Notes under the pieces: model-generated
Told to the model about the DNA's origin: nothing
What the model saw: the letters and a program-made list of their open reading frames with translations, nothing else
Database searches by the model: none
Shown: in pieces, positions 1 to 64,000 of the stretch
How the letters are laid out: every line of letters starts with the position of its first letter
How positions within the stretch are numbered: position 1 is the first letter of the stretch
Program-made: the position numbers and the translations under genes
Assembly: GCA_964406075.1 (NCBI GenBank)
Contig: CAYOQI010000004.1
Location: forward strand, 57,718-121,717
Reading direction: 5' to 3'
Source: an uncultured Pseudomonadales bacterium
GTDB taxonomy: Bacteria > Patescibacteriota > Microgenomatia > UBA1400 > PJMF01
DNA: 64,000 bases

Positions 1-281
1 CAAAGGAATGAAAAGAAGCATACGACAGCAGAAACTACGGAATTCGATTATTAAAACGAAGAGATTTAACTCTCTGAAACTTTAATAAAAGAATGCTCGT
101 TAACAAGGTAGTTACAGAAAATTTTAGTCAAAGTTTTTGGCTAAGGATATTGTCATGTCAGCCAAAGAGGGTTCGTTCTCTAATCAACGTTCCTTCCTTG
201 GCTGGCATTACACCCGCGCAAGCGGTGCCTGGCCGAAAACCTAATCTAATCAATCGTTCACTTAAGGAGTTTGTAGAAACA

Positions 282-1352
282 ATGAAGCGTAATTTTGTCA
301 TTCTGTCTGTTATCGTCCTGGCCCTCGTGGCCAGCTTGTCGCCAGTTATGGCACAAGAAGCAACCGAGGAACCCGTTTTTACATGCATCATTTCGGTTAT
401 CGACAACGTTGTTACGCGTGGAGCATGTCCCGAAGCCGCTCTGGCCGCTACTGGTCAAGGTGGTGGATTGACACCTCTCGCAGTTCCGTTCGATTTCATG
501 TCGGAAGCCTACGCCGCCGAAGCATTTGATTTTGGTAACGGTTTCCATCGCGTGAACGCCGCCTTCAATGGCGAATACACCTCATGGTGGCATCAAGAAA
601 GCCTTACGACTAACCGAGCTGTGAAGCCCGGCGAAATCGTCGCAGAAGATGCATTACTTTGGGTGTTTGAACCTGACGACGACGATCTGACCGTTCAATT
701 TACCGTTCAACTGAGTGTCGAGGATATTTTGGATTGGCAGTCGAAAGACTTCCCCTTCCAGCCCTACGACGCGCAGCGTGGTATGTGGATTGATCGCCCG
801 GCTGATGGCGAAAATGTGGCGCTTTTCCTGCTCGGTGATGCCACTTCCTTGAGCATCAATGGATCAATTCCATTTGATGTCTCAATCGATGGTTGCACAG
901 ACTGCGACAAGCCAACATTTGTGGTTAATCCTAGCACGGTAAATATCCCGGCTGAGTGGTTCGCCACTGAAAGTACACGCAAGGTCGATCATGACGCTGC
1001 CATCACTATCCCGATGGTGAATAATGCTGCCGCAGTTCGCGCCGGTACAGAACAACTCGTTCCAGTGACGATCCAGTTTACTGTCTTGAAGGACACGCGC
1101 TTTACCGTACACGCTGGTGCATGGACAGAAGTCGAAAACGCCGAGGCACTGATCGTTGGTGACTGCACGCTGACAGCAGTACAAAACGTGAACGTGCGCA
1201 CCGAAGCGAATTTGACCGCTGCAATTGAAACCGTGCTGGTCGCCGGCGCGAGTTTGCCCGTTGAAAGCCAAGAGAACGACTTTTATGTTGTTCCCGGTGG
1301 CTACGTTTCGAAAAATGCCAACGTCACTCTCTCTGAGGGTTGCGCTGGCTGA
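282..1352 (+). CDS. Secreted protein of unknown function with an N-terminal signal peptide. The start was chosen at MKRNFVILSV, inside the longer ORF 93..1352.
   Basis: Long ORF with an AGGAG-like RBS (cttaaggag) about 10 nt upstream of the ATG at 282. The N-terminus MKRNFVILSVIVLALVASLSPVMAQEA is a classic signal peptide. GC is about 50%, against about 37% for the rest of the window. Confidence 0.5.
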   Translation: MKRNFVILSVIVLALVASLSPVMAQEATEEPVFTCIISVIDNVVTRGACPEAALAATGQGGGLTPLAVPFDFMSEAYAAEAFDFGNGFHRVNAAFNGEYTSWWHQESLTTNRAVKPGEIVAEDALLWVFEPDDDDLTVQFTVQLSVEDILDWQSKDFPFQPYDAQRGMWIDRPADGENVALFLLGDATSLSINGSIPFDVSIDGCTDCDKPTFVVNPSTVNIPAEWFATESTRKVDHDAAITIPMVNNAAAVRAGTEQLVPVTIQFTVLKDTRFTVHAGAWTEVENAEALIVGDCTLTAVQNVNVRTEANLTAAIETVLVAGASLPVESQENDFYVVPGGYVSKNANVTLSEGCAG

Positions 1353-1466
1353 ATCAATTTTCCTGTAACACCTTGGAATCCCCCGGTCACAAAACTGGGG
1401 GGCTTCACAAAGTTTATGACCTTGAGTCGTGAATTTTGAAAAGCTAAAAAATTATTAAGGAACTCT

Positions 1467-1697
1467 ATGCAAAACACATTGTCTGCTATTGCACAAATGC
1501 TTATCGCCCTGGCTATCATTGCCGTGGCTGTGGTCATGTATTTATACATGCCAAAAGTCTCACAATACCTCGAGCAGACTGCTCGACATGATTGTGCGCA
1601 AGACTACCGTCTTGCCTTCACTGACAACAACACCACAGTTTCTCGACCTGTCGATGAACTGTACGCCAAGTGTTTAAGTGAAAAAGGTATTAAATAA
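1467..1697 (+). CDS. Small membrane protein (76 aa, one TM helix), hypothetical.
   Basis: ORF with a hydrophobic N-terminal helix (IAQMLIALAIIAVAVVMYLYM). It is immediately followed by a rho-independent terminator. Confidence 0.35.
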   Translation: MQNTLSAIAQMLIALAIIAVAVVMYLYMPKVSQYLEQTARHDCAQDYRLAFTDNNTTVSRPVDELYAKCLSEKGIK

Positions 1698-1725
1698 TCA
1701 ATACTCTTCAAAAATTATTAAAACA

Positions 1726-1752
1726 GGTGAGCCACAAACTCACCTGTTTTTT
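1726..1752 (+). terminator. Rho-independent terminator (hairpin caggtgag/ctcacctg followed by a T7 tract).
   Basis: aaaacaggtgagccacaaactcacctgttttttta, read directly in the sequence. Confidence 0.6.
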
Positions 1753-1811
1753 TATGCTCCTGATGGATTTGTTCATACCACTCTTCCCTCAAGTTCGATA
1801 TAGTAGAAGTA

Positions 1812-2657
1812 ATGGGGAAAATTCTTCTCTTTGGAGCTAAAGATCTCATCATTTTGGCCGTCTTTTCAGTCGCCTGTCTTGCTGTATTTGCAGGGGTAGT
1901 TCTCCCTTTTCAGTTCCCTATTATTCCCTTCGGCCAGTATCAAGTCGGTATTTTCCCAATGGGGTTTGCTTTATACCAACACAATACCAATGGTCCGTAT
2001 TATGGCGTTTCTCCATTTAATGACTTTTATGTCACTTCTTCTGGTTTTCGAGCACCTTTACTCGAGTCGAAAGAATACCAAGACAATAGTTTTAAAACGA
2101 ATATAAATCAGCCTGCCTGGAGACAGATCGGGTTAGTCTGGTCCAATATCTTTCTGAACGCTCAACCGAGTTACATGATTGAAAATGCACGCCACAAGAC
2201 ACTCTATACTGCCAAAATCGCTGAAAATAACCTGCTCTTGCAGAGAAGTACCCAACTCAAAGATAATCAAGTTATTACAGCAGGCGGCATAACCCTTCAG
2301 TATTTTGAAAATGATCTGGTATTAGAACCTCAATCTCGTTATTACTACAATCAAATCTCACCAAAAGATCTTGAGGTGGTCGAAAAAGAAATGTATTTCA
2401 CTCCTCAATACAGAGAAATCCCTGAAGAACTTCCTGATCAGGATAACTTCTCGTGGATTGTGGAGTCGGGAAAGATCGTAGTCGTGAATCCTAATAAACC
2501 AGGAGGATTTATGATTGAAAGCCTTCCAGGTCAAAGTATCTTAGTGCATCCTGTGGCACGCCTTATTGAAGTCGTAGAACAGAACCCTGAGAAATCCTCA
2601 ACTCAGTCTATAGAAATCCGAGTAAAAAACTTTACTGATTTAGGAGATAGTATCTGA
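1812..2657 (+). CDS. Membrane-anchored hypothetical protein (281 aa). It is translationally coupled (TGATG overlap) to the downstream GT-C-like gene.
   Basis: ORF with an N-terminal TM helix (LIILAVFSVACLAVFAGVVL). Its stop overlaps the start of the 2657 ORF. Confidence 0.5.
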   Translation: MGKILLFGAKDLIILAVFSVACLAVFAGVVLPFQFPIIPFGQYQVGIFPMGFALYQHNTNGPYYGVSPFNDFYVTSSGFRAPLLESKEYQDNSFKTNINQPAWRQIGLVWSNIFLNAQPSYMIENARHKTLYTAKIAENNLLLQRSTQLKDNQVITAGGITLQYFENDLVLEPQSRYYYNQISPKDLEVVEKEMYFTPQYREIPEELPDQDNFSWIVESGKIVVVNPNKPGGFMIESLPGQSILVHPVARLIEVVEQNPEKSSTQSIEIRVKNFTDLGDSI

Positions 2658-4615
2658 TGATTCAAGCTTTATTTTCTAGCCTTTTTTTCTATCTCCTACC
2701 ACTAGGAACAGGGTTATTTTGTTTTTCGCTGGTTCAGCTCATTCGAGAAACTCGGAATAAAAACCAGCCACTGTATGCCAGATTTGAACATGTTGTGGAA
2801 GAGAAAATTGATCTAGTACTCCACCCACATACTTTTTCCCTAGCCTCACTGTTTTTTTACATAACTTCAGCCTTCACAACTGGAATTGTTGTACTATTTC
2901 TTCTTGCTGTCGGACTCCAATATGGAGTTGTTCAACTGTTGTCATTGCCAACATTTAGCTTTCCTCAACTCTTTTTCCCTCTAGTGTACCTATTAGCACT
3001 TAGTGGTGTTGTTCTTTCTCTGATTACTCAGAAACACTATTTTAAAAAGCTATCTAAAGCTCGATTAACGCAATTCTTACCTGTATTTCTCATCATTTTC
3101 TTGGCTATAGTCACATCTCTTCTCTGGAATTACCGCAGTCCATACTCTCTGAATTGGGATCTGTATCAACATCAATTGATGTCGAGAGTAATTATCGAGA
3201 AGCAATTTAGCCTGACTACCTCGAGCTTATCTGATACGTTTGGGTTTGATAGCTATCCTCCGACTTTCCATCTCCTGATGGCGAGTGCTCAGTGGCCTTT
3301 TGAACTGGCTCCTACTTTCATTACCAGTTTTTGGCAAATCACGGCCTTTTTTCATCTGGCATTAATAGGAATTGCATCGTATCTCCTTGCTCGATCCTTA
3401 TATCCCAATCGCTGGGTCGGGATACTTTCCATCCTGACCGGAATGTTGATATTCGATTCAGTCGTTTCTTTTACTAATATCTTTCTTCTTCCTCAAACCT
3501 TAGCTGCCTTAATTTTTACTCTAGCATTTGCCCACATCATTGCTTTTAAACCTCATTGGCTTCAGATTGCAATATATTTGGTAGCTATTTTCATGTTGCA
3601 CTATGTGGTGGGAACTCTGGCTGTCACCATCTTATTAGCCACTGCCGTAGCCTTTCGAGTAGATAGCTTTTGGTCACCGGTTACTTCTCACTTCCCTTTG
3701 CTTCCAGTTTTTTTCTTTCTTTGTCTGGTTGCCTTGATCGGAGCGCCACAATTGAATTTAAGCGGTCTTAATCAGGGTGAAGCGGCTTTATATACTTATT
3801 CCTTATCTCAAAAGTGGGAATTTGCTCTCAGAGTTTACGGCTGGTTACTGATCATTTTTCTGCCGTTATCAGCTGTCACTATCTATGAAGCCAAAAGCAA
3901 GAAATTAGCCTGGAGTTCACTTATTTTCCTCGGCTTATTAACGATAATCTCAACCCAACTTCCATACATGTTGAAGTTTTATGTTATTACCCGATTTTTC
4001 CTTCATTTCTTTTTAGCCTTGGGTATTTGGAGTATTGTGAAAACGCTTGATTTAAGAATTTCTAAAGCTATTGCCATTATTTTAGTGATTCTGACCTGTG
4101 TGGGATTGTTTGGATACAATATTTCCTTCTGGAAACATGGATTAAATTACCAGGATCAACTTACTCATCTGGATCAATCTGATCTGGATACCGCAGAATT
4201 TTTACAAAAAGTCTATGCTGATCAGGAAATACTTATGATTTCTGATCCGGCTACTCAATTTATTTTGGAAGGCTTTAGTGGGGTGAATTCGCCTGGAGGT
4301 TCATTTATGACTCCTGTAAATCGCAATCTGTTATTTCAAGCTTTATCTCAAGAAGACTCAACTCAAATAAAAAGTCGTCTCGACCAAATGACTGATAAAT
4401 TAAGTACTCAATATGACAAAAAACTCTTTGTGGTTAGCGGACGGACCTTCCTCTGGAAAACAAGTGACGAAAAGTTCAGAAACTCTTTTGATTACAACAT
4501 CTGGTCTCCTCGAGACTTATCATGGCGTGATAAAGAATTTATTGAAAAATTAGACCAGTCAGCTGACTTTTCCATTGTTTTCTCTTCTCCTGTTTATACA
4601 GTCCTAGAGTTTTAA
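2657..4615 (+). CDS. Polytopic membrane protein (652 aa, about 12 or more TM helices plus a C-terminal soluble domain of about 170 aa). The architecture resembles GT-C fold polyprenyl-phosphate-sugar dependent glycosyltransferases (ArnT/PMT/YfhO-like), but the family is not resolved.
   Basis: Hydrophobicity pattern of the translation. Genomic context: a GT2 DPM1-like gene, a GT4 gene and a flippase are adjacent. No WWDYG (STT3) motif was found. Confidence 0.4.
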   Translation: MIQALFSSLFFYLLPLGTGLFCFSLVQLIRETRNKNQPLYARFEHVVEEKIDLVLHPHTFSLASLFFYITSAFTTGIVVLFLLAVGLQYGVVQLLSLPTFSFPQLFFPLVYLLALSGVVLSLITQKHYFKKLSKARLTQFLPVFLIIFLAIVTSLLWNYRSPYSLNWDLYQHQLMSRVIIEKQFSLTTSSLSDTFGFDSYPPTFHLLMASAQWPFELAPTFITSFWQITAFFHLALIGIASYLLARSLYPNRWVGILSILTGMLIFDSVVSFTNIFLLPQTLAALIFTLAFAHIIAFKPHWLQIAIYLVAIFMLHYVVGTLAVTILLATAVAFRVDSFWSPVTSHFPLLPVFFFLCLVALIGAPQLNLSGLNQGEAALYTYSLSQKWEFALRVYGWLLIIFLPLSAVTIYEAKSKKLAWSSLIFLGLLTIISTQLPYMLKFYVITRFFLHFFLALGIWSIVKTLDLRISKAIAIILVILTCVGLFGYNISFWKHGLNYQDQLTHLDQSDLDTAEFLQKVYADQEILMISDPATQFILEGFSGVNSPGGSFMTPVNRNLLFQALSQEDSTQIKSRLDQMTDKLSTQYDKKLFVVSGRTFLWKTSDEKFRNSFDYNIWSPRDLSWRDKEFIEKLDQSADFSIVFSSPVYTVLEF

Positions 4616-4771
4616 GACTCATCCGTTTAATTATTTCCATTGAACTAGCCCAGTTAACTCATTGCCAAAATCAGTTTTATTGGTTATATTCTCACCCTTG
4701 TCCTTACAATCTTTCTCTGGATCTCTTGCACTATAATTGACATTTTCATTATTATAGGATATAATCTCCGC

Positions 4772-5560
4772 ATGATTTTAAACAAATCTATTACACTCAT
4801 CATTCCCTGTAAGAACGAGCAAGGCTCGATCCCTAAGCTTTTGCGACGTGTTCCTACATACGTTGACGAAGTGATCGTCGTCGATAACAACTCTTCAGAT
4901 AATACTTCTGAGGTTGCTCGAAAACTTGGTGCTATCGTCGTTTCTGAAAAAAGAAAAGATAAATTTGGCATTGGGTATGGATATGCTCACCAAAAAGGTA
5001 TGCGATTTGCTACCAGTGACTATATCGTTACGATGGATGGTGACCGCACTTACCCTCTCAATGAGATCAAGAACTTGGTGAAACACATGGAGAAAAACCA
5101 ACTCGACTTTGTGTCATGTACTCGATTTCCTTTAATGCGATCTCAAGCTATTACTAAAATGAGACAATTTGGTGTTTGGATTTTGAACACTGAAGTAAAA
5201 ATGTTGTATCAATATCCTATGCAAGACATATTGAGTGGTATGTGGGCTATGAATAGAAAAACCGCACGCAAACTCAAACTTATTGAAGGTGGATGGGACT
5301 TATCTCCAGAGATTAAGCTTGAAGCTTTACAAACGAAAGATTTGAAGTTTGCTGAGTATCATATTGACCATGCTCACCGAGATAATGGTGCCAGTAAGCA
5401 ACAACTCTGGACTACGGGTTTTAATCATTTAAAGTATATTGCTGTTCGTAGATTTACTCGAGATAATCCAGCTTTCCATTTTTATAAAAAGCAAGTCAAA
5501 AGCTTTCGAAAAGGCTGGGAAATGGTTCTCGAAACCTTTGCACCAAACTTAGCTGAGTAA
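4772..5560 (+). CDS. GT2 family glycosyltransferase, dolichyl/polyprenyl-phosphate sugar synthase (DPM1/GtrB/ArnC-like).
   Basis: N-terminal LIIPCKNEQGSI, then VIVVDNNSSDNT, then a DxD-like TMDGDRTYP motif, all typical of GT2 DPM1-like enzymes. About 260 aa and soluble. Confidence 0.8.
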   Translation: MILNKSITLIIPCKNEQGSIPKLLRRVPTYVDEVIVVDNNSSDNTSEVARKLGAIVVSEKRKDKFGIGYGYAHQKGMRFATSDYIVTMDGDRTYPLNEIKNLVKHMEKNQLDFVSCTRFPLMRSQAITKMRQFGVWILNTEVKMLYQYPMQDILSGMWAMNRKTARKLKLIEGGWDLSPEIKLEALQTKDLKFAEYHIDHAHRDNGASKQQLWTTGFNHLKYIAVRRFTRDNPAFHFYKKQVKSFRKGWEMVLETFAPNLAE

Positions 5561-5587
5561 TTGAGATAAACACGCTAGAATAAACTC

Positions 5588-6715
5588 ATGCGTATTCTTG
5601 TCACAACTCCCTATTTTCACCCTCATCCTGGCGGAAGCCAACGATATATTGAGGAACTGTATCAGGAGTTGCTCAAAATTTCCCCTGAATCATCAGTCGA
5701 TGTGCTTACTTACAATACAGAACATGTCAAATTTCATGAAAGTTATCATGGAATTGATGTGTATCGTGTTCCCTGCTGGGAAGTTCTTCGAGGTCAATTT
5801 ACCATTCCTCATCCTCTCGCCTTGATTAAAACGCTTCGTTTCTTGAAAAAGAAACGTAATGGGTATGATGTTCTCAACGCCCATACTCGTTTTTTTGATA
5901 CGGCCTGGTGGGGTCCTTTAGCTTCTAAATATCTGAGTGCAAAATCAGTTTTAACTGATCATTGCGCTGCTCATCCAGTTCATCCTTCTTTTATCGTTTC
6001 TTCATTGACTGCTTTACTGGATAAAATTGTTATTCCAGTATTAACTCGAACCTTTGATGCCGTCACTGTCGTAAGTGATGCCACTGGAAAATTTCTCGAG
6101 TCTCAAGGTGGGAAATCGAATTACACGGTCATTTATGGTGGTATTTGGTTAAGAGATAAAAAGCTGACAAAAAAGACTAATAACCAGCTTGTGATTGGTT
6201 TTTTAGGTCGAATGATACCAAGCAAAGGCGCTCAAAGATTACTTACCCTTGCTCAAAAAATGAATACTCAGGAGAAAGATATAATTTTCAAATTTGCGGG
6301 TGATGGACCAATCTTGGAGGAATTAAAACACTCACAATCAAAGAATACACAATTTTTAGGTAAACTCAATCGGCCTCAAGTAAATGACTTTCTCGATCAA
6401 GTAGATATTCTTGTTCACCCATCCACTCATCATGAAGGTTTCCCAAGCGTCTTACTCGAAGCAGGAGCTCATGGTTGTGCTGTCGTAGCTACCCCACAAG
6501 GTGGTACGACTGAGTTGATTATCGATCACGAGACAGGGTTGATTTGTTCTGCAGACGAAAATGACATTCAATCTAAAGTCATTGAATTAATTGAGAACAA
6601 AGGATTAAGAGAAACACTCGGTAAAAAACTCCAACAAAAAGTAGATAAAGAATTTCAATGGCAGGATATTGCCAAAAAGTACAAAAACTTCCTTGAACTA
6701 GTCATTAATTCTTAA
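5588..6715 (+). CDS. GT4 (GT-B fold) glycosyltransferase.
   Basis: C-terminal EGFPSVLLEAGAHGCAVVATPQGGTTELI matches the E-x7-E Glycos_transf_1 signature. The N-terminal RILVTTPYFHPHPGGSQRY matches the GT4 N-domain. Confidence 0.8.
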   Translation: MRILVTTPYFHPHPGGSQRYIEELYQELLKISPESSVDVLTYNTEHVKFHESYHGIDVYRVPCWEVLRGQFTIPHPLALIKTLRFLKKKRNGYDVLNAHTRFFDTAWWGPLASKYLSAKSVLTDHCAAHPVHPSFIVSSLTALLDKIVIPVLTRTFDAVTVVSDATGKFLESQGGKSNYTVIYGGIWLRDKKLTKKTNNQLVIGFLGRMIPSKGAQRLLTLAQKMNTQEKDIIFKFAGDGPILEELKHSQSKNTQFLGKLNRPQVNDFLDQVDILVHPSTHHEGFPSVLLEAGAHGCAVVATPQGGTTELIIDHETGLICSADENDIQSKVIELIENKGLRETLGKKLQQKVDKEFQWQDIAKKYKNFLELVINS

Positions 6716-7961
6716 CTACCAACCTTTTCCACTCTTTCCAAGTCAAAATCATCACCACCACTCGACTGATAATTCGAGCTACAGCGGCTCCCATCAGGCC
6801 AAAAACGGGTATTAGAAGCAAATCAAATAAGATCAGCGTACCACTGAGCAACCACCCAACTCTTGAGAAATACTGCGGATACTCAATGCTGTAAAACAGT
6901 GACGAAAATGGAACAGTCATGAAGAGTAAAAATGAAGAGATGGTTAAAATACGAAACTCAGTCAATGCCATCAAATACTCTGATCCAATTGTGTATTGAA
7001 GCAACCAGGGTGCAGTGATAATGACCGCTAAACAACTTCCCACACTTAACGCTACAATTCCCCAGCTTTTCTTCATAAACGCTTGTCGGTCAGCTTTTAA
7101 TATATATCGACTAGCTCGAATATTGAGCACATTCCCCAAACTAATTGCCAGCACACTAAATAAAAATGCTACTCGAGAAATTCCACCATAAATACCCGTC
7201 AAGTACACACCGAGGAACAGCTGAACAATGAGGACGTCAAGATTATCTGCAATCGCAATCGCAATGACTTGGACGCTATTATGTCGAAGAAACTGAGTCA
7301 AACGACCAGTCAATTCTTTCTCAAAGGTAAAGGTTGGACGTAAATATTTTTTTAACAAAAATAAAAATGGAAGTAATACTAACAACGGTAAAAGGTAGTA
7401 AATGACCGTAATACTAACGGCTGATTTCACTCCGAGAAAGATCAATCCTCCGACGATAAGTAACTTCAAAGCAGATTGCGAAATAAACATCACCATGGCT
7501 GGAATAAACCGATGAAGTGATTGATACAGACTCATACAATGTTCAAACCAGATCCCAATCAAGGCAAAAATCAACGCCGCGGGATAAATCCACCAGGCCG
7601 GAAGTTGGAATGCCCAAGTCACCACCGGAGAAAGCAATAATGCTGGAATCCACAGTAAGAGTAATTTCCACCGAAGACCAGTGATATGTTGCAAAACTTG
7701 TTGCACTTCGTGCTCTGATTTTTCTCTGGCTGTCGGCACAAATTTCTGCATGGCATACAGAAAGCCAGCATCACCAAACTTGATAAATAGCGAAAAAATA
7801 GCAAACACCAGAGAAAAGATTCCGAACTCGACCGGACCTAACATTCGAGAAATCAGGATAATTGTTAAAGCAGAAATACCTGTAGCCACCAGCGTTCCAC
7901 CAAATGTGATTACGCTCTGCTGAAAACCTTGAGAAGAAATGATTTTTTTGAAATCAACCAT
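6705..7961 (-). CDS. MOP-superfamily polysaccharide/oligosaccharide flippase (Wzx-like).
   Basis: 418 aa with about 12 predicted TM helices throughout. It is convergent with the GT4 gene. The topology is typical of a Polysacc_synt flippase. Confidence 0.55.
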   Translation of the reverse strand: MVDFKKIISSQGFQQSVITFGGTLVATGISALTIILISRMLGPVEFGIFSLVFAIFSLFIKFGDAGFLYAMQKFVPTAREKSEHEVQQVLQHITGLRWKLLLLWIPALLLSPVVTWAFQLPAWWIYPAALIFALIGIWFEHCMSLYQSLHRFIPAMVMFISQSALKLLIVGGLIFLGVKSAVSITVIYYLLPLLVLLPFLFLLKKYLRPTFTFEKELTGRLTQFLRHNSVQVIAIAIADNLDVLIVQLFLGVYLTGIYGGISRVAFLFSVLAISLGNVLNIRASRYILKADRQAFMKKSWGIVALSVGSCLAVIITAPWLLQYTIGSEYLMALTEFRILTISSFLLFMTVPFSSLFYSIEYPQYFSRVGWLLSGTLILFDLLLIPVFGLMGAAVARIISRVVVMILTWKEWKRLVVKN

Positions 7962-8040
7962 GACTGGAAGTATAAGAGGTACAAGGCACCAGATTCAAGC
8001 AGTAAGGAAAATATGATCATCATCTGGACCTATCTGCACG

Positions 8041-8817
8041 TTAATACTCAACCCGTCGAGCATACCGGAAGTAACGAACCGGAGAGTTCAAGAATTTACA
8101 GGTGTACAAAATAATATCGGCATCATAATCAGTGATTTCTTCACCTTCTTCACCAGCATAAATCTCATACTCATATCGACGTTTATCCCAGATCACTTCA
8201 AACGTATCCCCAACTTCTAATTTATTGAGGTTAAAAAAGGAATTTTGTCGACGATAGGCGTCTGTCCACTTGAGATATCCAAAGCGGTGAGCCAATAAAA
8301 TCATCGGACCAAGACTCTCTGGAGTAGCAAACTCTGTTTCTCGCCATACACCATGGCGCAAAGAATCTTCTGGCTCCACCGATTCTCCAATTTCAGTACG
8401 AACTCCAATCTTAGGAATGACTAACCAATTTCCATCTGGCAAATTTTCATCTCGAGGAGGGAGAACGATTTCAGAGTACAAAGTTCCCTCAGAATACAGT
8501 CCTCCCAGAGGTGATTCAGGTGTCTTGGCTTCAATTTGGACTCGTTCAACGGGTACAAATTTATAAAATGTATCTGGAAATAAGAATGCTGAAGCTACAA
8601 CGATTGACCCAAACAGTCCAATGGAAGAAATCAAGGAAATCAGATGTTTCCCAATTTTTCTTGGCTGTTTCTTAGGAAGAATAGTAGTTTGCACAGCAGA
8701 CCACATGAGCCACTCTTGGACTCTCTGTTCGCGTTGTCTGGCAAAATTGATCGTTGTATATAGCATATTAACTTGATTATTATAGGATACTTTTCCCGTT
8801 TTGTCCAGATACAACAC
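8041..8817 (-). CDS. Sortase-family transpeptidase with an N-terminal membrane anchor.
   Basis: ILLAHRFGY (LAGHR-like His), then EVGDTFEV, then IILYTCKF (TLxTC catalytic Cys), then a C-terminal conserved Arg (RYARRVEY). A TM helix (ISLISSIGLFGSIVVASAFLF) precedes the catalytic domain. The true start may be an internal Met. Confidence 0.6.
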   Translation of the reverse strand: MLYLDKTGKVSYNNQVNMLYTTINFARQREQRVQEWLMWSAVQTTILPKKQPRKIGKHLISLISSIGLFGSIVVASAFLFPDTFYKFVPVERVQIEAKTPESPLGGLYSEGTLYSEIVLPPRDENLPDGNWLVIPKIGVRTEIGESVEPEDSLRHGVWRETEFATPESLGPMILLAHRFGYLKWTDAYRRQNSFFNLNKLEVGDTFEVIWDKRRYEYEIYAGEEGEEITDYDADIILYTCKFLNSPVRYFRYARRVEY

Positions 8818-8867
8818 ATATAAATAGCCTTGACTTTTTTATAAAGAGCAATGAGAATGATGTCTAT

Positions 8868-9197
8868 ATGACGGAAAAACACCAGCGCTCTGCAGCAACT
8901 ATTGCAATTGAAATAGGTTCAGGCCATCCTGTAACAGAACAAGTAACAAATATTAAGGTTACTTCTGATGACATAACCAGACTTCTGTTGAGAACCTCAT
9001 CAGAAGCAGAACTGCCAAATTTTGACCTTGAAAAAACTGTAACTCAACTTACGGAACTTCAAACTGCACTTCAGCAAGAACAATTCCCAAATGGTCCAGG
9101 AGAAATTGACCCTGAACTCAATACAGCATTGCGTGAACTTTCTTCGTTTTTAAACGGCATCAAACTGATGCAAAAGTTAGCTTCTCGACCAGAATAA
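8868..9197 (+). CDS. Hypothetical protein (109 aa).
   Basis: ORF in an intergenic position, divergent from the sortase gene. No motif recognised. Confidence 0.35.
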   Translation: MTEKHQRSAATIAIEIGSGHPVTEQVTNIKVTSDDITRLLLRTSSEAELPNFDLEKTVTQLTELQTALQQEQFPNGPGEIDPELNTALRELSSFLNGIKLMQKLASRPE

Positions 9198-9303
9198 AAT
9201 TCTCTACTTCATTGATCATTTTTAAAAAAAACATAGATCTTTAGAATTTTTTTAGTTATTACCCACTAGTTTCGTACACGCTTTCCGCTGTTATACTACA
9301 AGT

Positions 9304-11454
9304 ATGCCCAATACCACTCTGGTCACTCTCGAGCTTCGAACAGCGCGCGATGCCACCCATACGCCAGAGGCTGCTGCGCAACTTTTTGCTTCACTTCCCA
9401 ATCCACCTCATGGTTTTTTCAATCAATTCAAATCAGCCCCCTTATGTACATTTGAAATTTTGAATCAAGGTCAGGTGACGTACTTTTTTCTAACAGTTCC
9501 CGAAGATCTGGTGACATACTTTAAAAGCCAGCTTACTTCTAATTACCCTGAAATTTTAATCAAAAACCTCGAGCATAACCCGTTTGAAGAATTATATTCA
9601 GAACTCCCCAAAGCTTTAGGTGAGCTTCGATTAAGTGCGACAAACTACTTCTCGTTAAAAACGTATCAAGAATTCAAAGATATTGATCCTTTGTCTTCGA
9701 TCCTTTCTACCTTAACCCGAGCCATGGAAGGTGATACAGCATTGATTCAATTTCAACTCCGCAAAGATCGAGAAAGATGGAAAAATCATCCTTGGTCGCT
9801 AGTGCACGATGGTATTAAAAAAGCTGATGGTACTTTCTCACCCCACCCCCAAAAATCAGAAATTGAGGCCAAGATTACTCAAACCACGCTACAAACTGGA
9901 ATTCGTATTTTGATTCAAAGTCAAAATCAAACTCAGGCTGATCAGCTCATGATGAGTCTCACTCAGTCATTCCAAAGTGTTGATTCCCAACACAATCGAC
10001 TAACATTGAAGAAACCCGCTTTTTTTAATCGAAAAAAGTTTATAAAACAAACATTAGAGAGAACTTGGGAGCCTCCCAAACAATTTTTATCGCTGTCTGA
10101 ACTGGCAACGCTATACCATCTCCCCAACGTTCAACTCTCAACTGTCAAAAATATTGCCTGGGGAAAAACATTACTCGGTGAACCGCCTGAAAATTTACCA
10201 TTTTTTGAAGTGATACCAGAAGAACAACGGACCGAAGTCAATCTTTTTGGAACTACAGAATTTAAAAATCAAAAACGTATCTTCGGTATTCGTGAACCTG
10301 ATCTACGTCGTCACATGTATGTGATTGGGAAAAGTGGAACTGGAAAATCAACGTTGCTTGCCAACATGATCATCAATGATTTAAAACATGATAAAGGTGT
10401 TGCAGTCGTCGACCCTCATGGAGATTTGATTGAGACCGTCTTGAATTACATCCCTAAGCGACGTATGAACGATGTCATCTTAATCGATCCCACTGACCCA
10501 CATGCCGTAGTGAAGTTAAATCTGTTTGAAGGTGGAACGATGATTCACCGAGAACTCATTGCTTCAGGTATCGTAGCTATTTTTCAAAAACTCTATGCAA
10601 ATTCTTGGGGACCGAGACTCGAGTATATTTTACGAAATACCCTTTTAACTCTGCTGTCTCAAAATGCCAAATTGGAAGACATCCTGAGGATGCTGACTGA
10701 CAAGCGGTATCGTCAAAGAGTGATTGAAAACATGGATGATATGGTTTTGAAAAATTTCTGGGTGGAAGAATTTGAAAAACTACAGGATAAACAACGCACC
10801 GAAGCCATCTCTCCTATTTTGAATAAAGTTGGCCAGTTTGTGACATCTCCTTTGATTCGAAATGTGGTCAATACTAATCAAAGTTCATTTAGTATCGAAG
10901 ATGCCATGAACAACGGTCAGATCATGTTGATCAACCTATCCCAAGGAAAGTTAGGTGAAGATAATACTGCCTTGCTTGGAGCGATGTTGATTACCAAAAT
11001 TCAATTGGCTGCCATGAATCGTGTCTATATTCCTGAAGAAGAGCGTCGAGATTTTCACCTCTATATCGATGAGTTCCAAAACTTTGCTACCTCTAGTTTT
11101 ATCAAAATTTTATCTGAAGCCCGCAAGTATCGATTGAGTTTAATTTTAGCCAACCAATACATCGATCAAATTCCGGATGAAATTAAGGCTGCTATTTTTG
11201 GAAACGTCGGAAGTATGGCCAGTTTCATTCTAGGAGCTCAAGATGCGGAGTGGATGATGAAAGAATTTGGGAATAAATACACCCAAGAAGATTTGGTTTC
11301 TCTTGGACGTTATCAGATCATCGTCAAGCTCATGATTGATAATCACATGAGCCACCCATTTCCAGCAGAAACACTCGGCCTGGCATCATCATTTAATCAG
11401 AACAAGGAAAAGGTTATTCGTGTATCACGAGAACGCTACGCAAGAAAACGGTAG
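9304..11454 (+). CDS. P-loop NTPase of the FtsK/HerA/VirD4-TraG (type IV coupling protein-like) superfamily, predicted soluble.
   Basis: Walker A GKSGTGKSTLLANM followed by VAVVDPHGDL. Walker B HLYIDEFQNFATS. The C-terminal LILANQYIDQIPDEIKAAIFGNVGSMASFILGAQDAEWM resembles the TraG/TraD C-terminal region. No N-terminal TM helices. Confidence 0.6.
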   Translation: MPNTTLVTLELRTARDATHTPEAAAQLFASLPNPPHGFFNQFKSAPLCTFEILNQGQVTYFFLTVPEDLVTYFKSQLTSNYPEILIKNLEHNPFEELYSELPKALGELRLSATNYFSLKTYQEFKDIDPLSSILSTLTRAMEGDTALIQFQLRKDRERWKNHPWSLVHDGIKKADGTFSPHPQKSEIEAKITQTTLQTGIRILIQSQNQTQADQLMMSLTQSFQSVDSQHNRLTLKKPAFFNRKKFIKQTLERTWEPPKQFLSLSELATLYHLPNVQLSTVKNIAWGKTLLGEPPENLPFFEVIPEEQRTEVNLFGTTEFKNQKRIFGIREPDLRRHMYVIGKSGTGKSTLLANMIINDLKHDKGVAVVDPHGDLIETVLNYIPKRRMNDVILIDPTDPHAVVKLNLFEGGTMIHRELIASGIVAIFQKLYANSWGPRLEYILRNTLLTLLSQNAKLEDILRMLTDKRYRQRVIENMDDMVLKNFWVEEFEKLQDKQRTEAISPILNKVGQFVTSPLIRNVVNTNQSSFSIEDAMNNGQIMLINLSQGKLGEDNTALLGAMLITKIQLAAMNRVYIPEEERRDFHLYIDEFQNFATSSFIKILSEARKYRLSLILANQYIDQIPDEIKAAIFGNVGSMASFILGAQDAEWMMKEFGNKYTQEDLVSLGRYQIIVKLMIDNHMSHPFPAETLGLASSFNQNKEKVIRVSRERYARKR

Positions 11455-12564
11455 TTAATTCGGTAGGGGTTCAACTTCTTGGAAACGATATGATTCTCGC
11501 TTGAGTGTATTTACTTGCTGACCAATACCTTCAAAAATCTCCTGCAGATCATTGGCATTCGTGGTTTCATACACTTTTGCAGGATCCGCAATCATTTCTC
11601 CCAATATTTTACTTCCCAACTCAAGCTGGGCTGAATTTAAAAATGATGTATTTCTATAAAATACTCCGAATAATTCATATCCGGCTTCACGCTGGTTTGT
11701 AGCAATCGTAATCGCATTATCTGAACACTCAGTGCCTGCACCCTCAGGGGCATAATTATCTAGTGACGCATAATCAAGTACTTCTCTGCTACACCCAAAA
11801 ATTGTTCCATTCGAACGAACTCCTCGATTCGCGACACCATCTGTAAAAAAGACAATGATATTTTTACGTGGAATAGGTGGTGGATCAGCTTTATCTAATT
11901 CTTCTGATGCTGATAGCATCCCAGCTCCAATATTGGTCAACTGTGTACCTCGTAAAATCTCAACTTCACCCACCCTATTAATAATCGATATTTTATCTGT
12001 ACTTAATTCATGATCAATTCTACCCTCGTTGGCATAACTAATGATGCTGATTCGATCATCTGGACCAAGTTCAATCTCATTTACCATATTTTGAATTGCA
12101 GTTTTTAAGGTATCAATGGTTGAATGCATACTACCTGAACGGTCAATCACAATTGCAATATCTAAAGGTAAATCTGCTGTGGAAGTTTCTTCGGTCACTT
12201 GGTACTGAGCTGTAAAACGCCGCTTGGCATCCCGAAAATTTGATCCGATATCAATATCGTATGTTTCAGATCCAGCATCATAGGTTAAATTTCTGGTAAC
12301 TCTAGTGTCACCAATCATGATTTCATCGGAATATGGATTTTCAGCCGGCCAACCAGGATACGTTCGTAATATTTGAAATGTGTCATACAAACCACCCTCA
12401 ACAGCATAGTACGCTTTTCTGGAATACTGCCCACTCAACGATCGTTCCGATCCAACTCTTGCTAGAAGCAACATACTAAAAAAAGCCAGTTCTAATAACA
12501 ACGCAATCACTAAAACGAGTAGTAGTGTTGACAAGCCTGATTGGTGTGAGAGTTTTTTTTTCAT
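11455..12564 (-). CDS. von Willebrand factor A (VWA/MIDAS) domain protein with an N-terminal hydrophobic anchor. Putative pilus-associated adhesin (TadG/PilY1-like role).
   Basis: MIDAS motif DRSGSM (DxSxS) in IAIVIDRSGSMHSTIDTLK, followed by FFTDGVANRG. N-terminal LSTLLLVLVIALLLELAFF. Adjacent to three prepilin genes. Confidence 0.7.
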   Translation of the reverse strand: MKKKLSHQSGLSTLLLVLVIALLLELAFFSMLLLARVGSERSLSGQYSRKAYYAVEGGLYDTFQILRTYPGWPAENPYSDEIMIGDTRVTRNLTYDAGSETYDIDIGSNFRDAKRRFTAQYQVTEETSTADLPLDIAIVIDRSGSMHSTIDTLKTAIQNMVNEIELGPDDRISIISYANEGRIDHELSTDKISIINRVGEVEILRGTQLTNIGAGMLSASEELDKADPPPIPRKNIIVFFTDGVANRGVRSNGTIFGCSREVLDYASLDNYAPEGAGTECSDNAITIATNQREAGYELFGVFYRNTSFLNSAQLELGSKILGEMIADPAKVYETTNANDLQEIFEGIGQQVNTLKRESYRFQEVEPLPN

Positions 12565-12576
12565 TTGATTTTAAAT

Positions 12577-13104
12577 CTATAAAACGATCTGGTTCCTCAT
12601 CGAGACCACGATCACTTTTTCAATTCTTTCCGGATTTCCTATCGCCATTTCCAATCCAATCCGAATTCTTAAGAGCGACAAAGTTCCTTCATCTTGAAGA
12701 TTCTCAATATCAAAATCTGTCACTCGAATGTTCGATGACAGTAATGTCTTCTCATTTTTCAAAAGTACTCCGTCTTCTACTCTATAGATCGTCGTAATGA
12801 GGACACCTGGTGTCTCTTCTTTTACTACTTCTAAGCTGTCTTCAACTCCCATGTCTGTCACAATTGCCGACTCCCCCCATTGAATTTCTTGGGTTAAATC
12901 ATTGGCTAAAGAAATCATCGAGCTTTGAATAACTTCTTGCCGATCTCCGGTTCTCTGAGAACGAAAGATGTCTGTCACAATCGCTAAAATGGAAGTTATC
13001 AGCACCACAATAATTAGGAGGAAAATAATCAACTCAAACAAGGTAAACCCCGCCTCAAGATCATGGTTCTTTTTATTGTTAACTGTTAACTGGTCGACTG
13101 ACAT
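12577..13104 (-). CDS. Prepilin-type N-terminal cleavage/methylation domain protein (type IV pilin/pseudopilin).
   Basis: Class III signal KKNHDLEAG|FTLFELIIFLLIIVV, with Glu at +5 after the cleavage Gly. Confidence 0.7.
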   Translation of the reverse strand: MSVDQLTVNNKKNHDLEAGFTLFELIIFLLIIVVLITSILAIVTDIFRSQRTGDRQEVIQSSMISLANDLTQEIQWGESAIVTDMGVEDSLEVVKEETPGVLITTIYRVEDGVLLKNEKTLLSSNIRVTDFDIENLQDEGTLSLLRIRIGLEMAIGNPERIEKVIVVSMRNQIVL

Positions 13105-13634
13105 TATTCTTCCCCTTTCTTAATCACATACATTTCATACTCAACCTCTTGGGGAATACCATTAATATTCCAGCTCACTCGTGTAATAAGTCTTAAAGTA
13201 TCGGGATCATCGATAGCATCACTGACACTTTCATCCACAACTTGAAACGTAACCGGATCTCGAACAATGTTTTGAACAAATATTTCGCGAGTGAATTTAT
13301 CTTCCAACACCTCTGTTCCATTCAGTAACTGTAAAAATGGTGAATACTCAGGGTGATATGGCTCATCAGCATCAAAACTGGTACTAAACAACTCCCAATC
13401 GGTGGTAGAACTTGCCAAGTTGTACGCAATTTCCATCCCCTCTTGAGCATGTAAACCTGCTTCTACTCTTTCCCAAGAAGTACGTTGGGAAGAAAATACA
13501 TGTTGAAAAGAGATTATGAAAAAAACAATTAAAGAGATAAAAATCCCCATAGAAATGACAGCTTCCAGCAAGAGATATCCTTGCTCAGAGTGACGCTTAG
13601 AGTGGTTGTGGTACGGTTGTGTCAAGAACGCCAT
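13104..13634 (-). CDS. Prepilin-type pseudopilin.
   Basis: SEQG|YLLLEAVISMGIFISLIVFF prepilin motif with E at +5. Overlaps the upstream pilin ORF by 38 nt, so the start codon is uncertain. Confidence 0.6.
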   Translation of the reverse strand: MAFLTQPYHNHSKRHSEQGYLLLEAVISMGIFISLIVFFIISFQHVFSSQRTSWERVEAGLHAQEGMEIAYNLASSTTDWELFSTSFDADEPYHPEYSPFLQLLNGTEVLEDKFTREIFVQNIVRDPVTFQVVDESVSDAIDDPDTLRLITRVSWNINGIPQEVEYEMYVIKKGEE

Positions 13635-14076
13635 AAGAATTTATACGAATCTGAGTGGTAAAACGGTTTGATTGTAGTTCAAGAGTTAAATCACTTCCCG
13701 GTGGATTTGTTTCTTGCGGGGACAATTCTAGTTGCCCCGTCAATTTCCGAAAAAAAACAAGGTCTGCGGTTGAATTTAATTGAATACCATATTGATAAGA
13801 AATTTGTTTATTTTCAGGCAAAAGCAAGTAGAATCCTGGAGAAACGAATGAGATACCATAACTCTCCCCGTTTTGAGCCACACGTGATTTTTGTTGTGCT
13901 TGCTTGAGCTCAGCCACGATTTTGTCGCGTTCCTTGGTCAATCGTTGGCGCTCTAAAGTTCCAAGTAAATATGGGGTGCTCGCACCAACCACCAACGCAA
14001 TAATTGTCATCACCACAATCAACTCCACTAAAGTGAAACCAGATGAATTCTGATGTTGGGCAGAACGAAAAAACAT
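13597..14076 (-). CDS. Prepilin-type pseudopilin (GspH/FimT-like).
   Basis: NSSG|FTLVELIVVMTIIALVVG is a canonical type IV pilin N-terminus. Confidence 0.7.
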   Translation of the reverse strand: MFFRSAQHQNSSGFTLVELIVVMTIIALVVGASTPYLLGTLERQRLTKERDKIVAELKQAQQKSRVAQNGESYGISFVSPGFYLLLPENKQISYQYGIQLNSTADLVFFRKLTGQLELSPQETNPPGSDLTLELQSNRFTTQIRINSYGVLDTTVPQPL

Positions 14077-14133
14077 GTACGTATTTAGTGTACATGAGGA
14101 CTGTGAGGAAGAAAAGAAAGTGTGCCCCCACCG

Positions 14134-14162
14134 GGAACCTGCCTGCCGGCAGGCAGGTCGAA
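14134..14162. repeat. GC-rich perfect palindrome (ggaaCCTGCCTGCCGGCAGGCAGGtcgaa) immediately 3' of tRNA-Arg. A second copy lies at 62365-62397.
   Basis: The 20-nt core CCTGCCTGCCGGCAGGCAGG is self-complementary. It appears twice in the window, both times just downstream of a minus-strand tRNA gene. Confidence 0.6.
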
Positions 14163-14189
14163 ATTTGGATTTAGGGTTTAGGAAATTAG

Positions 14190-14261
14190 TGCCGATACCG
14201 GGAGTCGAACCTGGATTTAAGGTTTAGGAAACCTCCGTTCTATCCATTGAACTATATCGGC
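14190..14261 (-). tRNA. tRNA-Arg (anticodon CCT).
   Basis: Manual fold: acceptor GCCGATA/TATCGGC, D-arm GTTC-AATGGATA-GAAC, anticodon arm GAGGT-TTCCTAA-ACCTT, T-arm CCAGG-TTCGACT-CCCGG (one A-C mismatch). 72 nt, CCA not encoded. Confidence 0.7.
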
Positions 14262-14343
14262 TATGAGTATAAAAAATTGTCATCCATAGGCTGCCTGCCC
14301 GCCTTTGGAGGGATCGCCTTTGGCGGAAACTATGGGAGCAGTG

Positions 14344-14415
14344 TCGGGGTGGAGGGAATTGAACCCTCTGCCTCTCGGTCCCGAACCGAGCGCTCTACCG
14401 ATGAGCCACACCCCG
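14344..14415 (-). tRNA. tRNA-Pro (anticodon CGG).
   Basis: Manual fold: acceptor CGGGGTG/CACCCCG, D-arm GCTC-ATCGGTA-GAGC, anticodon arm CTCGG-TTCGGGA-CCGAG (G37), T-arm GAGGG-TTCAATT-CCCTC. 72 nt. Confidence 0.8.
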
Positions 14416-14483
14416 TATAAAAACTCTTACCAATTTCTCCACACAGGTGAAGATAATCCTTAGAATTTTACCACCCTGATCCA

Positions 14484-14518
14484 AAAACGGACGGATGAGT
14501 TCCGCCCGTTTCTTTTTT
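14484..14518 (-). terminator. Rho-independent terminator downstream of ndk. The hairpin has poly-T on both strands.
   Basis: aaacggacggatgagttccgcccgtttctttttt: stem acggacgg/ccgcccgt flanked by A and T runs. Confidence 0.55.
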
Positions 14519-14531
14519 ATTTAAAAAAAAG

Positions 14532-14999
14532 TTACTTCTTCATTTCGTAATCAGCGTAAATAACGCACTCCATAGCAGATGAGTAATCAAATAATTCATC
14601 TTTTCCGAAAACGATTTTAATTTCTCGCTCTGCATCTTCAGCAATGGCTGAAGCATGAATAAGATTGAATTGTTGACTCATTCCAAAATCACCTCGAATA
14701 GAACCAGCCTCTGCTTCACGTCCTAACGTCGTTCCAACCAATTTGCGAACAACTGGAACCGCATCAATACCTTGCCATGCCATTGCGACAATTGGCATCT
14801 GCCCCATGAATGATTTTAAATCGCCAAAGAAACTCTTATCTTTGTGCTCGGCATACCAATCAGACAACATCTCATCAGTCATGAGCACCATCTTAATTCC
14901 GACTAACTTGAGGCCTTTTCGTTCAAATCGAGAAATGATCTCTCCGATCAAACCTCGTTGCAAACCATCTGGTTTGACTAATACTGCTGTGCGTTGCAT
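14532..14999 (-). CDS. ndk: Nucleoside diphosphate kinase.
   Basis: RTAVLVKPDGLQRGLIGEIISRFERKGLKLVG and NLIHASA (active-site His), 155 aa. Standard NDK signature. Confidence 0.9.
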   Translation of the reverse strand: MQRTAVLVKPDGLQRGLIGEIISRFERKGLKLVGIKMVLMTDEMLSDWYAEHKDKSFFGDLKSFMGQMPIVAMAWQGIDAVPVVRKLVGTTLGREAEAGSIRGDFGMSQQFNLIHASAIAEDAEREIKIVFGKDELFDYSSAMECVIYADYEMKK

Positions 15000-15197
15000 A
15001 AAATATCCCTTTCTTTAAAACTTTGTAGATCTGGAAGAATTGTATGATAAAAAGAAAAAAATGCTAGCTTAAAGTCGAATGCTCATTTTTGAGCTCTTAT
15101 AAAATCCTTACTATTAGTATAGTATCCAAAAAAAATCATCTGTACTCATTTGGCTATTACACTAAAACAAATCGTGTTCAACTTATCATAAATTAGT

Positions 15198-15824
15198 ATG
15201 CTGAAAAAAACTCAGATAATTAATCATTTTAAAACTTCTGATCCGATCATTTTCCAGTATTTGAGCACCTTTAATTTTGAAGAAAAAATAAATTCTAGAC
15301 CCGAAGAAACATACTACACTCATCTAGTGGAAAATATCATCGGCCAGCAACTTTCAACCAAAGTGGCTGATATCATCATTAAACGCTTTCAAAACTTGTT
15401 TGAACATGGATCTTTTACCCCACAACAAATAATTACCATAGAAACTGAGACTTTACGAGGCATTGGTATGTCCTACGCCAAGATAAAATATGTCAAAGAC
15501 TTATCCGAGCGTACCAAAGATAATTTGATTCAGTACTCAGATTTTAAAAATATGGTGGATGAAGACGTCATTCTTCAGCTTACCCAAGTCAAAGGAATCG
15601 GTCGGTGGACAGCAGAAATGTTTCTGATGTTTTCGTTGGGACGAGAAAATGTCTTTTCTTACGGCGATGGTGGACTTCGAAGAGCCATGACCAATTTGTA
15701 CGGTTTGGAAAAAAAAGCCGATTTTGAAGAAATTGGTGCTATCGTTGAAACTTGGAGCCCCTACAAAAGTTATGCGTCATTAGCGTTGTGGCATAGTTTA
15801 GATAATGTCTCACGACTAGATTAA
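15198..15824 (+). CDS. HhH-GPD family DNA glycosylase (AlkA-like DNA-3-methyladenine glycosylase II).
   Basis: LTQVKGIGRWTAEMFLMFSLGRENVFSYGDGGLRRA carries the HhH-GPD motif with a Gly/Pro-rich loop and catalytic Asp. Confidence 0.75.
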   Translation: MLKKTQIINHFKTSDPIIFQYLSTFNFEEKINSRPEETYYTHLVENIIGQQLSTKVADIIIKRFQNLFEHGSFTPQQIITIETETLRGIGMSYAKIKYVKDLSERTKDNLIQYSDFKNMVDEDVILQLTQVKGIGRWTAEMFLMFSLGRENVFSYGDGGLRRAMTNLYGLEKKADFEEIGAIVETWSPYKSYASLALWHSLDNVSRLD

Positions 15825-15834
15825 AATCAACTCA

Positions 15835-17127
15835 TTACTTTAATAACTTTTTAAATCTCTCTTCATCTTCAAATGGGCCGATCATGGCAAACCGGACTTC
15901 TCCAGGCTGAACCAGACGTGAGACTATTCTCTCAATATCTTCTGCATTCACTGCTTGTATCTTTGCAATGATCTCATCAAGAGTTCGGATTTTCCCTTCA
16001 AGAAGTAATTTAATCCCGTACGATAAAGCCACATTTTGACTATCTTCCATTCCAAGGATTAAATTCCCCACTGTAAAGTCCTTAGCCCGCTGAATTTCAG
16101 CTTCTTTAATTCGATTTGAACTCTCTAGCAGTTGAGTAAATTGGGATAGTGTTACTTGCACAGCTTCATCTATTCGCTTGGGATCCACGCCTGCAGCAGC
16201 CCCAAAGAAACCTGCTTCAGCATATGAATCAGCTTCACTATGAACGTAGTAACACAGTCCTCGTTTTTCTCGAACTTCCGTAAAGAGACGAGAGCTCATG
16301 TTTCCGCCAAGTGCAGTACTCAAGACTGACAAAGCGTATCTGTCTGGATCCATACGTTTTATGCCTGGAAATCCAATCACAAAATGAGCTTGTTCCGTTT
16401 TCTTATACTCCACCTTTACTCGAGATTCTTGACCAATTGGATTCTTAGTCACATCGAGAGATGCCGGCTTACTTCTTTTCAGTACTTCACCTTTACTAAA
16501 CATCTGGCTCACTTGATCAAGTAAGTCTGCTTTTTCAACTACTTCAGCATCCCCTACCACCATGACTACGATATTGTGCAGACCGTACCATTTATGTAAG
16601 TGATCTTGGAAATTTTGAATGGTCATGGATTTAACAGTTTCTCGAGTTCCAATCACCTCTCTACCAAGTGGAGATCCCGCATAAAACATTTGCTCAAACA
16701 CATCCCCAATATGTCTCATCGGTGTGTCTTCATACATGCTGATTTCTTCCAGAATAACTCCCTTTTCTCTCTCAAGATCATCTACTCGAAGCTTTGGCGT
16801 CAGCAACATATCAGAAACCACATCGAGTGCGACTGAGATATCTTTGCTTGCGGATTTGACGTAGTAGCCGGTATATTCCTTACTGGTAAAAGCGTTGTAC
16901 TCAGCTCCAATCGCATCAACTGTCATCGAGACATCTTGAGCTGTTGGATACTTCTCTGTTCCTTTAAATACCATGTGCTCAAGAAAGTGCGAGATCCCAC
17001 CGAGTTCAGCAGATTCATATCGAGATCCAACTTTGACTAAAGCCAAGACTGTCACACTCTTCACACTCTGGATCGGCACTCGCACGACTTGTAAACCAGA
17101 ATCCAAAACTGTTTTGTTGTATTGCAT
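15835..17127 (-). CDS. M16 family zinc peptidase (pitrilysin/insulinase-like).
   Basis: Inverted zinc motif HFLEHMVFKGT (HxxEH) with a downstream Glu-containing region. 430 aa. Confidence 0.85.
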   Translation of the reverse strand: MQYNKTVLDSGLQVVRVPIQSVKSVTVLALVKVGSRYESAELGGISHFLEHMVFKGTEKYPTAQDVSMTVDAIGAEYNAFTSKEYTGYYVKSASKDISVALDVVSDMLLTPKLRVDDLEREKGVILEEISMYEDTPMRHIGDVFEQMFYAGSPLGREVIGTRETVKSMTIQNFQDHLHKWYGLHNIVVMVVGDAEVVEKADLLDQVSQMFSKGEVLKRSKPASLDVTKNPIGQESRVKVEYKKTEQAHFVIGFPGIKRMDPDRYALSVLSTALGGNMSSRLFTEVREKRGLCYYVHSEADSYAEAGFFGAAAGVDPKRIDEAVQVTLSQFTQLLESSNRIKEAEIQRAKDFTVGNLILGMEDSQNVALSYGIKLLLEGKIRTLDEIIAKIQAVNAEDIERIVSRLVQPGEVRFAMIGPFEDEERFKKLLK

Positions 17128-17334
17128 ACTGTTCCTCTTTGTCTCACTCGAAGTGAGACAACCTAGTTAGGTAAAAACGGTTATTTATAACTTCACTCTC
17201 CACTTGTTCGCTGAGAAGCGTTTACATCCTAATTCGAATGCATCTCCTAAACAAGCTGGAAACCAATAACACCACCTACTAGCTGTATTAGTCTTATAAC
17301 TTAATTCGAAATACTATATCAAAACATATCATAA

Positions 17335-17414
17335 TACATCTTAATATAAAGAATGTGATCAAACTACCTGTTTATATATCAAAAGATATCTTAATATAAA
17401 GAATGTGATCAAAC
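17335..17414. repeat. Two copies of a 29-bp direct repeat (tatcttaatataaagaatgtgatcaaac) spaced 50 bp apart, about 25-100 bp upstream of the Wzy_C gene. Candidate regulatory site.
   Basis: Copies at about 17336-17364 and 17386-17414, read directly from the sequence. Confidence 0.5.
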
Positions 17415-17435
17415 CGCATCAGCTACAATAGCTGG

Positions 17436-18788
17436 GTGCTAAAGTACCAAAATCTTGCTTTTTTTTCTTACATTGGAAAATATTCTAAAAAATGGGACTA
17501 TGTCTCATTCATTCTGCTTGCAACTTGCCTGTTTCTAGCTCCTAGTAACCTTTTTCTCAAGTTGCTTCCAAACACCGGCTACGTAAACAATCTGCAAATC
17601 GATTATTTGATCCCAAAACTGCATCTCTCTTTCCTTTTCCTCTTACTTTTTGTAATCACAAGACTACCAGTTATACTATTTAAATTTAACAAATCTTCTC
17701 AAGTATTTAAAAAAAATAAGTATTGGCTATTAGGACTGACGACACTTTTCATTCACCAATGCTTTGCCGTCTTCCCTATGGTTGCATTGTGGACCTTTAT
17801 TAGCCTGGTCATTTTTCTGTTATTTTATCGAACTGCTACTCTTTTTTTGGATACACTTTCTGACGCAAAAAAACAGCTCTTTATCTGGGTGCTGTACATT
17901 ACTCTGTTCTTTCAAGCAGGACTCGGAACATTTCAGTTTGTAACCCAACGATCACTTGGAGGATTTTTATTCTTAGGAGAAACAACATTACGCAACCAAC
18001 CGTATTTAGCCCGAGGAGATTTTTACTTCATTGATTCAATTGTAGGAACTAGTTTTGGGCAACGAGTACTCCCTTACGGCACATTACCTCATCCCAATGT
18101 CTTGGCAGGATTTTTGGCTGTAGGAATGGTTGTGCTTTTTTATCGATTAACAATAAATAACTGGCTCAAAAGTTTGTTGATGCTCCCACTACTGGTGACG
18201 TTATTCTTAACACTCTCTATCTCAGCTTGGATGACACTCTTACTCGGTTTGCTATCTCTATATTTCAAAAAAACGGCTCTTTTTCAGAGCAAATCTATCT
18301 GGTTCGCTATTTTAGGAGTCTTTTTTCTGATTCCAGTACTTCTTGGAATTTCTCAGCCAAAGGCTGATCAGCCTTTGGCTGAGAATTTATTTCTGAGGTC
18401 TTGGTCATCTAATACTTCAATCACTCGTCGAGTTATTTTAAATGAAGTTGCTCTTAAAGAACTCGCTTTCCAACCAGTATTTGGAGTGGGATTTAATCAC
18501 TTCACAGTCTTTGTAGAAAGATTCCAACCATCTTCAGAAGTCGTCGCTTTTGTCCAACCAGCGCATCACGTGGGACTCTTGATGTTGGCAGAACTTGGAA
18601 TTCTTGGTACAGGATTAATCTTGAGGTTAATGAAAAAGATAATGAAGCTGGATCGCCAATCAGTCTTGTTTCTGGCTATTTTGTTCTTACCCATTGCTTC
18701 GCTTGATCACTATCTCTTCACCTTAATTCAAGGGTGGTGGCTGGTAGTAATTGCTTGTTTATTTCTCAGTTCTGAGAAGAAAACTTAA
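17436..18788 (+). CDS. Wzy_C family membrane protein (O-antigen ligase/O-oligosaccharyltransferase-like).
   Basis: About 10-12 TM helices with a large external loop containing FGVGFNHFTVFVE and PAHHVGLLMLAELGILGTG. This fits the WaaL/PglL signature G-x-G-x-N-x-F followed by H-N/H-x-x-L-x-x-x-x-E-x-G. Confidence 0.55.
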   Translation: MLKYQNLAFFSYIGKYSKKWDYVSFILLATCLFLAPSNLFLKLLPNTGYVNNLQIDYLIPKLHLSFLFLLLFVITRLPVILFKFNKSSQVFKKNKYWLLGLTTLFIHQCFAVFPMVALWTFISLVIFLLFYRTATLFLDTLSDAKKQLFIWVLYITLFFQAGLGTFQFVTQRSLGGFLFLGETTLRNQPYLARGDFYFIDSIVGTSFGQRVLPYGTLPHPNVLAGFLAVGMVVLFYRLTINNWLKSLLMLPLLVTLFLTLSISAWMTLLLGLLSLYFKKTALFQSKSIWFAILGVFFLIPVLLGISQPKADQPLAENLFLRSWSSNTSITRRVILNEVALKELAFQPVFGVGFNHFTVFVERFQPSSEVVAFVQPAHHVGLLMLAELGILGTGLILRLMKKIMKLDRQSVLFLAILFLPIASLDHYLFTLIQGWWLVVIACLFLSSEKKT

Positions 18789-18791
18789 ACT

Positions 18792-20627
18792 CTACATCTC
18801 CTCAACAGTTTGAATTCCGAGTAAGCGTAACCCTTCACCAATCACTTCTTTCGTGGCTCGAACGATATTTAGACGCAACCAGGTTTGAGGAGTGAGTTCT
18901 TTTTTATCTAACGCTTCTCCCAAAATCGTGTGCTTGTTGTAGAAGGTATTGAAAAGCTGAGCTGTTTGATAAAGATACGTGCAGAGATGATGTGGTTCGT
19001 ACAGATCAGCTGATTGTTCGACTACCTCTCCAAACTGACTTAGTTTTTGAAGTAACTCGATTTCTTCCGGTTGAAGTAACTTTGCTACTTCACGCTCACT
19101 AGAAAAATCATTCAAATCATCAAACCAAGCTTGATTAAGAGATTTTTCTAACTCGATGAATTTCTTGAGCACGCTAATCGTTCGGACATAGACATACTGC
19201 AGATATGGACCGGAGTTGCCTTCCATACTTAAGATTTCATCCCAATCAAATACCACATCGAGATGTGAAGCTCGCTTCAAGTCATTCCATTTTAATGCTC
19301 CAATTGCCACTGCCTGGACTGAGGCATGATTAACTTTTGAACTCTTCTCACTTGAACCTTGAACCTTAAACCTTTCCCCTGCCCTCTTCTTCGCTTCTTC
19401 AATCACATCATTTAGCCAAATTACATTGCCTTTTCGAGTCGACATCTTTACATCTTTAAAACGAAACATGCCATGTTTGACGTGCACTCTCTGCCCTGGC
19501 TTATACCAACCGAGCAACTCTTCAATTTTATACAGTTGTCGAAAATAAAACTCTTGCTCAGCTCCTACTTCATTGATGACCAATACATCCTCACCATACT
19601 GTTTCAATCGGAACTTATCAGTCGCCAAATCACGAGTGGCATAGAGGGTTGAGCCATCTTTTTTGAGAATCATGAGCGGAGCCAACTCTTCGTTAGGGAA
19701 AAAGAATAATTGAGCACCTTCTTTTCCATCCTTGAGGAATTTTGAAGATTTTAACTCAGATACTACCTCTGACATTTTGTCCTCAAAGTATGATTCACCG
19801 TACCCTTTTCCATTATTCTCGGTAAAATGTACATTCAATTGGGCATAGATCCGATCGAACTCTTTCCAAGACCAATCGATGCATTTTTGCCACAATTCTC
19901 GTGCTTCTATATCACCATCTTCCAGCTTTTTAAACCATGCTCGCCCTTCGTCTTCGAATTCAGGATTTTTTTCAGCTTCATCATGAAATTTGATATATAA
20001 ATCAACCAAGTCTTTGACCGGGTTTTCTGATTTTTCTATGGCCTCTAAGTCTCCCCATTTTTTGATTGCCACGATTAACTTCCCAAACTGTGTTCCCCAG
20101 TCACCCAGATGATTGTCTCGAAACACTTGATAACCTGTAGCATCTAATACATTTGCAACCGCATCACCGATGATAGTTGAACGTAGGTGACCAATAGTAA
20201 ATGGCTTAGCAATGTTGGGTGAGGAAAACTCTACGATGACTTTTTTGCCAGCATTTTTCTTTCTCGTCACCTTTCCTTCTTTTTGAATCAACTCGCCCAT
20301 TTCTGCCACATAAAAATCTTTAGACACAAAAAAATTAATGAACCCGGGTCCGGCTACTTGAATATCTGAGATTAGTGATTGGAGGTGGGAACTTTGAATC
20401 TCTTTTTTTAGTTCAACAACTAAAGCTTCAGCAAGTTGTCGTGGATTTTGAAACCTGTTCTCTGATCTCTGATCTTTGATTCCTTGTAGTGCTAAATTTG
20501 TGGTCCAATCTCCAAACCCACTTCGAGTAGGTCGATCAAGTTGAATTTCTAGTTTTTCTGAAAAGCCGAGCGCCGACAAACTGTTTTTAAGTGAGTGAAT
20601 GATGTGGTCTTGAGTTGCAGTAGACAT
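18792..20627 (-). CDS. argS: Arginine--tRNA ligase.
   Basis: N-terminal Arg_tRNA_synt_N-like region (GDWTTNLALQ, AGPGFINFF). Class I HIGH-type motif FTIGHLRSTIIGD, a KMSTRKG (KMSK-like) motif, and a C-terminal DALR-type region. 611 aa. Confidence 0.9.
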   Translation of the reverse strand: MSTATQDHIIHSLKNSLSALGFSEKLEIQLDRPTRSGFGDWTTNLALQGIKDQRSENRFQNPRQLAEALVVELKKEIQSSHLQSLISDIQVAGPGFINFFVSKDFYVAEMGELIQKEGKVTRKKNAGKKVIVEFSSPNIAKPFTIGHLRSTIIGDAVANVLDATGYQVFRDNHLGDWGTQFGKLIVAIKKWGDLEAIEKSENPVKDLVDLYIKFHDEAEKNPEFEDEGRAWFKKLEDGDIEARELWQKCIDWSWKEFDRIYAQLNVHFTENNGKGYGESYFEDKMSEVVSELKSSKFLKDGKEGAQLFFFPNEELAPLMILKKDGSTLYATRDLATDKFRLKQYGEDVLVINEVGAEQEFYFRQLYKIEELLGWYKPGQRVHVKHGMFRFKDVKMSTRKGNVIWLNDVIEEAKKRAGERFKVQGSSEKSSKVNHASVQAVAIGALKWNDLKRASHLDVVFDWDEILSMEGNSGPYLQYVYVRTISVLKKFIELEKSLNQAWFDDLNDFSSEREVAKLLQPEEIELLQKLSQFGEVVEQSADLYEPHHLCTYLYQTAQLFNTFYNKHTILGEALDKKELTPQTWLRLNIVRATKEVIGEGLRLLGIQTVEEM

Positions 20628-21834
20628 ATGCTTGAGTAAATTAAATTAGTTGTATTGTATACCACCATAGGTTTCTCTTCATCTCAGTAACTTTCTATAT
20701 AAAAACTTGGAAGTTATCACTACTGTAGTTTGTTAACAAATGAGATGAACAAACACTGTTCGCTTTTTATTCGTTCTTTTCACTTATTTACTCTACCCCT
20801 ACTTTTTACTTGAACAGAGCGATTTCTTTTTGTTTCCATTTGATTTTTAATTTCTTTTTAACTAATTATTATTTTAATTAAATAGTAATTTTAAATTGAT
20901 ATTTCCACTCTTTTTAATACAATAAAATGTATTCAATAATTTAAATTAGAAAATATATTCGTGTTTAGTTTGGAGAATGAAAAAAATGACAATTTTGGAG
21001 TTTTTTTTATTATTGAATCTTCACGAAAGTATTTCTCACCGAAAAAACTTCGATGTCCGATTATTTTCAACAAACACAACCAGTGTTTTCTTCACTCGCC
21101 AGGCAATTATCATTTCTCATTGAATATTCTCTCCAGGCGTAAAGTTCTCCACGAGCTACACGCTGAATTCGTTTTAGATTGATTGATCAATGCAATATTG
21201 TTTCTGTATTCTTCGGTTTATTTAACCATCAATTTACAGCAACTTGATCAAGAGAGGACTGATCCAGCAATCTTTTTTACCACACATTTAGTTAGCACTC
21301 GGTAAGAATACTGCTAGTTTTAGCCATTGTGATTTCTCCTCAAGAGGATTGATGTCTACACGTTTCAATATCTTTAAATATTTCAGTGTTTATCATCATA
21401 GAACTCGAGATAATTAGAACTCGAACGATATAACCTTCAAAAATATTCTGAATTAGATGTACATAGTGACATGATCTGTTTATTCAGAGACAAAATCAGG
21501 AAATTAATCTCACAATACTCTCCTGTTTACTCAAGTTCACCTATGTTTGATGTGATCTCTGTTTTCACTACAGATTTCTTAAGTTGTAACTACCATTGCA
21601 GTTGAGAATAAGCTTCATGTTTCCCTCAAGAAAAACCTCTAAGTTCCATTTCATATTACGTCTACTCGAGGGGAAATCTAAAATGAGGAGTGCTACATGT
21701 GCTGACCAACTCATAAAGATGCCGAAATTGGGCAAATGACAGGGTTGGTATCTCTGCACATTTCATAAAAAATTATTGAGGAAGAATGCATTCCAGTGAG
21801 GATTTAAAATCAGTGATGAATGATCTACTTTTTC

Positions 21835-22746
21835 TTACTTTTCTCGAGAAGGTTTGACTTCATACCCTCTTCCATCACTGATAATTTCAATGTGTCCATG
21901 TTGGCTTGTTGTGTATATTTTGATATTTCTATATCGAAGTATATCAATTACTCGAGTGTGAGGATGCCCAAAACTATTGTTTTTGCCCACTCCCATCAAT
22001 GCAGTTTCGGGTCTGGATGCCATGATGAATTCCTCATGTGTTGAGTTTTTAGAGCCGTGGTGGGATACTTTTATTACATCGATGTCCTTTATCACATGCT
22101 CTCTTGTTAGTGATAACTCAATCTCACTACTGATGTCACCAGCAGACAGCATCCTGAACTCCCCATATCCCACATAGCCAGATACAGAAAGGTCATTATC
22201 ATTTTTTTTACCTTTGTTTTTTACCATTCGATTTGGGTCTTGTTCTTGTTCGGTCTTTTTAAAAACAGAAATATCTTCTACCTCTGGCCAGATACTTAGA
22301 AAAGTCACGTCCGTTTCTCCATTTTCAATGGTTATTTTCTTTCCTTGAGTAAGTGTATGAGTCTCTATCTGGTATTTTTTTATTATTTCTTCAATTGCTT
22401 TACTGAGTTCTGTGGGCTCCCATGGTGGATTGCGAAAAATAACACCAACTTTATATGAAGTAACTATCGATTTAATCCCCGCAGCATGATCTGCATCATC
22501 ATGCGTTAATACTATTACTTCAATATTCCTGTCCCAAAATGGCATGAATTCCCCAAGACAGTCCAATACAGCGTCACTTGGTCCGGTATCAATCAATAGT
22601 TGATGAAAATGCAGATTGATAAGTATCGCATCTCCTTGGCCGACATCACACATGACCACATGAAGTTTATCATCAGGCCACTTCCACCAAATTAAAAAAA
22701 ACAGAAGTATTAATCCAATCAATAGTACATACAGAGCCTTTTTCAT
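21835..22746 (-). CDS. Membrane-anchored MBL-fold metallo-hydrolase. Corresponds to the C-terminal beta-lactamase domain of ComEC, here encoded as a separate ORF.
   Basis: VMCDVGQGDAILI and VIVLTHDDADHAAG (HxHxDH zinc motif). N-terminal TM helix. Its start overlaps the comEC stop by 4 nt. Confidence 0.75.
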   Translation of the reverse strand: MKKALYVLLIGLILLFFLIWWKWPDDKLHVVMCDVGQGDAILINLHFHQLLIDTGPSDAVLDCLGEFMPFWDRNIEVIVLTHDDADHAAGIKSIVTSYKVGVIFRNPPWEPTELSKAIEEIIKKYQIETHTLTQGKKITIENGETDVTFLSIWPEVEDISVFKKTEQEQDPNRMVKNKGKKNDNDLSVSGYVGYGEFRMLSAGDISSEIELSLTREHVIKDIDVIKVSHHGSKNSTHEEFIMASRPETALMGVGKNNSFGHPHTRVIDILRYRNIKIYTTSQHGHIEIISDGRGYEVKPSREK

Positions 22747-24254
22747 TTTGGTCTTTTATTAAATTGACGATGAAAGTAGAAAATTGAGAAAATTATTAAT
22801 CCATACACAATCACCATTTGCCTCCCAGTTACTGTAAACACCACACTTGCCCATTTTGGACTGCTAAAAATTTCCACCAACTCAAAAAATACAAATAATA
22901 TTGAATCACAGACCAAACCTAGTGCTTTAGCTAAAAAAGGATGGATAAGCCAAGATCCAACGATGATCACGCCAAAAGCCATCAAAATCGGTATAAATAG
23001 TAGTAAGACTGAGTTAGCTACAACTGAAATGAGGCTTAACCGCTCAAAGTGATACACAATTAAAGGAGTGGTGAGTAGTAATGCTGAAATGGTTGCAAAA
23101 AGATTTTCTTTGATGGAGTCAAAAAGGAACTTGCCATTCAATGACGTTGTTTTAAAGTTGAACTTCGCAAAAAATGTTTCAATGAGTGGTGAGATCCAAA
23201 TTAAACCGGCTGTTGCTAAAACTGAAAGTTGAAACGAGATTTCAAAAAGGAACCATGGATTCCATAATAAGAGTATCAAAATGGTTAACCAGAATGCCCA
23301 ACTCGTTTTTTGTTGACGTCCATATAGTTGTGATATGAGAACCACACTAATCATTAATGTCGCTCTGACAATCGGAGCTGTGAGTCCTCCAATAAATGCA
23401 TAGATCCAAATGAAAATGAGTGCAACAATTCTCCGCATTCTAAAACTGAGAAATAACTGAGTAAGCGAAAGAAGACTTGTGCTTACCACCATGACGTTGT
23501 ATCCTGATGCAACCAAAATATGAGTCATACCTACTATTTGGAATTGATCAGCACGATTTTGAGGCAAATTATCGTCGCCTCCAAAAACGACACCATAAAT
23601 AAAAGCTGCATGGGTCGGTAAAAGACTTTCGTTAAAAATTTTTCGTAACCACGTCTTGTTTTTCTCTCTCCAGGCTAAAAAGTGCCCTTCAACATATAAA
23701 CCCGAATCAGCGGAGTGATTTTTAACTTCAATTTCCTTTGAAATCAATCTAATTTGACACACAAATTTTTCTATCATTTGAGGACTATTACTGCCATCCT
23801 CCAACTCAGTATTTGTACTATTCTTACTACCCATTTTTAGCCTGGTACTATCACTACTGGTTGACGTTATTTCACTTGAGCTAATTGAGTGAAATACATT
23901 CTTTTTTTCTTCTACTTGAACTGTAATCAAGAGATCACTCAAAACTGTTGGATTTTCTAAGTCTTCAGAACTTTGTATCTGATACTGAGGAATTGTAAGG
24001 AACATCGCTCCTTTTCTTACGTAATACCCACCATGCTTACTCTGTTTTAGTTCCGAAGTATTTGCAGTAATCACAAAAGTGCTTCCGATTTCCTTTTCAC
24101 GACAGTATTCAGTTAACTGAATTAGGTGCAATAATATAAAAGATGTAATAAGCATCAATATGGATCTAAATGCATACTTTCGTAACGTGCTTCGTCGTCG
24201 TAATTCGTCCGTGAAATGAGTAACTTCTGGAGTTAATTGCCTTGAATGGCTCAT
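22743..24254 (-). CDS. comEC: ComEC/Rec2-family DNA internalisation channel protein (DUF4131 plus Competence domain; no MBL domain in this ORF).
   Basis: N-terminal TM helix, an OB-like soluble region, then about 8 or more TM helices. It lies between comEA and the MBL hydrolase in the same orientation. Confidence 0.6.
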   Translation of the reverse strand: MSHSRQLTPEVTHFTDELRRRSTLRKYAFRSILMLITSFILLHLIQLTEYCREKEIGSTFVITANTSELKQSKHGGYYVRKGAMFLTIPQYQIQSSEDLENPTVLSDLLITVQVEEKKNVFHSISSSEITSTSSDSTRLKMGSKNSTNTELEDGSNSPQMIEKFVCQIRLISKEIEVKNHSADSGLYVEGHFLAWREKNKTWLRKIFNESLLPTHAAFIYGVVFGGDDNLPQNRADQFQIVGMTHILVASGYNVMVVSTSLLSLTQLFLSFRMRRIVALIFIWIYAFIGGLTAPIVRATLMISVVLISQLYGRQQKTSWAFWLTILILLLWNPWFLFEISFQLSVLATAGLIWISPLIETFFAKFNFKTTSLNGKFLFDSIKENLFATISALLLTTPLIVYHFERLSLISVVANSVLLLFIPILMAFGVIIVGSWLIHPFLAKALGLVCDSILFVFFELVEIFSSPKWASVVFTVTGRQMVIVYGLIIFSIFYFHRQFNKRPK

Positions 24255-24865
24255 AAAGAAATCTGGTCTTTAATTTTTTGAAAAATACTTTCAGACAGAA
24301 CTTTCTTAGAAACTAACTCTTCAATCGAAGAATATGGGCGGTTTTCGATAATATTATTCGCTCTCGACTCACCAACACCTTCCAATGTATCAAGTTCCCC
24401 TAGTGTTGCAGAGTTAATACTAATTTTGGAAGAGTTTTTTTGAATAGAGCTCTGACGAGCTGACTCGGAGGAAGATGGAATATAAATTTTCTGTTGATCT
24501 TGAATGACTTCAGCCAAATTGATTTGCTGGGCAATATAAACAGCATCTGCATGAGAATTCCACCCACCAGCAAGTGCAATTGCATCTTTTACTCGACTAC
24601 CTTCAGACAAAGTATATACTCCTGGTTTTTGGACTGCGCCACTTATATCCACTGTTATTTTACTTGTGACTTGAGTGCTTATTTCCTCTTTCACATCTGT
24701 ATCAGTAACAGTAATACTGTCATTCGTTGATCCAACAGCCCTGAGTTGTACAAAACCGAATCCAAATCCGCCTAAGCCAAGCAGGATGAGCAAAAGAGAC
24801 CAGATCGGAGGGAGGGTTGAAAAGAATGAAGAGGACGGATGAACAGAATCACCAGAATCTTCCAT
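24251..24865 (-). CDS. comEA: ComEA DNA receptor (TM anchor, SLBB domain and tandem helix-hairpin-helix).
   Basis: C-terminal SINSATLGELDTLEGVGESRANNIIENRPYSSIEEL is an HhH motif. The SLBB-like VDISGAVQKPGVYTLSEGSRVKDAIALAGG precedes it. N-terminal TM helix. Confidence 0.8.
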   Translation of the reverse strand: MEDSGDSVHPSSSFFSTLPPIWSLLLILLGLGGFGFGFVQLRAVGSTNDSITVTDTDVKEEISTQVTSKITVDISGAVQKPGVYTLSEGSRVKDAIALAGGWNSHADAVYIAQQINLAEVIQDQQKIYIPSSSESARQSSIQKNSSKISINSATLGELDTLEGVGESRANNIIENRPYSSIEELVSKKVLSESIFQKIKDQISL

Positions 24866-24903
24866 TCATTCATGAAACAGAATTTACTTACAAAAGTCAA
24901 ACA

Positions 24904-27366
24904 TTAATTCACAACAATGCTTAAGATCTTATTGGGAATATAGATAATTTTTTGAATATCACCTTCCAGCCACTTTACTAACTTGTCATCACCTTTTGCT
25001 TTCTCCAAGATCAATTCTTGAGTCAAAGACTCACTGGTATTGATCTCTAAAGCGCCACGAATTTTCCCGTTTATTTGAACTGCTACTCTAGCCGTATCTA
25101 ATGAAAGTAAACCCTGGTCAGCTTGTGGCCAAACACCTAAGTGAATTGAGCTCGATGCTGGATTGACAGTACGCCAAAGTTCTTCAGCCATAAATGGCGC
25201 GAAGGGTGCCAGCAGTTTTAAAAACATGTTTATCTCGTTTTTAGAGAGTGAGTTTGGGGCTTTTTCCCACTCATTGACGCACTCCATCATCATCGCAATT
25301 GCAGTATTAAATTTGAGCTCTGTAATGTCTTTGGAGACTTTTGCCACTGTTTGATGAAGCTTCCGTACAACCAATTTCTCAGAAGTTTTATCGCTATCTT
25401 CTTGAGAAAGTGTCCAATTTTTAACCAATGAATAGATACGATGGAGAAAACGATATATACCAACCACTGAGCTCGTACTCCATGGTTTATCGGCCTCGAT
25501 TGGCCCCATAAACATCTCATACACCCGTAAAGTATCTGCTCCATACTTCTCGATAATCTCGTCTGGATTGATAACATTTCCTTTACTCTTACTCATCTTC
25601 TTTCCATCTGGACCTAAGATCATTCCTTGATGTCGCATCTTCATAAATGGTTCATCAAACTCTAGGTATCCTTCATCTCTGAGGAACTTGGTAAAAAATC
25701 TCGAGTAGAGTAAGTGAAGCACGATATGCTCTGGGCCAATCATGTAGAGATCAACTGGCAACCACTTTTTAATTTGATCAGAAGAAGAAAATTCTTGAGT
25801 ATTTCGTGAATCGACATACCTCAAGAAGTACCAAGATGAATCCACAAAAGTGTCCATCGTGTCGTACTCTGGTCTCCACCCTTTTCCATAGAGTTTTTCA
25901 GTTCTTTCAATAAATTCCTTCGAGTACGTTAATGGCGACTCCCCGGTTGGTTTAAACTCAACATCTGTGGGTAATAACCACGGTAAATGTTCTTCTTTGA
26001 CTGGATGTGGATTCCCCTCAGGGTCATAAACGACTGGGATTGGAGCACCCCAGTATCGCTGTCGAGAGATCAGCCAATCACGAAGTTTGTAAGTTGTTTG
26101 CCAAGAAGCATAACCGCTTGAAATCATCCACTCGGCCATTTCCTGCTTCCCTTCTTTCCATGCACTCTTCCCATCAAATTGAGCTGAGTTGATTAGTGTT
26201 CCTTCTCCCTCTGCAGACTTCTCTCCACTCGAGATCGCCTGATTGAGTTCTTTATCGTCATATGCAACAACTTGGAGAATATCGAGTTCATATTTTTTTG
26301 CAAATTCAAAATCTCGGCCATCATGGGCAGGTACACCCATAACGATAGCTGTTCCAACTCCCATTAAGACATAATCCGCAATAAACAAAGGGACGACTTT
26401 CCCATTCACTGGATTCACGACAGTTAAGCCAGTATCTACTCCAGATTTATCTTTATTTATTTTTCGTTCTTCCTCAGTTTTTTTCTTACTTTGACTTAAA
26501 TACTTCAGCACTGATGCTTTCCGTTGAGGCTTAACTTGATCCAACAGGCTCATCTGCTCAAACTGCTCTGGAGCAATAACAAGAAAGGTCACACCAAATA
26601 TAGTTTCCCAAAATTTAGTCCAAACCGTTAACTTCTCTTTTTCAGGCGTGTTTAATTGAAAATCGATGGCTAACCCCTTTGATTTACCAATCCAATTTAA
26701 TTGTTGCATTTTTGTTGCATTCGGCCAATCTACTTGATCAAGTCCGGAAATCAATTCATCTTGATACTTAGTAATCTTAAAAAACCATTGCTTCATGTCC
26801 TTCTGAATCACTTGACTTCCACATCGCTCACAATTGCCATTGACTACCTGCTCATTAGCCAAGACGGTTTGGCAAGAGGGACACCAATTTACCATCCCAG
26901 TTCCTTGATAGGCTAAGTCTTTTTTATACATTTGTAAAAATAACCATTGAGTCCACTTATAATACTCGGGGTGATTCGTGGCGAGTTCATTCGCCCAGTC
27001 GTAAGAAATTCCAATTCTTTTAATCTGTCGACGAAAAGTATTTATCGCATCCTTTGTGGTTTTTACCGGAGGGATTCCAGTTTTTATCGCATAGTTTTCC
27101 GCTGGCAAACCAAAGGCATCCCAGCCCACAGGGAAAAATACATCCTTCCCATTCATCCGATAATACCTCGCAAGAATGTCTAAAGCTGTTTTTGACTCAA
27201 CGTGACCGACATGTAAACCGGCTCCTGATGGATACGCAAATGCAAAAAGCAAATAGATCTTGTCTTTTATGGATGGCTTGGCTGAGTCTTGAAAGAAACC
27301 TTCTTTTTCCCAAGATTTCTGCCATTTTTCTTCTATCCTGATGTGATCATACATTGGTCGTGTCAT
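24904..27366 (-). CDS. leuS: Leucine--tRNA ligase.
   Basis: HIGH motif (GLHVGHVESKT), KMSKS motif (KMSKSKGN), and a CP1 editing insertion. 820 aa is typical of bacterial LeuRS. Confidence 0.92.
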   Translation of the reverse strand: MTRPMYDHIRIEEKWQKSWEKEGFFQDSAKPSIKDKIYLLFAFAYPSGAGLHVGHVESKTALDILARYYRMNGKDVFFPVGWDAFGLPAENYAIKTGIPPVKTTKDAINTFRRQIKRIGISYDWANELATNHPEYYKWTQWLFLQMYKKDLAYQGTGMVNWCPSCQTVLANEQVVNGNCERCGSQVIQKDMKQWFFKITKYQDELISGLDQVDWPNATKMQQLNWIGKSKGLAIDFQLNTPEKEKLTVWTKFWETIFGVTFLVIAPEQFEQMSLLDQVKPQRKASVLKYLSQSKKKTEEERKINKDKSGVDTGLTVVNPVNGKVVPLFIADYVLMGVGTAIVMGVPAHDGRDFEFAKKYELDILQVVAYDDKELNQAISSGEKSAEGEGTLINSAQFDGKSAWKEGKQEMAEWMISSGYASWQTTYKLRDWLISRQRYWGAPIPVVYDPEGNPHPVKEEHLPWLLPTDVEFKPTGESPLTYSKEFIERTEKLYGKGWRPEYDTMDTFVDSSWYFLRYVDSRNTQEFSSSDQIKKWLPVDLYMIGPEHIVLHLLYSRFFTKFLRDEGYLEFDEPFMKMRHQGMILGPDGKKMSKSKGNVINPDEIIEKYGADTLRVYEMFMGPIEADKPWSTSSVVGIYRFLHRIYSLVKNWTLSQEDSDKTSEKLVVRKLHQTVAKVSKDITELKFNTAIAMMMECVNEWEKAPNSLSKNEINMFLKLLAPFAPFMAEELWRTVNPASSSIHLGVWPQADQGLLSLDTARVAVQINGKIRGALEINTSESLTQELILEKAKGDDKLVKWLEGDIQKIIYIPNKILSIVVN

Positions 27367-28080
27367 ATGTTGCCTTTATAAACAAAAAATCCCTCTAAGG
27401 GGATCTTTAAACATCTACTTATCCCCTGTTCTTAATTGTTAGGAAGAAGAAGCTGTTGATAAGAATGAATCATATTCATAACTTTGAGAAGTATATCACA
27501 TGCACAATAGGACATAGTAACCTTAATCTGAGATAAAAACCTTTTCACCAGAGTATTTTCCGAACCATATATAAATTACAGAGATATTAACTCACATTCA
27601 CCGCATAATTACCTCATAGCCTGTATAACTATCAACGCAGTACTCTTATTTTTACTATAAAGATCTCTTAGTACTACTATATATAGCTATATGCTCGTGT
27701 TCACATACTTTCACCAAGTGCCTGAGAAGATTCTTGCTAATTTTTTCACGAATAGATCGCGTCAATCGAAAATGATGCTGTTTTATACATATTGATATAC
27801 TTAGATGCATTTAGTTTTGATACGAAAATGACGCGACATTATCGCTCTGCAGTCAAGTTACCAGACAAGAAATTGTTTTCACTTCGAGATCGAAGTCATT
27901 GAATACCGCAAAATACAAAAGAATGTTAGGCAATTGAGGAGGATTTGGAAAAAATAAAGGTTTTATAAAAACCCGTAACTGTAGAAGCCTAAATAGTTAA
28001 AAAGGATTGATCAATAAATATAATTTTGATATGTAAAAAATATAGCAGAACGAGTAAAGTACCGATCGAACTTGAGGGAA

Positions 28081-29789
<1,709 letters not shown>

Positions 29790-30668
29790 TTATCCGACAT
29801 TCATTAAGATACCAGATAATGAGTCTAACTGTTTGCGGTCCGACTGACGATGAGATGCCGCATGACGAGCTAAAATATAGCCAGTCCGTTGGTCTTTGAT
29901 CCGATCCATGGCTTGATCCATTGCCAGGATACGCGAGGCAAATTTTGCCAACTGTGACTCACGAACACTTTGCTCAAAAAGAGACGCAAATATTTCTTTT
30001 TCAAAGAATTGTAAAATTTTCTCTAAATTCGGTTCAAACAGGTACTGTCGTTTTGATTTAATTTCTTGAGGTTTTGAAAAGTCTAACTCAGCAGCTAAGG
30101 TAAAGACCACCGGCTTTTGCACTAAGACATTTTCAAACTGGCCAAAGAAAAGTTGGATCTGACTATATTGGACGATATGTTGCATGATCTTGAGAATAGC
30201 GTCTTGATTCAAACCATAGTCCGGCAATTCAAAAAAAGTGTATGGCTGATCAGGAGCATAAAATTCAAATAAAGCGGTTCCCTGTCTGCCAATAATTGTA
30301 ATCTCACTGTTTTTCTTTTTTGCTTCTTCTAGAAATACACGGAAGGTACGATGTACAATATCTCCATACAATCCTGAATTCGATGACAGTAAAACTGCAA
30401 CTGACTTTCCATTATGTGAAAGCAAGGTCAGCCCTTTATTGGTTCGCCGAGAACTCTGTTTCAGCAACTTGGTTATTTCTTTGGCATAGTTGGCTCGGAC
30501 CTCTTCAAAAACGTCTTGAATTGCACTTAAAAATTCTCGAGCTGATAAGACTGACGTGCGAGTCGACTTCATTCGAATCGATGCAATTTCTCCATAGGTC
30601 TGAACAACGCTCTGAAGCACATCTAGCTCGGTTAAAATTCCAGTAATTTTTTTCTTGTCCATTATCAT
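29790..30668 (-). CDS. atpG: F1 ATP synthase gamma subunit.
   Basis: 292 aa between the alpha and beta genes. Coiled-coil N- and C-termini (ITGILTELDVLQ at the N-terminus, DQAMDRIKDQ at the C-terminus). Confidence 0.75.
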   Translation of the reverse strand: MIMDKKKITGILTELDVLQSVVQTYGEIASIRMKSTRTSVLSAREFLSAIQDVFEEVRANYAKEITKLLKQSSRRTNKGLTLLSHNGKSVAVLLSSNSGLYGDIVHRTFRVFLEEAKKKNSEITIIGRQGTALFEFYAPDQPYTFFELPDYGLNQDAILKIMQHIVQYSQIQLFFGQFENVLVQKPVVFTLAAELDFSKPQEIKSKRQYLFEPNLEKILQFFEKEIFASLFEQSVRESQLAKFASRILAMDQAMDRIKDQRTGYILARHAASHRQSDRKQLDSLSGILMNVG

Positions 30669-32113
30669 GCTTGTACGGAGCCTTTCATTTTTTCAACTAG
30701 CTCAGCAAAACTCTGAGCTGTACTCAAGAGTTGATCAACTTGGGATCGGAAATTGGCATCCTGATCATATTGTTTTCGATAGTTCATGATCTCACTCTTC
30801 ACAGTTTGTGGATCTTGATCTTTCCATTGCCCATTCCAGAGTAAGCCTAATACATACACACTAATCGAGACAGATACGATTTCGTCAGGGCTTTGATCGA
30901 GTAAAACAAAAATTCTTTCTCCTAGGTTCAATTGATCTCGAACACTTTGGCTGACTTCAGAACCAAAGTGACTGTACTGCTTAATTTTTTCATAATTCAC
31001 CAGATAACTCGTGAGTTGCCTGGAGACATCTTTAATCAAAGGAAGCTGCACTCCTCTTCCCACACGAGTAACTGATAAAAAGGGATTCACCGCAGGGCGT
31101 CGCCCTTGATCAAAAAGTTCTGTGTCAAAAAATATATGCCCGTCAGTCATCGACATGATATTGGTCGTAATATACGCCGAGAGGTCACCGAGGATGGACT
31201 GAACCACCGGAAAACAAGTGATCGGGACATTTCCTTTCTTTGTGACAAAATTACCGCCGCGTTCCATCAAGCGTGAATGCGTATAAAAAATATCACTTGG
31301 ATACGCGCTTCTTCCTGGGAAACGTCGAGCCAACAAAGTAATTTGTCGATAAAACTGCGCATGAGTTGTCAGATCATCAAAAACAACAATCGTTTCTTTT
31401 CCTTGATCTCGAAAGTACTCAGCAATGGTCATGGCAACATATGGATTGAGAAAGATAAGTCCAGCAGGATCTGATGCTCCAGTAGCGACAATCACCGTAT
31501 TCTGAGTCACACCTTGTTTCTCAAAAAATTCTTGAAGCTGCTGAATTTCTAACTGTTTCTTTCCGATCAGTGCGAAGATACAGATGACTCCTTGACGGGC
31601 TTGACGCAGTACAGTCTGGAGAAGAAAAAGGGTTTTCCCTGTTTTACGATCACCAATAATGAGCTGACGTTGGCCTTTTGCCAGAGGAACAATCAAGTCC
31701 ACTGAAGTCACACCACTCTCGAGTGGGTCTACTATGGGAGCTCGAGCAAAAATACCTGGAGGTTTCGTATCAATCTGTCTGTATTCAACCTCCCCTAAAA
31801 TGGGTTCTGACAATGGATGTCTTCCTAATGGATCGATTCTTTTTCCTAAGATCCCAGGTCCAACTCCAATCGTGAGTCGCTCTCCGGTTCGGGCTACTCG
31901 AGTACCAATTTCCAAAACGTTTCTATCAAACAGAAGAATTTCTACACCAGATTCAAGTAAACCGATGACTTGACCTTTTTCGCCAGATTCAAAAAATACT
32001 AATTCGAACAAACGTACACCTGGAAGTCCGTTCACAACAACGAGACTCTGTTTGAGCTCTTGAACAGTTCCGACTTCTTGAGTGGAGGTAAGGTATTCTT
32101 GAAAAGATTTCAT
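30665..32113 (-). CDS. atpA: F1 ATP synthase alpha subunit.
   Basis: IIGDRKTGKTLFLLQTVL (P-loop), VFDDLTTHAQFYRQITLLARRFPGRSAYPSDIFYTHSRLMERGG. 482 aa. Confidence 0.92.
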   Translation of the reverse strand: MKSFQEYLTSTQEVGTVQELKQSLVVVNGLPGVRLFELVFFESGEKGQVIGLLESGVEILLFDRNVLEIGTRVARTGERLTIGVGPGILGKRIDPLGRHPLSEPILGEVEYRQIDTKPPGIFARAPIVDPLESGVTSVDLIVPLAKGQRQLIIGDRKTGKTLFLLQTVLRQARQGVICIFALIGKKQLEIQQLQEFFEKQGVTQNTVIVATGASDPAGLIFLNPYVAMTIAEYFRDQGKETIVVFDDLTTHAQFYRQITLLARRFPGRSAYPSDIFYTHSRLMERGGNFVTKKGNVPITCFPVVQSILGDLSAYITTNIMSMTDGHIFFDTELFDQGRRPAVNPFLSVTRVGRGVQLPLIKDVSRQLTSYLVNYEKIKQYSHFGSEVSQSVRDQLNLGERIFVLLDQSPDEIVSVSISVYVLGLLWNGQWKDQDPQTVKSEIMNYRKQYDQDANFRSQVDQLLSTAQSFAELVEKMKGSVQA

Positions 32114-32128
32114 GGGCAGTCTGTTTTC

Positions 32129-32605
32129 CTATGGTGCAAATAACACTTGACGAATTTTGTCTGAATTATGTAAAAAATACTCTTGGACTTTTCGATGTAA
32201 TGAGTAATCAAAAAACTTTCCGTTGAGAGTAAAGTGAACTCCTCCCATGAGCTGAGGCACCGATTTCAAACTCAGTATCGCATTACCGGACTCGGGGCTT
32301 TGTCTGATAAGCCGAATGATCTCCGCAATAAAATTCGGCTTTACTGGGAACGCCAGTGAGAGTTCTATGACTGGTAAGTTCTGAACTTCTTTTTTCCAGA
32401 CCTGCCAGTCCTGAGGTGTCAGAGTATTTTTTTCTAAAAATTCAGTCCAAATCTGTAGACTCTGTGGACGAACCGTATTATTCAAAGTTTCTTTTTTCTT
32501 GTCAGGATCAGTAAAAAAAGCAATCTGGGATAATAACGACATCTCTTCCAACAAAGCGTTTCTATCTTCAAGGGTGAGTAGTATTGGTTGAAACTCAGAG
32601 TACAT
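32129..32605 (-). CDS. atpH: F-type ATP synthase delta (OSCP) subunit.
   Basis: 158 aa, positioned between atpF and atpA. All-helical N-terminus typical of OSCP. Weak sequence evidence on its own. Confidence 0.55.
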   Translation of the reverse strand: MYSEFQPILLTLEDRNALLEEMSLLSQIAFFTDPDKKKETLNNTVRPQSLQIWTEFLEKNTLTPQDWQVWKKEVQNLPVIELSLAFPVKPNFIAEIIRLIRQSPESGNAILSLKSVPQLMGGVHFTLNGKFFDYSLHRKVQEYFLHNSDKIRQVLFAP

Positions 32606-33203
32606 GATCTTGTTTGGCTTTTTGTAATGCTTCTAAAATAAGTTGCTCGTGTTGTTCTTGACTAAGTAATTTTCCGGAAACGTCTTCAAGCACTGATTGG
32701 ACTATTTTGAAAATATGTTCTTCTAGTTTGGAATTTAACTCAGTTTTTCTCTCCTGAATATATTTTTCCAACTCGGCCTGCACTGATTCAGTTTTCTTCT
32801 CTAAAACTTGTTCATTCTTTTTTGTTTCTTCAAGCAGCTTCGTACTAAAACTATGTAATTGCTTGACGGATTCGGACGTAATCTTTTTTTGAATCTGATC
32901 CATGGTTTTTTGATACTCTTCAGCTTCTTTTTGTTCTGCTTCTACTAATGCTTCTCGAACATGTTGCTTCATATCAGAAGAAATGAATTCGGAATCTTCA
33001 ATGATCTTTAACGCATGACGATGCGCTTTCTTGATCATGGCTTCTGAATGAAGAAGCACTCTCTCCCACAGCTTGTCATACTCAGTTTCTAACTCAGTGA
33101 AAGATCGCCGTTGGCGAAGATACACCATGATCATTGCGACAGTGGTGACAATGCCAATGCTGGCACTTGAGGCTAGTAGGAAGAAAAGAAAAAAGTCATT
33201 CAT
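32595..33203 (-). CDS. atpF: F-type ATP synthase b subunit.
   Basis: A single N-terminal TM helix (FFLFFLLASSASIGIVTTVAMIMVY) followed by a long charged coiled-coil (EAEQKEAEEYQKT and similar). First gene of the operon. Confidence 0.6.
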   Translation of the reverse strand: MNDFFLFFLLASSASIGIVTTVAMIMVYLRQRRSFTELETEYDKLWERVLLHSEAMIKKAHRHALKIIEDSEFISSDMKQHVREALVEAEQKEAEEYQKTMDQIQKKITSESVKQLHSFSTKLLEETKKNEQVLEKKTESVQAELEKYIQERKTELNSKLEEHIFKIVQSVLEDVSGKLLSQEQHEQLILEALQKAKQDHVL

Positions 33204-33204
33204 A

Positions 33205-34890
33205 TTATTTTTGTTCCAATAAATTATTTCCGGTCATCTCTTTGGGTACAGGTAAATTCATCATGCCTAACATCGTTGGAGCGACATCACTTAATGCCCC
33301 TGGTCGTAGCTGAATTGCTGGATTATTTTTAAATGCTGGATTCATGATAACAAATGGAACGGGGTTATTTGAATGCTCTGTATTTACCGTCCCTGGACTA
33401 CTGGTAAAAAAGAAGCTCGATTGATCATAAGTCAGCAATTCTTCTACATTTCCATGATCTGCTGTGATACACAAAGTACCTTGTCTTTCGATTAATACAT
33501 CGACAATTTCTCCCACCGCTCGATCTACAATTTCACACGCTTTGATCGAGGCTGATAAATTTCCACTGTGCGCAACCATGTCCGGATTCGCAAAATTCAT
33601 GACGATAAAATGATACACATCTTTCTCTAAAGCCAGATGAAATTCTCGCATGATCTCAGACAGAGACATTTCAGGTTTACGATCATATGTCCCTACTTTG
33701 GAAGAAGGCACAATCATAATGTCTTCACCTGAAAATGGCTCAAGTCGCATGCCATCAAAATAATACGTCACCATTTTCTCCTTCTCACTTTCCGCTAGGT
33801 GAAATTGACGAAGGTTTTGTTGAGCCAATACCTCTGAAAGTGTATGCTCAACATCAATTTTGGGATATGCGACTGCGGACACAGGTAAATTATGCTGATA
33901 CTCAGTCATGGTCACAAAACATAAGTTTTTTAAAATAACTGGTCTCTCAAAGGTGCTCACTCTTTTTTGTTCTGTTGAATTCTTAGAGCTCTCGACCAAG
34001 ATTCCCTGTTCAAAATCTGGAAGCACAAATACTTGACTCAACTGCCTGGCACGATCTACACGAAAGTTAAAATAAATCATCGCATCGCCATCTTTGATAA
34101 AGACTGGAGGTTTTCCTGGTTGATTGATAAGAGTTGGGATGACAAATTCATCAGTTAAATTTTGCTCATATGAACTTTTTATAGCCTCAGAAGCACTCGT
34201 TGCCGTTGCTCCTTCTCCAAGCGTCATGACTCGATATACTTTTTCAGTCCTTTCCCATCTGGCATCTCTGTCCATAGCGTAGTAACGACCAGCTACTGAA
34301 ACAATTTGACCAAGTTGAAGCTCAACGAGTCGTTTCTCAATGGTTTCCATCACCCCTGCCCCATCCTGAGGAGGAGCATCTCTTCCATCGGTGAATAAGT
34401 GTAAATACACTCGAGTGAAGGATTGGCGTTTACACAATTCCAACAACGCAAATAAATGTTCGGTCGAAGAATGAACATTCCCTGAGCCAATTAATCCACA
34501 CACATGCAGATTGGTATTATTCTCTCTAGCATAACTAATTGCTTTGAGTAGTGCTCGGTTTGAATAAAAATCTCCAGTTTCAATTGCTTTATTTATTCGT
34601 GGCAAACTTTCCAACACAGTCCTTCCAACCCCCATCGTGAGGTGACCTACCTCAGAATTCCCTACTTCATTGGCTGGCAAACCGACAGATTCACCGGAAG
34701 CAATCAGCTTGGTATTTGGATACTCTGAAATGAGCTGATCCCATCTTGGTAACCGAGCCTGAGACATTGCATTTCCCGCTGAAGGCGGAGCGATTCCCCA
34801 CCCATCCAGCACCAATAAAACCATTGGCCGTATGTTGTACGTCTTGGGAGTAGAAGAAGCGTTGAATAAAGTATCAAGCCAGGAAGACAT
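33205..34890 (-). CDS. gpmI: 2,3-bisphosphoglycerate-independent phosphoglycerate mutase.
   Basis: VLLVLDGWGIAPPSAGNA and SGESVGLPANEVGNSEVGHLTMGVGR are iPGM metal-binding signatures. 561 aa. Confidence 0.85.
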   Translation of the reverse strand: MSSWLDTLFNASSTPKTYNIRPMVLLVLDGWGIAPPSAGNAMSQARLPRWDQLISEYPNTKLIASGESVGLPANEVGNSEVGHLTMGVGRTVLESLPRINKAIETGDFYSNRALLKAISYARENNTNLHVCGLIGSGNVHSSTEHLFALLELCKRQSFTRVYLHLFTDGRDAPPQDGAGVMETIEKRLVELQLGQIVSVAGRYYAMDRDARWERTEKVYRVMTLGEGATATSASEAIKSSYEQNLTDEFVIPTLINQPGKPPVFIKDGDAMIYFNFRVDRARQLSQVFVLPDFEQGILVESSKNSTEQKRVSTFERPVILKNLCFVTMTEYQHNLPVSAVAYPKIDVEHTLSEVLAQQNLRQFHLAESEKEKMVTYYFDGMRLEPFSGEDIMIVPSSKVGTYDRKPEMSLSEIMREFHLALEKDVYHFIVMNFANPDMVAHSGNLSASIKACEIVDRAVGEIVDVLIERQGTLCITADHGNVEELLTYDQSSFFFTSSPGTVNTEHSNNPVPFVIMNPAFKNNPAIQLRPGALSDVAPTMLGMMNLPVPKEMTGNNLLEQK

Positions 34891-34902
34891 AGAAATAAAA
34901 AT

Positions 34903-35838
<936 letters not shown>

Positions 35839-36771
35839 TTATTAAGAATTTTCTCAATAAATGTCCAACCTTTGAACGATGTGTCTAAGTTTAAAATTTA
35901 AGAAATCATTAATTATTTCATTCACATTTTAAACTTTCTCAATGCAAATATTTTTAATATCACAAGGATTTTAAAATCAGCCTTTCTGTTATCATCCGTC
36001 ATTTTTTTGAATCACTTTTACGATGATCCTATATCATTCAGTGCTCAATGAGACGATAACAATTCTTATTGATTCCAATTTAGGCTTCAAATAACTACGA
36101 CTGAGTCCAACACTCTTCTTTTTTAATTTTCTCAAACAGAAAAGGAAATGAGTTTAAAATTACTTCATTTATATTTTTATATAAAAACAAAATTCTTTTT
36201 GAAAACAAGTTGATTGATTTTCATATATTCAAAAAATAATGATTGAGTTTGGTTTAGCAACTTCATCATTTGCTTCCACTCTTAGGTGATTTCTTTATCA
36301 CATAACACAAACGCATGCGTTAATAAACTATATTTGCATTGATAAATATTTTTTCTATCTTAGATTATATTTTTAACGATTACTGTTCTTGCGATATTAA
36401 TTGTTGCGTCTTCGGCTGAAATAATCTTGTGCTATTTTCAAAGAGTCTTCATTCCGCATTCATCACATAAACACCCACTGAAAGATTTTAACGATTTTAA
36501 AAAGACTTTGTATCAATTGATCAAGCAACTTGAGCGAAAATAATTTACAGAATCAAATGAGAGAAAATATTACCAGCAGGCTAAATATGTGAATAAAAAT
36601 GTGTTCGTTGTGAACTTTTATTTGTATTTTATTCGGTAATAATTAAACATGATTATTACGAAACACAGTACACCTCTTGACACCATCAGGTAAAAAATGC
36701 CTTAATGAAGTTGGACAAAAAATGTGACAATTGCTCTTAAAATGTCCCACATTTCGTAAGAACGTAAAAAA

Positions 36772-39700
36772 ATGATTCCCAGTGATCTGCCCCCACTAGT
36801 CTCCATTCATGAAGCTGCAAAGTTTCTTAAAGTTTCGACAAAAACTTTACGTCGTTGGGAAGATCGACACATTTTGTTACCAGCTCGAACTTCTGGCGGA
36901 CACCGAAGATATGATCTCAACGAGATCAAGGCCTTCAAAAAACAAAAGTATTCCAGTGGCTCAGTCGTTCATCAAACAGTACTCCCACTTGCAACAGTTA
37001 AACCACTTGAATCAAAAGTGGTTGACCAAACAGATATTCTTCAAGTTTCCAAACCACTCATCATCAAACCCATTGATCATTTTCCGTTAAAAACACCGAA
37101 AGTAACTGCATACAAGCCATTCCCAGAGACAATTACGAAAGTAAAAAAAACATTTGAGTTTCCTTCATTCCAAGTTAGAAACAACATTCCTCCTCAGGTC
37201 GAAATTCCCACAGAGAAAATAACGGATTTCCCTATTCCAACCACTCCACCTTCTTGGGTGTCTGTCTCAATCGTGTTGGCTTTTTTCTTTATTTCAGCTG
37301 CAGCATTCAGTATTCAAGGTTTCTTCAAGCCTCTAGTTGCAAAACATCCAGTCCTAAGTGAAATTGCGTATTCCCTCGAAAAGAGATTGGCAATAAATGT
37401 TTTTCCTAAAAAAGAAGTGATGATTGTTCAGGCTAACGATAGCAAAGTCTTGGGAGAACACTCCAGCTTAGATTTTTTAAAATTTAATATTAATGTCGAG
37501 TCTTCTTTTCGCGAGTTTGCGAACTTCCTCTCAGATGTCAATGTCGAAGGAAATGCCACGGTCAGTGGAATTTTAAGTGTGAACTCCGGCTCACTTCAAA
37601 CAACTTCTGAAACAGCTCAAGTTTTTGAAAACGCTTCTACTCTCTCAATTGCTGCGAACACTGGCACCACAACAGTGAACAACTCACTAAACGTGGGTGG
37701 AAATTTAACAGTAATTGGTTTGATAAATGATATTGCCGGTACTCTCAATCTTTCCGGTAATACTTTGACTTCAACTGGTGATCTAGTTATTGATCCTGGC
37801 GGAGGTGGTGTTTCGATTGGAGATGCCACTCCAGGAATTATAGATATGACAGATGGAGATTTTTTTGTTTCAGGCGATGTAGAAATTGACGGCATTTTAT
37901 ACGCACCAACTGCAAATATATCAGGCACTGCGAGTATCGGCACTGTCTTGGTGAATTCCGACAGTATCAATGACTTTACTGGAACAGGCTTGACTGTCTC
38001 TGATGGAGCTCTTCAAACCACAATTGGCACATCGGTTTCTTCCTCTGAAATTGAGAATGACACAATTTTGGAAGAAGATCTTAAAGTCTCAAATGATGCG
38101 GTAAATGGTTATGCTCTTACCTATGATAATTCGACCGGCGGATTCACTTGGACAGATATTGCATCCAGTCAAGTTTGGATCGATGGTGGCTCAGTCTACT
38201 ATCAAGCCACGACCACCGATGATGTGGTGATTGGAGGTACTTCCAGCTTGGGTAAACTCTCGGTCGATGGGGATAGTGATGAAATCCAACTCGTAGTTCA
38301 AGGCAATGGGACGCAAACATCAAACATCTTCGTAGTTGAAGACTCCAGTGGGACAGATCTTTTTGTGGTGAACAATACTGGAAGCATCACCATTGCGTCT
38401 GGCCAAGATCTCACCATTGGGTCGATTGGATTGAATGATGTCGGAACAGATAATGTCACTTCTGGAGCATCACTTATCGGAGTGTTTGATGAATTCACTA
38501 ACTCCTCAGCTACGACACTACAAGATGTCCTCGATGATTTTGACGCTGCTATTGGTGGTGGAGCTTCAAAGTGGGCTCAAGATACTGGCTTTGTTTACCT
38601 AGCAAGTACGACTGACGACATCGTTGTCGGTGGTGACACAATAGCTAATGGTTCTTTGTATTTTGATGAATCTGCGGGAAGTCTGTATCTCGGAACTAAT
38701 GAGGCTTTGAACGGCTCACTTACTCTCTACTCTTCAGGAGCAGGGATAACTGACCCTACGATTACCGCAGATGCTACAGGAAATGCGAATATCACTACCT
38801 CTGCCACAGCCTTAGTAAATATATTAGCGGGTAATTTGAAAGTGGGTAATGGCGCGCCCACTCAGACCTTAAATGGTGAAGATGCCTATGTCGAAGGCAC
38901 GCTTGAAGTTGATGGGATACTCTACGCTGGTTCTGCCACTACAGCCTTAACCGTAGCAAGCGGACTGATCGATGCTGATGCAATTGCTTTAACTCCAACC
39001 ACTGAGGGATTAAGTGGTATCTCATCAGGCTCAGGTTTAGCGGTATACAGCGACACACTTTCTCTTCTCCAAGGTTGTGGTGATGGTCAAGTTTTGAAGT
39101 GGAACGAAACAAATGATTCATGGGAATGTGCAAATGATACCGGCGCTTCTTTTGCCGTGGTAAACATTGAGAACAATGATGTTGCAGTCGGGAGCAATGT
39201 CGATTCCATTGATTTCTCTACTGATTTCTTAGTCACTGCTTCCCCATCAAACGAAGCCAATGTTGCAATCGCCGATGACATTTTAAACTTCACAGAATTC
39301 TCTGATGCCCTTACCTTAGATGCCGCTACCACCATCACCAATTCTTTAGCCGGCAACTTGACAATCGACCTCACTTCAACCGGTGATTTCGTCATTGCAG
39401 ATGGTGGAGTTGCCTTCTTTACCTTTACTGATGGTGGTGCTTTAACTCAGGCTGGAAGCGGTCAAATAACCTTGACTGGAAACGTTGATGCTACAAATGG
39501 TCTTGATATAACAGGCGCTTCCCTAACGGTTGGTGGTGCAAATGCCACGATCACCACAGGTGGAGCGTTAACATTGGCATCAACAATTACAGCAGCGACC
39601 GACGAGACCATTAACGGCGTTGATATCAATGCCGGTACCGTTTCAGATGTTGTGAATTTAACTATTAATTCAGGTGGTGACTTAACCATTGGTTCAATCG

Positions 39701-42700
39701 GTTTGAATGATGTGGGTTCAGACAACATCACTTCCGGTGCTTCCTTAGTGGGAGTGTTTGATGAATTCACCAATTCAAGTGCAACAACTGTTCAAGACGT
39801 CTTAGATGATCTCGATGCAGCAATTGGTGCTGGTGCAAGTAAATGGACTGACTCTGGTACTGTTACCTACCTTACTGACACGACTGACAGTATTACGATT
39901 GGGAGTTCAACCGAACTTGGTAAACTTGCAGTCGATGGAGATGCTGATGAAGTTCAGTTATTAGTTCAAGGTAATGGAACCCAGACCAATGCCCTTGCAA
40001 TTTTTGAAGATTCAACAGGTGCTGACCAATTTAGCATTAGTAATACTGGAAACGTGACGTTAGCTGGAGATTTAACAATCAGTGGTGGAAATATTACCTC
40101 TGCAACTACCTTTGATTCCACCGCAACCGTAACAGGAACATTAACAGCAAATGGCACTTTAGATGCCAATGGGATCTTCACACTTGGTGACAATGGCGAA
40201 ACCGGTGCAATTGATACTTCTGATTGGGATATTTCTGCCACCGGTGTACTCACTGGAGTGAGTGGTATTACCACTGATGGTGGATACACTCAATCAGGCG
40301 CGACCGGAAATACATTTTCAGGCAATGTCGATGCAACTTCTGGCCTTGATGTCACAGGTGCTTCTCTGACTGTCGGTGGTGCAAATGCCACGATCACTAC
40401 AGGTGGAGCGTTAACTTTAGCCTCCACAATTACAGCCAACACAGATGAAACAGTGAACGGAGTTGATATTAATGCAGGGACTGTTTCTGATGTGGTGAAT
40501 TTAACAATCAATTCTGGTGGTGACTTAACTATCGGGTCAATCGGACTCAACGATATTGGTTCAGACAACATCACTTCCGGTGCTTCTTTAGTTGGAGTCT
40601 TCGATGAGTTTACTAATTCAGATGGTCTTAATGTACAAGATGTCCTTGATGACTTTGATGCTGCTATTGGTGCAGGTTCTAGTAAATGGACAGACTCTGG
40701 TACTGTTACCTACTTAACTTCTACTACTGATGACTTAGCCGTGGGAGGATCCACTGTCCTGGCTTCCATGTTTGGCATTGATGAATCGGCAGGAAATTTC
40801 TACTTTGGCTATGACAACTCAGTTTCCCCTACCTTCAACTTTGAAGCCTCTGATGGTGATGCTGGTGAATTTGGATTTAATACCAATGACACATTCTTCT
40901 TCTCCAATGCACGAGTGGGTGTCGGAACGACCAATCCTTCAAGGTTATTACATGTAAGTGATTCTTCAGGGTCGCCCGCCATTAGAGTTACTGGTTCAGC
41001 CAGTGGTTCACCGTTTATTGAGTTCGAACAGTCAGGAAATGTTAGAGGTGTTTTTGGTTATGATAATACAACTTCGACCTTGCAACTTGCATATGGAGCG
41101 AATTTTAGTACTACCTTCCTATCACTAAATAGTTCTGGTTCTATGGGTCTTGGAACCTCTGCACCTGACGCCGCATTAGAAATCAATCATGCTACGGGTG
41201 ATAGTTTACGACTTACATACAATGACTCAAATGGTTCCGCTACCAGCTACACAGACTTCTCTCTCGCCTCTGATGGAGATTTAACAATTGATAGTGCTGG
41301 TGGTGCCATAAACCTTGGTGCAAATGATGACCTCAATATCACTGCTTCTACTGACTTAATCTTTGGAGGATCAACCTCTCTTGGTGAATCTACAGGAGCG
41401 GCTGATTCAGGAGCTTTCTTAACTGGTATTTTTGATGAATTTGATAACTCTGCTTCCTCTACAGTACAAGATGTGATTGATGATATTGATGCAGCTATTG
41501 GAAATAGAACATACACTGCTGATAACTACGTGACTGATGGTCAAACTCTGACAGCTTCCATCAATGCCCTTGATATTGCACTTGCCTCTGTTTCAGGCGG
41601 TGCGTACACAGGATGGAGTATTGACGTGGATGATGACGGAGCTGATCCAATTGCAAGTGGAGCTACGCTGAATGTTGATGCTGGAAGTAATGTGTCATTG
41701 ACCTACACAGCTGGTACCAATACGCTTTTAATTGCTGCTACTGATACAAATACTACCTACACAGCTGGGAATGATCTTGATCTTACCGGAACGGTCTTCA
41801 GCCTAGAAACCACCCTCGATTTTGTCGACACAATTAATTTAGCTGGGACAGGAACTCTCAACGGTCTTGATGCCGTTGATGCTACTGGAGAAAATACTAT
41901 TGAGGCCCTGATCTTTGATACAGATGCTGAAAGTATTACCGGAGTCTGGACGGTAGCTGACTCGACCAACTTCAGAATTGGTACCGGTGGTGACTTAACC
42001 TTCGCTCATGATGGTTCAAACTCTACTATTACTAGTACGACGGGTGACTTACTTATCGACAATACAAATGCCACCGGTTCAACCATTTTTGACCTGGGCA
42101 CAGATACTTCAGCCACTGATTTCCTTATTAGGAATGATTCTGGCACTCAACTCTTAAGCTTGAACGGTGCCGGGGCACTTCAGCTTGGAAGCAATGGTCA
42201 AGATGGTCAGTTCATCCTCTACAACGAACTAGGTGTAACAGATTACACAAACACAATTAACCCAAGTGGTTCTCAGTCCCAAAACATCACCTATACCCTA
42301 CCTCCTGATGATGGTGGCGCTGATAATTACGTTCTCACCACGGATGGAAATGGCGTATTGCAATGGGAATCCGTCACTGGTGCCGGTGGAGGAAGTGGAG
42401 ATCTGACAGATATCATTGCTGGGAACTACATTGATGTTCAAAACGCTGGTGGTCCGAGTCCTACTGTAGACTTTGATCCAACCGAACTTGAAGGAGTGAC
42501 TTGGGGTGCCTCATCTGGCGCCAGTGAACCTTTTACCTGGACGTATGATGTGACGAACTCCGGAACTGATCCTTCCATCACTTTCGCGGACAATGCCATC
42601 ACTCTCACAGCAGCAACTCTTACAGCTAGTGGTGATTTAACAATTCAAGGTGGAGACGCAACGCTTGGAATGGCTGGAACCGATGGTTCGCTCACTTTTT

Positions 42701-45700
42701 ACAATGAACTCGGAGCCACAGATAGAAGTGTTATCTTTAACGTCTCGGGATCGCAGTCAGAAGATATTGTCTACACTCTTCCTCCTGATAATGGAGCTGC
42801 TGACAACTATGTTCTTACCACTGATGGGTCAGGTGTGTTGCAGTGGGAATCAGTTTCCGGAGCTGGTGGCGGAACAGGTGATGTTACCGATATCGTTGCT
42901 GGCAACTACATTGATGTTCAAAATGCTGGTGGCCCAAGCCCAACCGTGGACTTTGATCCAACTGAACTTGAAAGTGTGACCTGGGGAGCACAAACTGGTG
43001 CTTCATTTACCTGGACGTTTAATGCTTCATCTGGCACTGATACCAGTATCGCCTTTGCGGATGGCAGTATCTCCCCCACACTCGCTGCAACTGGACTATT
43101 CAATGTCTTAACTGGAAATTTGAAGGTCGGAAATGGAACACCTGGACTTTCGCTCGATGGTGAAGATGCATATATTGAAGGCACTTTTGAAGTGGACGGC
43201 GCATCTCAATTTGATGGTGCTTTGACAACTAATGGAACGTTAACCGCAAACGGCCAGTTCACACTCGGAGATAATGGTGATACTGGGGCTATTAATACCT
43301 CAGATTGGGATATTTCTACTACTGGTAGTCTCACAGGAATTTCTGGAATTGCGAATGACGGAAGCTATACCCAAACCGGATCAAGTGCAAATGCATTTAC
43401 AGGTGTAACAACATTTAACACTGATGTTGATTTCACCTTCGCTGATACTGAAAATATTGCCATTACTAATACCGTAACAGGCACAAACGGTCTCGATCTT
43501 ATTTCTGCTATTATCACAAATCAAACTTCCTCTGGAACTCAAAGAGGTATTGTTATTTCTAATGCGAACGATGCTGCCAACGCCTCAACTGAGTCATTAA
43601 TCTTCTTAGACAATGCCGAAACTACCGCTTCTACCCTTACAGACGCAATACTCATTACTTCATCTGGTGCTGATGGTGGCATTGTCGATGCCATTGATGT
43701 TTCAGCTGGCAACATCACCAATGCGCTCAATGTCGGTGGGAATAATATCATCGGAACAACAGCAGTCATAAACTTTGATAACTTTGACATTGATGGTTCA
43801 GGAAACCTCGTAACTGCTGGAACATTAACAGCTGCCACGAATGAAACAATTAATGGGGTTGATATCAATGCTGGAACTGTTTCAGATGTGGTGAATTTAA
43901 CAATCAATTCTGGTGGTGACTTAACTATTGGTTCAATCGGTCTCAATGATGTCGGATCAGACAACATCACCTCTGGGGCTTCCCTAGTTGGCATGTTTGA
44001 TGAGTTTGATAACTCTGCGTCCACCACAGTTCAAGATGTTATTGATGACATTGATGCAGCTATCGGGAATCGAACCTACACTGCTGATAACTATGTGACT
44101 GACGGTCAGAGTTTAACCGCTTCGATTGATGCCCTTGATGTTGCTCTTGCTGCTGTCTCCGGTGGTGCGTACACGGGCTGGGATTTAGATGGTGATTCCG
44201 GAACCGCCGAAACCATTGCTAATGGCAATACGGTCAATATCCTCGGTGGCACCAATGGAATTGATACCGTCGTAAGTGCGACTGATACTTTAACTATTAA
44301 TTTAGATACTACGGAAATTGGTACAAGCACTTTTGGATCTGGATCAGGTTTTACTTGGACTTTTGACGCCGGTGCTACTGATCCCACACTTGCCTTTGCA
44401 AGTAACGCCATTACTATCGGGGGTGCTGCTACACTCAACTTTGGCGGTACTCTTGACCTCGGAACAAACACTCTCAGTGATGGCAACTTTAATGGTAACT
44501 GGGCATTTAATAGTGGAAATCTCTCCGGGATTGGAACCATCGGTGCTTCTGGTGCGATTACTGCTGCAACCGATGAGACCATTAACGGCGTTGATATTAA
44601 TGCAGGGACTGTTTCTGATGTGGTGAATTTAACAATCAATTCTGGTGGTGACTTAACTATCGGGTCAATCGGACTCAACGATATTGGTTCAGACAACATC
44701 ACTTCCGGTGCTTCTTTAGTTGGAGTCTTCGATGAGTTTACTAATTCAGATGGTCTTAATGTACAAGATGTCCTTGATGACTTTGATGCTGCTATTGGTG
44801 CAGGTTCTAGTAAATGGACAGACTCTGGTACTGTTACCTACTTAACTTCTACTACTGATGACTTAGCCGTGGGAGGATCCACTGTCCTGGCTTCCATGTT
44901 TGGCATTGATGAATCGGCAGGAAATTTCTACTTTGGCTATGACAACTCAGTTTCCCCTACCTTCAACTTTGAAGCCTCTGATGGTGATGCCGGAGAGTTT
45001 GGTTTTAATACCAGTGATTCCTTCTTCTTTAGTAACGCCTTAGTTGGTATTGGAACTGCAAGTCCAAGCGAACAGCTAGAAGTTGGAGGAAATATCGAGC
45101 TAACTGCTGCAGTTCCTCGTCTTGCGTTTGACAATACGAACGGTGATAACGATTGGTATATACAAGCTTCAGCCACTGGCTTTCAGTTTAGAAACTCATC
45201 TGATAACGTCAACTACCTTTTGATCAATCAAACAGGTCTTGTAAGCATTGGTGGAGATGATTCCCCTGATTATCTGCTAGAACTTTATGATGCCACAGCC
45301 ACTCCTACATTTGCCTTATCTGATGATGATGTTACACACGGACTCACAACACTTGCTCAGACAGATGTGTTTTCTCATCTAACATCACTCTCAACCACAG
45401 CCGGAGGTGCAGAACTTACCACAATCAGTGACACAGATGCTCAAGCACTATCGATCCGAGGCGTGATTGGTTCTACTGACCCGACCGATACGACTCCAGC
45501 AGTTAAGCTTGTAGGTGCAAAGAGTAATGGAACAACCGGTATGGCAGATCTTGGTGCAGCAGAAACAGTATTCCAAGTTGCAAACAATGATGACGCTTCA
45601 GCATTAACAATACTTGGGAATGGAAATGTTGGGATCGGTGATACAACGCCAGCTGCACTTCTGACCGTTGGAACATCAGATGCATTACAAATTGATGCTT

Positions 45701-48700
45701 CTGGAAATGTTGTGACGACTGGAACAGTAACTGCAGCTACGAATGAAACAATTAATGGAGTTGATATTTCAGCAGGAACGGTTTCCGATGTGGTGAATTT
45801 AACAATTAACTCAGGTGGTGACTTAACTATTGGTTCAATTGGTTTGAATGATGTTGGAAGTGACAACATCACTTCTGGAGCATCGCTCGTTGGTGTGTTT
45901 GATGAGTTCACCAACTCAAGCGCAACAACAGTTCAAGATGTCTTAGATGATCTCGATGCAGCAATTGGTGCTGGGGCAAGTAAATGGACTGATGGTGGAG
46001 CTATTACCTACTTAACAGCAACAACAGATGACCTCGCTGTCGGTGCTTCCAACACTCTCACTGCTCCTTTCTCTGTCGATGTCTCTGCCAACTTAGTCAG
46101 AATCGGTACTGGTTCAACAGCCAATGCTCAACTTGACATGTATGCTTCAGATGGCGACACAGGAAGTCTTATTTACAATACTTCAGATCAATTTAACTTC
46201 ACCGGTGGTGATGTCTTGATTGGTCAGGCATTAACAGTAACTGGAACAACTACCGCCAATGGTGCCTTTGATGCCAATGGTCAGTTCGATCTTGGAGATG
46301 GTGGCGATGCTGGAACAATTTCTGCAACTACGCTAGACATTGATGCCACAGGTGCTCTTCAAATTAACTCCTCAGGTGGAGCTATTGGGATTGGTAATGA
46401 TGCTGTTGCTCAAGCAATTAACATTGGCACTGGTGCTGCAGCTCGAACCATCACTATGGGAAACAATACCGGTGCTTCAGCGCTCCAACTTACCTCAGGA
46501 ACTGGCGACATTACTTTGACATCAACTGACGATATCTTATTCACTCCTACTGACGATATGCTCGCAACCTTTGCCGCAGGCTCAGCATTTACTATAGATG
46601 CTGCAACCACTGATACGACAGTAACCGGCGGAGTTCTTGCCCTTGATGTCGATGCTGGAAATGCGGCTGTGATTGGAATTGATTTAGATTTTTCTCAATC
46701 AAGTGGAGCAACGACAGGGACAGATGCTATTGGTCAAAACATCGCTGTTTCAGCCAATGATGCAGATGGTGATGTATTTGGACTTTCAATCCGATCAAAT
46801 GCCACAGCCAATGCTGGAGTGGGTTCTTATGAGGCATTAATTCGACTAATTAATGCTGAAGATACCGCCTCGGCTGTAACAGACGCTATTTTAATTGACT
46901 CAACTTCAGGCGTAGACGGTGACATCATTGATGCGATCGATGTTTCTGATGCAAATATCACCAACGCTTTGAATGTTGGCGCCAACAATATTATTGGTAC
47001 TTCAGCTGTTATCAATTTCTCAAGCTTTGATGTAGATGCTTCAGGAAATACGATAATTGGTGGAACACTCGACGTCACTGGAATTTCAACTCTAGTTGGC
47101 AACTTGAACGCAAACGGTGGTCTTGATGTCGATAACGCATTCGTTGTAGCGGATGGTGGAGTGTTAACCACCTCTCAAACTGCTAACTTTGATGGCACAG
47201 CTGACTTTGATGGTGCTGCCGACTTCTCCGCTGGAGTTACAAACTCTGCAGGTGAATTCTTAGTTTCAGGTGGAAACCTCCAGCTCAATGACAATATTAA
47301 TTTGACGGTTGGAACTGGTGATGACTTAACTATCGTTCACAATGGAACCAACACACTTCTCACTTCCGTAACGGGTGACTTAATCTTTGATAATACTTTA
47401 GTAACTGGTTCTACTATCTTTGATCTTGGAACCGATACCTCTGCAACTGACTTCTTAATTCGAAACAATTCTGGAACTCAACTTCTCAGCATGAACGGTG
47501 CTGGTGCATTCCAACTTGGATCAAATGGTCAAGATGGCCAGTTCATTCTCTATAACGAACTGGGTGGAACTGACTACACAAATACAATTAACCCAAGTGG
47601 TTCTCAATCTCAAAATATTACCTATACCCTCCCTCCAGACGACGGCGGACTAAACTACGTTCTTACCTCAGATGGTAGTGGTGTACTCACCTGGCAGTCT
47701 GTCGGTGGAATCGGAGCTGGTGGAGATTTAACTGACATTGTTGCCGGAAACTACATTGATGTCCAAAATGCTACCGGGCCAAGTCCTACAATAGATTTCG
47801 ATCCAACCGAACTCGAAACCGTGACCTGGGGTGCCCAAGCTGGATCTTCCTTTGCTTGGACATTTAACGCGTCAAGTGGCACTGATCCTGTCATGACATT
47901 TGCCGATAATGCCATCACTCTTACAGCTGCTACCACTACTCTCTCTGGAGATCTTGCGATCAATGGTGGAAATGTCACAACCGCGACCACCTTTGACTCA
48001 ACACTGACAGCAACAGGGACACTTACAGCAAATGGAGCCCTTGATGCTAATGGTCAGTTCGATCTTGGAGATGGTGGCGATGCTGGAACAATTTCTGCAA
48101 CTACGCTAGACATTGATGCCACAGGTGCTCTTCAAATTAACTCCTCAGGTGGAGCTATTGGGATTGGTAATGATGCTGTTGCTCAAGCAATTAACATTGG
48201 CACTGGTGCTGCAGCCAGAACAATCACAGTGGGAAACAATACCGGTGCCTCCGCACTCCAACTCACCTCAGGAACCGGAGACATCAACTTGAATTCTGCC
48301 GATGATATTTTCCTGAGTCCAAGTGATGACCTTACGGCCTTCATCACCGCCGTTGGTCAATTTACTATTGATGCGGCAACAATTGATAGTCAGAATACCC
48401 TCGGCGCATTTAGACTTGATATTGATAGCTCTACATCAGGGACTATTGGATTCTTGACCAACTTTAGAGCTATTGATGATGACGCAGCCGACATTCTCTA
48501 CGCCAATCGTACTGATGTCACAATTCAAGATGATACCACTGCTTCTGACACCGTCTATGGAAATTATATTAGTCTCATTCAGAATGACACCACACCAGCA
48601 ACAACATATGGCTTAGCGGTAGTAGCAGAAGATGCTGGTACTTCCCCTGTCTCTACTGGAATCTTAATTGAAAACTTACAAGCAACTGATATTGATCTCA

Positions 48701-51700
48701 CCGATGGTCTGTTGATCAGAGCAACAACAGATGGTTCATTAGTAGATGCTATTGATGCGTCAGATGCAGAAATTACCAATGCCTTAAATATTGGGGCAAA
48801 CACAATCTTAGGAACAACTGGGGTTATCGATTTCACTAACTTTGATGTTGCAGCTACAGGTGCGCTCTCACTCTCTACCGCCGGAAATACCTCAGCCTCC
48901 TTCACCAGAACATCTGCTGGTCAATGGATGGCATTCAACGATGGCACCGATACTTGGGGTATTTACAACACCGCTGGTAGTCCTGAAGCATCGTTGACCG
49001 CAAATACTGGAGCCCTCGCAATGGATACAACCAATGGAACTCTCTATGTCAAAACTGATGATGGCGATAACACAGGGTGGGTAAACCTCGCTTCCGGTGC
49101 TTCTTCACCTTGGACTGATTCAGGGACGACTTCCTACTTAACCGATACTACAGATGAAGTAGTGATTGGTGGAGCTTCCCCACTTTCCAGTGCCAAATTT
49201 TCAATCGATGGAGATGCGGATCAAACTCAACTACTTGTCCAAGGCAATGCAACTCAAACCACAGACCTCGCAATCTTTGAGAACTCAGCGGGAGCAGATC
49301 AATTCAACTTCAGTAATACTGGAAACTTGATTGCAGCTGGAGACATTACTGCCACTGGTGGAACATTCAACGGTGCATCTGGAGAAAGTATTGACCTCGG
49401 AGTCGCAAGCTCAGATGTCCTCACCTTCACGACTGGAGCCTCAACTGAACTACTCCTTTCCACAACTAACTTAACAGCTGGAACAGCTGAAGGAAACTCA
49501 CTTGGATCTGCAACAGTAGAATGGGAACAACTCTTCCTTGGTGATAACAATGGAATTTCCTTTGGTCTCGATCAAGATTGGTCATTTGGTTATGATGAAG
49601 CTACAGATGATCGACTTGAATTAATCACAGCAGGAACGTCTGGAATGTTAATCCAATCCGCAACGGCTACTGGCAACGGATTAGCACTTACTTTTGATTC
49701 ACTCTCAACCGGTGAAGGACTCTACTTGTCTTCTACTTCAACAGCATTAACATCAGGTGGACATCTTGGTCTCTTCGAGTGGAATCCTGGAAGTGCCAGT
49801 TCGACCACCGCAGATCTGTTTAGTATCAATATTGGAAGTAACGCCACTGTGCTGGGAGATATCTTTAATGTTCAAGATAACGGCTCTGATCTTTTCTCCG
49901 TTGGAGAAGCTCAAATTACCTCTGCTCTTCCCCACTCATTTACCGCAGCCGGCGATGTATCAGTGGCCTACGATCTCCAATTTACCAATCAAACTGCTAG
50001 TTATTTGAAAACATACGGCCCACTTCAGATCGAAGCTGGTGAATCGTTTGAATCAAATAACTTAACGATAAAAACATATAACTCAGGTGACGTCGTCATT
50101 GATCTACCAGCCACCGGCCAAATGATCGTACAAGGTGCGTTCTCAATTGGAGATCAGCAAACACTTCCTGCCGGAACCACACCTTCCGTAGCCGGTGGTT
50201 CACACTACATTGGAAACGCGAATGGATTGATCACCAACTTCACCAGTGGAACTGCAGGTCAGATCCTAGTACTTGAGTTCGATGGAACTTCGACTGACCT
50301 CGACTGTAGCACTGCCGGACCGATTCGTTGTGGAAGTACAGATATCACTACCCAACAAGCAGCCGGTGACATCATTACCTTCATTTATGACGGAACAAAC
50401 TGGAACATGATCGAGTATGTAGCACTGGACGCAGACTCTACAGCTGGAGCTGACCTTGCCGAGTACTACCCCGCTTCTGAACACTTAGAGCCAGGTGACA
50501 TCGTCAGTATTGATTCAACTCAGCCAGTGATGGTGGAAAAATCTCACGAGTCTCATCGTCAACGAATAATGGGTATCGTATCAAGTGATCCAGGATTATT
50601 ACTTGGTGAAGAAGCGGATAATTCTTACCCCATCGCCTTGGCAGGGCGTGTGCATGTAAAAATGTCAGAATCATCTGAAGCTATTCAACCCGGCGACTTA
50701 GTTGGAGTTTCTCAGGAAACCGGAAAAGCCAAAAAAGTAAACTCTGGATATACAGTTGGCCGTGCTCTTGAATCATGGGATCCAAACTCTGGCGATCGAG
50801 ATGTGGTGGTATTTGTGAACTTATCATATATTCCCGTAGATTTAGCTTTAAATAATGATGGTCAAGTCAGCTCAAGCTACTCACTTATTACGACGGATTC
50901 TCTTGAGTACGCGATTCGCGATCTGAACAATGGACAGGATATTCAACAAACCTTAGTCTTGGCCGAATCATTGATTGGACGACTGGAAACCGGAAGTATA
51001 GTTACTCGAGAATTACAAGCTCAAAGTATCGAAACTGAAGACTTCCTCACGAATAACGCCACAGTATCTGGACAACTCAATGCCAACTCTGCAGAAATTA
51101 ACTCATTGAGATTTGAAACCGCCACAGTGGCGGGTCAACTTTTCTTATCAGATGGACGAAGTGTCGGCTCATTACTGGATGAAAATGATGCCTACTTAGC
51201 TTCCCTCTCAGCTCAGACCCAACAACTCGCACAATCATTTAGTGAGCAAACTGTCCCAGGCACATCCACAGCCTTTGATGAATTCCTCGCTCAACTGACA
51301 GGTACAGAAGACGCTTCTCTCTCAGCTGCCTTAGCAGCAATTCAGAATCAAGAAGATATTGAACTCGATGCAGAAAGCATGGTCCTGGCACCAGACGCAG
51401 TCTTTGTCAAAGAATACTTGAATGTCACCGGCTTCACTCAATTAACTACGGCCAGCATTTCTCAATCACTTACTGTGGGAGATGGTTTACTCTTAACTCA
51501 AGATACGATCGCCACAGCAGAGGAAACACTCTATATCCAACCAACTGCCGGATCACTGAACTTACTCGCCGGTTTGATGACACTCACTCCAGATGGAAAC
51601 GTCACGATTAACGGTGATCTGACTGTTACTGGAATCGCTTCCATTACTGATGGAGTGAAAACTAGTCAGCTCTCTCCAAATGACTTTACGCAAGATTTGA

Positions 51701-52173
51701 CAGTCAAACTTGCATCAGAATCAGCCTCAGTCTTGGGCACAACTGATAGCTCAGAGTTCCAGATTTTGAACGCCAGTAACTCAGCAGTGGCCAGTATCGA
51801 TGCATCTGGATCCGCCAAGTTCTCTAGCATTTCAACTGAAGGCTTAGTCTTGAAACAACCTCAGTCAGAGGCATCATCCTCTGCTCAACGACAAGCTGAA
51901 ATTGCTCGCAAACAAACAGCGGGACAATTAACTCTTGAGGCTGGTGAAGTCACAATGGAAATTGAGAATGATAATGTTGAAGACGACAGCTTGATTTATC
52001 TCACTGCAACTTCAGATACTCAAAACCAAGTCATGTATGTTGGAGAGAAAGAAACCTGTGCATTTGCTGGCCCAACCTGTCAAACCAGCTTCACCGTAAA
52101 AATTAATCAACCGATTGCTACAGACATTAAGTTCAACTTCTGGATTGTAAATGTCTCAAAACAACAGCCGTAA
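36772..52173 (+). CDS. Giant (5133 aa) membrane-anchored repetitive surface fibre protein. N-terminal MerR/excisionase-type HTH, then a TM helix, then about 4900 aa of Thr/Gly/Ser/Asp/Asn-rich repeats, then a distinct C-terminal domain.
   Basis: Uninterrupted 15.4-kb ORF. Residues 10-55 (VSIHEAAKFLKVSTKTLRRWEDRHILLPARTSGGHRRYDL) match the HTH_17/MerR-like motif. TM helix WVSVSIVLAFFFISAAAFSIQGFF at about aa 165-188. Repeated modules such as TINSGGDLTIGSIGLNDVGSDNITSGASLVGVFDEFTNS..VQDVLDDLDAAIGAGASKW occur at least 7 times. Confidence 0.85.
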   Translation: MIPSDLPPLVSIHEAAKFLKVSTKTLRRWEDRHILLPARTSGGHRRYDLNEIKAFKKQKYSSGSVVHQTVLPLATVKPLESKVVDQTDILQVSKPLIIKPIDHFPLKTPKVTAYKPFPETITKVKKTFEFPSFQVRNNIPPQVEIPTEKITDFPIPTTPPSWVSVSIVLAFFFISAAAFSIQGFFKPLVAKHPVLSEIAYSLEKRLAINVFPKKEVMIVQANDSKVLGEHSSLDFLKFNINVESSFREFANFLSDVNVEGNATVSGILSVNSGSLQTTSETAQVFENASTLSIAANTGTTTVNNSLNVGGNLTVIGLINDIAGTLNLSGNTLTSTGDLVIDPGGGGVSIGDATPGIIDMTDGDFFVSGDVEIDGILYAPTANISGTASIGTVLVNSDSINDFTGTGLTVSDGALQTTIGTSVSSSEIENDTILEEDLKVSNDAVNGYALTYDNSTGGFTWTDIASSQVWIDGGSVYYQATTTDDVVIGGTSSLGKLSVDGDSDEIQLVVQGNGTQTSNIFVVEDSSGTDLFVVNNTGSITIASGQDLTIGSIGLNDVGTDNVTSGASLIGVFDEFTNSSATTLQDVLDDFDAAIGGGASKWAQDTGFVYLASTTDDIVVGGDTIANGSLYFDESAGSLYLGTNEALNGSLTLYSSGAGITDPTITADATGNANITTSATALVNILAGNLKVGNGAPTQTLNGEDAYVEGTLEVDGILYAGSATTALTVASGLIDADAIALTPTTEGLSGISSGSGLAVYSDTLSLLQGCGDGQVLKWNETNDSWECANDTGASFAVVNIENNDVAVGSNVDSIDFSTDFLVTASPSNEANVAIADDILNFTEFSDALTLDAATTITNSLAGNLTIDLTSTGDFVIADGGVAFFTFTDGGALTQAGSGQITLTGNVDATNGLDITGASLTVGGANATITTGGALTLASTITAATDETINGVDINAGTVSDVVNLTINSGGDLTIGSIGLNDVGSDNITSGASLVGVFDEFTNSSATTVQDVLDDLDAAIGAGASKWTDSGTVTYLTDTTDSITIGSSTELGKLAVDGDADEVQLLVQGNGTQTNALAIFEDSTGADQFSISNTGNVTLAGDLTISGGNITSATTFDSTATVTGTLTANGTLDANGIFTLGDNGETGAIDTSDWDISATGVLTGVSGITTDGGYTQSGATGNTFSGNVDATSGLDVTGASLTVGGANATITTGGALTLASTITANTDETVNGVDINAGTVSDVVNLTINSGGDLTIGSIGLNDIGSDNITSGASLVGVFDEFTNSDGLNVQDVLDDFDAAIGAGSSKWTDSGTVTYLTSTTDDLAVGGSTVLASMFGIDESAGNFYFGYDNSVSPTFNFEASDGDAGEFGFNTNDTFFFSNARVGVGTTNPSRLLHVSDSSGSPAIRVTGSASGSPFIEFEQSGNVRGVFGYDNTTSTLQLAYGANFSTTFLSLNSSGSMGLGTSAPDAALEINHATGDSLRLTYNDSNGSATSYTDFSLASDGDLTIDSAGGAINLGANDDLNITASTDLIFGGSTSLGESTGAADSGAFLTGIFDEFDNSASSTVQDVIDDIDAAIGNRTYTADNYVTDGQTLTASINALDIALASVSGGAYTGWSIDVDDDGADPIASGATLNVDAGSNVSLTYTAGTNTLLIAATDTNTTYTAGNDLDLTGTVFSLETTLDFVDTINLAGTGTLNGLDAVDATGENTIEALIFDTDAESITGVWTVADSTNFRIGTGGDLTFAHDGSNSTITSTTGDLLIDNTNATGSTIFDLGTDTSATDFLIRNDSGTQLLSLNGAGALQLGSNGQDGQFILYNELGVTDYTNTINPSGSQSQNITYTLPPDDGGADNYVLTTDGNGVLQWESVTGAGGGSGDLTDIIAGNYIDVQNAGGPSPTVDFDPTELEGVTWGASSGASEPFTWTYDVTNSGTDPSITFADNAITLTAATLTASGDLTIQGGDATLGMAGTDGSLTFYNELGATDRSVIFNVSGSQSEDIVYTLPPDNGAADNYVLTTDGSGVLQWESVSGAGGGTGDVTDIVAGNYIDVQNAGGPSPTVDFDPTELESVTWGAQTGASFTWTFNASSGTDTSIAFADGSISPTLAATGLFNVLTGNLKVGNGTPGLSLDGEDAYIEGTFEVDGASQFDGALTTNGTLTANGQFTLGDNGDTGAINTSDWDISTTGSLTGISGIANDGSYTQTGSSANAFTGVTTFNTDVDFTFADTENIAITNTVTGTNGLDLISAIITNQTSSGTQRGIVISNANDAANASTESLIFLDNAETTASTLTDAILITSSGADGGIVDAIDVSAGNITNALNVGGNNIIGTTAVINFDNFDIDGSGNLVTAGTLTAATNETINGVDINAGTVSDVVNLTINSGGDLTIGSIGLNDVGSDNITSGASLVGMFDEFDNSASTTVQDVIDDIDAAIGNRTYTADNYVTDGQSLTASIDALDVALAAVSGGAYTGWDLDGDSGTAETIANGNTVNILGGTNGIDTVVSATDTLTINLDTTEIGTSTFGSGSGFTWTFDAGATDPTLAFASNAITIGGAATLNFGGTLDLGTNTLSDGNFNGNWAFNSGNLSGIGTIGASGAITAATDETINGVDINAGTVSDVVNLTINSGGDLTIGSIGLNDIGSDNITSGASLVGVFDEFTNSDGLNVQDVLDDFDAAIGAGSSKWTDSGTVTYLTSTTDDLAVGGSTVLASMFGIDESAGNFYFGYDNSVSPTFNFEASDGDAGEFGFNTSDSFFFSNALVGIGTASPSEQLEVGGNIELTAAVPRLAFDNTNGDNDWYIQASATGFQFRNSSDNVNYLLINQTGLVSIGGDDSPDYLLELYDATATPTFALSDDDVTHGLTTLAQTDVFSHLTSLSTTAGGAELTTISDTDAQALSIRGVIGSTDPTDTTPAVKLVGAKSNGTTGMADLGAAETVFQVANNDDASALTILGNGNVGIGDTTPAALLTVGTSDALQIDASGNVVTTGTVTAATNETINGVDISAGTVSDVVNLTINSGGDLTIGSIGLNDVGSDNITSGASLVGVFDEFTNSSATTVQDVLDDLDAAIGAGASKWTDGGAITYLTATTDDLAVGASNTLTAPFSVDVSANLVRIGTGSTANAQLDMYASDGDTGSLIYNTSDQFNFTGGDVLIGQALTVTGTTTANGAFDANGQFDLGDGGDAGTISATTLDIDATGALQINSSGGAIGIGNDAVAQAINIGTGAAARTITMGNNTGASALQLTSGTGDITLTSTDDILFTPTDDMLATFAAGSAFTIDAATTDTTVTGGVLALDVDAGNAAVIGIDLDFSQSSGATTGTDAIGQNIAVSANDADGDVFGLSIRSNATANAGVGSYEALIRLINAEDTASAVTDAILIDSTSGVDGDIIDAIDVSDANITNALNVGANNIIGTSAVINFSSFDVDASGNTIIGGTLDVTGISTLVGNLNANGGLDVDNAFVVADGGVLTTSQTANFDGTADFDGAADFSAGVTNSAGEFLVSGGNLQLNDNINLTVGTGDDLTIVHNGTNTLLTSVTGDLIFDNTLVTGSTIFDLGTDTSATDFLIRNNSGTQLLSMNGAGAFQLGSNGQDGQFILYNELGGTDYTNTINPSGSQSQNITYTLPPDDGGLNYVLTSDGSGVLTWQSVGGIGAGGDLTDIVAGNYIDVQNATGPSPTIDFDPTELETVTWGAQAGSSFAWTFNASSGTDPVMTFADNAITLTAATTTLSGDLAINGGNVTTATTFDSTLTATGTLTANGALDANGQFDLGDGGDAGTISATTLDIDATGALQINSSGGAIGIGNDAVAQAINIGTGAAARTITVGNNTGASALQLTSGTGDINLNSADDIFLSPSDDLTAFITAVGQFTIDAATIDSQNTLGAFRLDIDSSTSGTIGFLTNFRAIDDDAADILYANRTDVTIQDDTTASDTVYGNYISLIQNDTTPATTYGLAVVAEDAGTSPVSTGILIENLQATDIDLTDGLLIRATTDGSLVDAIDASDAEITNALNIGANTILGTTGVIDFTNFDVAATGALSLSTAGNTSASFTRTSAGQWMAFNDGTDTWGIYNTAGSPEASLTANTGALAMDTTNGTLYVKTDDGDNTGWVNLASGASSPWTDSGTTSYLTDTTDEVVIGGASPLSSAKFSIDGDADQTQLLVQGNATQTTDLAIFENSAGADQFNFSNTGNLIAAGDITATGGTFNGASGESIDLGVASSDVLTFTTGASTELLLSTTNLTAGTAEGNSLGSATVEWEQLFLGDNNGISFGLDQDWSFGYDEATDDRLELITAGTSGMLIQSATATGNGLALTFDSLSTGEGLYLSSTSTALTSGGHLGLFEWNPGSASSTTADLFSINIGSNATVLGDIFNVQDNGSDLFSVGEAQITSALPHSFTAAGDVSVAYDLQFTNQTASYLKTYGPLQIEAGESFESNNLTIKTYNSGDVVIDLPATGQMIVQGAFSIGDQQTLPAGTTPSVAGGSHYIGNANGLITNFTSGTAGQILVLEFDGTSTDLDCSTAGPIRCGSTDITTQQAAGDIITFIYDGTNWNMIEYVALDADSTAGADLAEYYPASEHLEPGDIVSIDSTQPVMVEKSHESHRQRIMGIVSSDPGLLLGEEADNSYPIALAGRVHVKMSESSEAIQPGDLVGVSQETGKAKKVNSGYTVGRALESWDPNSGDRDVVVFVNLSYIPVDLALNNDGQVSSSYSLITTDSLEYAIRDLNNGQDIQQTLVLAESLIGRLETGSIVTRELQAQSIETEDFLTNNATVSGQLNANSAEINSLRFETATVAGQLFLSDGRSVGSLLDENDAYLASLSAQTQQLAQSFSEQTVPGTSTAFDEFLAQLTGTEDASLSAALAAIQNQEDIELDAESMVLAPDAVFVKEYLNVTGFTQLTTASISQSLTVGDGLLLTQDTIATAEETLYIQPTAGSLNLLAGLMTLTPDGNVTINGDLTVTGIASITDGVKTSQLSPNDFTQDLTVKLASESASVLGTTDSSEFQILNASNSAVASIDASGSAKFSSISTEGLVLKQPQSEASSSAQRQAEIARKQTAGQLTLEAGEVTMEIENDNVEDDSLIYLTATSDTQNQVMYVGEKETCAFAGPTCQTSFTVKINQPIATDIKFNFWIVNVSKQQP
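40462..40862 (+). repeat. 401-bp perfect intragenic direct repeat, copy 1. Copy 2 is at 44590-44990. Similarity continues at about 85% for about 100 bp beyond.
   Basis: Base-for-base comparison of the two stretches, from gttgatattaatgcagggactg through tctgatggtgatgc. Confidence 0.85.
44590..44990 (+). repeat. 401-bp perfect intragenic direct repeat, copy 2.
   Basis: Identical to 40462-40862. Confidence 0.85.
46276..46442 (+). repeat. 167-bp perfect intragenic direct repeat. Copy 2 is at 48067-48233.
   Basis: aatggtcagttcgatcttggagatggtggcgatgctggaacaatttctgcaactacg through ggcactggtgctgcagc is identical in both copies. Confidence 0.85.
48067..48233 (+). repeat. 167-bp perfect intragenic direct repeat, copy 2.
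   Basis: Identical to 46276-46442. Confidence 0.85.
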
Positions 52174-52447
52174 AACACTTGCCGAACTGAATTCATTTTT
52201 GCAATTTCTTCATGAATACTCTTACTTTTCAGATTGAATTGGTATTTTTTGAACTCTGAGATCGAATATGAATATTTTTTATACTCAAAAAAGGGTTGAT
52301 CAATAAACATTTACTACTTTTTAGAAAAATAAGAATACAAACTCTCTTCAGTTTTTTCTCCACAAATTTCTTAATTCTCCTCTGGTATTTCTCAATAATA
52401 AAAGCAGATTAAGTCGGAGATTTTTGGTATTATGTAGATAGAAATTC

Positions 52448-55400
52448 ATGTTCTCATTTCGTCGTCGCCCACTATCTTCCGTATCTAGAAAACGCTCACC
52501 GAAGGTAGTTGTTCTCTTATTGTTGTTAACACTGCTTTTACTCCCAATCGTCTACAGCCTCATTACACGTCCCAATCAAGGAACAGCTGCACCACTCAAC
52601 GCGACTGAAGATTCTACTTCCATCACAATTACATCCCCAGGAAAATATCGAGCAGTGATCCAAAAAGGCGATACCACAGATTACATTCTTTTTTATGATC
52701 TAGCTGAAGATGCCGGTAACCCTGATCCGACACATGAGTTTAAGGGCCCGTGTGTTTTGGAAACAAACACGTATTGCCTGCGAGATGATAGTAACCGAAT
52801 GACAACACTGATTGAGGTGACAGACACCGTTGTGAAAGTTCGGGTCATGGGCAGATTCAATAACGAAGCCAGTACTGATTATCTTGATGATGATACGCCA
52901 CTCTATTTCCCTGAAGTGATCGAAAACTATGCGTTCACTCGTGATGGAGTAAGTGTCATGAACCGTACGGACTTCGCTACGGGAACTGGTGTCACTTTTG
53001 ATGCAGATTCTGGGCACAACGGATATGACTGGCTCGGTGTGTACTCAGATGTCACCGATGGTGCATACGATGACACCGCCAATAATAACTATGGTGATGG
53101 TGCGACTGAGGCTCAAATATCCGCCGATGGAGAGTTTTCTAATACCAATAGTTACTTTCACATGCCTGGAACTGGGAGCTCTACCTACCAAGACGCCTTT
53201 GTCGGTATACATCGAGATGGTTGGTATAGCGATTTAAACTCCAGTGGTGTCCATGAGTGGAATTGGGATGAGGCTGAATCAGGTACGCAGGATTTAATCA
53301 CAGCACAAGAGCAAAACTACAACTCCAGCAGACGTCATGAGGCCAAATGGTATTTCCTCCTGAAAAGTGAATCAGATCTTGATACTGAAGCCGAACGAGA
53401 AGCTTTGAACAATGAAATGATCAATGCCGATATACTCTCCTACACCGTAGGTGAAACGTCCTACGAGATGCCGGTGACTGCAACTGCAATCAATTTTGAT
53501 GCGGATACTGATTACGTCAACGTGCCTGACAACTCAGCCTATGATTTTGGTGATACAGCAGACTACTCTGTTGAAGCGTGGATGATGAGAAATGGAAACC
53601 CTATTTCAGGTGATAACCCCATTGTCTCAAAACGGCTCTGTTGTGGTGCTTCCGGCTGGGAATTCCAGATTCGACTTTCAAGCGCACGAATGCGTTTGCA
53701 AATGACTGATGGAACAGATACGTATGATCTTGAAGGCAGTACGGTTCTTAGTGACCAAACTTGGTACCACGTTGCAGCCGTGTTTGATCAAGACAACGCC
53801 AGCAATAGCATTATCTATATAAACGGTGTTGCAGAAACGATGACTCGGACAGGGACTATTGGAAATTTGGGCAGTATGGCAAGTACCGCTGGACTCGGTT
53901 TTGGTGTTGGTGAGCCTGGTATTGGGAACTATAACAGTTTTTCCGGCCGAATAGCTGAAGTACGAATCTGGGATGATGTGCGAACAGCAGCTGAAATTCG
54001 CGAAAACATGTTTCGACAAATTGACCCCGCATCAGCAAACCTAGTGGGATACTGGAAACTGGATGAAGGGACCGGAACTGCAGTACATGATTCCAGTGCA
54101 ACCGGTGCGAATGGAACAATTGTTGGAGGTGCCACTTGGGACTCAGTCAATGAACGTAAGGCCGATCACTTCAATGAATTTGAATTTGCCCACACACTTC
54201 AGTCAACAGCCCAAAATGCGCAGTACGATATTGATGCTGGAGCATCAAATGTCTCAACAACAGCCAATGGTGCTATTTCCGATAACGCGACCACAGTCAC
54301 AGTTACCTCCACGACAGGCTTTGCCTCTTCGGGAATTGCCTACATTGATGGAGATAAGTTTAGCTACACTGGAACCACTGCCACGACATTTACCGGTGTT
54401 CCCTCTTCTGGTGAACACAGCGTAATTGCTCATGTCACAGGAAGTGTGGTCGCTCAGTTCACGCGAAGTAACACCAACTTTAAGGTTGGTGGCTACCAAT
54501 CCACTGAGAAACCTGCGCAAATTACCAAAGAAGGTATCTCGCAAAAAGAAGGGGTCGATTTCTCAGCTTCTGTAAAGCCAGTAACGGATGGCTACTTTGC
54601 CCAAGACTTAAGTTTTTATGCAGACTTTGCAAGTACGACAGTTGACGTTGGTTCAAACTTGACCAATAGCGGATGTACCCTGACACAAGGTGGCAATGAC
54701 TACACTTTAGGATTTATCACCGTATGTGATGGTGGCTCCGATGACATGACATTTACCTCAACAGGCAATATCGACTATGCCAAAGGAGCCCTTGAGTTTT
54801 CGATCGCGGCATTCAGTACCAGTGCTGACAGTACCGAACGTACATACTTTCGCATAACCGATGGCACCGATGAGTTTCGATTTCGCAAAACATCAGGCAA
54901 TACTTTAGAGTTTTTAATTGATGAAGGCGCTTCCACCTATACAGAATCTATCTCAAGTGCAAACTACAGTTGGGGGTTTTTGGACACTGTTCACATTCGA
55001 CTGGAATGGGATGACAGTGCCTCTACCACAGAAGATGAAATGAAAATTTACATCAATGGAAGATTACCGACCTCCACAGATGCGAGTGGTTTTACCGGTG
55101 CAAATGTGTCTCCTGGTACCACCTTCCGTTTAGGAAATAGTGCAGACTCTGGAGGTACGCACTGTAACTGCTTGATCGATGAATTCAAAATCTATGACTT
55201 CAACGGCAGTGGTGATCAAGTTGGACTGGCCAAGGTTGGAGCCGGTGGTGGAGGTGGTGATTATTTCTATAACCCAAATAATAATCTGACGCTTTCTTTT
55301 GCTCCGGTGGACGCTGGTAATCGAGGTGAGTATCTCTACTTAGGCGCTGATGCCAAAGTCAATGGATATAACTTTGATCTTGCTACCAATGGTGTTGGAA

Positions 55401-58400
55401 GTTCCTTAAATCTTGATTGGGAATACTGGAATGGTGTCGCTTGGACAAGCTTAGAATCCATTGTTGGCTTTACAGATACGACAAGTAACTTAACCCAAAG
55501 TGGCACCGTGTATTGGACTGCTCCACCGACCAACTGGAGACCATATGCGATGAACAGCAAAAATGAGTTCTACTATATTCGAGCTTCCTTAAATGCAGCA
55601 TCTGGTACGTACACCACAAGTCCTGTCGAAAATAGAATCACCACAACAACTCTCTACATTCGAAGCGACACGACACTTAATCTTGAAGATCAAACGTTTG
55701 TCATTCCCACCCAATTCCAACCATCTGTTTTCTGGAAAATGGATGAAGGTCAAGGAACAGCAATCAATGATAGTACTGGGAATAAAAACGACGGAACACG
55801 CCTCAATGCGGTGTGGCAAACGGAAGATATGTGTGTTTCAGGAAAGTGTCTCTATTTTGATGGGAGTGGCAGTCCAAGAGACTATCTGTATAGATTAAAT
55901 GATGACAGTTTCAACTTTACAGCCAGCGAAAGTTTCTCAATAAGTATTTGGATAAAACGTGAACCAATATCTACAGACCCGAATGTGATTCTTGCAAAAC
56001 ATAACTCAAGCGGTGGTGGATATAAAATTCGAATGGAAAATGATGGTGATATCAGTTGTGGAATTGATGATGACAGTACGTACACCCCTGATGCTGAGGC
56101 AATTAGTACGCTCGCCACCTATGATGATAATCAATGGCACCACATCGAGTGTGTCAAAGATGGTACTTCAAGTTTGTCGCTCTATATCGATGGAATACTT
56201 ATTAATACCAACTCCTCTATCTCTGGAGTAGGAAGTCTTGTAAACACGCAACCGTTTTACCTTGGAAATGGCGGTGACGGTTTATCAGATGCATTTAAAG
56301 GCTTCATGGATGAATTCAAAATGTATCCCTATGCTCGAACTGCAGATGAAGTAAAAGCCGACGCTATTGCAGGCGCTGGAAATCGTGGCTCCTCCGCTGT
56401 ACTCGGAGCACAGGACACCGCATTTCTAAATGACGGCTTAGCCGGTTATTGGTCACTCGATGAAGGAACCGCTAACTCTTGTAGTGGAGGAACAAACGAT
56501 AGCTGTGATAAATCTGGCAACAATAATGATGGTGCTTGGCAGGATAATGCCACAAGTACGCGTGGTAAGTTTAGTCGTGGCACAATTTATGATGGAACCA
56601 ATGACAATGTCACCATAACTGATCCAACGTCTGGGACATTAGATTTTGGGACAGGTGATTTTACCGTGTCAACCTGGGTGAACTTCAGTGCTATCGCGAA
56701 TGGAAGTACCCTGCTTGGGAAAAACTTCACTGGTTCGGGAGCCGGGTATGGTATGCGTATACAAACCACTTCCCCGACGATATGGGTGGGAGATGGTGCT
56801 ACTACGGCTGAGCTTGCCCACACGGCAGTACTTTCAAACTCTGCCTGGTATCATGTTGTTGGTGTCAGGAAAAACGGCACATTATATATATACGTGAATG
56901 GTGTACAAGGCTCATCCACTGCATCTTTTACTGGGAATGTGAGTACCACAGGAAATCTGTATTTGGGGGCCAGAGGAACGGGAGCAACAGCAAATATGGC
57001 TGGAAGTTTAGATGAGGTGAGAATATATAATCGGGCCCTTGCTCCTGCAGAAATAACTACTTTATATAACTGGGCACCCGGACCGGTAGGATATTGGAAG
57101 CTGGATGAAAATACGGGTATCAGTGCATATGATTCATCAGGTAATGCTAGCACTGGCACTCTCACAAATAGTCCAACCTGGACACCAGGAAAATTTGGTT
57201 CTGGAGTCAATTTAGGAGGAAATAGTTCCAATCATTATGTGAGCATTGCCGATAATGATCTCTACTCTCCTTCACTCTTTGCAGGAGCTACTATCCAGGC
57301 CTGGTTCAATCAAGACACCGCAACTGCAGCCCGAGACTGGATTGTGGCGAAGGGAAACACAAGTAACTTCGAGTGGGGTCTCGCCGTAAGCAATGGTGTT
57401 CTCTATTGTGAGATCTGGGATTCATCTGGTAGTAGTCAAGCCCAAGTCGTTGCAGGCGTGGTATCCACTGGAGCATGGCACTTCGCCTCTTGCACCATGG
57501 ATAATACCAATGGTGTTTATCTCTATCTTGATGGAGTGTTGCAGGGATCTTCCCCAGGACTTACTGGTGGAATGAGTAATACTACCTCTGCTGTACAAAT
57601 TGGTAATCGTGCCGATGGTGGAGACAATAATTTTGACGGAACTATCGATGAAGTAAAAATCTACAACTATGTTCGTACTCCCGGCCAGATGCTTGAAGAC
57701 ATGAATGGTACTCACCCGGTTGGAGGCTCCCCGGTGGGTTCTCAAATACTTAATTGGAAATTTGATGAGGGCAATGGAACCACAGCAAATAACGAAATAA
57801 CTGGTGGAACAAACGGCACCCTTACCAGTATGGCCACTGCCCCATCGACTTCTTCTTCAGGGTGGACTGCCTCAGGAAAATTTAATAAAGCCTTAGTTTT
57901 TGATGGGACAGACGACAAAGTCGTCATTGACACTGCAAGCGACGCAAATGTGGACTTCAATGCAAGTGAACAGTTTTCTTTGTCGGCCTGGGTGTACTCC
58001 ACCACTGTTCCCACTACTGCAACCGACGAGGATTTAATTATAGGAAAATGGGACGAAACAAGTTCTCAACGTGCATACAGAGTGTTCCTCGAAAATGATG
58101 ATACTGATTCAACAGGTCACATCCGAGTTGAAGTCATGGATGAATCCACCGGAGGAAATGAAATTCTCTCAGCAGTTACGAGTAATGACACTATCTCACA
58201 AAACACTTGGTATCACGTCACCATGACATTTAATGGAACGATCACTGGAGCTGCAAATAGTCTGAAGGTATATCTAGATGGCAAGCAACTTGGTACCAAC
58301 GCAGCGAATGCAAGTTTCGTAGGTATTGATGACGTCACCTCTGATTTCACGGTAGGTGATTATGATGCCACAGACAGTGACGGAGATCTTGATGGCTTTA

Positions 58401-59968
58401 CTGGTCGAATAGATACTGTGCAAGTGTATGGTGCAGAGCTTACAGCAGATCAAGTAAAAATTGTCATGAATGCGAACTCCGGTGTCAACTTCTCTACGGG
58501 TAGAGTTGAAACTGATCAGTCTATTGATGGAACACCATCAAACATAGCTGGATATTGGAATCTGAACGAGAACACAGGGACAACAGTGAATGATACATCT
58601 GGTAATGCAAACGCATTAACGATGAGTGGTGTGTCTGCTAGCTCTTGGGTACCTGCCAAATACGGATCAGGCTTGTACTTCGATGGAGCTGATGATTATC
58701 TCTCTATTGCTGATGATGCTGATTTTGATTTTGCTGCAGTTGATAGTTTTACTATTTCTGCCTGGGCAAAAAACTCTGGCTCACTTGCTTCAAGTCAACA
58801 TATTTTCGTCAAAGGTGACACCACTGATGGGGGCTGGAAACTCTACTTAAATACTGCCGGAAATTACTGTGTCCATTTTGCAGACAACATTAATAATGCC
58901 CCGACTGACTCAGCGTGTTCTTCATCAGGAGGATATGACTACAATGACAATCAATGGCATCACATTACTGCAGTGAAAGTAGCTAACTCTGAACTGCATC
59001 TCTATATTGATGGTGTGCTGGTAGCCTCTGATACAGCATTTTCATACTCCGGAACACTTGCAAACACTGGATCCTTATTGGTGGGCATAGGACAAAGTAC
59101 TACTACAGAAGAATTCACAGGTATCTTGGATGAATTAAAAATTTCGAGAACACCACTTACTGCCTCCCAAGTAGCTTTTGAATACAATCGTGGCCGTTCA
59201 CTAGCCTGGTGGAAATTTGATGACTGTACTGGAACTACTGCATACAATGCTGCCCAAAACGGTAACGGCGATGCGATTGGAAGTAATGGCACCATTACCA
59301 TAGGTGCAACCGGTTCCAACACATCCGCAGGTTCTTGTAATGTCGTGAACACCGCCACAGCTTGGTACAACGGGTTGGTCGGTAAATTTAATAACTCCAT
59401 TGATTTCGATGGCACTGATGATTATGTTTCTGTCGCAGATACAGAGATACTTCGACCAGAGGCAGGTAGCTGGTCCGTATCCTTGTGGGCAAACCCTGCA
59501 AATATCAATCAAAATTCTCCACTTATTACCAAGCGCCTAAACAGTGGGAATTTTGAACAATGGTCACTCTATATCTGTGGAAACATTGGATGTAGTACCG
59601 ATGGACAGCAAGTGCGCTTTGCTTTTGTTGAGGCCGATGGAACTACTGATCGCAAAGCACTCAGCACTCTAGACGTTGTTGATGGCAACTGGCATCATTA
59701 CGTGGGCATAGCCAGTAAAGACGATGACTCCATTATTTTATACAGGGACACAATAGAGCTAACTTCAACTTCTACAACAAATGGTTCCTGGCCTACTGTC
59801 AATAATACTGATCCTGTCCGCATCGCAAACGACAATGGAAGTGTTTACTATAATGGTCAAATTGATGATGTGCAGGTTTTTAACTATACTTTGTCTCAGG
59901 AACAAGTTAAAAAATTGTATAATGAAGGCTCTAGTGCTCGGTTTGGACCAGAAAGTGGAACTCCTTAA
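52448..59968 (+). CDS. Giant (2506 aa) secreted multi-LamG (concanavalin A-like lectin/glucanase, Laminin_G_3-type) domain protein with an N-terminal signal anchor.
   Basis: N-terminal RKRSPKVVVLLLLLTLLLLPIVYSL. At least 8 repeats of the LamG_3 signature: [LV]xGYWKLDEGTGTxxxDSSGNxNxGT, then FDGxDDYVxI, then F[ST][IV]SAW, then W[HY]H[VI], then LY[IL]DGxL, then (E/D)[VE][KR]IYxxxLTxxQV. They start at about aa 370, 520, 1090, 1300, 1500, 1720, 1960 and 2230. Confidence 0.85.
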   Translation: MFSFRRRPLSSVSRKRSPKVVVLLLLLTLLLLPIVYSLITRPNQGTAAPLNATEDSTSITITSPGKYRAVIQKGDTTDYILFYDLAEDAGNPDPTHEFKGPCVLETNTYCLRDDSNRMTTLIEVTDTVVKVRVMGRFNNEASTDYLDDDTPLYFPEVIENYAFTRDGVSVMNRTDFATGTGVTFDADSGHNGYDWLGVYSDVTDGAYDDTANNNYGDGATEAQISADGEFSNTNSYFHMPGTGSSTYQDAFVGIHRDGWYSDLNSSGVHEWNWDEAESGTQDLITAQEQNYNSSRRHEAKWYFLLKSESDLDTEAEREALNNEMINADILSYTVGETSYEMPVTATAINFDADTDYVNVPDNSAYDFGDTADYSVEAWMMRNGNPISGDNPIVSKRLCCGASGWEFQIRLSSARMRLQMTDGTDTYDLEGSTVLSDQTWYHVAAVFDQDNASNSIIYINGVAETMTRTGTIGNLGSMASTAGLGFGVGEPGIGNYNSFSGRIAEVRIWDDVRTAAEIRENMFRQIDPASANLVGYWKLDEGTGTAVHDSSATGANGTIVGGATWDSVNERKADHFNEFEFAHTLQSTAQNAQYDIDAGASNVSTTANGAISDNATTVTVTSTTGFASSGIAYIDGDKFSYTGTTATTFTGVPSSGEHSVIAHVTGSVVAQFTRSNTNFKVGGYQSTEKPAQITKEGISQKEGVDFSASVKPVTDGYFAQDLSFYADFASTTVDVGSNLTNSGCTLTQGGNDYTLGFITVCDGGSDDMTFTSTGNIDYAKGALEFSIAAFSTSADSTERTYFRITDGTDEFRFRKTSGNTLEFLIDEGASTYTESISSANYSWGFLDTVHIRLEWDDSASTTEDEMKIYINGRLPTSTDASGFTGANVSPGTTFRLGNSADSGGTHCNCLIDEFKIYDFNGSGDQVGLAKVGAGGGGGDYFYNPNNNLTLSFAPVDAGNRGEYLYLGADAKVNGYNFDLATNGVGSSLNLDWEYWNGVAWTSLESIVGFTDTTSNLTQSGTVYWTAPPTNWRPYAMNSKNEFYYIRASLNAASGTYTTSPVENRITTTTLYIRSDTTLNLEDQTFVIPTQFQPSVFWKMDEGQGTAINDSTGNKNDGTRLNAVWQTEDMCVSGKCLYFDGSGSPRDYLYRLNDDSFNFTASESFSISIWIKREPISTDPNVILAKHNSSGGGYKIRMENDGDISCGIDDDSTYTPDAEAISTLATYDDNQWHHIECVKDGTSSLSLYIDGILINTNSSISGVGSLVNTQPFYLGNGGDGLSDAFKGFMDEFKMYPYARTADEVKADAIAGAGNRGSSAVLGAQDTAFLNDGLAGYWSLDEGTANSCSGGTNDSCDKSGNNNDGAWQDNATSTRGKFSRGTIYDGTNDNVTITDPTSGTLDFGTGDFTVSTWVNFSAIANGSTLLGKNFTGSGAGYGMRIQTTSPTIWVGDGATTAELAHTAVLSNSAWYHVVGVRKNGTLYIYVNGVQGSSTASFTGNVSTTGNLYLGARGTGATANMAGSLDEVRIYNRALAPAEITTLYNWAPGPVGYWKLDENTGISAYDSSGNASTGTLTNSPTWTPGKFGSGVNLGGNSSNHYVSIADNDLYSPSLFAGATIQAWFNQDTATAARDWIVAKGNTSNFEWGLAVSNGVLYCEIWDSSGSSQAQVVAGVVSTGAWHFASCTMDNTNGVYLYLDGVLQGSSPGLTGGMSNTTSAVQIGNRADGGDNNFDGTIDEVKIYNYVRTPGQMLEDMNGTHPVGGSPVGSQILNWKFDEGNGTTANNEITGGTNGTLTSMATAPSTSSSGWTASGKFNKALVFDGTDDKVVIDTASDANVDFNASEQFSLSAWVYSTTVPTTATDEDLIIGKWDETSSQRAYRVFLENDDTDSTGHIRVEVMDESTGGNEILSAVTSNDTISQNTWYHVTMTFNGTITGAANSLKVYLDGKQLGTNAANASFVGIDDVTSDFTVGDYDATDSDGDLDGFTGRIDTVQVYGAELTADQVKIVMNANSGVNFSTGRVETDQSIDGTPSNIAGYWNLNENTGTTVNDTSGNANALTMSGVSASSWVPAKYGSGLYFDGADDYLSIADDADFDFAAVDSFTISAWAKNSGSLASSQHIFVKGDTTDGGWKLYLNTAGNYCVHFADNINNAPTDSACSSSGGYDYNDNQWHHITAVKVANSELHLYIDGVLVASDTAFSYSGTLANTGSLLVGIGQSTTTEEFTGILDELKISRTPLTASQVAFEYNRGRSLAWWKFDDCTGTTAYNAAQNGNGDAIGSNGTITIGATGSNTSAGSCNVVNTATAWYNGLVGKFNNSIDFDGTDDYVSVADTEILRPEAGSWSVSLWANPANINQNSPLITKRLNSGNFEQWSLYICGNIGCSTDGQQVRFAFVEADGTTDRKALSTLDVVDGNWHHYVGIASKDDDSIILYRDTIELTSTSTTNGSWPTVNNTDPVRIANDNGSVYYNGQIDDVQVFNYTLSQEQVKKLYNEGSSARFGPESGTP

Positions 59969-60142
59969 GCTTCTCTTCTTACGATCATTCAAGAAAGAAA
60001 CTCATTCAGTAAAACTTCAGTTTCCCTCTTACATTTTTCTCTCTATAAACAAGCTTTTTTTTATGAATTTTCTACTTGTATCTCATTGCAAAATACCGGT
60101 ACAATGACTACTTAATATAGTGAAGGTAACTTAATACGCACC

Positions 60143-62296
60143 ATGGCACAACCGTCCACTCGCCCACAATCACTTGATCTCATCATTCCCAAGCTCGTTG
60201 AATATATGCTGTATGGAGCAGTGATTTTAACTCCATTATTCTTTTTACCGTTTCTGCAAAATATTTTTGATACATCAAAGTATGCCCTGCTCTTGATAGT
60301 CACATTGATTTCACTTGGACTTTGGACGGTAAATACGTTGAGACATAAAGTATTACGATTTACTTTTCATCCTTTTACCTTTCCATTAATTCTTTTATCG
60401 TTCAGTATTTTAGTTTCTTCAGTATTGTCACCGGTGTATTTTCTTGAAGATTTTGCGGGAATTTTTGGACTCATCTTTTTCTTAAACTTACTTATTCTGT
60501 TTGGTTCAAGTTTAGTAAAAGTCAAACAAAGTAAAACATTTATTGATATGGCAAGTATTGGGGCCATTTTATTGAGCATCGTTTCTCTTCTCCAGCTCGC
60601 TGGAGTTGGACCAACAGTTGCATTAAATTCTTTACTGACCTTACAGTTTCCAAATACTTTTGCATTCTCTCCCGCTGGATCTCCATTGATTGGTTTATCT
60701 GCATTAGTAACCATCTTGGTACCAATGGTTGTGATGTTGGTTACTAATAAAGCATGGAAAGAAAAAATTCCGACAATGGTAGCTACTGCTATCGTCGCGA
60801 TCGGAGTACTTCTTCATGTCGGAGTAATGGTTGCAAAGCCTGAATTTCGACCTAACCTGCTTCCTTTATCAGCAAACTGGTTAATCTCCGTAGAAATTTT
60901 GAAGAACCTCCCCAGAGCCCTTTTTGGAGTTGGTCCTCAAAATTTTATGGATGCGTATGCTCAATTTCGACCAGTGAGCTTAAACAGTAATGACACATGG
61001 CAACTACTCTATCAATCAGGATCAAACACTCCATTCTTTATTTGGGTCAGTGTCGGGACTGTGGGATTGATTGCTTGGATCTTACTTTTTATTCAAAGTT
61101 TACTATTGCTCAAATCATCTCCAATATCCGCTCGCCCAGTTGGAATCATGGTCGTCACTGCTTTTATTATCGAGTTATTTATTCCGTTTAATATTGTCCT
61201 TGTCGCTCTACAAGCACTGGGTATGTTGTTCTGGATCGCGACACTCAGAGCTGAGCATCATCCCAAAAGTTCAGATATTGTCGTTAGCTTAAATGCCTTA
61301 AAAGTTACTCGCCCTGAAGACTACCCAACAGAAAAGAGAATGGGATCTTTGACATACATCACCACATTTTTTGTTCTGGTTGTAATCGCAGTCAGTACGT
61401 ACGGTCTCTTTAGAGTTATGGCCGGAGAGTTTTTCTTCTTCCAATCACTCCAAGCTGCTCAAGCTAGCGATGTCAAAAAACTGTATGAGATTCAACAAAA
61501 AGCCATTCAATACAATCCATATCGAGATATTTATCGCAGAACCTATGCCCAAACCAACTTTGCAGTGGCATTAAATTTGGCTCAAAAAGAAGGTATTACC
61601 GAAGAAGAAAAAGCCACACTTTCTAAATTACTTCAGCAAGCAATTCGAGAGGCTCGTATTGCCGCAAGTTTGAACCCTGCTCGCTCAGTCAATTGGAGAG
61701 TTTTAGGTGATATTTATCGAGGATTAATTGGTTCAACCAAGAATGCCGAACAGTGGTCAGTCGCATCATATGTCCAAGCCGTTCAAACTCATCCCAATGA
61801 CCCAACGTTGCGTGTTGATCTAGGTGGAATTTTCTTGAGAACCAAAAACCCTGATCAAGCAGCTCAATTGTTCCAACAAGCAGCACAGCTCAAACCAGAT
61901 TACGCCAATGCCTACTACAACTGGGCCCAAGCATTAATTTTACTCAATCGACCAGATACAGCTGTCTTAGCGTATGAGAAAGTTCTCACCTTACTTAAAC
62001 CTGATTCAGCCGATTACGTCAAAACTCAAAAGGAGTTAGTGGATTTGAGAGAAAAAGCCAAGGCCGCTGCAGCTGCTCAACCAAAACCACCTGCTACTCA
62101 AACCGCAACTGGATCAGCTACGACACCCACACCTCAACCAACACCAAGTAATACTCAACCTGAGGAAGCTGCCTTACCTGAGTCAGTCAAGCCATCACCA
62201 GGTTTGTTAGATCAAGAACCTGAAAATGTCCAGCTCGATCCTAATCAAGCCAGTCAATCAGCCACTCCCCAACCCAATCCAACTGCTGCTCCGTAA
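60143..62296 (+). CDS. Wzy_C-family polytopic membrane protein with a C-terminal TPR repeat domain and a Pro/Thr/Gln-rich tail. Candidate O-antigen ligase or protein O-oligosaccharyltransferase.
   Basis: About 11 TM helices. External loop LFGVGPQNFMDAYAQF matches the Wzy_C GxGxxNF motif. C-terminal TPR-like helices (AAQLFQQAAQLKPDYANAYYNWAQALILLNRPDTAVLAYEKVL) are followed by low complexity (PKPPATQTATGSATTPTPQPTPSNTQPEE). Confidence 0.6.
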   Translation: MAQPSTRPQSLDLIIPKLVEYMLYGAVILTPLFFLPFLQNIFDTSKYALLLIVTLISLGLWTVNTLRHKVLRFTFHPFTFPLILLSFSILVSSVLSPVYFLEDFAGIFGLIFFLNLLILFGSSLVKVKQSKTFIDMASIGAILLSIVSLLQLAGVGPTVALNSLLTLQFPNTFAFSPAGSPLIGLSALVTILVPMVVMLVTNKAWKEKIPTMVATAIVAIGVLLHVGVMVAKPEFRPNLLPLSANWLISVEILKNLPRALFGVGPQNFMDAYAQFRPVSLNSNDTWQLLYQSGSNTPFFIWVSVGTVGLIAWILLFIQSLLLLKSSPISARPVGIMVVTAFIIELFIPFNIVLVALQALGMLFWIATLRAEHHPKSSDIVVSLNALKVTRPEDYPTEKRMGSLTYITTFFVLVVIAVSTYGLFRVMAGEFFFFQSLQAAQASDVKKLYEIQQKAIQYNPYRDIYRRTYAQTNFAVALNLAQKEGITEEEKATLSKLLQQAIREARIAASLNPARSVNWRVLGDIYRGLIGSTKNAEQWSVASYVQAVQTHPNDPTLRVDLGGIFLRTKNPDQAAQLFQQAAQLKPDYANAYYNWAQALILLNRPDTAVLAYEKVLTLLKPDSADYVKTQKELVDLREKAKAAAAAQPKPPATQTATGSATTPTPQPTPSNTQPEEAALPESVKPSPGLLDQEPENVQLDPNQASQSATPQPNPTAAP

Positions 62297-62321
62297 AGAA
62301 AGAATAAATTAAAAATTGAAA

Positions 62322-62352
62322 CAAAAAAGCTGACTAAAAGTCAGCTTTTTTT
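62322..62352 (+). terminator. Rho-independent terminator of the Wzy_C-TPR gene.
   Basis: aaaaaagctgactaaaagtcagcttttttta: stem agctgact/agtcagct followed by a T7 tract. Confidence 0.65.
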
Positions 62353-62364
62353 ATGGTGGACCGT

Positions 62365-62397
62365 GGGGGAACCTGCCTGCCGTCAGGCAGGTCGAAC
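62365..62397. repeat. Second copy of the GC-rich palindromic element (gggggaaCCTGCCTGCCGTCAGGCAGGtcgaac), immediately 3' of tRNA-Ala(CGC).
   Basis: Same core as 14134-14162 with one substitution in the loop. Same position and orientation relative to a minus-strand tRNA. Confidence 0.6.
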
Positions 62398-62405
62398 TCT
62401 CACTG

Positions 62406-62476
62406 TGGACTCACGGGGAATTGAACCCCGAACTATGCAATGCGAATGCATCGGTATACCGTTTACCTATGAGCCC
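62406..62476 (-). tRNA. tRNA-Ala (anticodon CGC) with a G3:U70 pair.
   Basis: Manual fold: acceptor GGGCTCA/TGAGTCC (G3:U70), D-arm GGTA-AACGGTA-TACC, anticodon arm ATGCA-TTCGCAT-TGCAT, T-arm CGGGG-TTCAATT-CCCCG. 71 nt. Confidence 0.8.
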
Positions 62477-62518
62477 GAATGCTATGTACTACCACTATAC
62501 GAACGGCCCTCATTTCAA

Positions 62519-62755
62519 TTAAATCAGTCGCTTATTTCTAAAAGCAAATCCTGCTCCCGTTTTTAAATACTTTTCAAATTCTATTGCGAGTTTTTCTGAA
62601 GCAAAAGCGGAGTAGAAAATTAGTTTACATGGGAGAAAGTTTTTTGTTGCCTTAACTCTTCCCGAGCTATGCTCTTTCAAACGAGTTTTCAAATCAGAAG
62701 AATAACCAGTATATATTGTGTTATTTATTAGCTGAAGAAGATATGTGTAATACAC
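62519..62755 (-). CDS. Small GIY-YIG nuclease superfamily protein (UPF0213/YhbQ-like, 78 aa).
   Basis: MYYTYLLQLINNTIYTGYSSDLKTRLKEHSSGR..ATKNFLPCKLIFYSAFASEKLAIEFEKYLK has the GIY..YIG spacing with conserved Arg and Glu, as in YhbQ-type proteins. Confidence 0.6.
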   Translation of the reverse strand: MYYTYLLQLINNTIYTGYSSDLKTRLKEHSSGRVKATKNFLPCKLIFYSAFASEKLAIEFEKYLKTGAGFAFRNKRLI

Positions 62756-62878
62756 TTGAACCTTAAAGTCCTACTTCGCTAAAGCTACGCGGGACACACT
62801 TCGCATGACTTAAAATATCTCTTACTATAAAAAGTGGCCTGCCACACGAAGCTCTGAGTGATAACGAAGAGCGAAGTG

Positions 62879-62949
62879 TGGACCCGAGGGGAATCGAACC
62901 CCTTTCTATTCCATGCCATGGAAGTATACTACCGGTGTACTACGGGCCC
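62879..62949 (-). tRNA. tRNA-Ala (probable anticodon GGC) with a G3:U70 pair.
   Basis: Manual fold: acceptor GGGCCCG/CGGGTCC (G3:U70), D-arm GTAC-ACCGGTA-GTAT, anticodon arm CTTCC-ATGGCAT-GGAAT (one mismatch, A at position 32), T-arm AGGGG-TTCGATT-CCCCT. 71 nt. Confidence 0.6.
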
Positions 62950-63070
62950 CTAAAATAACTTTTCAACTTCTCCTCCCTGATGTATCGGGGAGAAAGCTGA
63001 GTTCTGTCATAACAGAACCAGCAGGTGGGGGTTTCAATTAAATCAATCTCAGAATTTTAACATACGCTTC

Positions 63071-64000
63071 TCAAGTTGAAAGGATTTGTTCCAAGCCTTG
63101 TTTGACTTGTTCAATTCCCTGTTGAGTGGCACCACTCCAAAATACAAGATTTTTCTTTTCTTTTTTAAATTTTGCCTCGACTTTTTTCTGAAGATCAGGT
63201 GAGTACAAATCAATTTTATTGATACTGATCAAAGACGGTAGGTTAACTAGATCTGGATTGTAATTCTTCAGTTCATCGAGCAACTTGTGATAATCATCAA
63301 AAATCTGTTGAGCCTGATCAGCTACTGATGCATCGAGATCTTGAACGAACAGGACATATAACAACACTCTACAACGCTCAACGTGACGAAGGAATTGAAT
63401 TCCTAATCCCTTGCCTTCACTTGCTCCTTCAATCAAGCCTGGAATATCTGCGATCACTACTTCTTTCCCATATAAAGAAAGCACACCTAAATTAGGAGAT
63501 AGGGTTGTAAAAGGATAATTCGCTATTTTTGGATTAGCTCGAGTGACAAGAGAAAGAAAAGTTGATTTCCCGGCATTGGGAAATCCAACTAAACCAACAT
63601 CAGCTAGAAGTTTTAACTCGAAATATACTTCGAGACTTTTACCTGGAGTACCTTTTTGAGCATACATTGGTGTAGTGTTGGTAGAGCTTTTGAAACGATC
63701 ATTCCCTTTTCCGCCATGCCCACCTTTAGCAACTAACTCTTCTTGACCATCAGCTAAAATTTCGACCACTTTTGTCTTTTGAATATCTTTGAGTCGAATA
63801 TCTTTCAGTTCTTTCTGGCGGGAAATAAACACTTCTTCAATATCATCCACTTCATCCTGCTTTAAATTTGCTTGAACTTTCTTTTTTGAATCCGAAACTT
63901 CGGATTGCATCTCCCAGACTACAGTACCAATTGGTACATCAATATACAGATCTTCACCTTTTTTTCCAAAGCTTTTATCTTTCCCACCCACTTGGCCATT
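63071..64000 (-). CDS. obg: GTPase Obg. The N-terminus is truncated by the window edge, so only the C-terminal ~310 aa are present.
   Basis: Gly-rich Obg fold (GGHGGKGNDRF), G1 motif VGLVGFPNAGKSTFLS, and a G3 DIPGLIEGASEGKGLG motif. The ORF runs to the window end. Confidence 0.85.
   Translation of the reverse strand, partial: NGQVGGKDKSFGKKGEDLYIDVPIGTVVWEMQSEVSDSKKKVQANLKQDEVDDIEEVFISRQKELKDIRLKDIQKTKVVEILADGQEELVAKGGHGGKGNDRFKSSTNTTPMYAQKGTPGKSLEVYFELKLLADVGLVGFPNAGKSTFLSLVTRANPKIANYPFTTLSPNLGVLSLYGKEVVIADIPGLIEGASEGKGLGIQFLRHVERCRVLLYVLFVQDLDASVADQAQQIFDDYHKLLDELKNYNPDLVNLPSLISINKIDLYSPDLQKKVEAKFKKEKKNLVFWSGATQQGIEQVKQGLEQILST

What the first reader, a model, noticed from the sequence alone, without database searches (positions are those of the whole stretch)
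62355..62949. Unusual tRNA-Ala locus: two tRNA-Ala genes flank a GIY-YIG ORF; tRNA-Ala(CGC) is nested between tRNA-half-like fragments that could pair as a G3:U70 acceptor ending in ACCA
Reading the minus strand, the region contains in order:
- tRNA-Ala(GGC) at 62879-62949.
- An imperfect ~14-bp inverted repeat, gggacacacttcgc / gcgaagtgtggaccc, which overlaps the tRNA 3' end.
- A 78-aa GIY-YIG family ORF at 62519-62755.
- A 33-nt segment at 62477-62509 that reads like the first third of a tRNA: GGGCCGT-TC-GTAT-AGTGGTA-GTAC-A-TAGCA..
- The complete tRNA-Ala(CGC) at 62406-62476.
- The GC-rich palindrome.
- ACGGTCCACCA at 62355-62365.

The 5' GGGCCGT and the 3' ACGGTCC+ACCA are complementary, with a G3:U70 pair and an encoded CCA-like end. 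So they could form an acceptor-like helix enclosing the whole tRNA/palindrome unit.

Possible explanations: the footprint of a mobile element, with a GIY-YIG nuclease nearby, that inserted into and duplicated part of a tRNA gene; a tRNA-like or tmRNA-like structured RNA; or chance. Both tRNA-Ala genes independently show the Ala identity pair G3:U70, which supports the tRNA calls themselves.
Basis: partly seen in the sequence, partly recalled or inferred. Interest (0 to 1): 0.5.

Follow-up and report, generated by a model that had tools for sequence, protein, structure and literature searches.

The report
Broken tRNA-Ala gene holding its replacement
The two "tRNA halves" are the ends of the genome's original tRNA-Ala(CGC) gene, split by an inserted replacement tRNA-Ala(CGC) gene and a 20-base palindrome, next to a small GIY-YIG nuclease element that sits at the 3' ends of tRNA and tmRNA genes in Patescibacteria.

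Summary
The idea of an extended tRNA-like or tmRNA-like RNA is not supported.

- **What the fragments are.** The closest available relative (L089) has the same gene order, obg, then tRNA-Ala(GGC), then tRNA-Ala(CGC), then a terminator. It has no GIY-YIG gene and its tRNA-Ala(CGC) is intact. That tRNA matches the window's outer fragments at 31/33 and 22/25 bases, including a compensatory change in the acceptor stem. The fragments are therefore the 5' (nt 1-33/34) and 3' (about 49-76) remnants of the resident gene. This explains the G3:U70 pairing and the ACCA end.
- **What disrupted the gene.** A different, complete tRNA-Ala(CGC) sits in the resident anticodon loop, after C34. A 20-bp GC palindrome sits cleanly in the resident T loop, between A58 and T59.
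- **The inverted repeat.** It is helix P1 of a conserved structured leader RNA of about 115 nt. This leader precedes the 78-aa GIY-YIG family in 8 independent loci (14 of 26 pairs covary). In 7 of the 8 it starts right after a tRNA or tmRNA (…CCA|CAC). It has no Rfam match.
- **Two wider points.** A tRNA-Arg(CCT) locus in the same window probably has the same nested layout and carries the same palindrome. The palindrome matches more than 120 metagenome contigs from very different organisms.

How the replacement tRNA got there is unresolved.

The parts
62879..62949 (-). tRNA-Ala(GGC), intact; the encoded CCA seen in the relative is replaced here by CAC
   Evidence: ARAGORN and Rfam RF00005, 53.2 bits. 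It is 71/71 identical to the tRNA-Ala(GGC) of relative L089. The relative reads TCCA-CCA-CGCAG where the window reads TCCA-CAC-TTCGC.
62768..62880 (-). Conserved structured leader RNA of the GIY-YIG element (helices P1-P5).
   Evidence: Covariance model R1 scores 49.2 bits here. In 8 loci, 98.1% of cells are paired, 14 of 26 pairs have compensatory changes and 0 of 500 shuffles reach that. No Rfam family matches.
62519..62755 (-). 78-aa GIY-YIG nuclease-domain ORF (UPF0213-like), catalytic domain only
   Evidence: Pfam PF01541 at 53.8 bits. Conserved residues are retained. PDB 1zg2 (UPF0213 protein BH0048) matches at E=3.6e-7. 202 homologues were found; those that carry a source name are from Patescibacteria.
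62477..62509 (-). 5' remnant (nt 1-33/34: acceptor strand, D arm, 5' strand of the anticodon stem, TTC) of the resident tRNA-Ala(CGC) gene
   Evidence: 31/33 identical to the intact tRNA-Ala(CGC) of relative L089, against 18/33 to the inner tRNA.
62406..62476 (-). Inserted, complete tRNA-Ala(CGC) of a different sequence type, with G3:U70 and no encoded CCA; presumably the functional copy
   Evidence: Rfam 63.7 bits. It matches the relative's gene at only 55 of 74 aligned positions. Its D arm, GGTAAACGGTATACC, resembles those of the tRNA-Ala(CGC) genes of L218 and L015.
62392..62405 (-). Junction CAGT, then the decayed 5' strand of the resident T stem (GAGAG) and the first T-loop bases (TTCGA)
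   Evidence: Sequence read, compared with GAAC GGGGG TTCGA in L089.
62372..62391 (.). 20-bp GC palindrome inserted between A58 and T59 of the resident T loop
   Evidence: Absent from the relative's T loop, which reads TTCGATT. A second copy lies at 14138-14157. The flanked pattern matches more than 120 metagenome contigs and 2 IMG/VR contigs exactly.
62354..62371 (-). 3' remnant of the resident tRNA-Ala(CGC): TT, CCCCC (3' strand of the T stem), ACGGTCC (3' acceptor strand), A73, CCA
   Evidence: With the palindrome removed, the 3' remnant is 22/25 identical to L089. The acceptor change C5/G68 compensates for T5/A68 in L089.
62323..62351 (-). Intrinsic terminator closing the tRNA-Ala unit
   Evidence: 13-bp stem followed by a T run. 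L089 has a terminator-like stem and T run in the same position.
14123..14339 (-). Probable second nested case. In order: resident tRNA-Arg 5' remnant GCTCCCATAGTTT (14327-14339); a 65-nt insert; the intact tRNA-Arg(CCT) (14190-14261); and the resident 3' remnant from the anticodon loop to A73 (14123-14188), with the same palindrome in its T loop (14138-14157).
   Evidence: The 5' acceptor candidate is complementary at 6 of 7 positions to the downstream TGGGGGC and is followed by TAGTT, as in the intact gene. No orthologous locus could be obtained.

Best explanation
The locus is a tRNA-Ala transcription unit of a Patescibacteria (CPR) bacterium. Compared with its nearest available relative, it has been remodelled by three insertions.

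1. **A GIY-YIG element of about 370 bp** replaces the whole 108-bp spacer between tRNA-Ala(GGC) and tRNA-Ala(CGC). It consists of a structured leader RNA of about 115 nt plus a 78-aa GIY-YIG ORF. It starts directly after the discriminator base of the upstream tRNA, so CCA becomes CAC.
2. **A complete tRNA-Ala(CGC) gene of a different sequence type** sits in the anticodon loop of the resident tRNA-Ala(CGC), after C34. About nt 35-48 of the resident gene are lost.
3. **A 20-bp GC palindrome** sits cleanly between A58 and T59 of the resident T loop.

The 'tRNA halves' are the surviving ends of the resident gene. They pair with G3:U70 and end in ACCA because they were once the two strands of the acceptor stem of a working tRNA-Ala with an encoded CCA.

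**Inferred, not shown:**
- The unit is transcribed from the tRNA-Ala(GGC) promoter to the terminator at 62323-62351.
- RNase P and RNase Z release the two intact tRNAs. RNase Z can act because neither carries an encoded CCA.
- The GIY-YIG mRNA is left with a structured 5' end that begins at the RNase Z cut.
- The resident remnants are discarded by-products that are already decaying.
- The order and mechanism of events 2 and 3 are unknown. The most likely route is illegitimate capture of a foreign or paralogous tRNA gene at a break in the resident gene.
For: **Orthology**
- L089's TPR-repeat protein, the gene that flanks the locus on the terminator side, is 66% identical to the window's. L089 has the order obg, tRNA-Ala(GGC), 108-nt spacer, intact tRNA-Ala(CGC), terminator, with no GIY-YIG gene.
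- The tRNA-Ala(GGC) genes are 71/71 identical.
- The outer 5' fragment matches the relative's tRNA-Ala(CGC) at 31/33, against 18/33 for the inner tRNA. The outer 3' fragment, with the palindrome removed, matches at 22/25, against 17/25.
- The acceptor differs by a compensatory pair: CTGT/ACAG in the relative, CCGT/ACGG in the window.

**No extended RNA family**
- ARAGORN and Rfam find only the two plain tRNAs.

**Decay of the resident gene**
- The 5' strand of the T stem reads GAGAG where the relative has GGGGG.

**The GIY-YIG element is a recurrent unit**
- The leader precedes the ORF in the window, L001, L007, L008, L218, L228, L015 and L336. L015 was found de novo by the covariance model, at 45.6 bits.
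- In 7 of these 8 loci a tRNA-Val, tRNA-Ala or tmRNA ends immediately upstream.
- Structure support: 98.1% of cells paired, 14 of 26 pairs compensatory, 0 of 500 shuffles as good, and 31-46% paired when the partners are slid.
- L227 and L228 are 99.95% identical over 1861 nt starting exactly at TCCA|CAC, and unrelated upstream of that point.

**The palindrome is a clean insertion**
- Empty-site comparisons: window against L089, and within L207, L180, L096 and L122.

**Independent assembly**
- L090 is identical to the window over the 2807 bases compared.
Against: - Only one close relative was available, so the ancestral state rests on a single outgroup plus the decay signature.
- The mechanism that placed a whole tRNA gene inside its orthologue is not demonstrated. 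The junctions show at most 1 nt of microhomology and no target duplication.
- A probable second nested locus (tRNA-Arg) in the same 64 kb, and a clear one in L106 (tRNA-Val), suggest a systematic process rather than independent accidents. The three-separate-insertions picture does not explain that.
- Transcription and processing are inferred. No RNA data were available.
- The leader alignment used for the pair counts was trimmed by hand. The structure was derived from six of the eight sequences.
Confidence: 0.85

Rival explanations
1. A single homing or co-conversion event. A GIY-YIG endonuclease like T4 SegB cut the resident tRNA-Ala region. Double-strand-break repair from a foreign donor allele then copied in the nuclease element together with the donor's tRNA-Ala(CGC). 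It ended by illegitimate joining inside the resident gene. This is a rival about mechanism only; it agrees that the fragments are remnants of the resident gene.
For: - The inner tRNA has the D-arm type (GGTAAxxGGTATACC) of the tRNA-Ala(CGC) genes that directly precede GIY-YIG elements in L218 and L015.
- L015 also has tRNA-Ala(CGC), the leader, a GIY-YIG gene and tRNA-Ala(GGC) next to obg.
- More distant small GIY-YIG genes in L207, L180 and L184 are flanked by a broken copy and an intact copy of one tRNA.
- T4 SegB is a GIY-YIG homing endonuclease in a tRNA gene cluster that co-converts flanking tRNA genes (PMC2330249).
Against: - The resident 5' remnant lies between the GIY-YIG ORF and the inner tRNA. 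Simple replacement by a contiguous donor segment does not predict that.
- The upstream tRNA-Ala(GGC) is 71/71 identical to the relative's, so there is no sign of conversion there.
- The 78-aa protein has no DNA-binding domain.
- No donor arrangement of GIY-YIG followed by tRNA-Ala(CGC) was found.
Confidence: 0.2
2. A systematic cycle of attack on tRNA genes and their replacement. The palindrome, a very small mobile element, preferentially lands in T loops and kills the gene. Lineages survive by acquiring a patch or a whole replacement tRNA within or beside the dead gene, or such replacements travel as cassettes. This would make nested or duplicated tRNAs a regular outcome.
For: - Both palindrome copies in the window lie in T loops of broken resident tRNAs that enclose an intact isoacceptor gene.
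- In metagenome loci, 9 of 121 palindromes lie within 200 nt of a tRNA called by ARAGORN, against roughly 2 expected.
- They sit in partial tRNA copies beside an intact copy: L096, L122, L142, L156, L170, L119/L200, and L106, which is nested.
Against: - About 90% of palindrome copies are not near tRNAs, and flanks show no general target motif or hairpin preference.
- The search pattern required GA..TT flanks, which favours T-loop sequences.
- The order of events cannot be told. The palindrome may simply persist in tRNA copies that were already dead.
- No mobilising enzyme was identified.
Confidence: 0.2
3. The outer fragments, inner tRNA and hairpin form a functional composite RNA: a tRNA-like scaffold, a tmRNA-like molecule, or a split or intron-containing tRNA.
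For: - The outer 7-bp helix with G3:U70 is part of the minimum-free-energy fold of 62352-62509 (-56.7 kcal/mol, z = -2.3).
- There is an encoded ACCA end.
Against: - No tRNA, tmRNA or other Rfam model covers the composite, even at E up to 10.
- The outer molecule lacks the 3' half of the anticodon arm and the variable region.
- Its T stem no longer pairs (GAGAG against CCCCC).
- The relative has a plain intact gene.
- RNase P and RNase Z processing of the inner tRNA would cut the composite apart.
Confidence: 0.04
4. Chance similarity or an assembly chimera.
For: Short tRNA-like strings can arise by chance. Metagenome assemblies can collapse or join repeats such as tRNAs.
Against: - 31/33 and 22/25 identity to the syntenic tRNA of a relative.
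- A second assembly is identical over 2807 nt.
- The same architecture occurs in unrelated contigs (L106).
Confidence: 0.01

Closest known systems
Phage T4 SegB and other free-standing GIY-YIG homing endonucleases (Seg family)
   Same: A GIY-YIG nuclease gene lies between tRNA genes and is present or absent between related genomes. SegB homing co-converts neighbouring tRNA genes (PMC2330249) and can amplify tRNA loci (PMC13096335).
   Different: - The protein here is 78 aa, the catalytic domain only, and UPF0213/BH0048-like. It lacks the DNA-binding domains of the Seg and I-TevI proteins.
- The element is chromosomal, in Patescibacteria.
- It always comes with a conserved structured leader RNA.
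- It starts exactly at a tRNA or tmRNA 3' end.
- Cleavage activity and homing were not tested.
Integrative elements that target tRNA and tmRNA genes, leaving attL/attR partial tRNA duplications (own knowledge: Williams 2002, Nucleic Acids Res)
   Same: tRNA and tmRNA genes are used as landing sites. Partial tRNA copies lie beside an intact gene, as in L096, L122, L142 and L156.
   Different: - No integrase is present at the locus.
- In the window the fragments are the two complementary ends of one gene, not a duplicated 3' segment.
- The intact gene is not a hybrid of host and element parts.
Small GC-rich palindromic mobile elements: yeast mitochondrial GC clusters, Rickettsia palindromic elements, REP/MITE-like repeats (own knowledge)
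   Same: A short GC-rich palindrome is scattered through AT-rich genomes and inserted into RNA genes. Some copies continue the reading frame of a long ORF, for example the pyrG-like ORF in L181.
   Different: - It is only 20 bp.
- The identical sequence occurs in contigs whose GC content ranges from below 30% to above 70%.
- There is usually no target duplication. A 7-bp direct repeat is seen only in heptamer repeat tracts.
- No paper in the searchable library contains the sequence.
HEARO / IscB omega RNA: a nuclease-associated structured RNA next to its ORF (own knowledge; review PMC13565253)
   Same: A small mobile-element nuclease gene is preceded by a conserved structured non-coding RNA.
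   Different: - There is no evidence here for a guide function.
- The nuclease fold differs (GIY-YIG, not HNH/RuvC).
- The RNA is much shorter and is fused to a tRNA 3' end.
- This is an analogy only.
Archaeal split, permuted or intron-containing tRNA genes (own knowledge)
   Same: tRNA 5' and 3' parts are separated by intervening sequence and can pair through the acceptor stem.
   Different: - The outer gene lacks nt 35-48.
- There is no bulge-helix-bulge motif.
- The organism is a bacterium.
- The relative has an uninterrupted gene.

Membership tests
tRNA (Rfam RF00005), for the composite 62354-62509 | Cloverleaf with all four arms, scored by the covariance model | tested here: not met
   Only the inner tRNA (62406-62476) and the GGC tRNA are called. 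Nothing spans the outer fragments, even at E up to 10.
tRNA (Rfam RF00005), for the inner and upstream genes | Score above the gathering threshold, Ala anticodon, G3:U70 | tested here: met
   63.7 and 53.2 bits against a gathering score of 29. Anticodons are CGC and GGC. G3:U70 is visible in the alignments.
tmRNA (RF00023, or permuted tmRNA) | tRNA-like domain plus a tag reading frame and pseudoknots | tested here: not met
   ARAGORN finds no tmRNA in the window. The only Rfam tmRNA-type match in 62250-63050 is a 12.7-bit fragment.
GIY-YIG nuclease superfamily (PF01541; UPF0213-like) | GIY and YIG motifs with the conserved Arg, His, Glu and Asn | tested here: met
   Pfam 53.8 bits. Y3, Y5, Y15, G17, R25, H29, E61 and N74 are retained; each is conserved in 98-100% of the 100 family members aligned. 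PDB 1zg2 matches at E=3.6e-7.
Homing endonuclease gene (Seg-like) | Presence or absence polymorphism at an otherwise conserved locus | tested here: met
   L089 has the same flanking genes and tRNAs but no GIY-YIG element.
Homing endonuclease gene (Seg-like) | Site-specific cleavage of the empty allele, and a DNA-binding domain | tested here: inconclusive
   The ORF is 78 aa and is covered by the catalytic domain alone, so no separate DNA-binding domain is present. Cleavage cannot be tested with these tools.
Integrase-mediated insertion into a tRNA gene | Integrase gene at the site, and a direct repeat of the tRNA 3' segment (attL/attR) | tested here: not met
   There is no integrase-like ORF between obg and the TPR-repeat protein gene. 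The fragments are complementary halves, not direct repeats.
Intron-containing or split tRNA | Both exons together give a complete tRNA, with a defined splice motif | tested here: not met
   Joining the outer fragments leaves about nt 35-48 missing and a T stem that does not pair.
MITE/REP-like repeat (for the 20-bp palindrome) | Many copies, terminal inverted repeats, target-site duplication | tested here: inconclusive
   Copies are many: more than 120 contigs, and up to 5 per locus. The whole element is one perfect inverted repeat. A target duplication of exactly 7 bp occurs in only 9 of 127 copies.

The most novel reading that the evidence does not exclude
The locus may record a regular conflict over tRNA genes in Patescibacteria and other uncultivated bacteria.

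- **Palindrome.** A 20-bp palindrome that is mobile across phyla disables tRNA genes by inserting in their T loops.
- **Replacement.** Complete replacement tRNA genes, or 3' patches, are then installed inside or beside the dead gene.
- **GIY-YIG element.** A minimal GIY-YIG nuclease works together with its conserved leader RNA, possibly as a ribonucleoprotein whose RNA supplies target recognition. This element rides on tRNA and tmRNA 3' ends and takes part in that turnover.
Probability: 0.15. Interest if true: 0.8.

Novelty: new variant of a known kind. Interest (0 to 1): 0.55.

Why it matters
- **Annotation.** tRNA-like 'halves' around a tRNA can be the remains of the orthologous gene. Reading them as exotic RNAs would be a mistake.
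- **Gene turnover.** The locus documents turnover of tRNA genes in a reduced CPR genome. A resident isoacceptor gene was replaced in place by a foreign-type copy.
- **Two untested leads came out of the check:**
  - A conserved, covariation-supported leader RNA is tied to a minimal GIY-YIG nuclease at tRNA and tmRNA 3' ends. It has no Rfam match.
  - An identical 20-bp palindrome is inserted cleanly at many sites in very different metagenomic organisms.

Tried and rejected
- **Synteny through Obg (genome-contig scan).** It did supply L015 by luck.
- **Exact look-up of the GIY-YIG protein.** It is not on record.
- **Orthology for the tRNA-Arg locus through Ndk.** The nearest relatives (91-95% identical) have tRNA-Pro followed directly by a protein gene, or the contig ends there, or there is no tRNA. 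The Arg nesting therefore could not be polarised.
- **BLAST of 62340-62520 against phage genomes.** No match.
- **IMG/VR scan for the inner tRNA type.** No hits.
- **IMG/VR scan for the 14-mer TCCACACTTCGCTC.** It gave 101 hits. The covariance model found no leader in the 100 of those loci that were scanned (882 kb), so they are chance matches.
- **Single-sequence folding of the leader.** It gives a different fold, z = -1.4, in which ACUUCGC pairs with the second GCGAAGU. Covariation in L001 and L015 supports P1 instead.
- **Palindrome as two abutted terminal repeats of a larger element.** Extra half-sites occur near some copies, but no consistent pair carrying cargo was found.
- **General preference of the palindrome for hairpin loops or a target motif.** Not seen.
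- **MAFFT alignment of the full-length leaders.** It misaligned P1, so trimmed sequences of equal length were used for the pair counts.
- **Literature.** Searches for GIY-YIG with tRNA or Patescibacteria, for COG2827 and for the palindrome sequence found nothing describing these features.
Full report
**1. What is in the sequence**

Read on the minus strand, the region between obg (stop at 63071) and a convergent TPR-repeat protein gene (end at 62296) contains, in order:

- tRNA-Ala(GGC), 62879-62949.
- A 123-nt spacer.
- A 78-aa GIY-YIG ORF, 62519-62755.
- Nine bases, then a 33-nt tRNA-like 5' segment, 62477-62509.
- A complete tRNA-Ala(CGC), 62406-62476.
- CAGT GAGAG TTCGA, then the 20-bp palindrome CCTGCCTGACGGCAGGCAGG (62372-62391).
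- TT CCCCC ACGGTCC A CCA, 62354-62371.
- An intrinsic terminator, 62323-62351.

ARAGORN and Rfam call only the two plain tRNAs. A permissive Rfam scan (E up to 10) of 62250-63050 adds nothing credible. Pfam confirms the GIY-YIG domain.

The organism is a Patescibacteria (CPR) bacterium. The source-named hits to three of its proteins are Patescibacteria lineages: Levybacteria, Roizmanbacteria and Gracilibacteria for the GIY-YIG protein, Blackburnbacteria for the TPR-repeat protein, and Woesebacteria and Pacebacteria for Ndk.

**2. The decisive comparison**

The TPR-repeat protein has one moderately close homologue, 66% identical, on a 12-kb contig (L089). That contig has the same gene order: the TPR-repeat protein gene, then on the opposite strand obg, tRNA-Ala(GGC), a 108-nt spacer, tRNA-Ala(CGC) and a terminator. 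It has no GIY-YIG gene.

- Its tRNA-Ala(GGC) is 71/71 identical to the window's.
- Its tRNA-Ala(CGC) is intact: GGGCTGTTCGTATAGTGGTAATACATAGCATTCGCATTGCTAGAACGGGGGTTCGATTCCCCCACAGTCCACCA.
- The window's outer 5' segment matches it at 31 of 33 positions. The inner tRNA matches that segment at only 18 of 33.
- The outer 3' segment, with the palindrome removed, matches at 22 of 25, against 17 of 25 for the inner tRNA.
- The only acceptor difference is a compensatory pair: T5:A68 in the relative, C5:G68 in the window.

The 'halves' are therefore the two ends of the resident, orthologous tRNA-Ala(CGC) gene. Their complementarity, the G3:U70 pair and the encoded CCA are inherited from a once-functional tRNA-Ala.

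The resident gene is now dead. About nt 35-48 are missing. The 5' strand of its T stem has decayed from GGGGG to GAGAG. Its T loop, TTCGA|TT, carries a 20-bp insertion.

A second contig, assembled from a public sequencing run (L090), is identical to the window over 2807 nt that include the whole locus. The arrangement is therefore not an assembly accident.

**3. The inner tRNA**

The inserted gene is a good tRNA-Ala(CGC): 63.7 bits, with G3:U70. It matches the resident type at only 55 of 74 aligned positions. Its acceptor stem and D arm (GGGCTCA, GGTAAACGGTATACC) resemble tRNA-Ala(CGC) genes of other Patescibacteria, namely L218 and L015.

It starts exactly after C34 of the resident anticodon loop. 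Four bases (CAGT) follow it before the resident T arm resumes. The junctions show at most 1 nt of microhomology and no target duplication. I could not establish how it got there.

**4. The inverted repeat and the GIY-YIG gene**

Homologues of the 78-aa protein are numerous (202 hits), and those that carry a source name are from Patescibacteria. Context was recovered for independent loci.

| Locus | What ends immediately upstream |
|---|---|
| window | tRNA-Ala(GGC) |
| L001 | tRNA-Val |
| L007, L008, L228 | tmRNA |
| L218 | tRNA-Ala(CGC) |
| L015 | tRNA-Ala(CGC) |
| L336 | no tRNA; only TCTCCA remains |

- In every case the ORF is preceded by a similar spacer that begins right at that 3' end (…CCA|CAC…).
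- Trimmed to its conserved modules, the spacer folds into five helices, P1 to P5. P5 carries a GUA/GAA internal loop.
- A covariance model built from six loci found two further loci that were not used to build it. L015, next to obg in another Patescibacteria genome, scored 45.6 bits. L336, from Gracilibacteria, scored 32.1 bits.
- The model gave no significant hit in about 1.45 Mb of unrelated loci.
- Over the eight sequences, 98.1% of cells pair and 14 of 26 pairs show compensatory changes. No shuffle in 500 reaches this. Sliding the partners drops pairing to 31-46%.
- G-U pairs indicate an RNA on the sense strand.
- No Rfam family matches it. I found no paper describing it.

In the window the element replaces the relative's spacer completely and changes the upstream tRNA's encoded CCA to CAC.

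Two loci from the same groundwater site (L227, L228) are 99.95% identical over 1861 nt starting exactly at TCCA|CAC. Upstream of that point they are unrelated: L228 has a tmRNA and L227 has no tRNA. This points to recent rearrangement at the element's 5' edge.

In L336 only the relic TCTCCA of a tmRNA-type end remains upstream.

The protein keeps all the conserved GIY-YIG residues. It resembles the UPF0213 protein BH0048, PDB 1zg2. It has no room for a DNA-binding domain.

My functional reading is inference. The element uses the tRNA promoter. RNase Z, which acts on precursors without CCA, cuts after the discriminator base and frees an mRNA whose 5' end is locked in P1. Whether the RNA does more, such as regulation or acting as a partner of the nuclease, is open.

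**5. The palindrome**

- **A second copy in the window.** CCTGCCTGCCGGCAGGCAGG lies at 14138-14157. It is again in the T loop of a tRNA remnant: …TTTCCTAA ACCCT AAAT CCAAA TTTCGA[palindrome]TT CCCGG TGGGGGC A. The remnant begins 4 nt after an intact tRNA-Arg(CCT).
- **Probable nesting at the Arg locus.** Upstream of a 65-nt insert lies GCTCCCA TA GTTT. This is complementary at 6 of 7 positions to the remnant's 3' acceptor strand. The Arg locus is thus probably nested in the same way, but no orthologous locus could be obtained.
- **Spread.** Host GC content ranges from below 30% to above 70%. The centre is CCGG in 109 of 117 distinct copies.
- **Clean insertion.** Empty-site comparisons show a clean 20-bp insertion with no duplication or deletion. 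These are the window against L089, and broken against intact copies within L207, L180, L096 and L122.
- **No general target.** There is no general target motif or hairpin preference.
- **Repeat tracts.** About 10% of copies sit in tandem 7-8-nt repeat tracts, and 9 of 127 are flanked by an exact 7-nt direct repeat.
- **Association with tRNAs.** Nine of 121 copies lie within 200 nt of a tRNA called by ARAGORN, against roughly 2 expected. These sit in partial tRNA copies next to an intact copy of the same isoacceptor. L106 (tRNA-Val) is clearly nested, like the window. The GA..TT flanks required by my pattern favour T-loop sequences, so the size of this enrichment is uncertain.
- **Association with GIY-YIG genes.** In L207, L180 and L184 the palindrome lies in a broken tRNA copy directly beside a small, more distant GIY-YIG gene, which is followed within 2 nt by an intact copy of the same tRNA or, in L184, by a second broken copy.
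- **Inside ORFs.** Some copies continue the reading frame of a long ORF, for example a pyrG-like ORF in L181.
- **Literature.** No paper in the library contains the sequence.

**6. Interpretation**

The best-supported account is that a resident tRNA-Ala(CGC) gene was inactivated and functionally replaced in place, and that a GIY-YIG element occupies the neighbouring spacer. The outer helix is a relic, not a functional structure.

Three things remain open:

- The order of events.
- Whether the GIY-YIG nuclease caused the break, in the manner of T4 SegB (PMC2330249).
- Whether the recurrent trio of broken tRNA, intact isoacceptor and palindrome reflects a systematic process.

**7. Comparison with known systems, and novelty**

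The closest known systems are these:

- The T4 Seg endonucleases in tRNA clusters.
- Integrative elements that target tRNA and tmRNA genes.
- Small GC-rich palindromic elements: yeast mitochondrial GC clusters and Rickettsia palindromic elements.
- As an analogy only, nuclease-associated RNAs such as HEARO / omega RNA.

None fits as a family (see the membership tests). As posed, the finding resolves to a new variant of a known kind: disruption of a tRNA gene by mobile DNA, with a replacement copy. The leader RNA and the palindrome are the parts most worth following up.

Noticed in passing
window 14123-14339 (minus strand): The tRNA-Arg(CCT) at 14190-14261 appears to sit inside the remains of another tRNA-Arg(CCT). 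The 5' remnant GCTCCCATAGTTT follows tRNA-Pro directly. The 3' remnant runs from the anticodon loop to A73 and has the same 20-bp palindrome in its T loop. The 65-nt piece ahead of the intact gene holds a CGCC-AAA-GGCG hairpin and a half-palindrome, GGCAGGCAG.
   Followed up: partly
L091-L212 (metagenome and IMG/VR loci); window 14138-14157 and 62372-62391: The 20-bp palindrome CCTGCCTGCCGGCAGGCAGG is inserted cleanly at many unrelated sites in contigs whose GC ranges from below 30% to above 70%, with up to 5 copies per locus. About 10% of copies lie in 7-8-nt tandem repeat tracts, flanked by an exact 7-nt direct repeat. No mobilising gene was identified and no literature was found.
   Followed up: partly
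L181 near 9394; L172 near 846; L191: Some palindrome copies continue the reading frame of a long ORF. In L181 a pyrG-like ORF reads …NIEK[DLPAGRQV]SERHRHRYEFN…. This recalls Rickettsia palindromic elements inside protein-coding genes.
   Followed up: no
L207 2240-2680; L180 2150-2754 (minus strand); L184 1-560: A more distant family of small GIY-YIG ORFs has no leader RNA. Each ORF is preceded by a broken copy of a tRNA (Leu-CAA or Arg-TCG) that carries the palindrome in its anticodon arm. In L207 and L180 an intact copy of the same tRNA follows within 2 nt of the stop codon. L180 and L184 hold tandem units, and in L184 both tRNA copies are broken.
   Followed up: partly
L227 against L228, position 1395 onward: The two contigs are 99.95% identical for 1861 nt, covering the leader, the GIY-YIG gene and a 544-aa gene. 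Upstream of TCCA|CAC they diverge completely: L228 has SmpB and a tmRNA, and L227 has unrelated sequence with no recognisable tRNA.
   Followed up: partly
L015 5015-5572: Another Patescibacteria genome has tRNA-Ala(CGC), the leader RNA, a GIY-YIG ORF that is inverted and apparently frameshifted, and tRNA-Ala(GGC), all next to obg. This is the same set of parts as in the window, in a different order and orientation.
   Followed up: partly
window 63032-63060 and 62513-62541: A 29-nt direct repeat, 79% identical with a core matching at 16 of 17 bases (GAyTGATTTAATTGAAA), links the sequence just after the obg stop codon with the 3' end of the GIY-YIG ORF. It could be chance (rough estimate p about 0.07) or a trace of recombination.
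   Followed up: no
L156 (minus strand, about 750-1200); L106 4250-4600: Partial tRNA copies carry further GC-rich hairpins besides the 20-bp palindrome, for example CCCGCC-GTG-GCGGG and CCTACC-GCA-GGTAGG. In L156 these hairpins interrupt the anticodon loop after C34, the same position as the break in the window's tRNA-Ala. A motif CCTGCCCGNCTTGC and a TCCGCC-loop-GGCGGA hairpin recur in L106 and at the window's Arg locus.
   Followed up: no
window 52448-59968: A 2506-aa ORF lies just upstream of the TPR-repeat protein gene. Its partial counterpart occupies the same position in L089.
   Followed up: no
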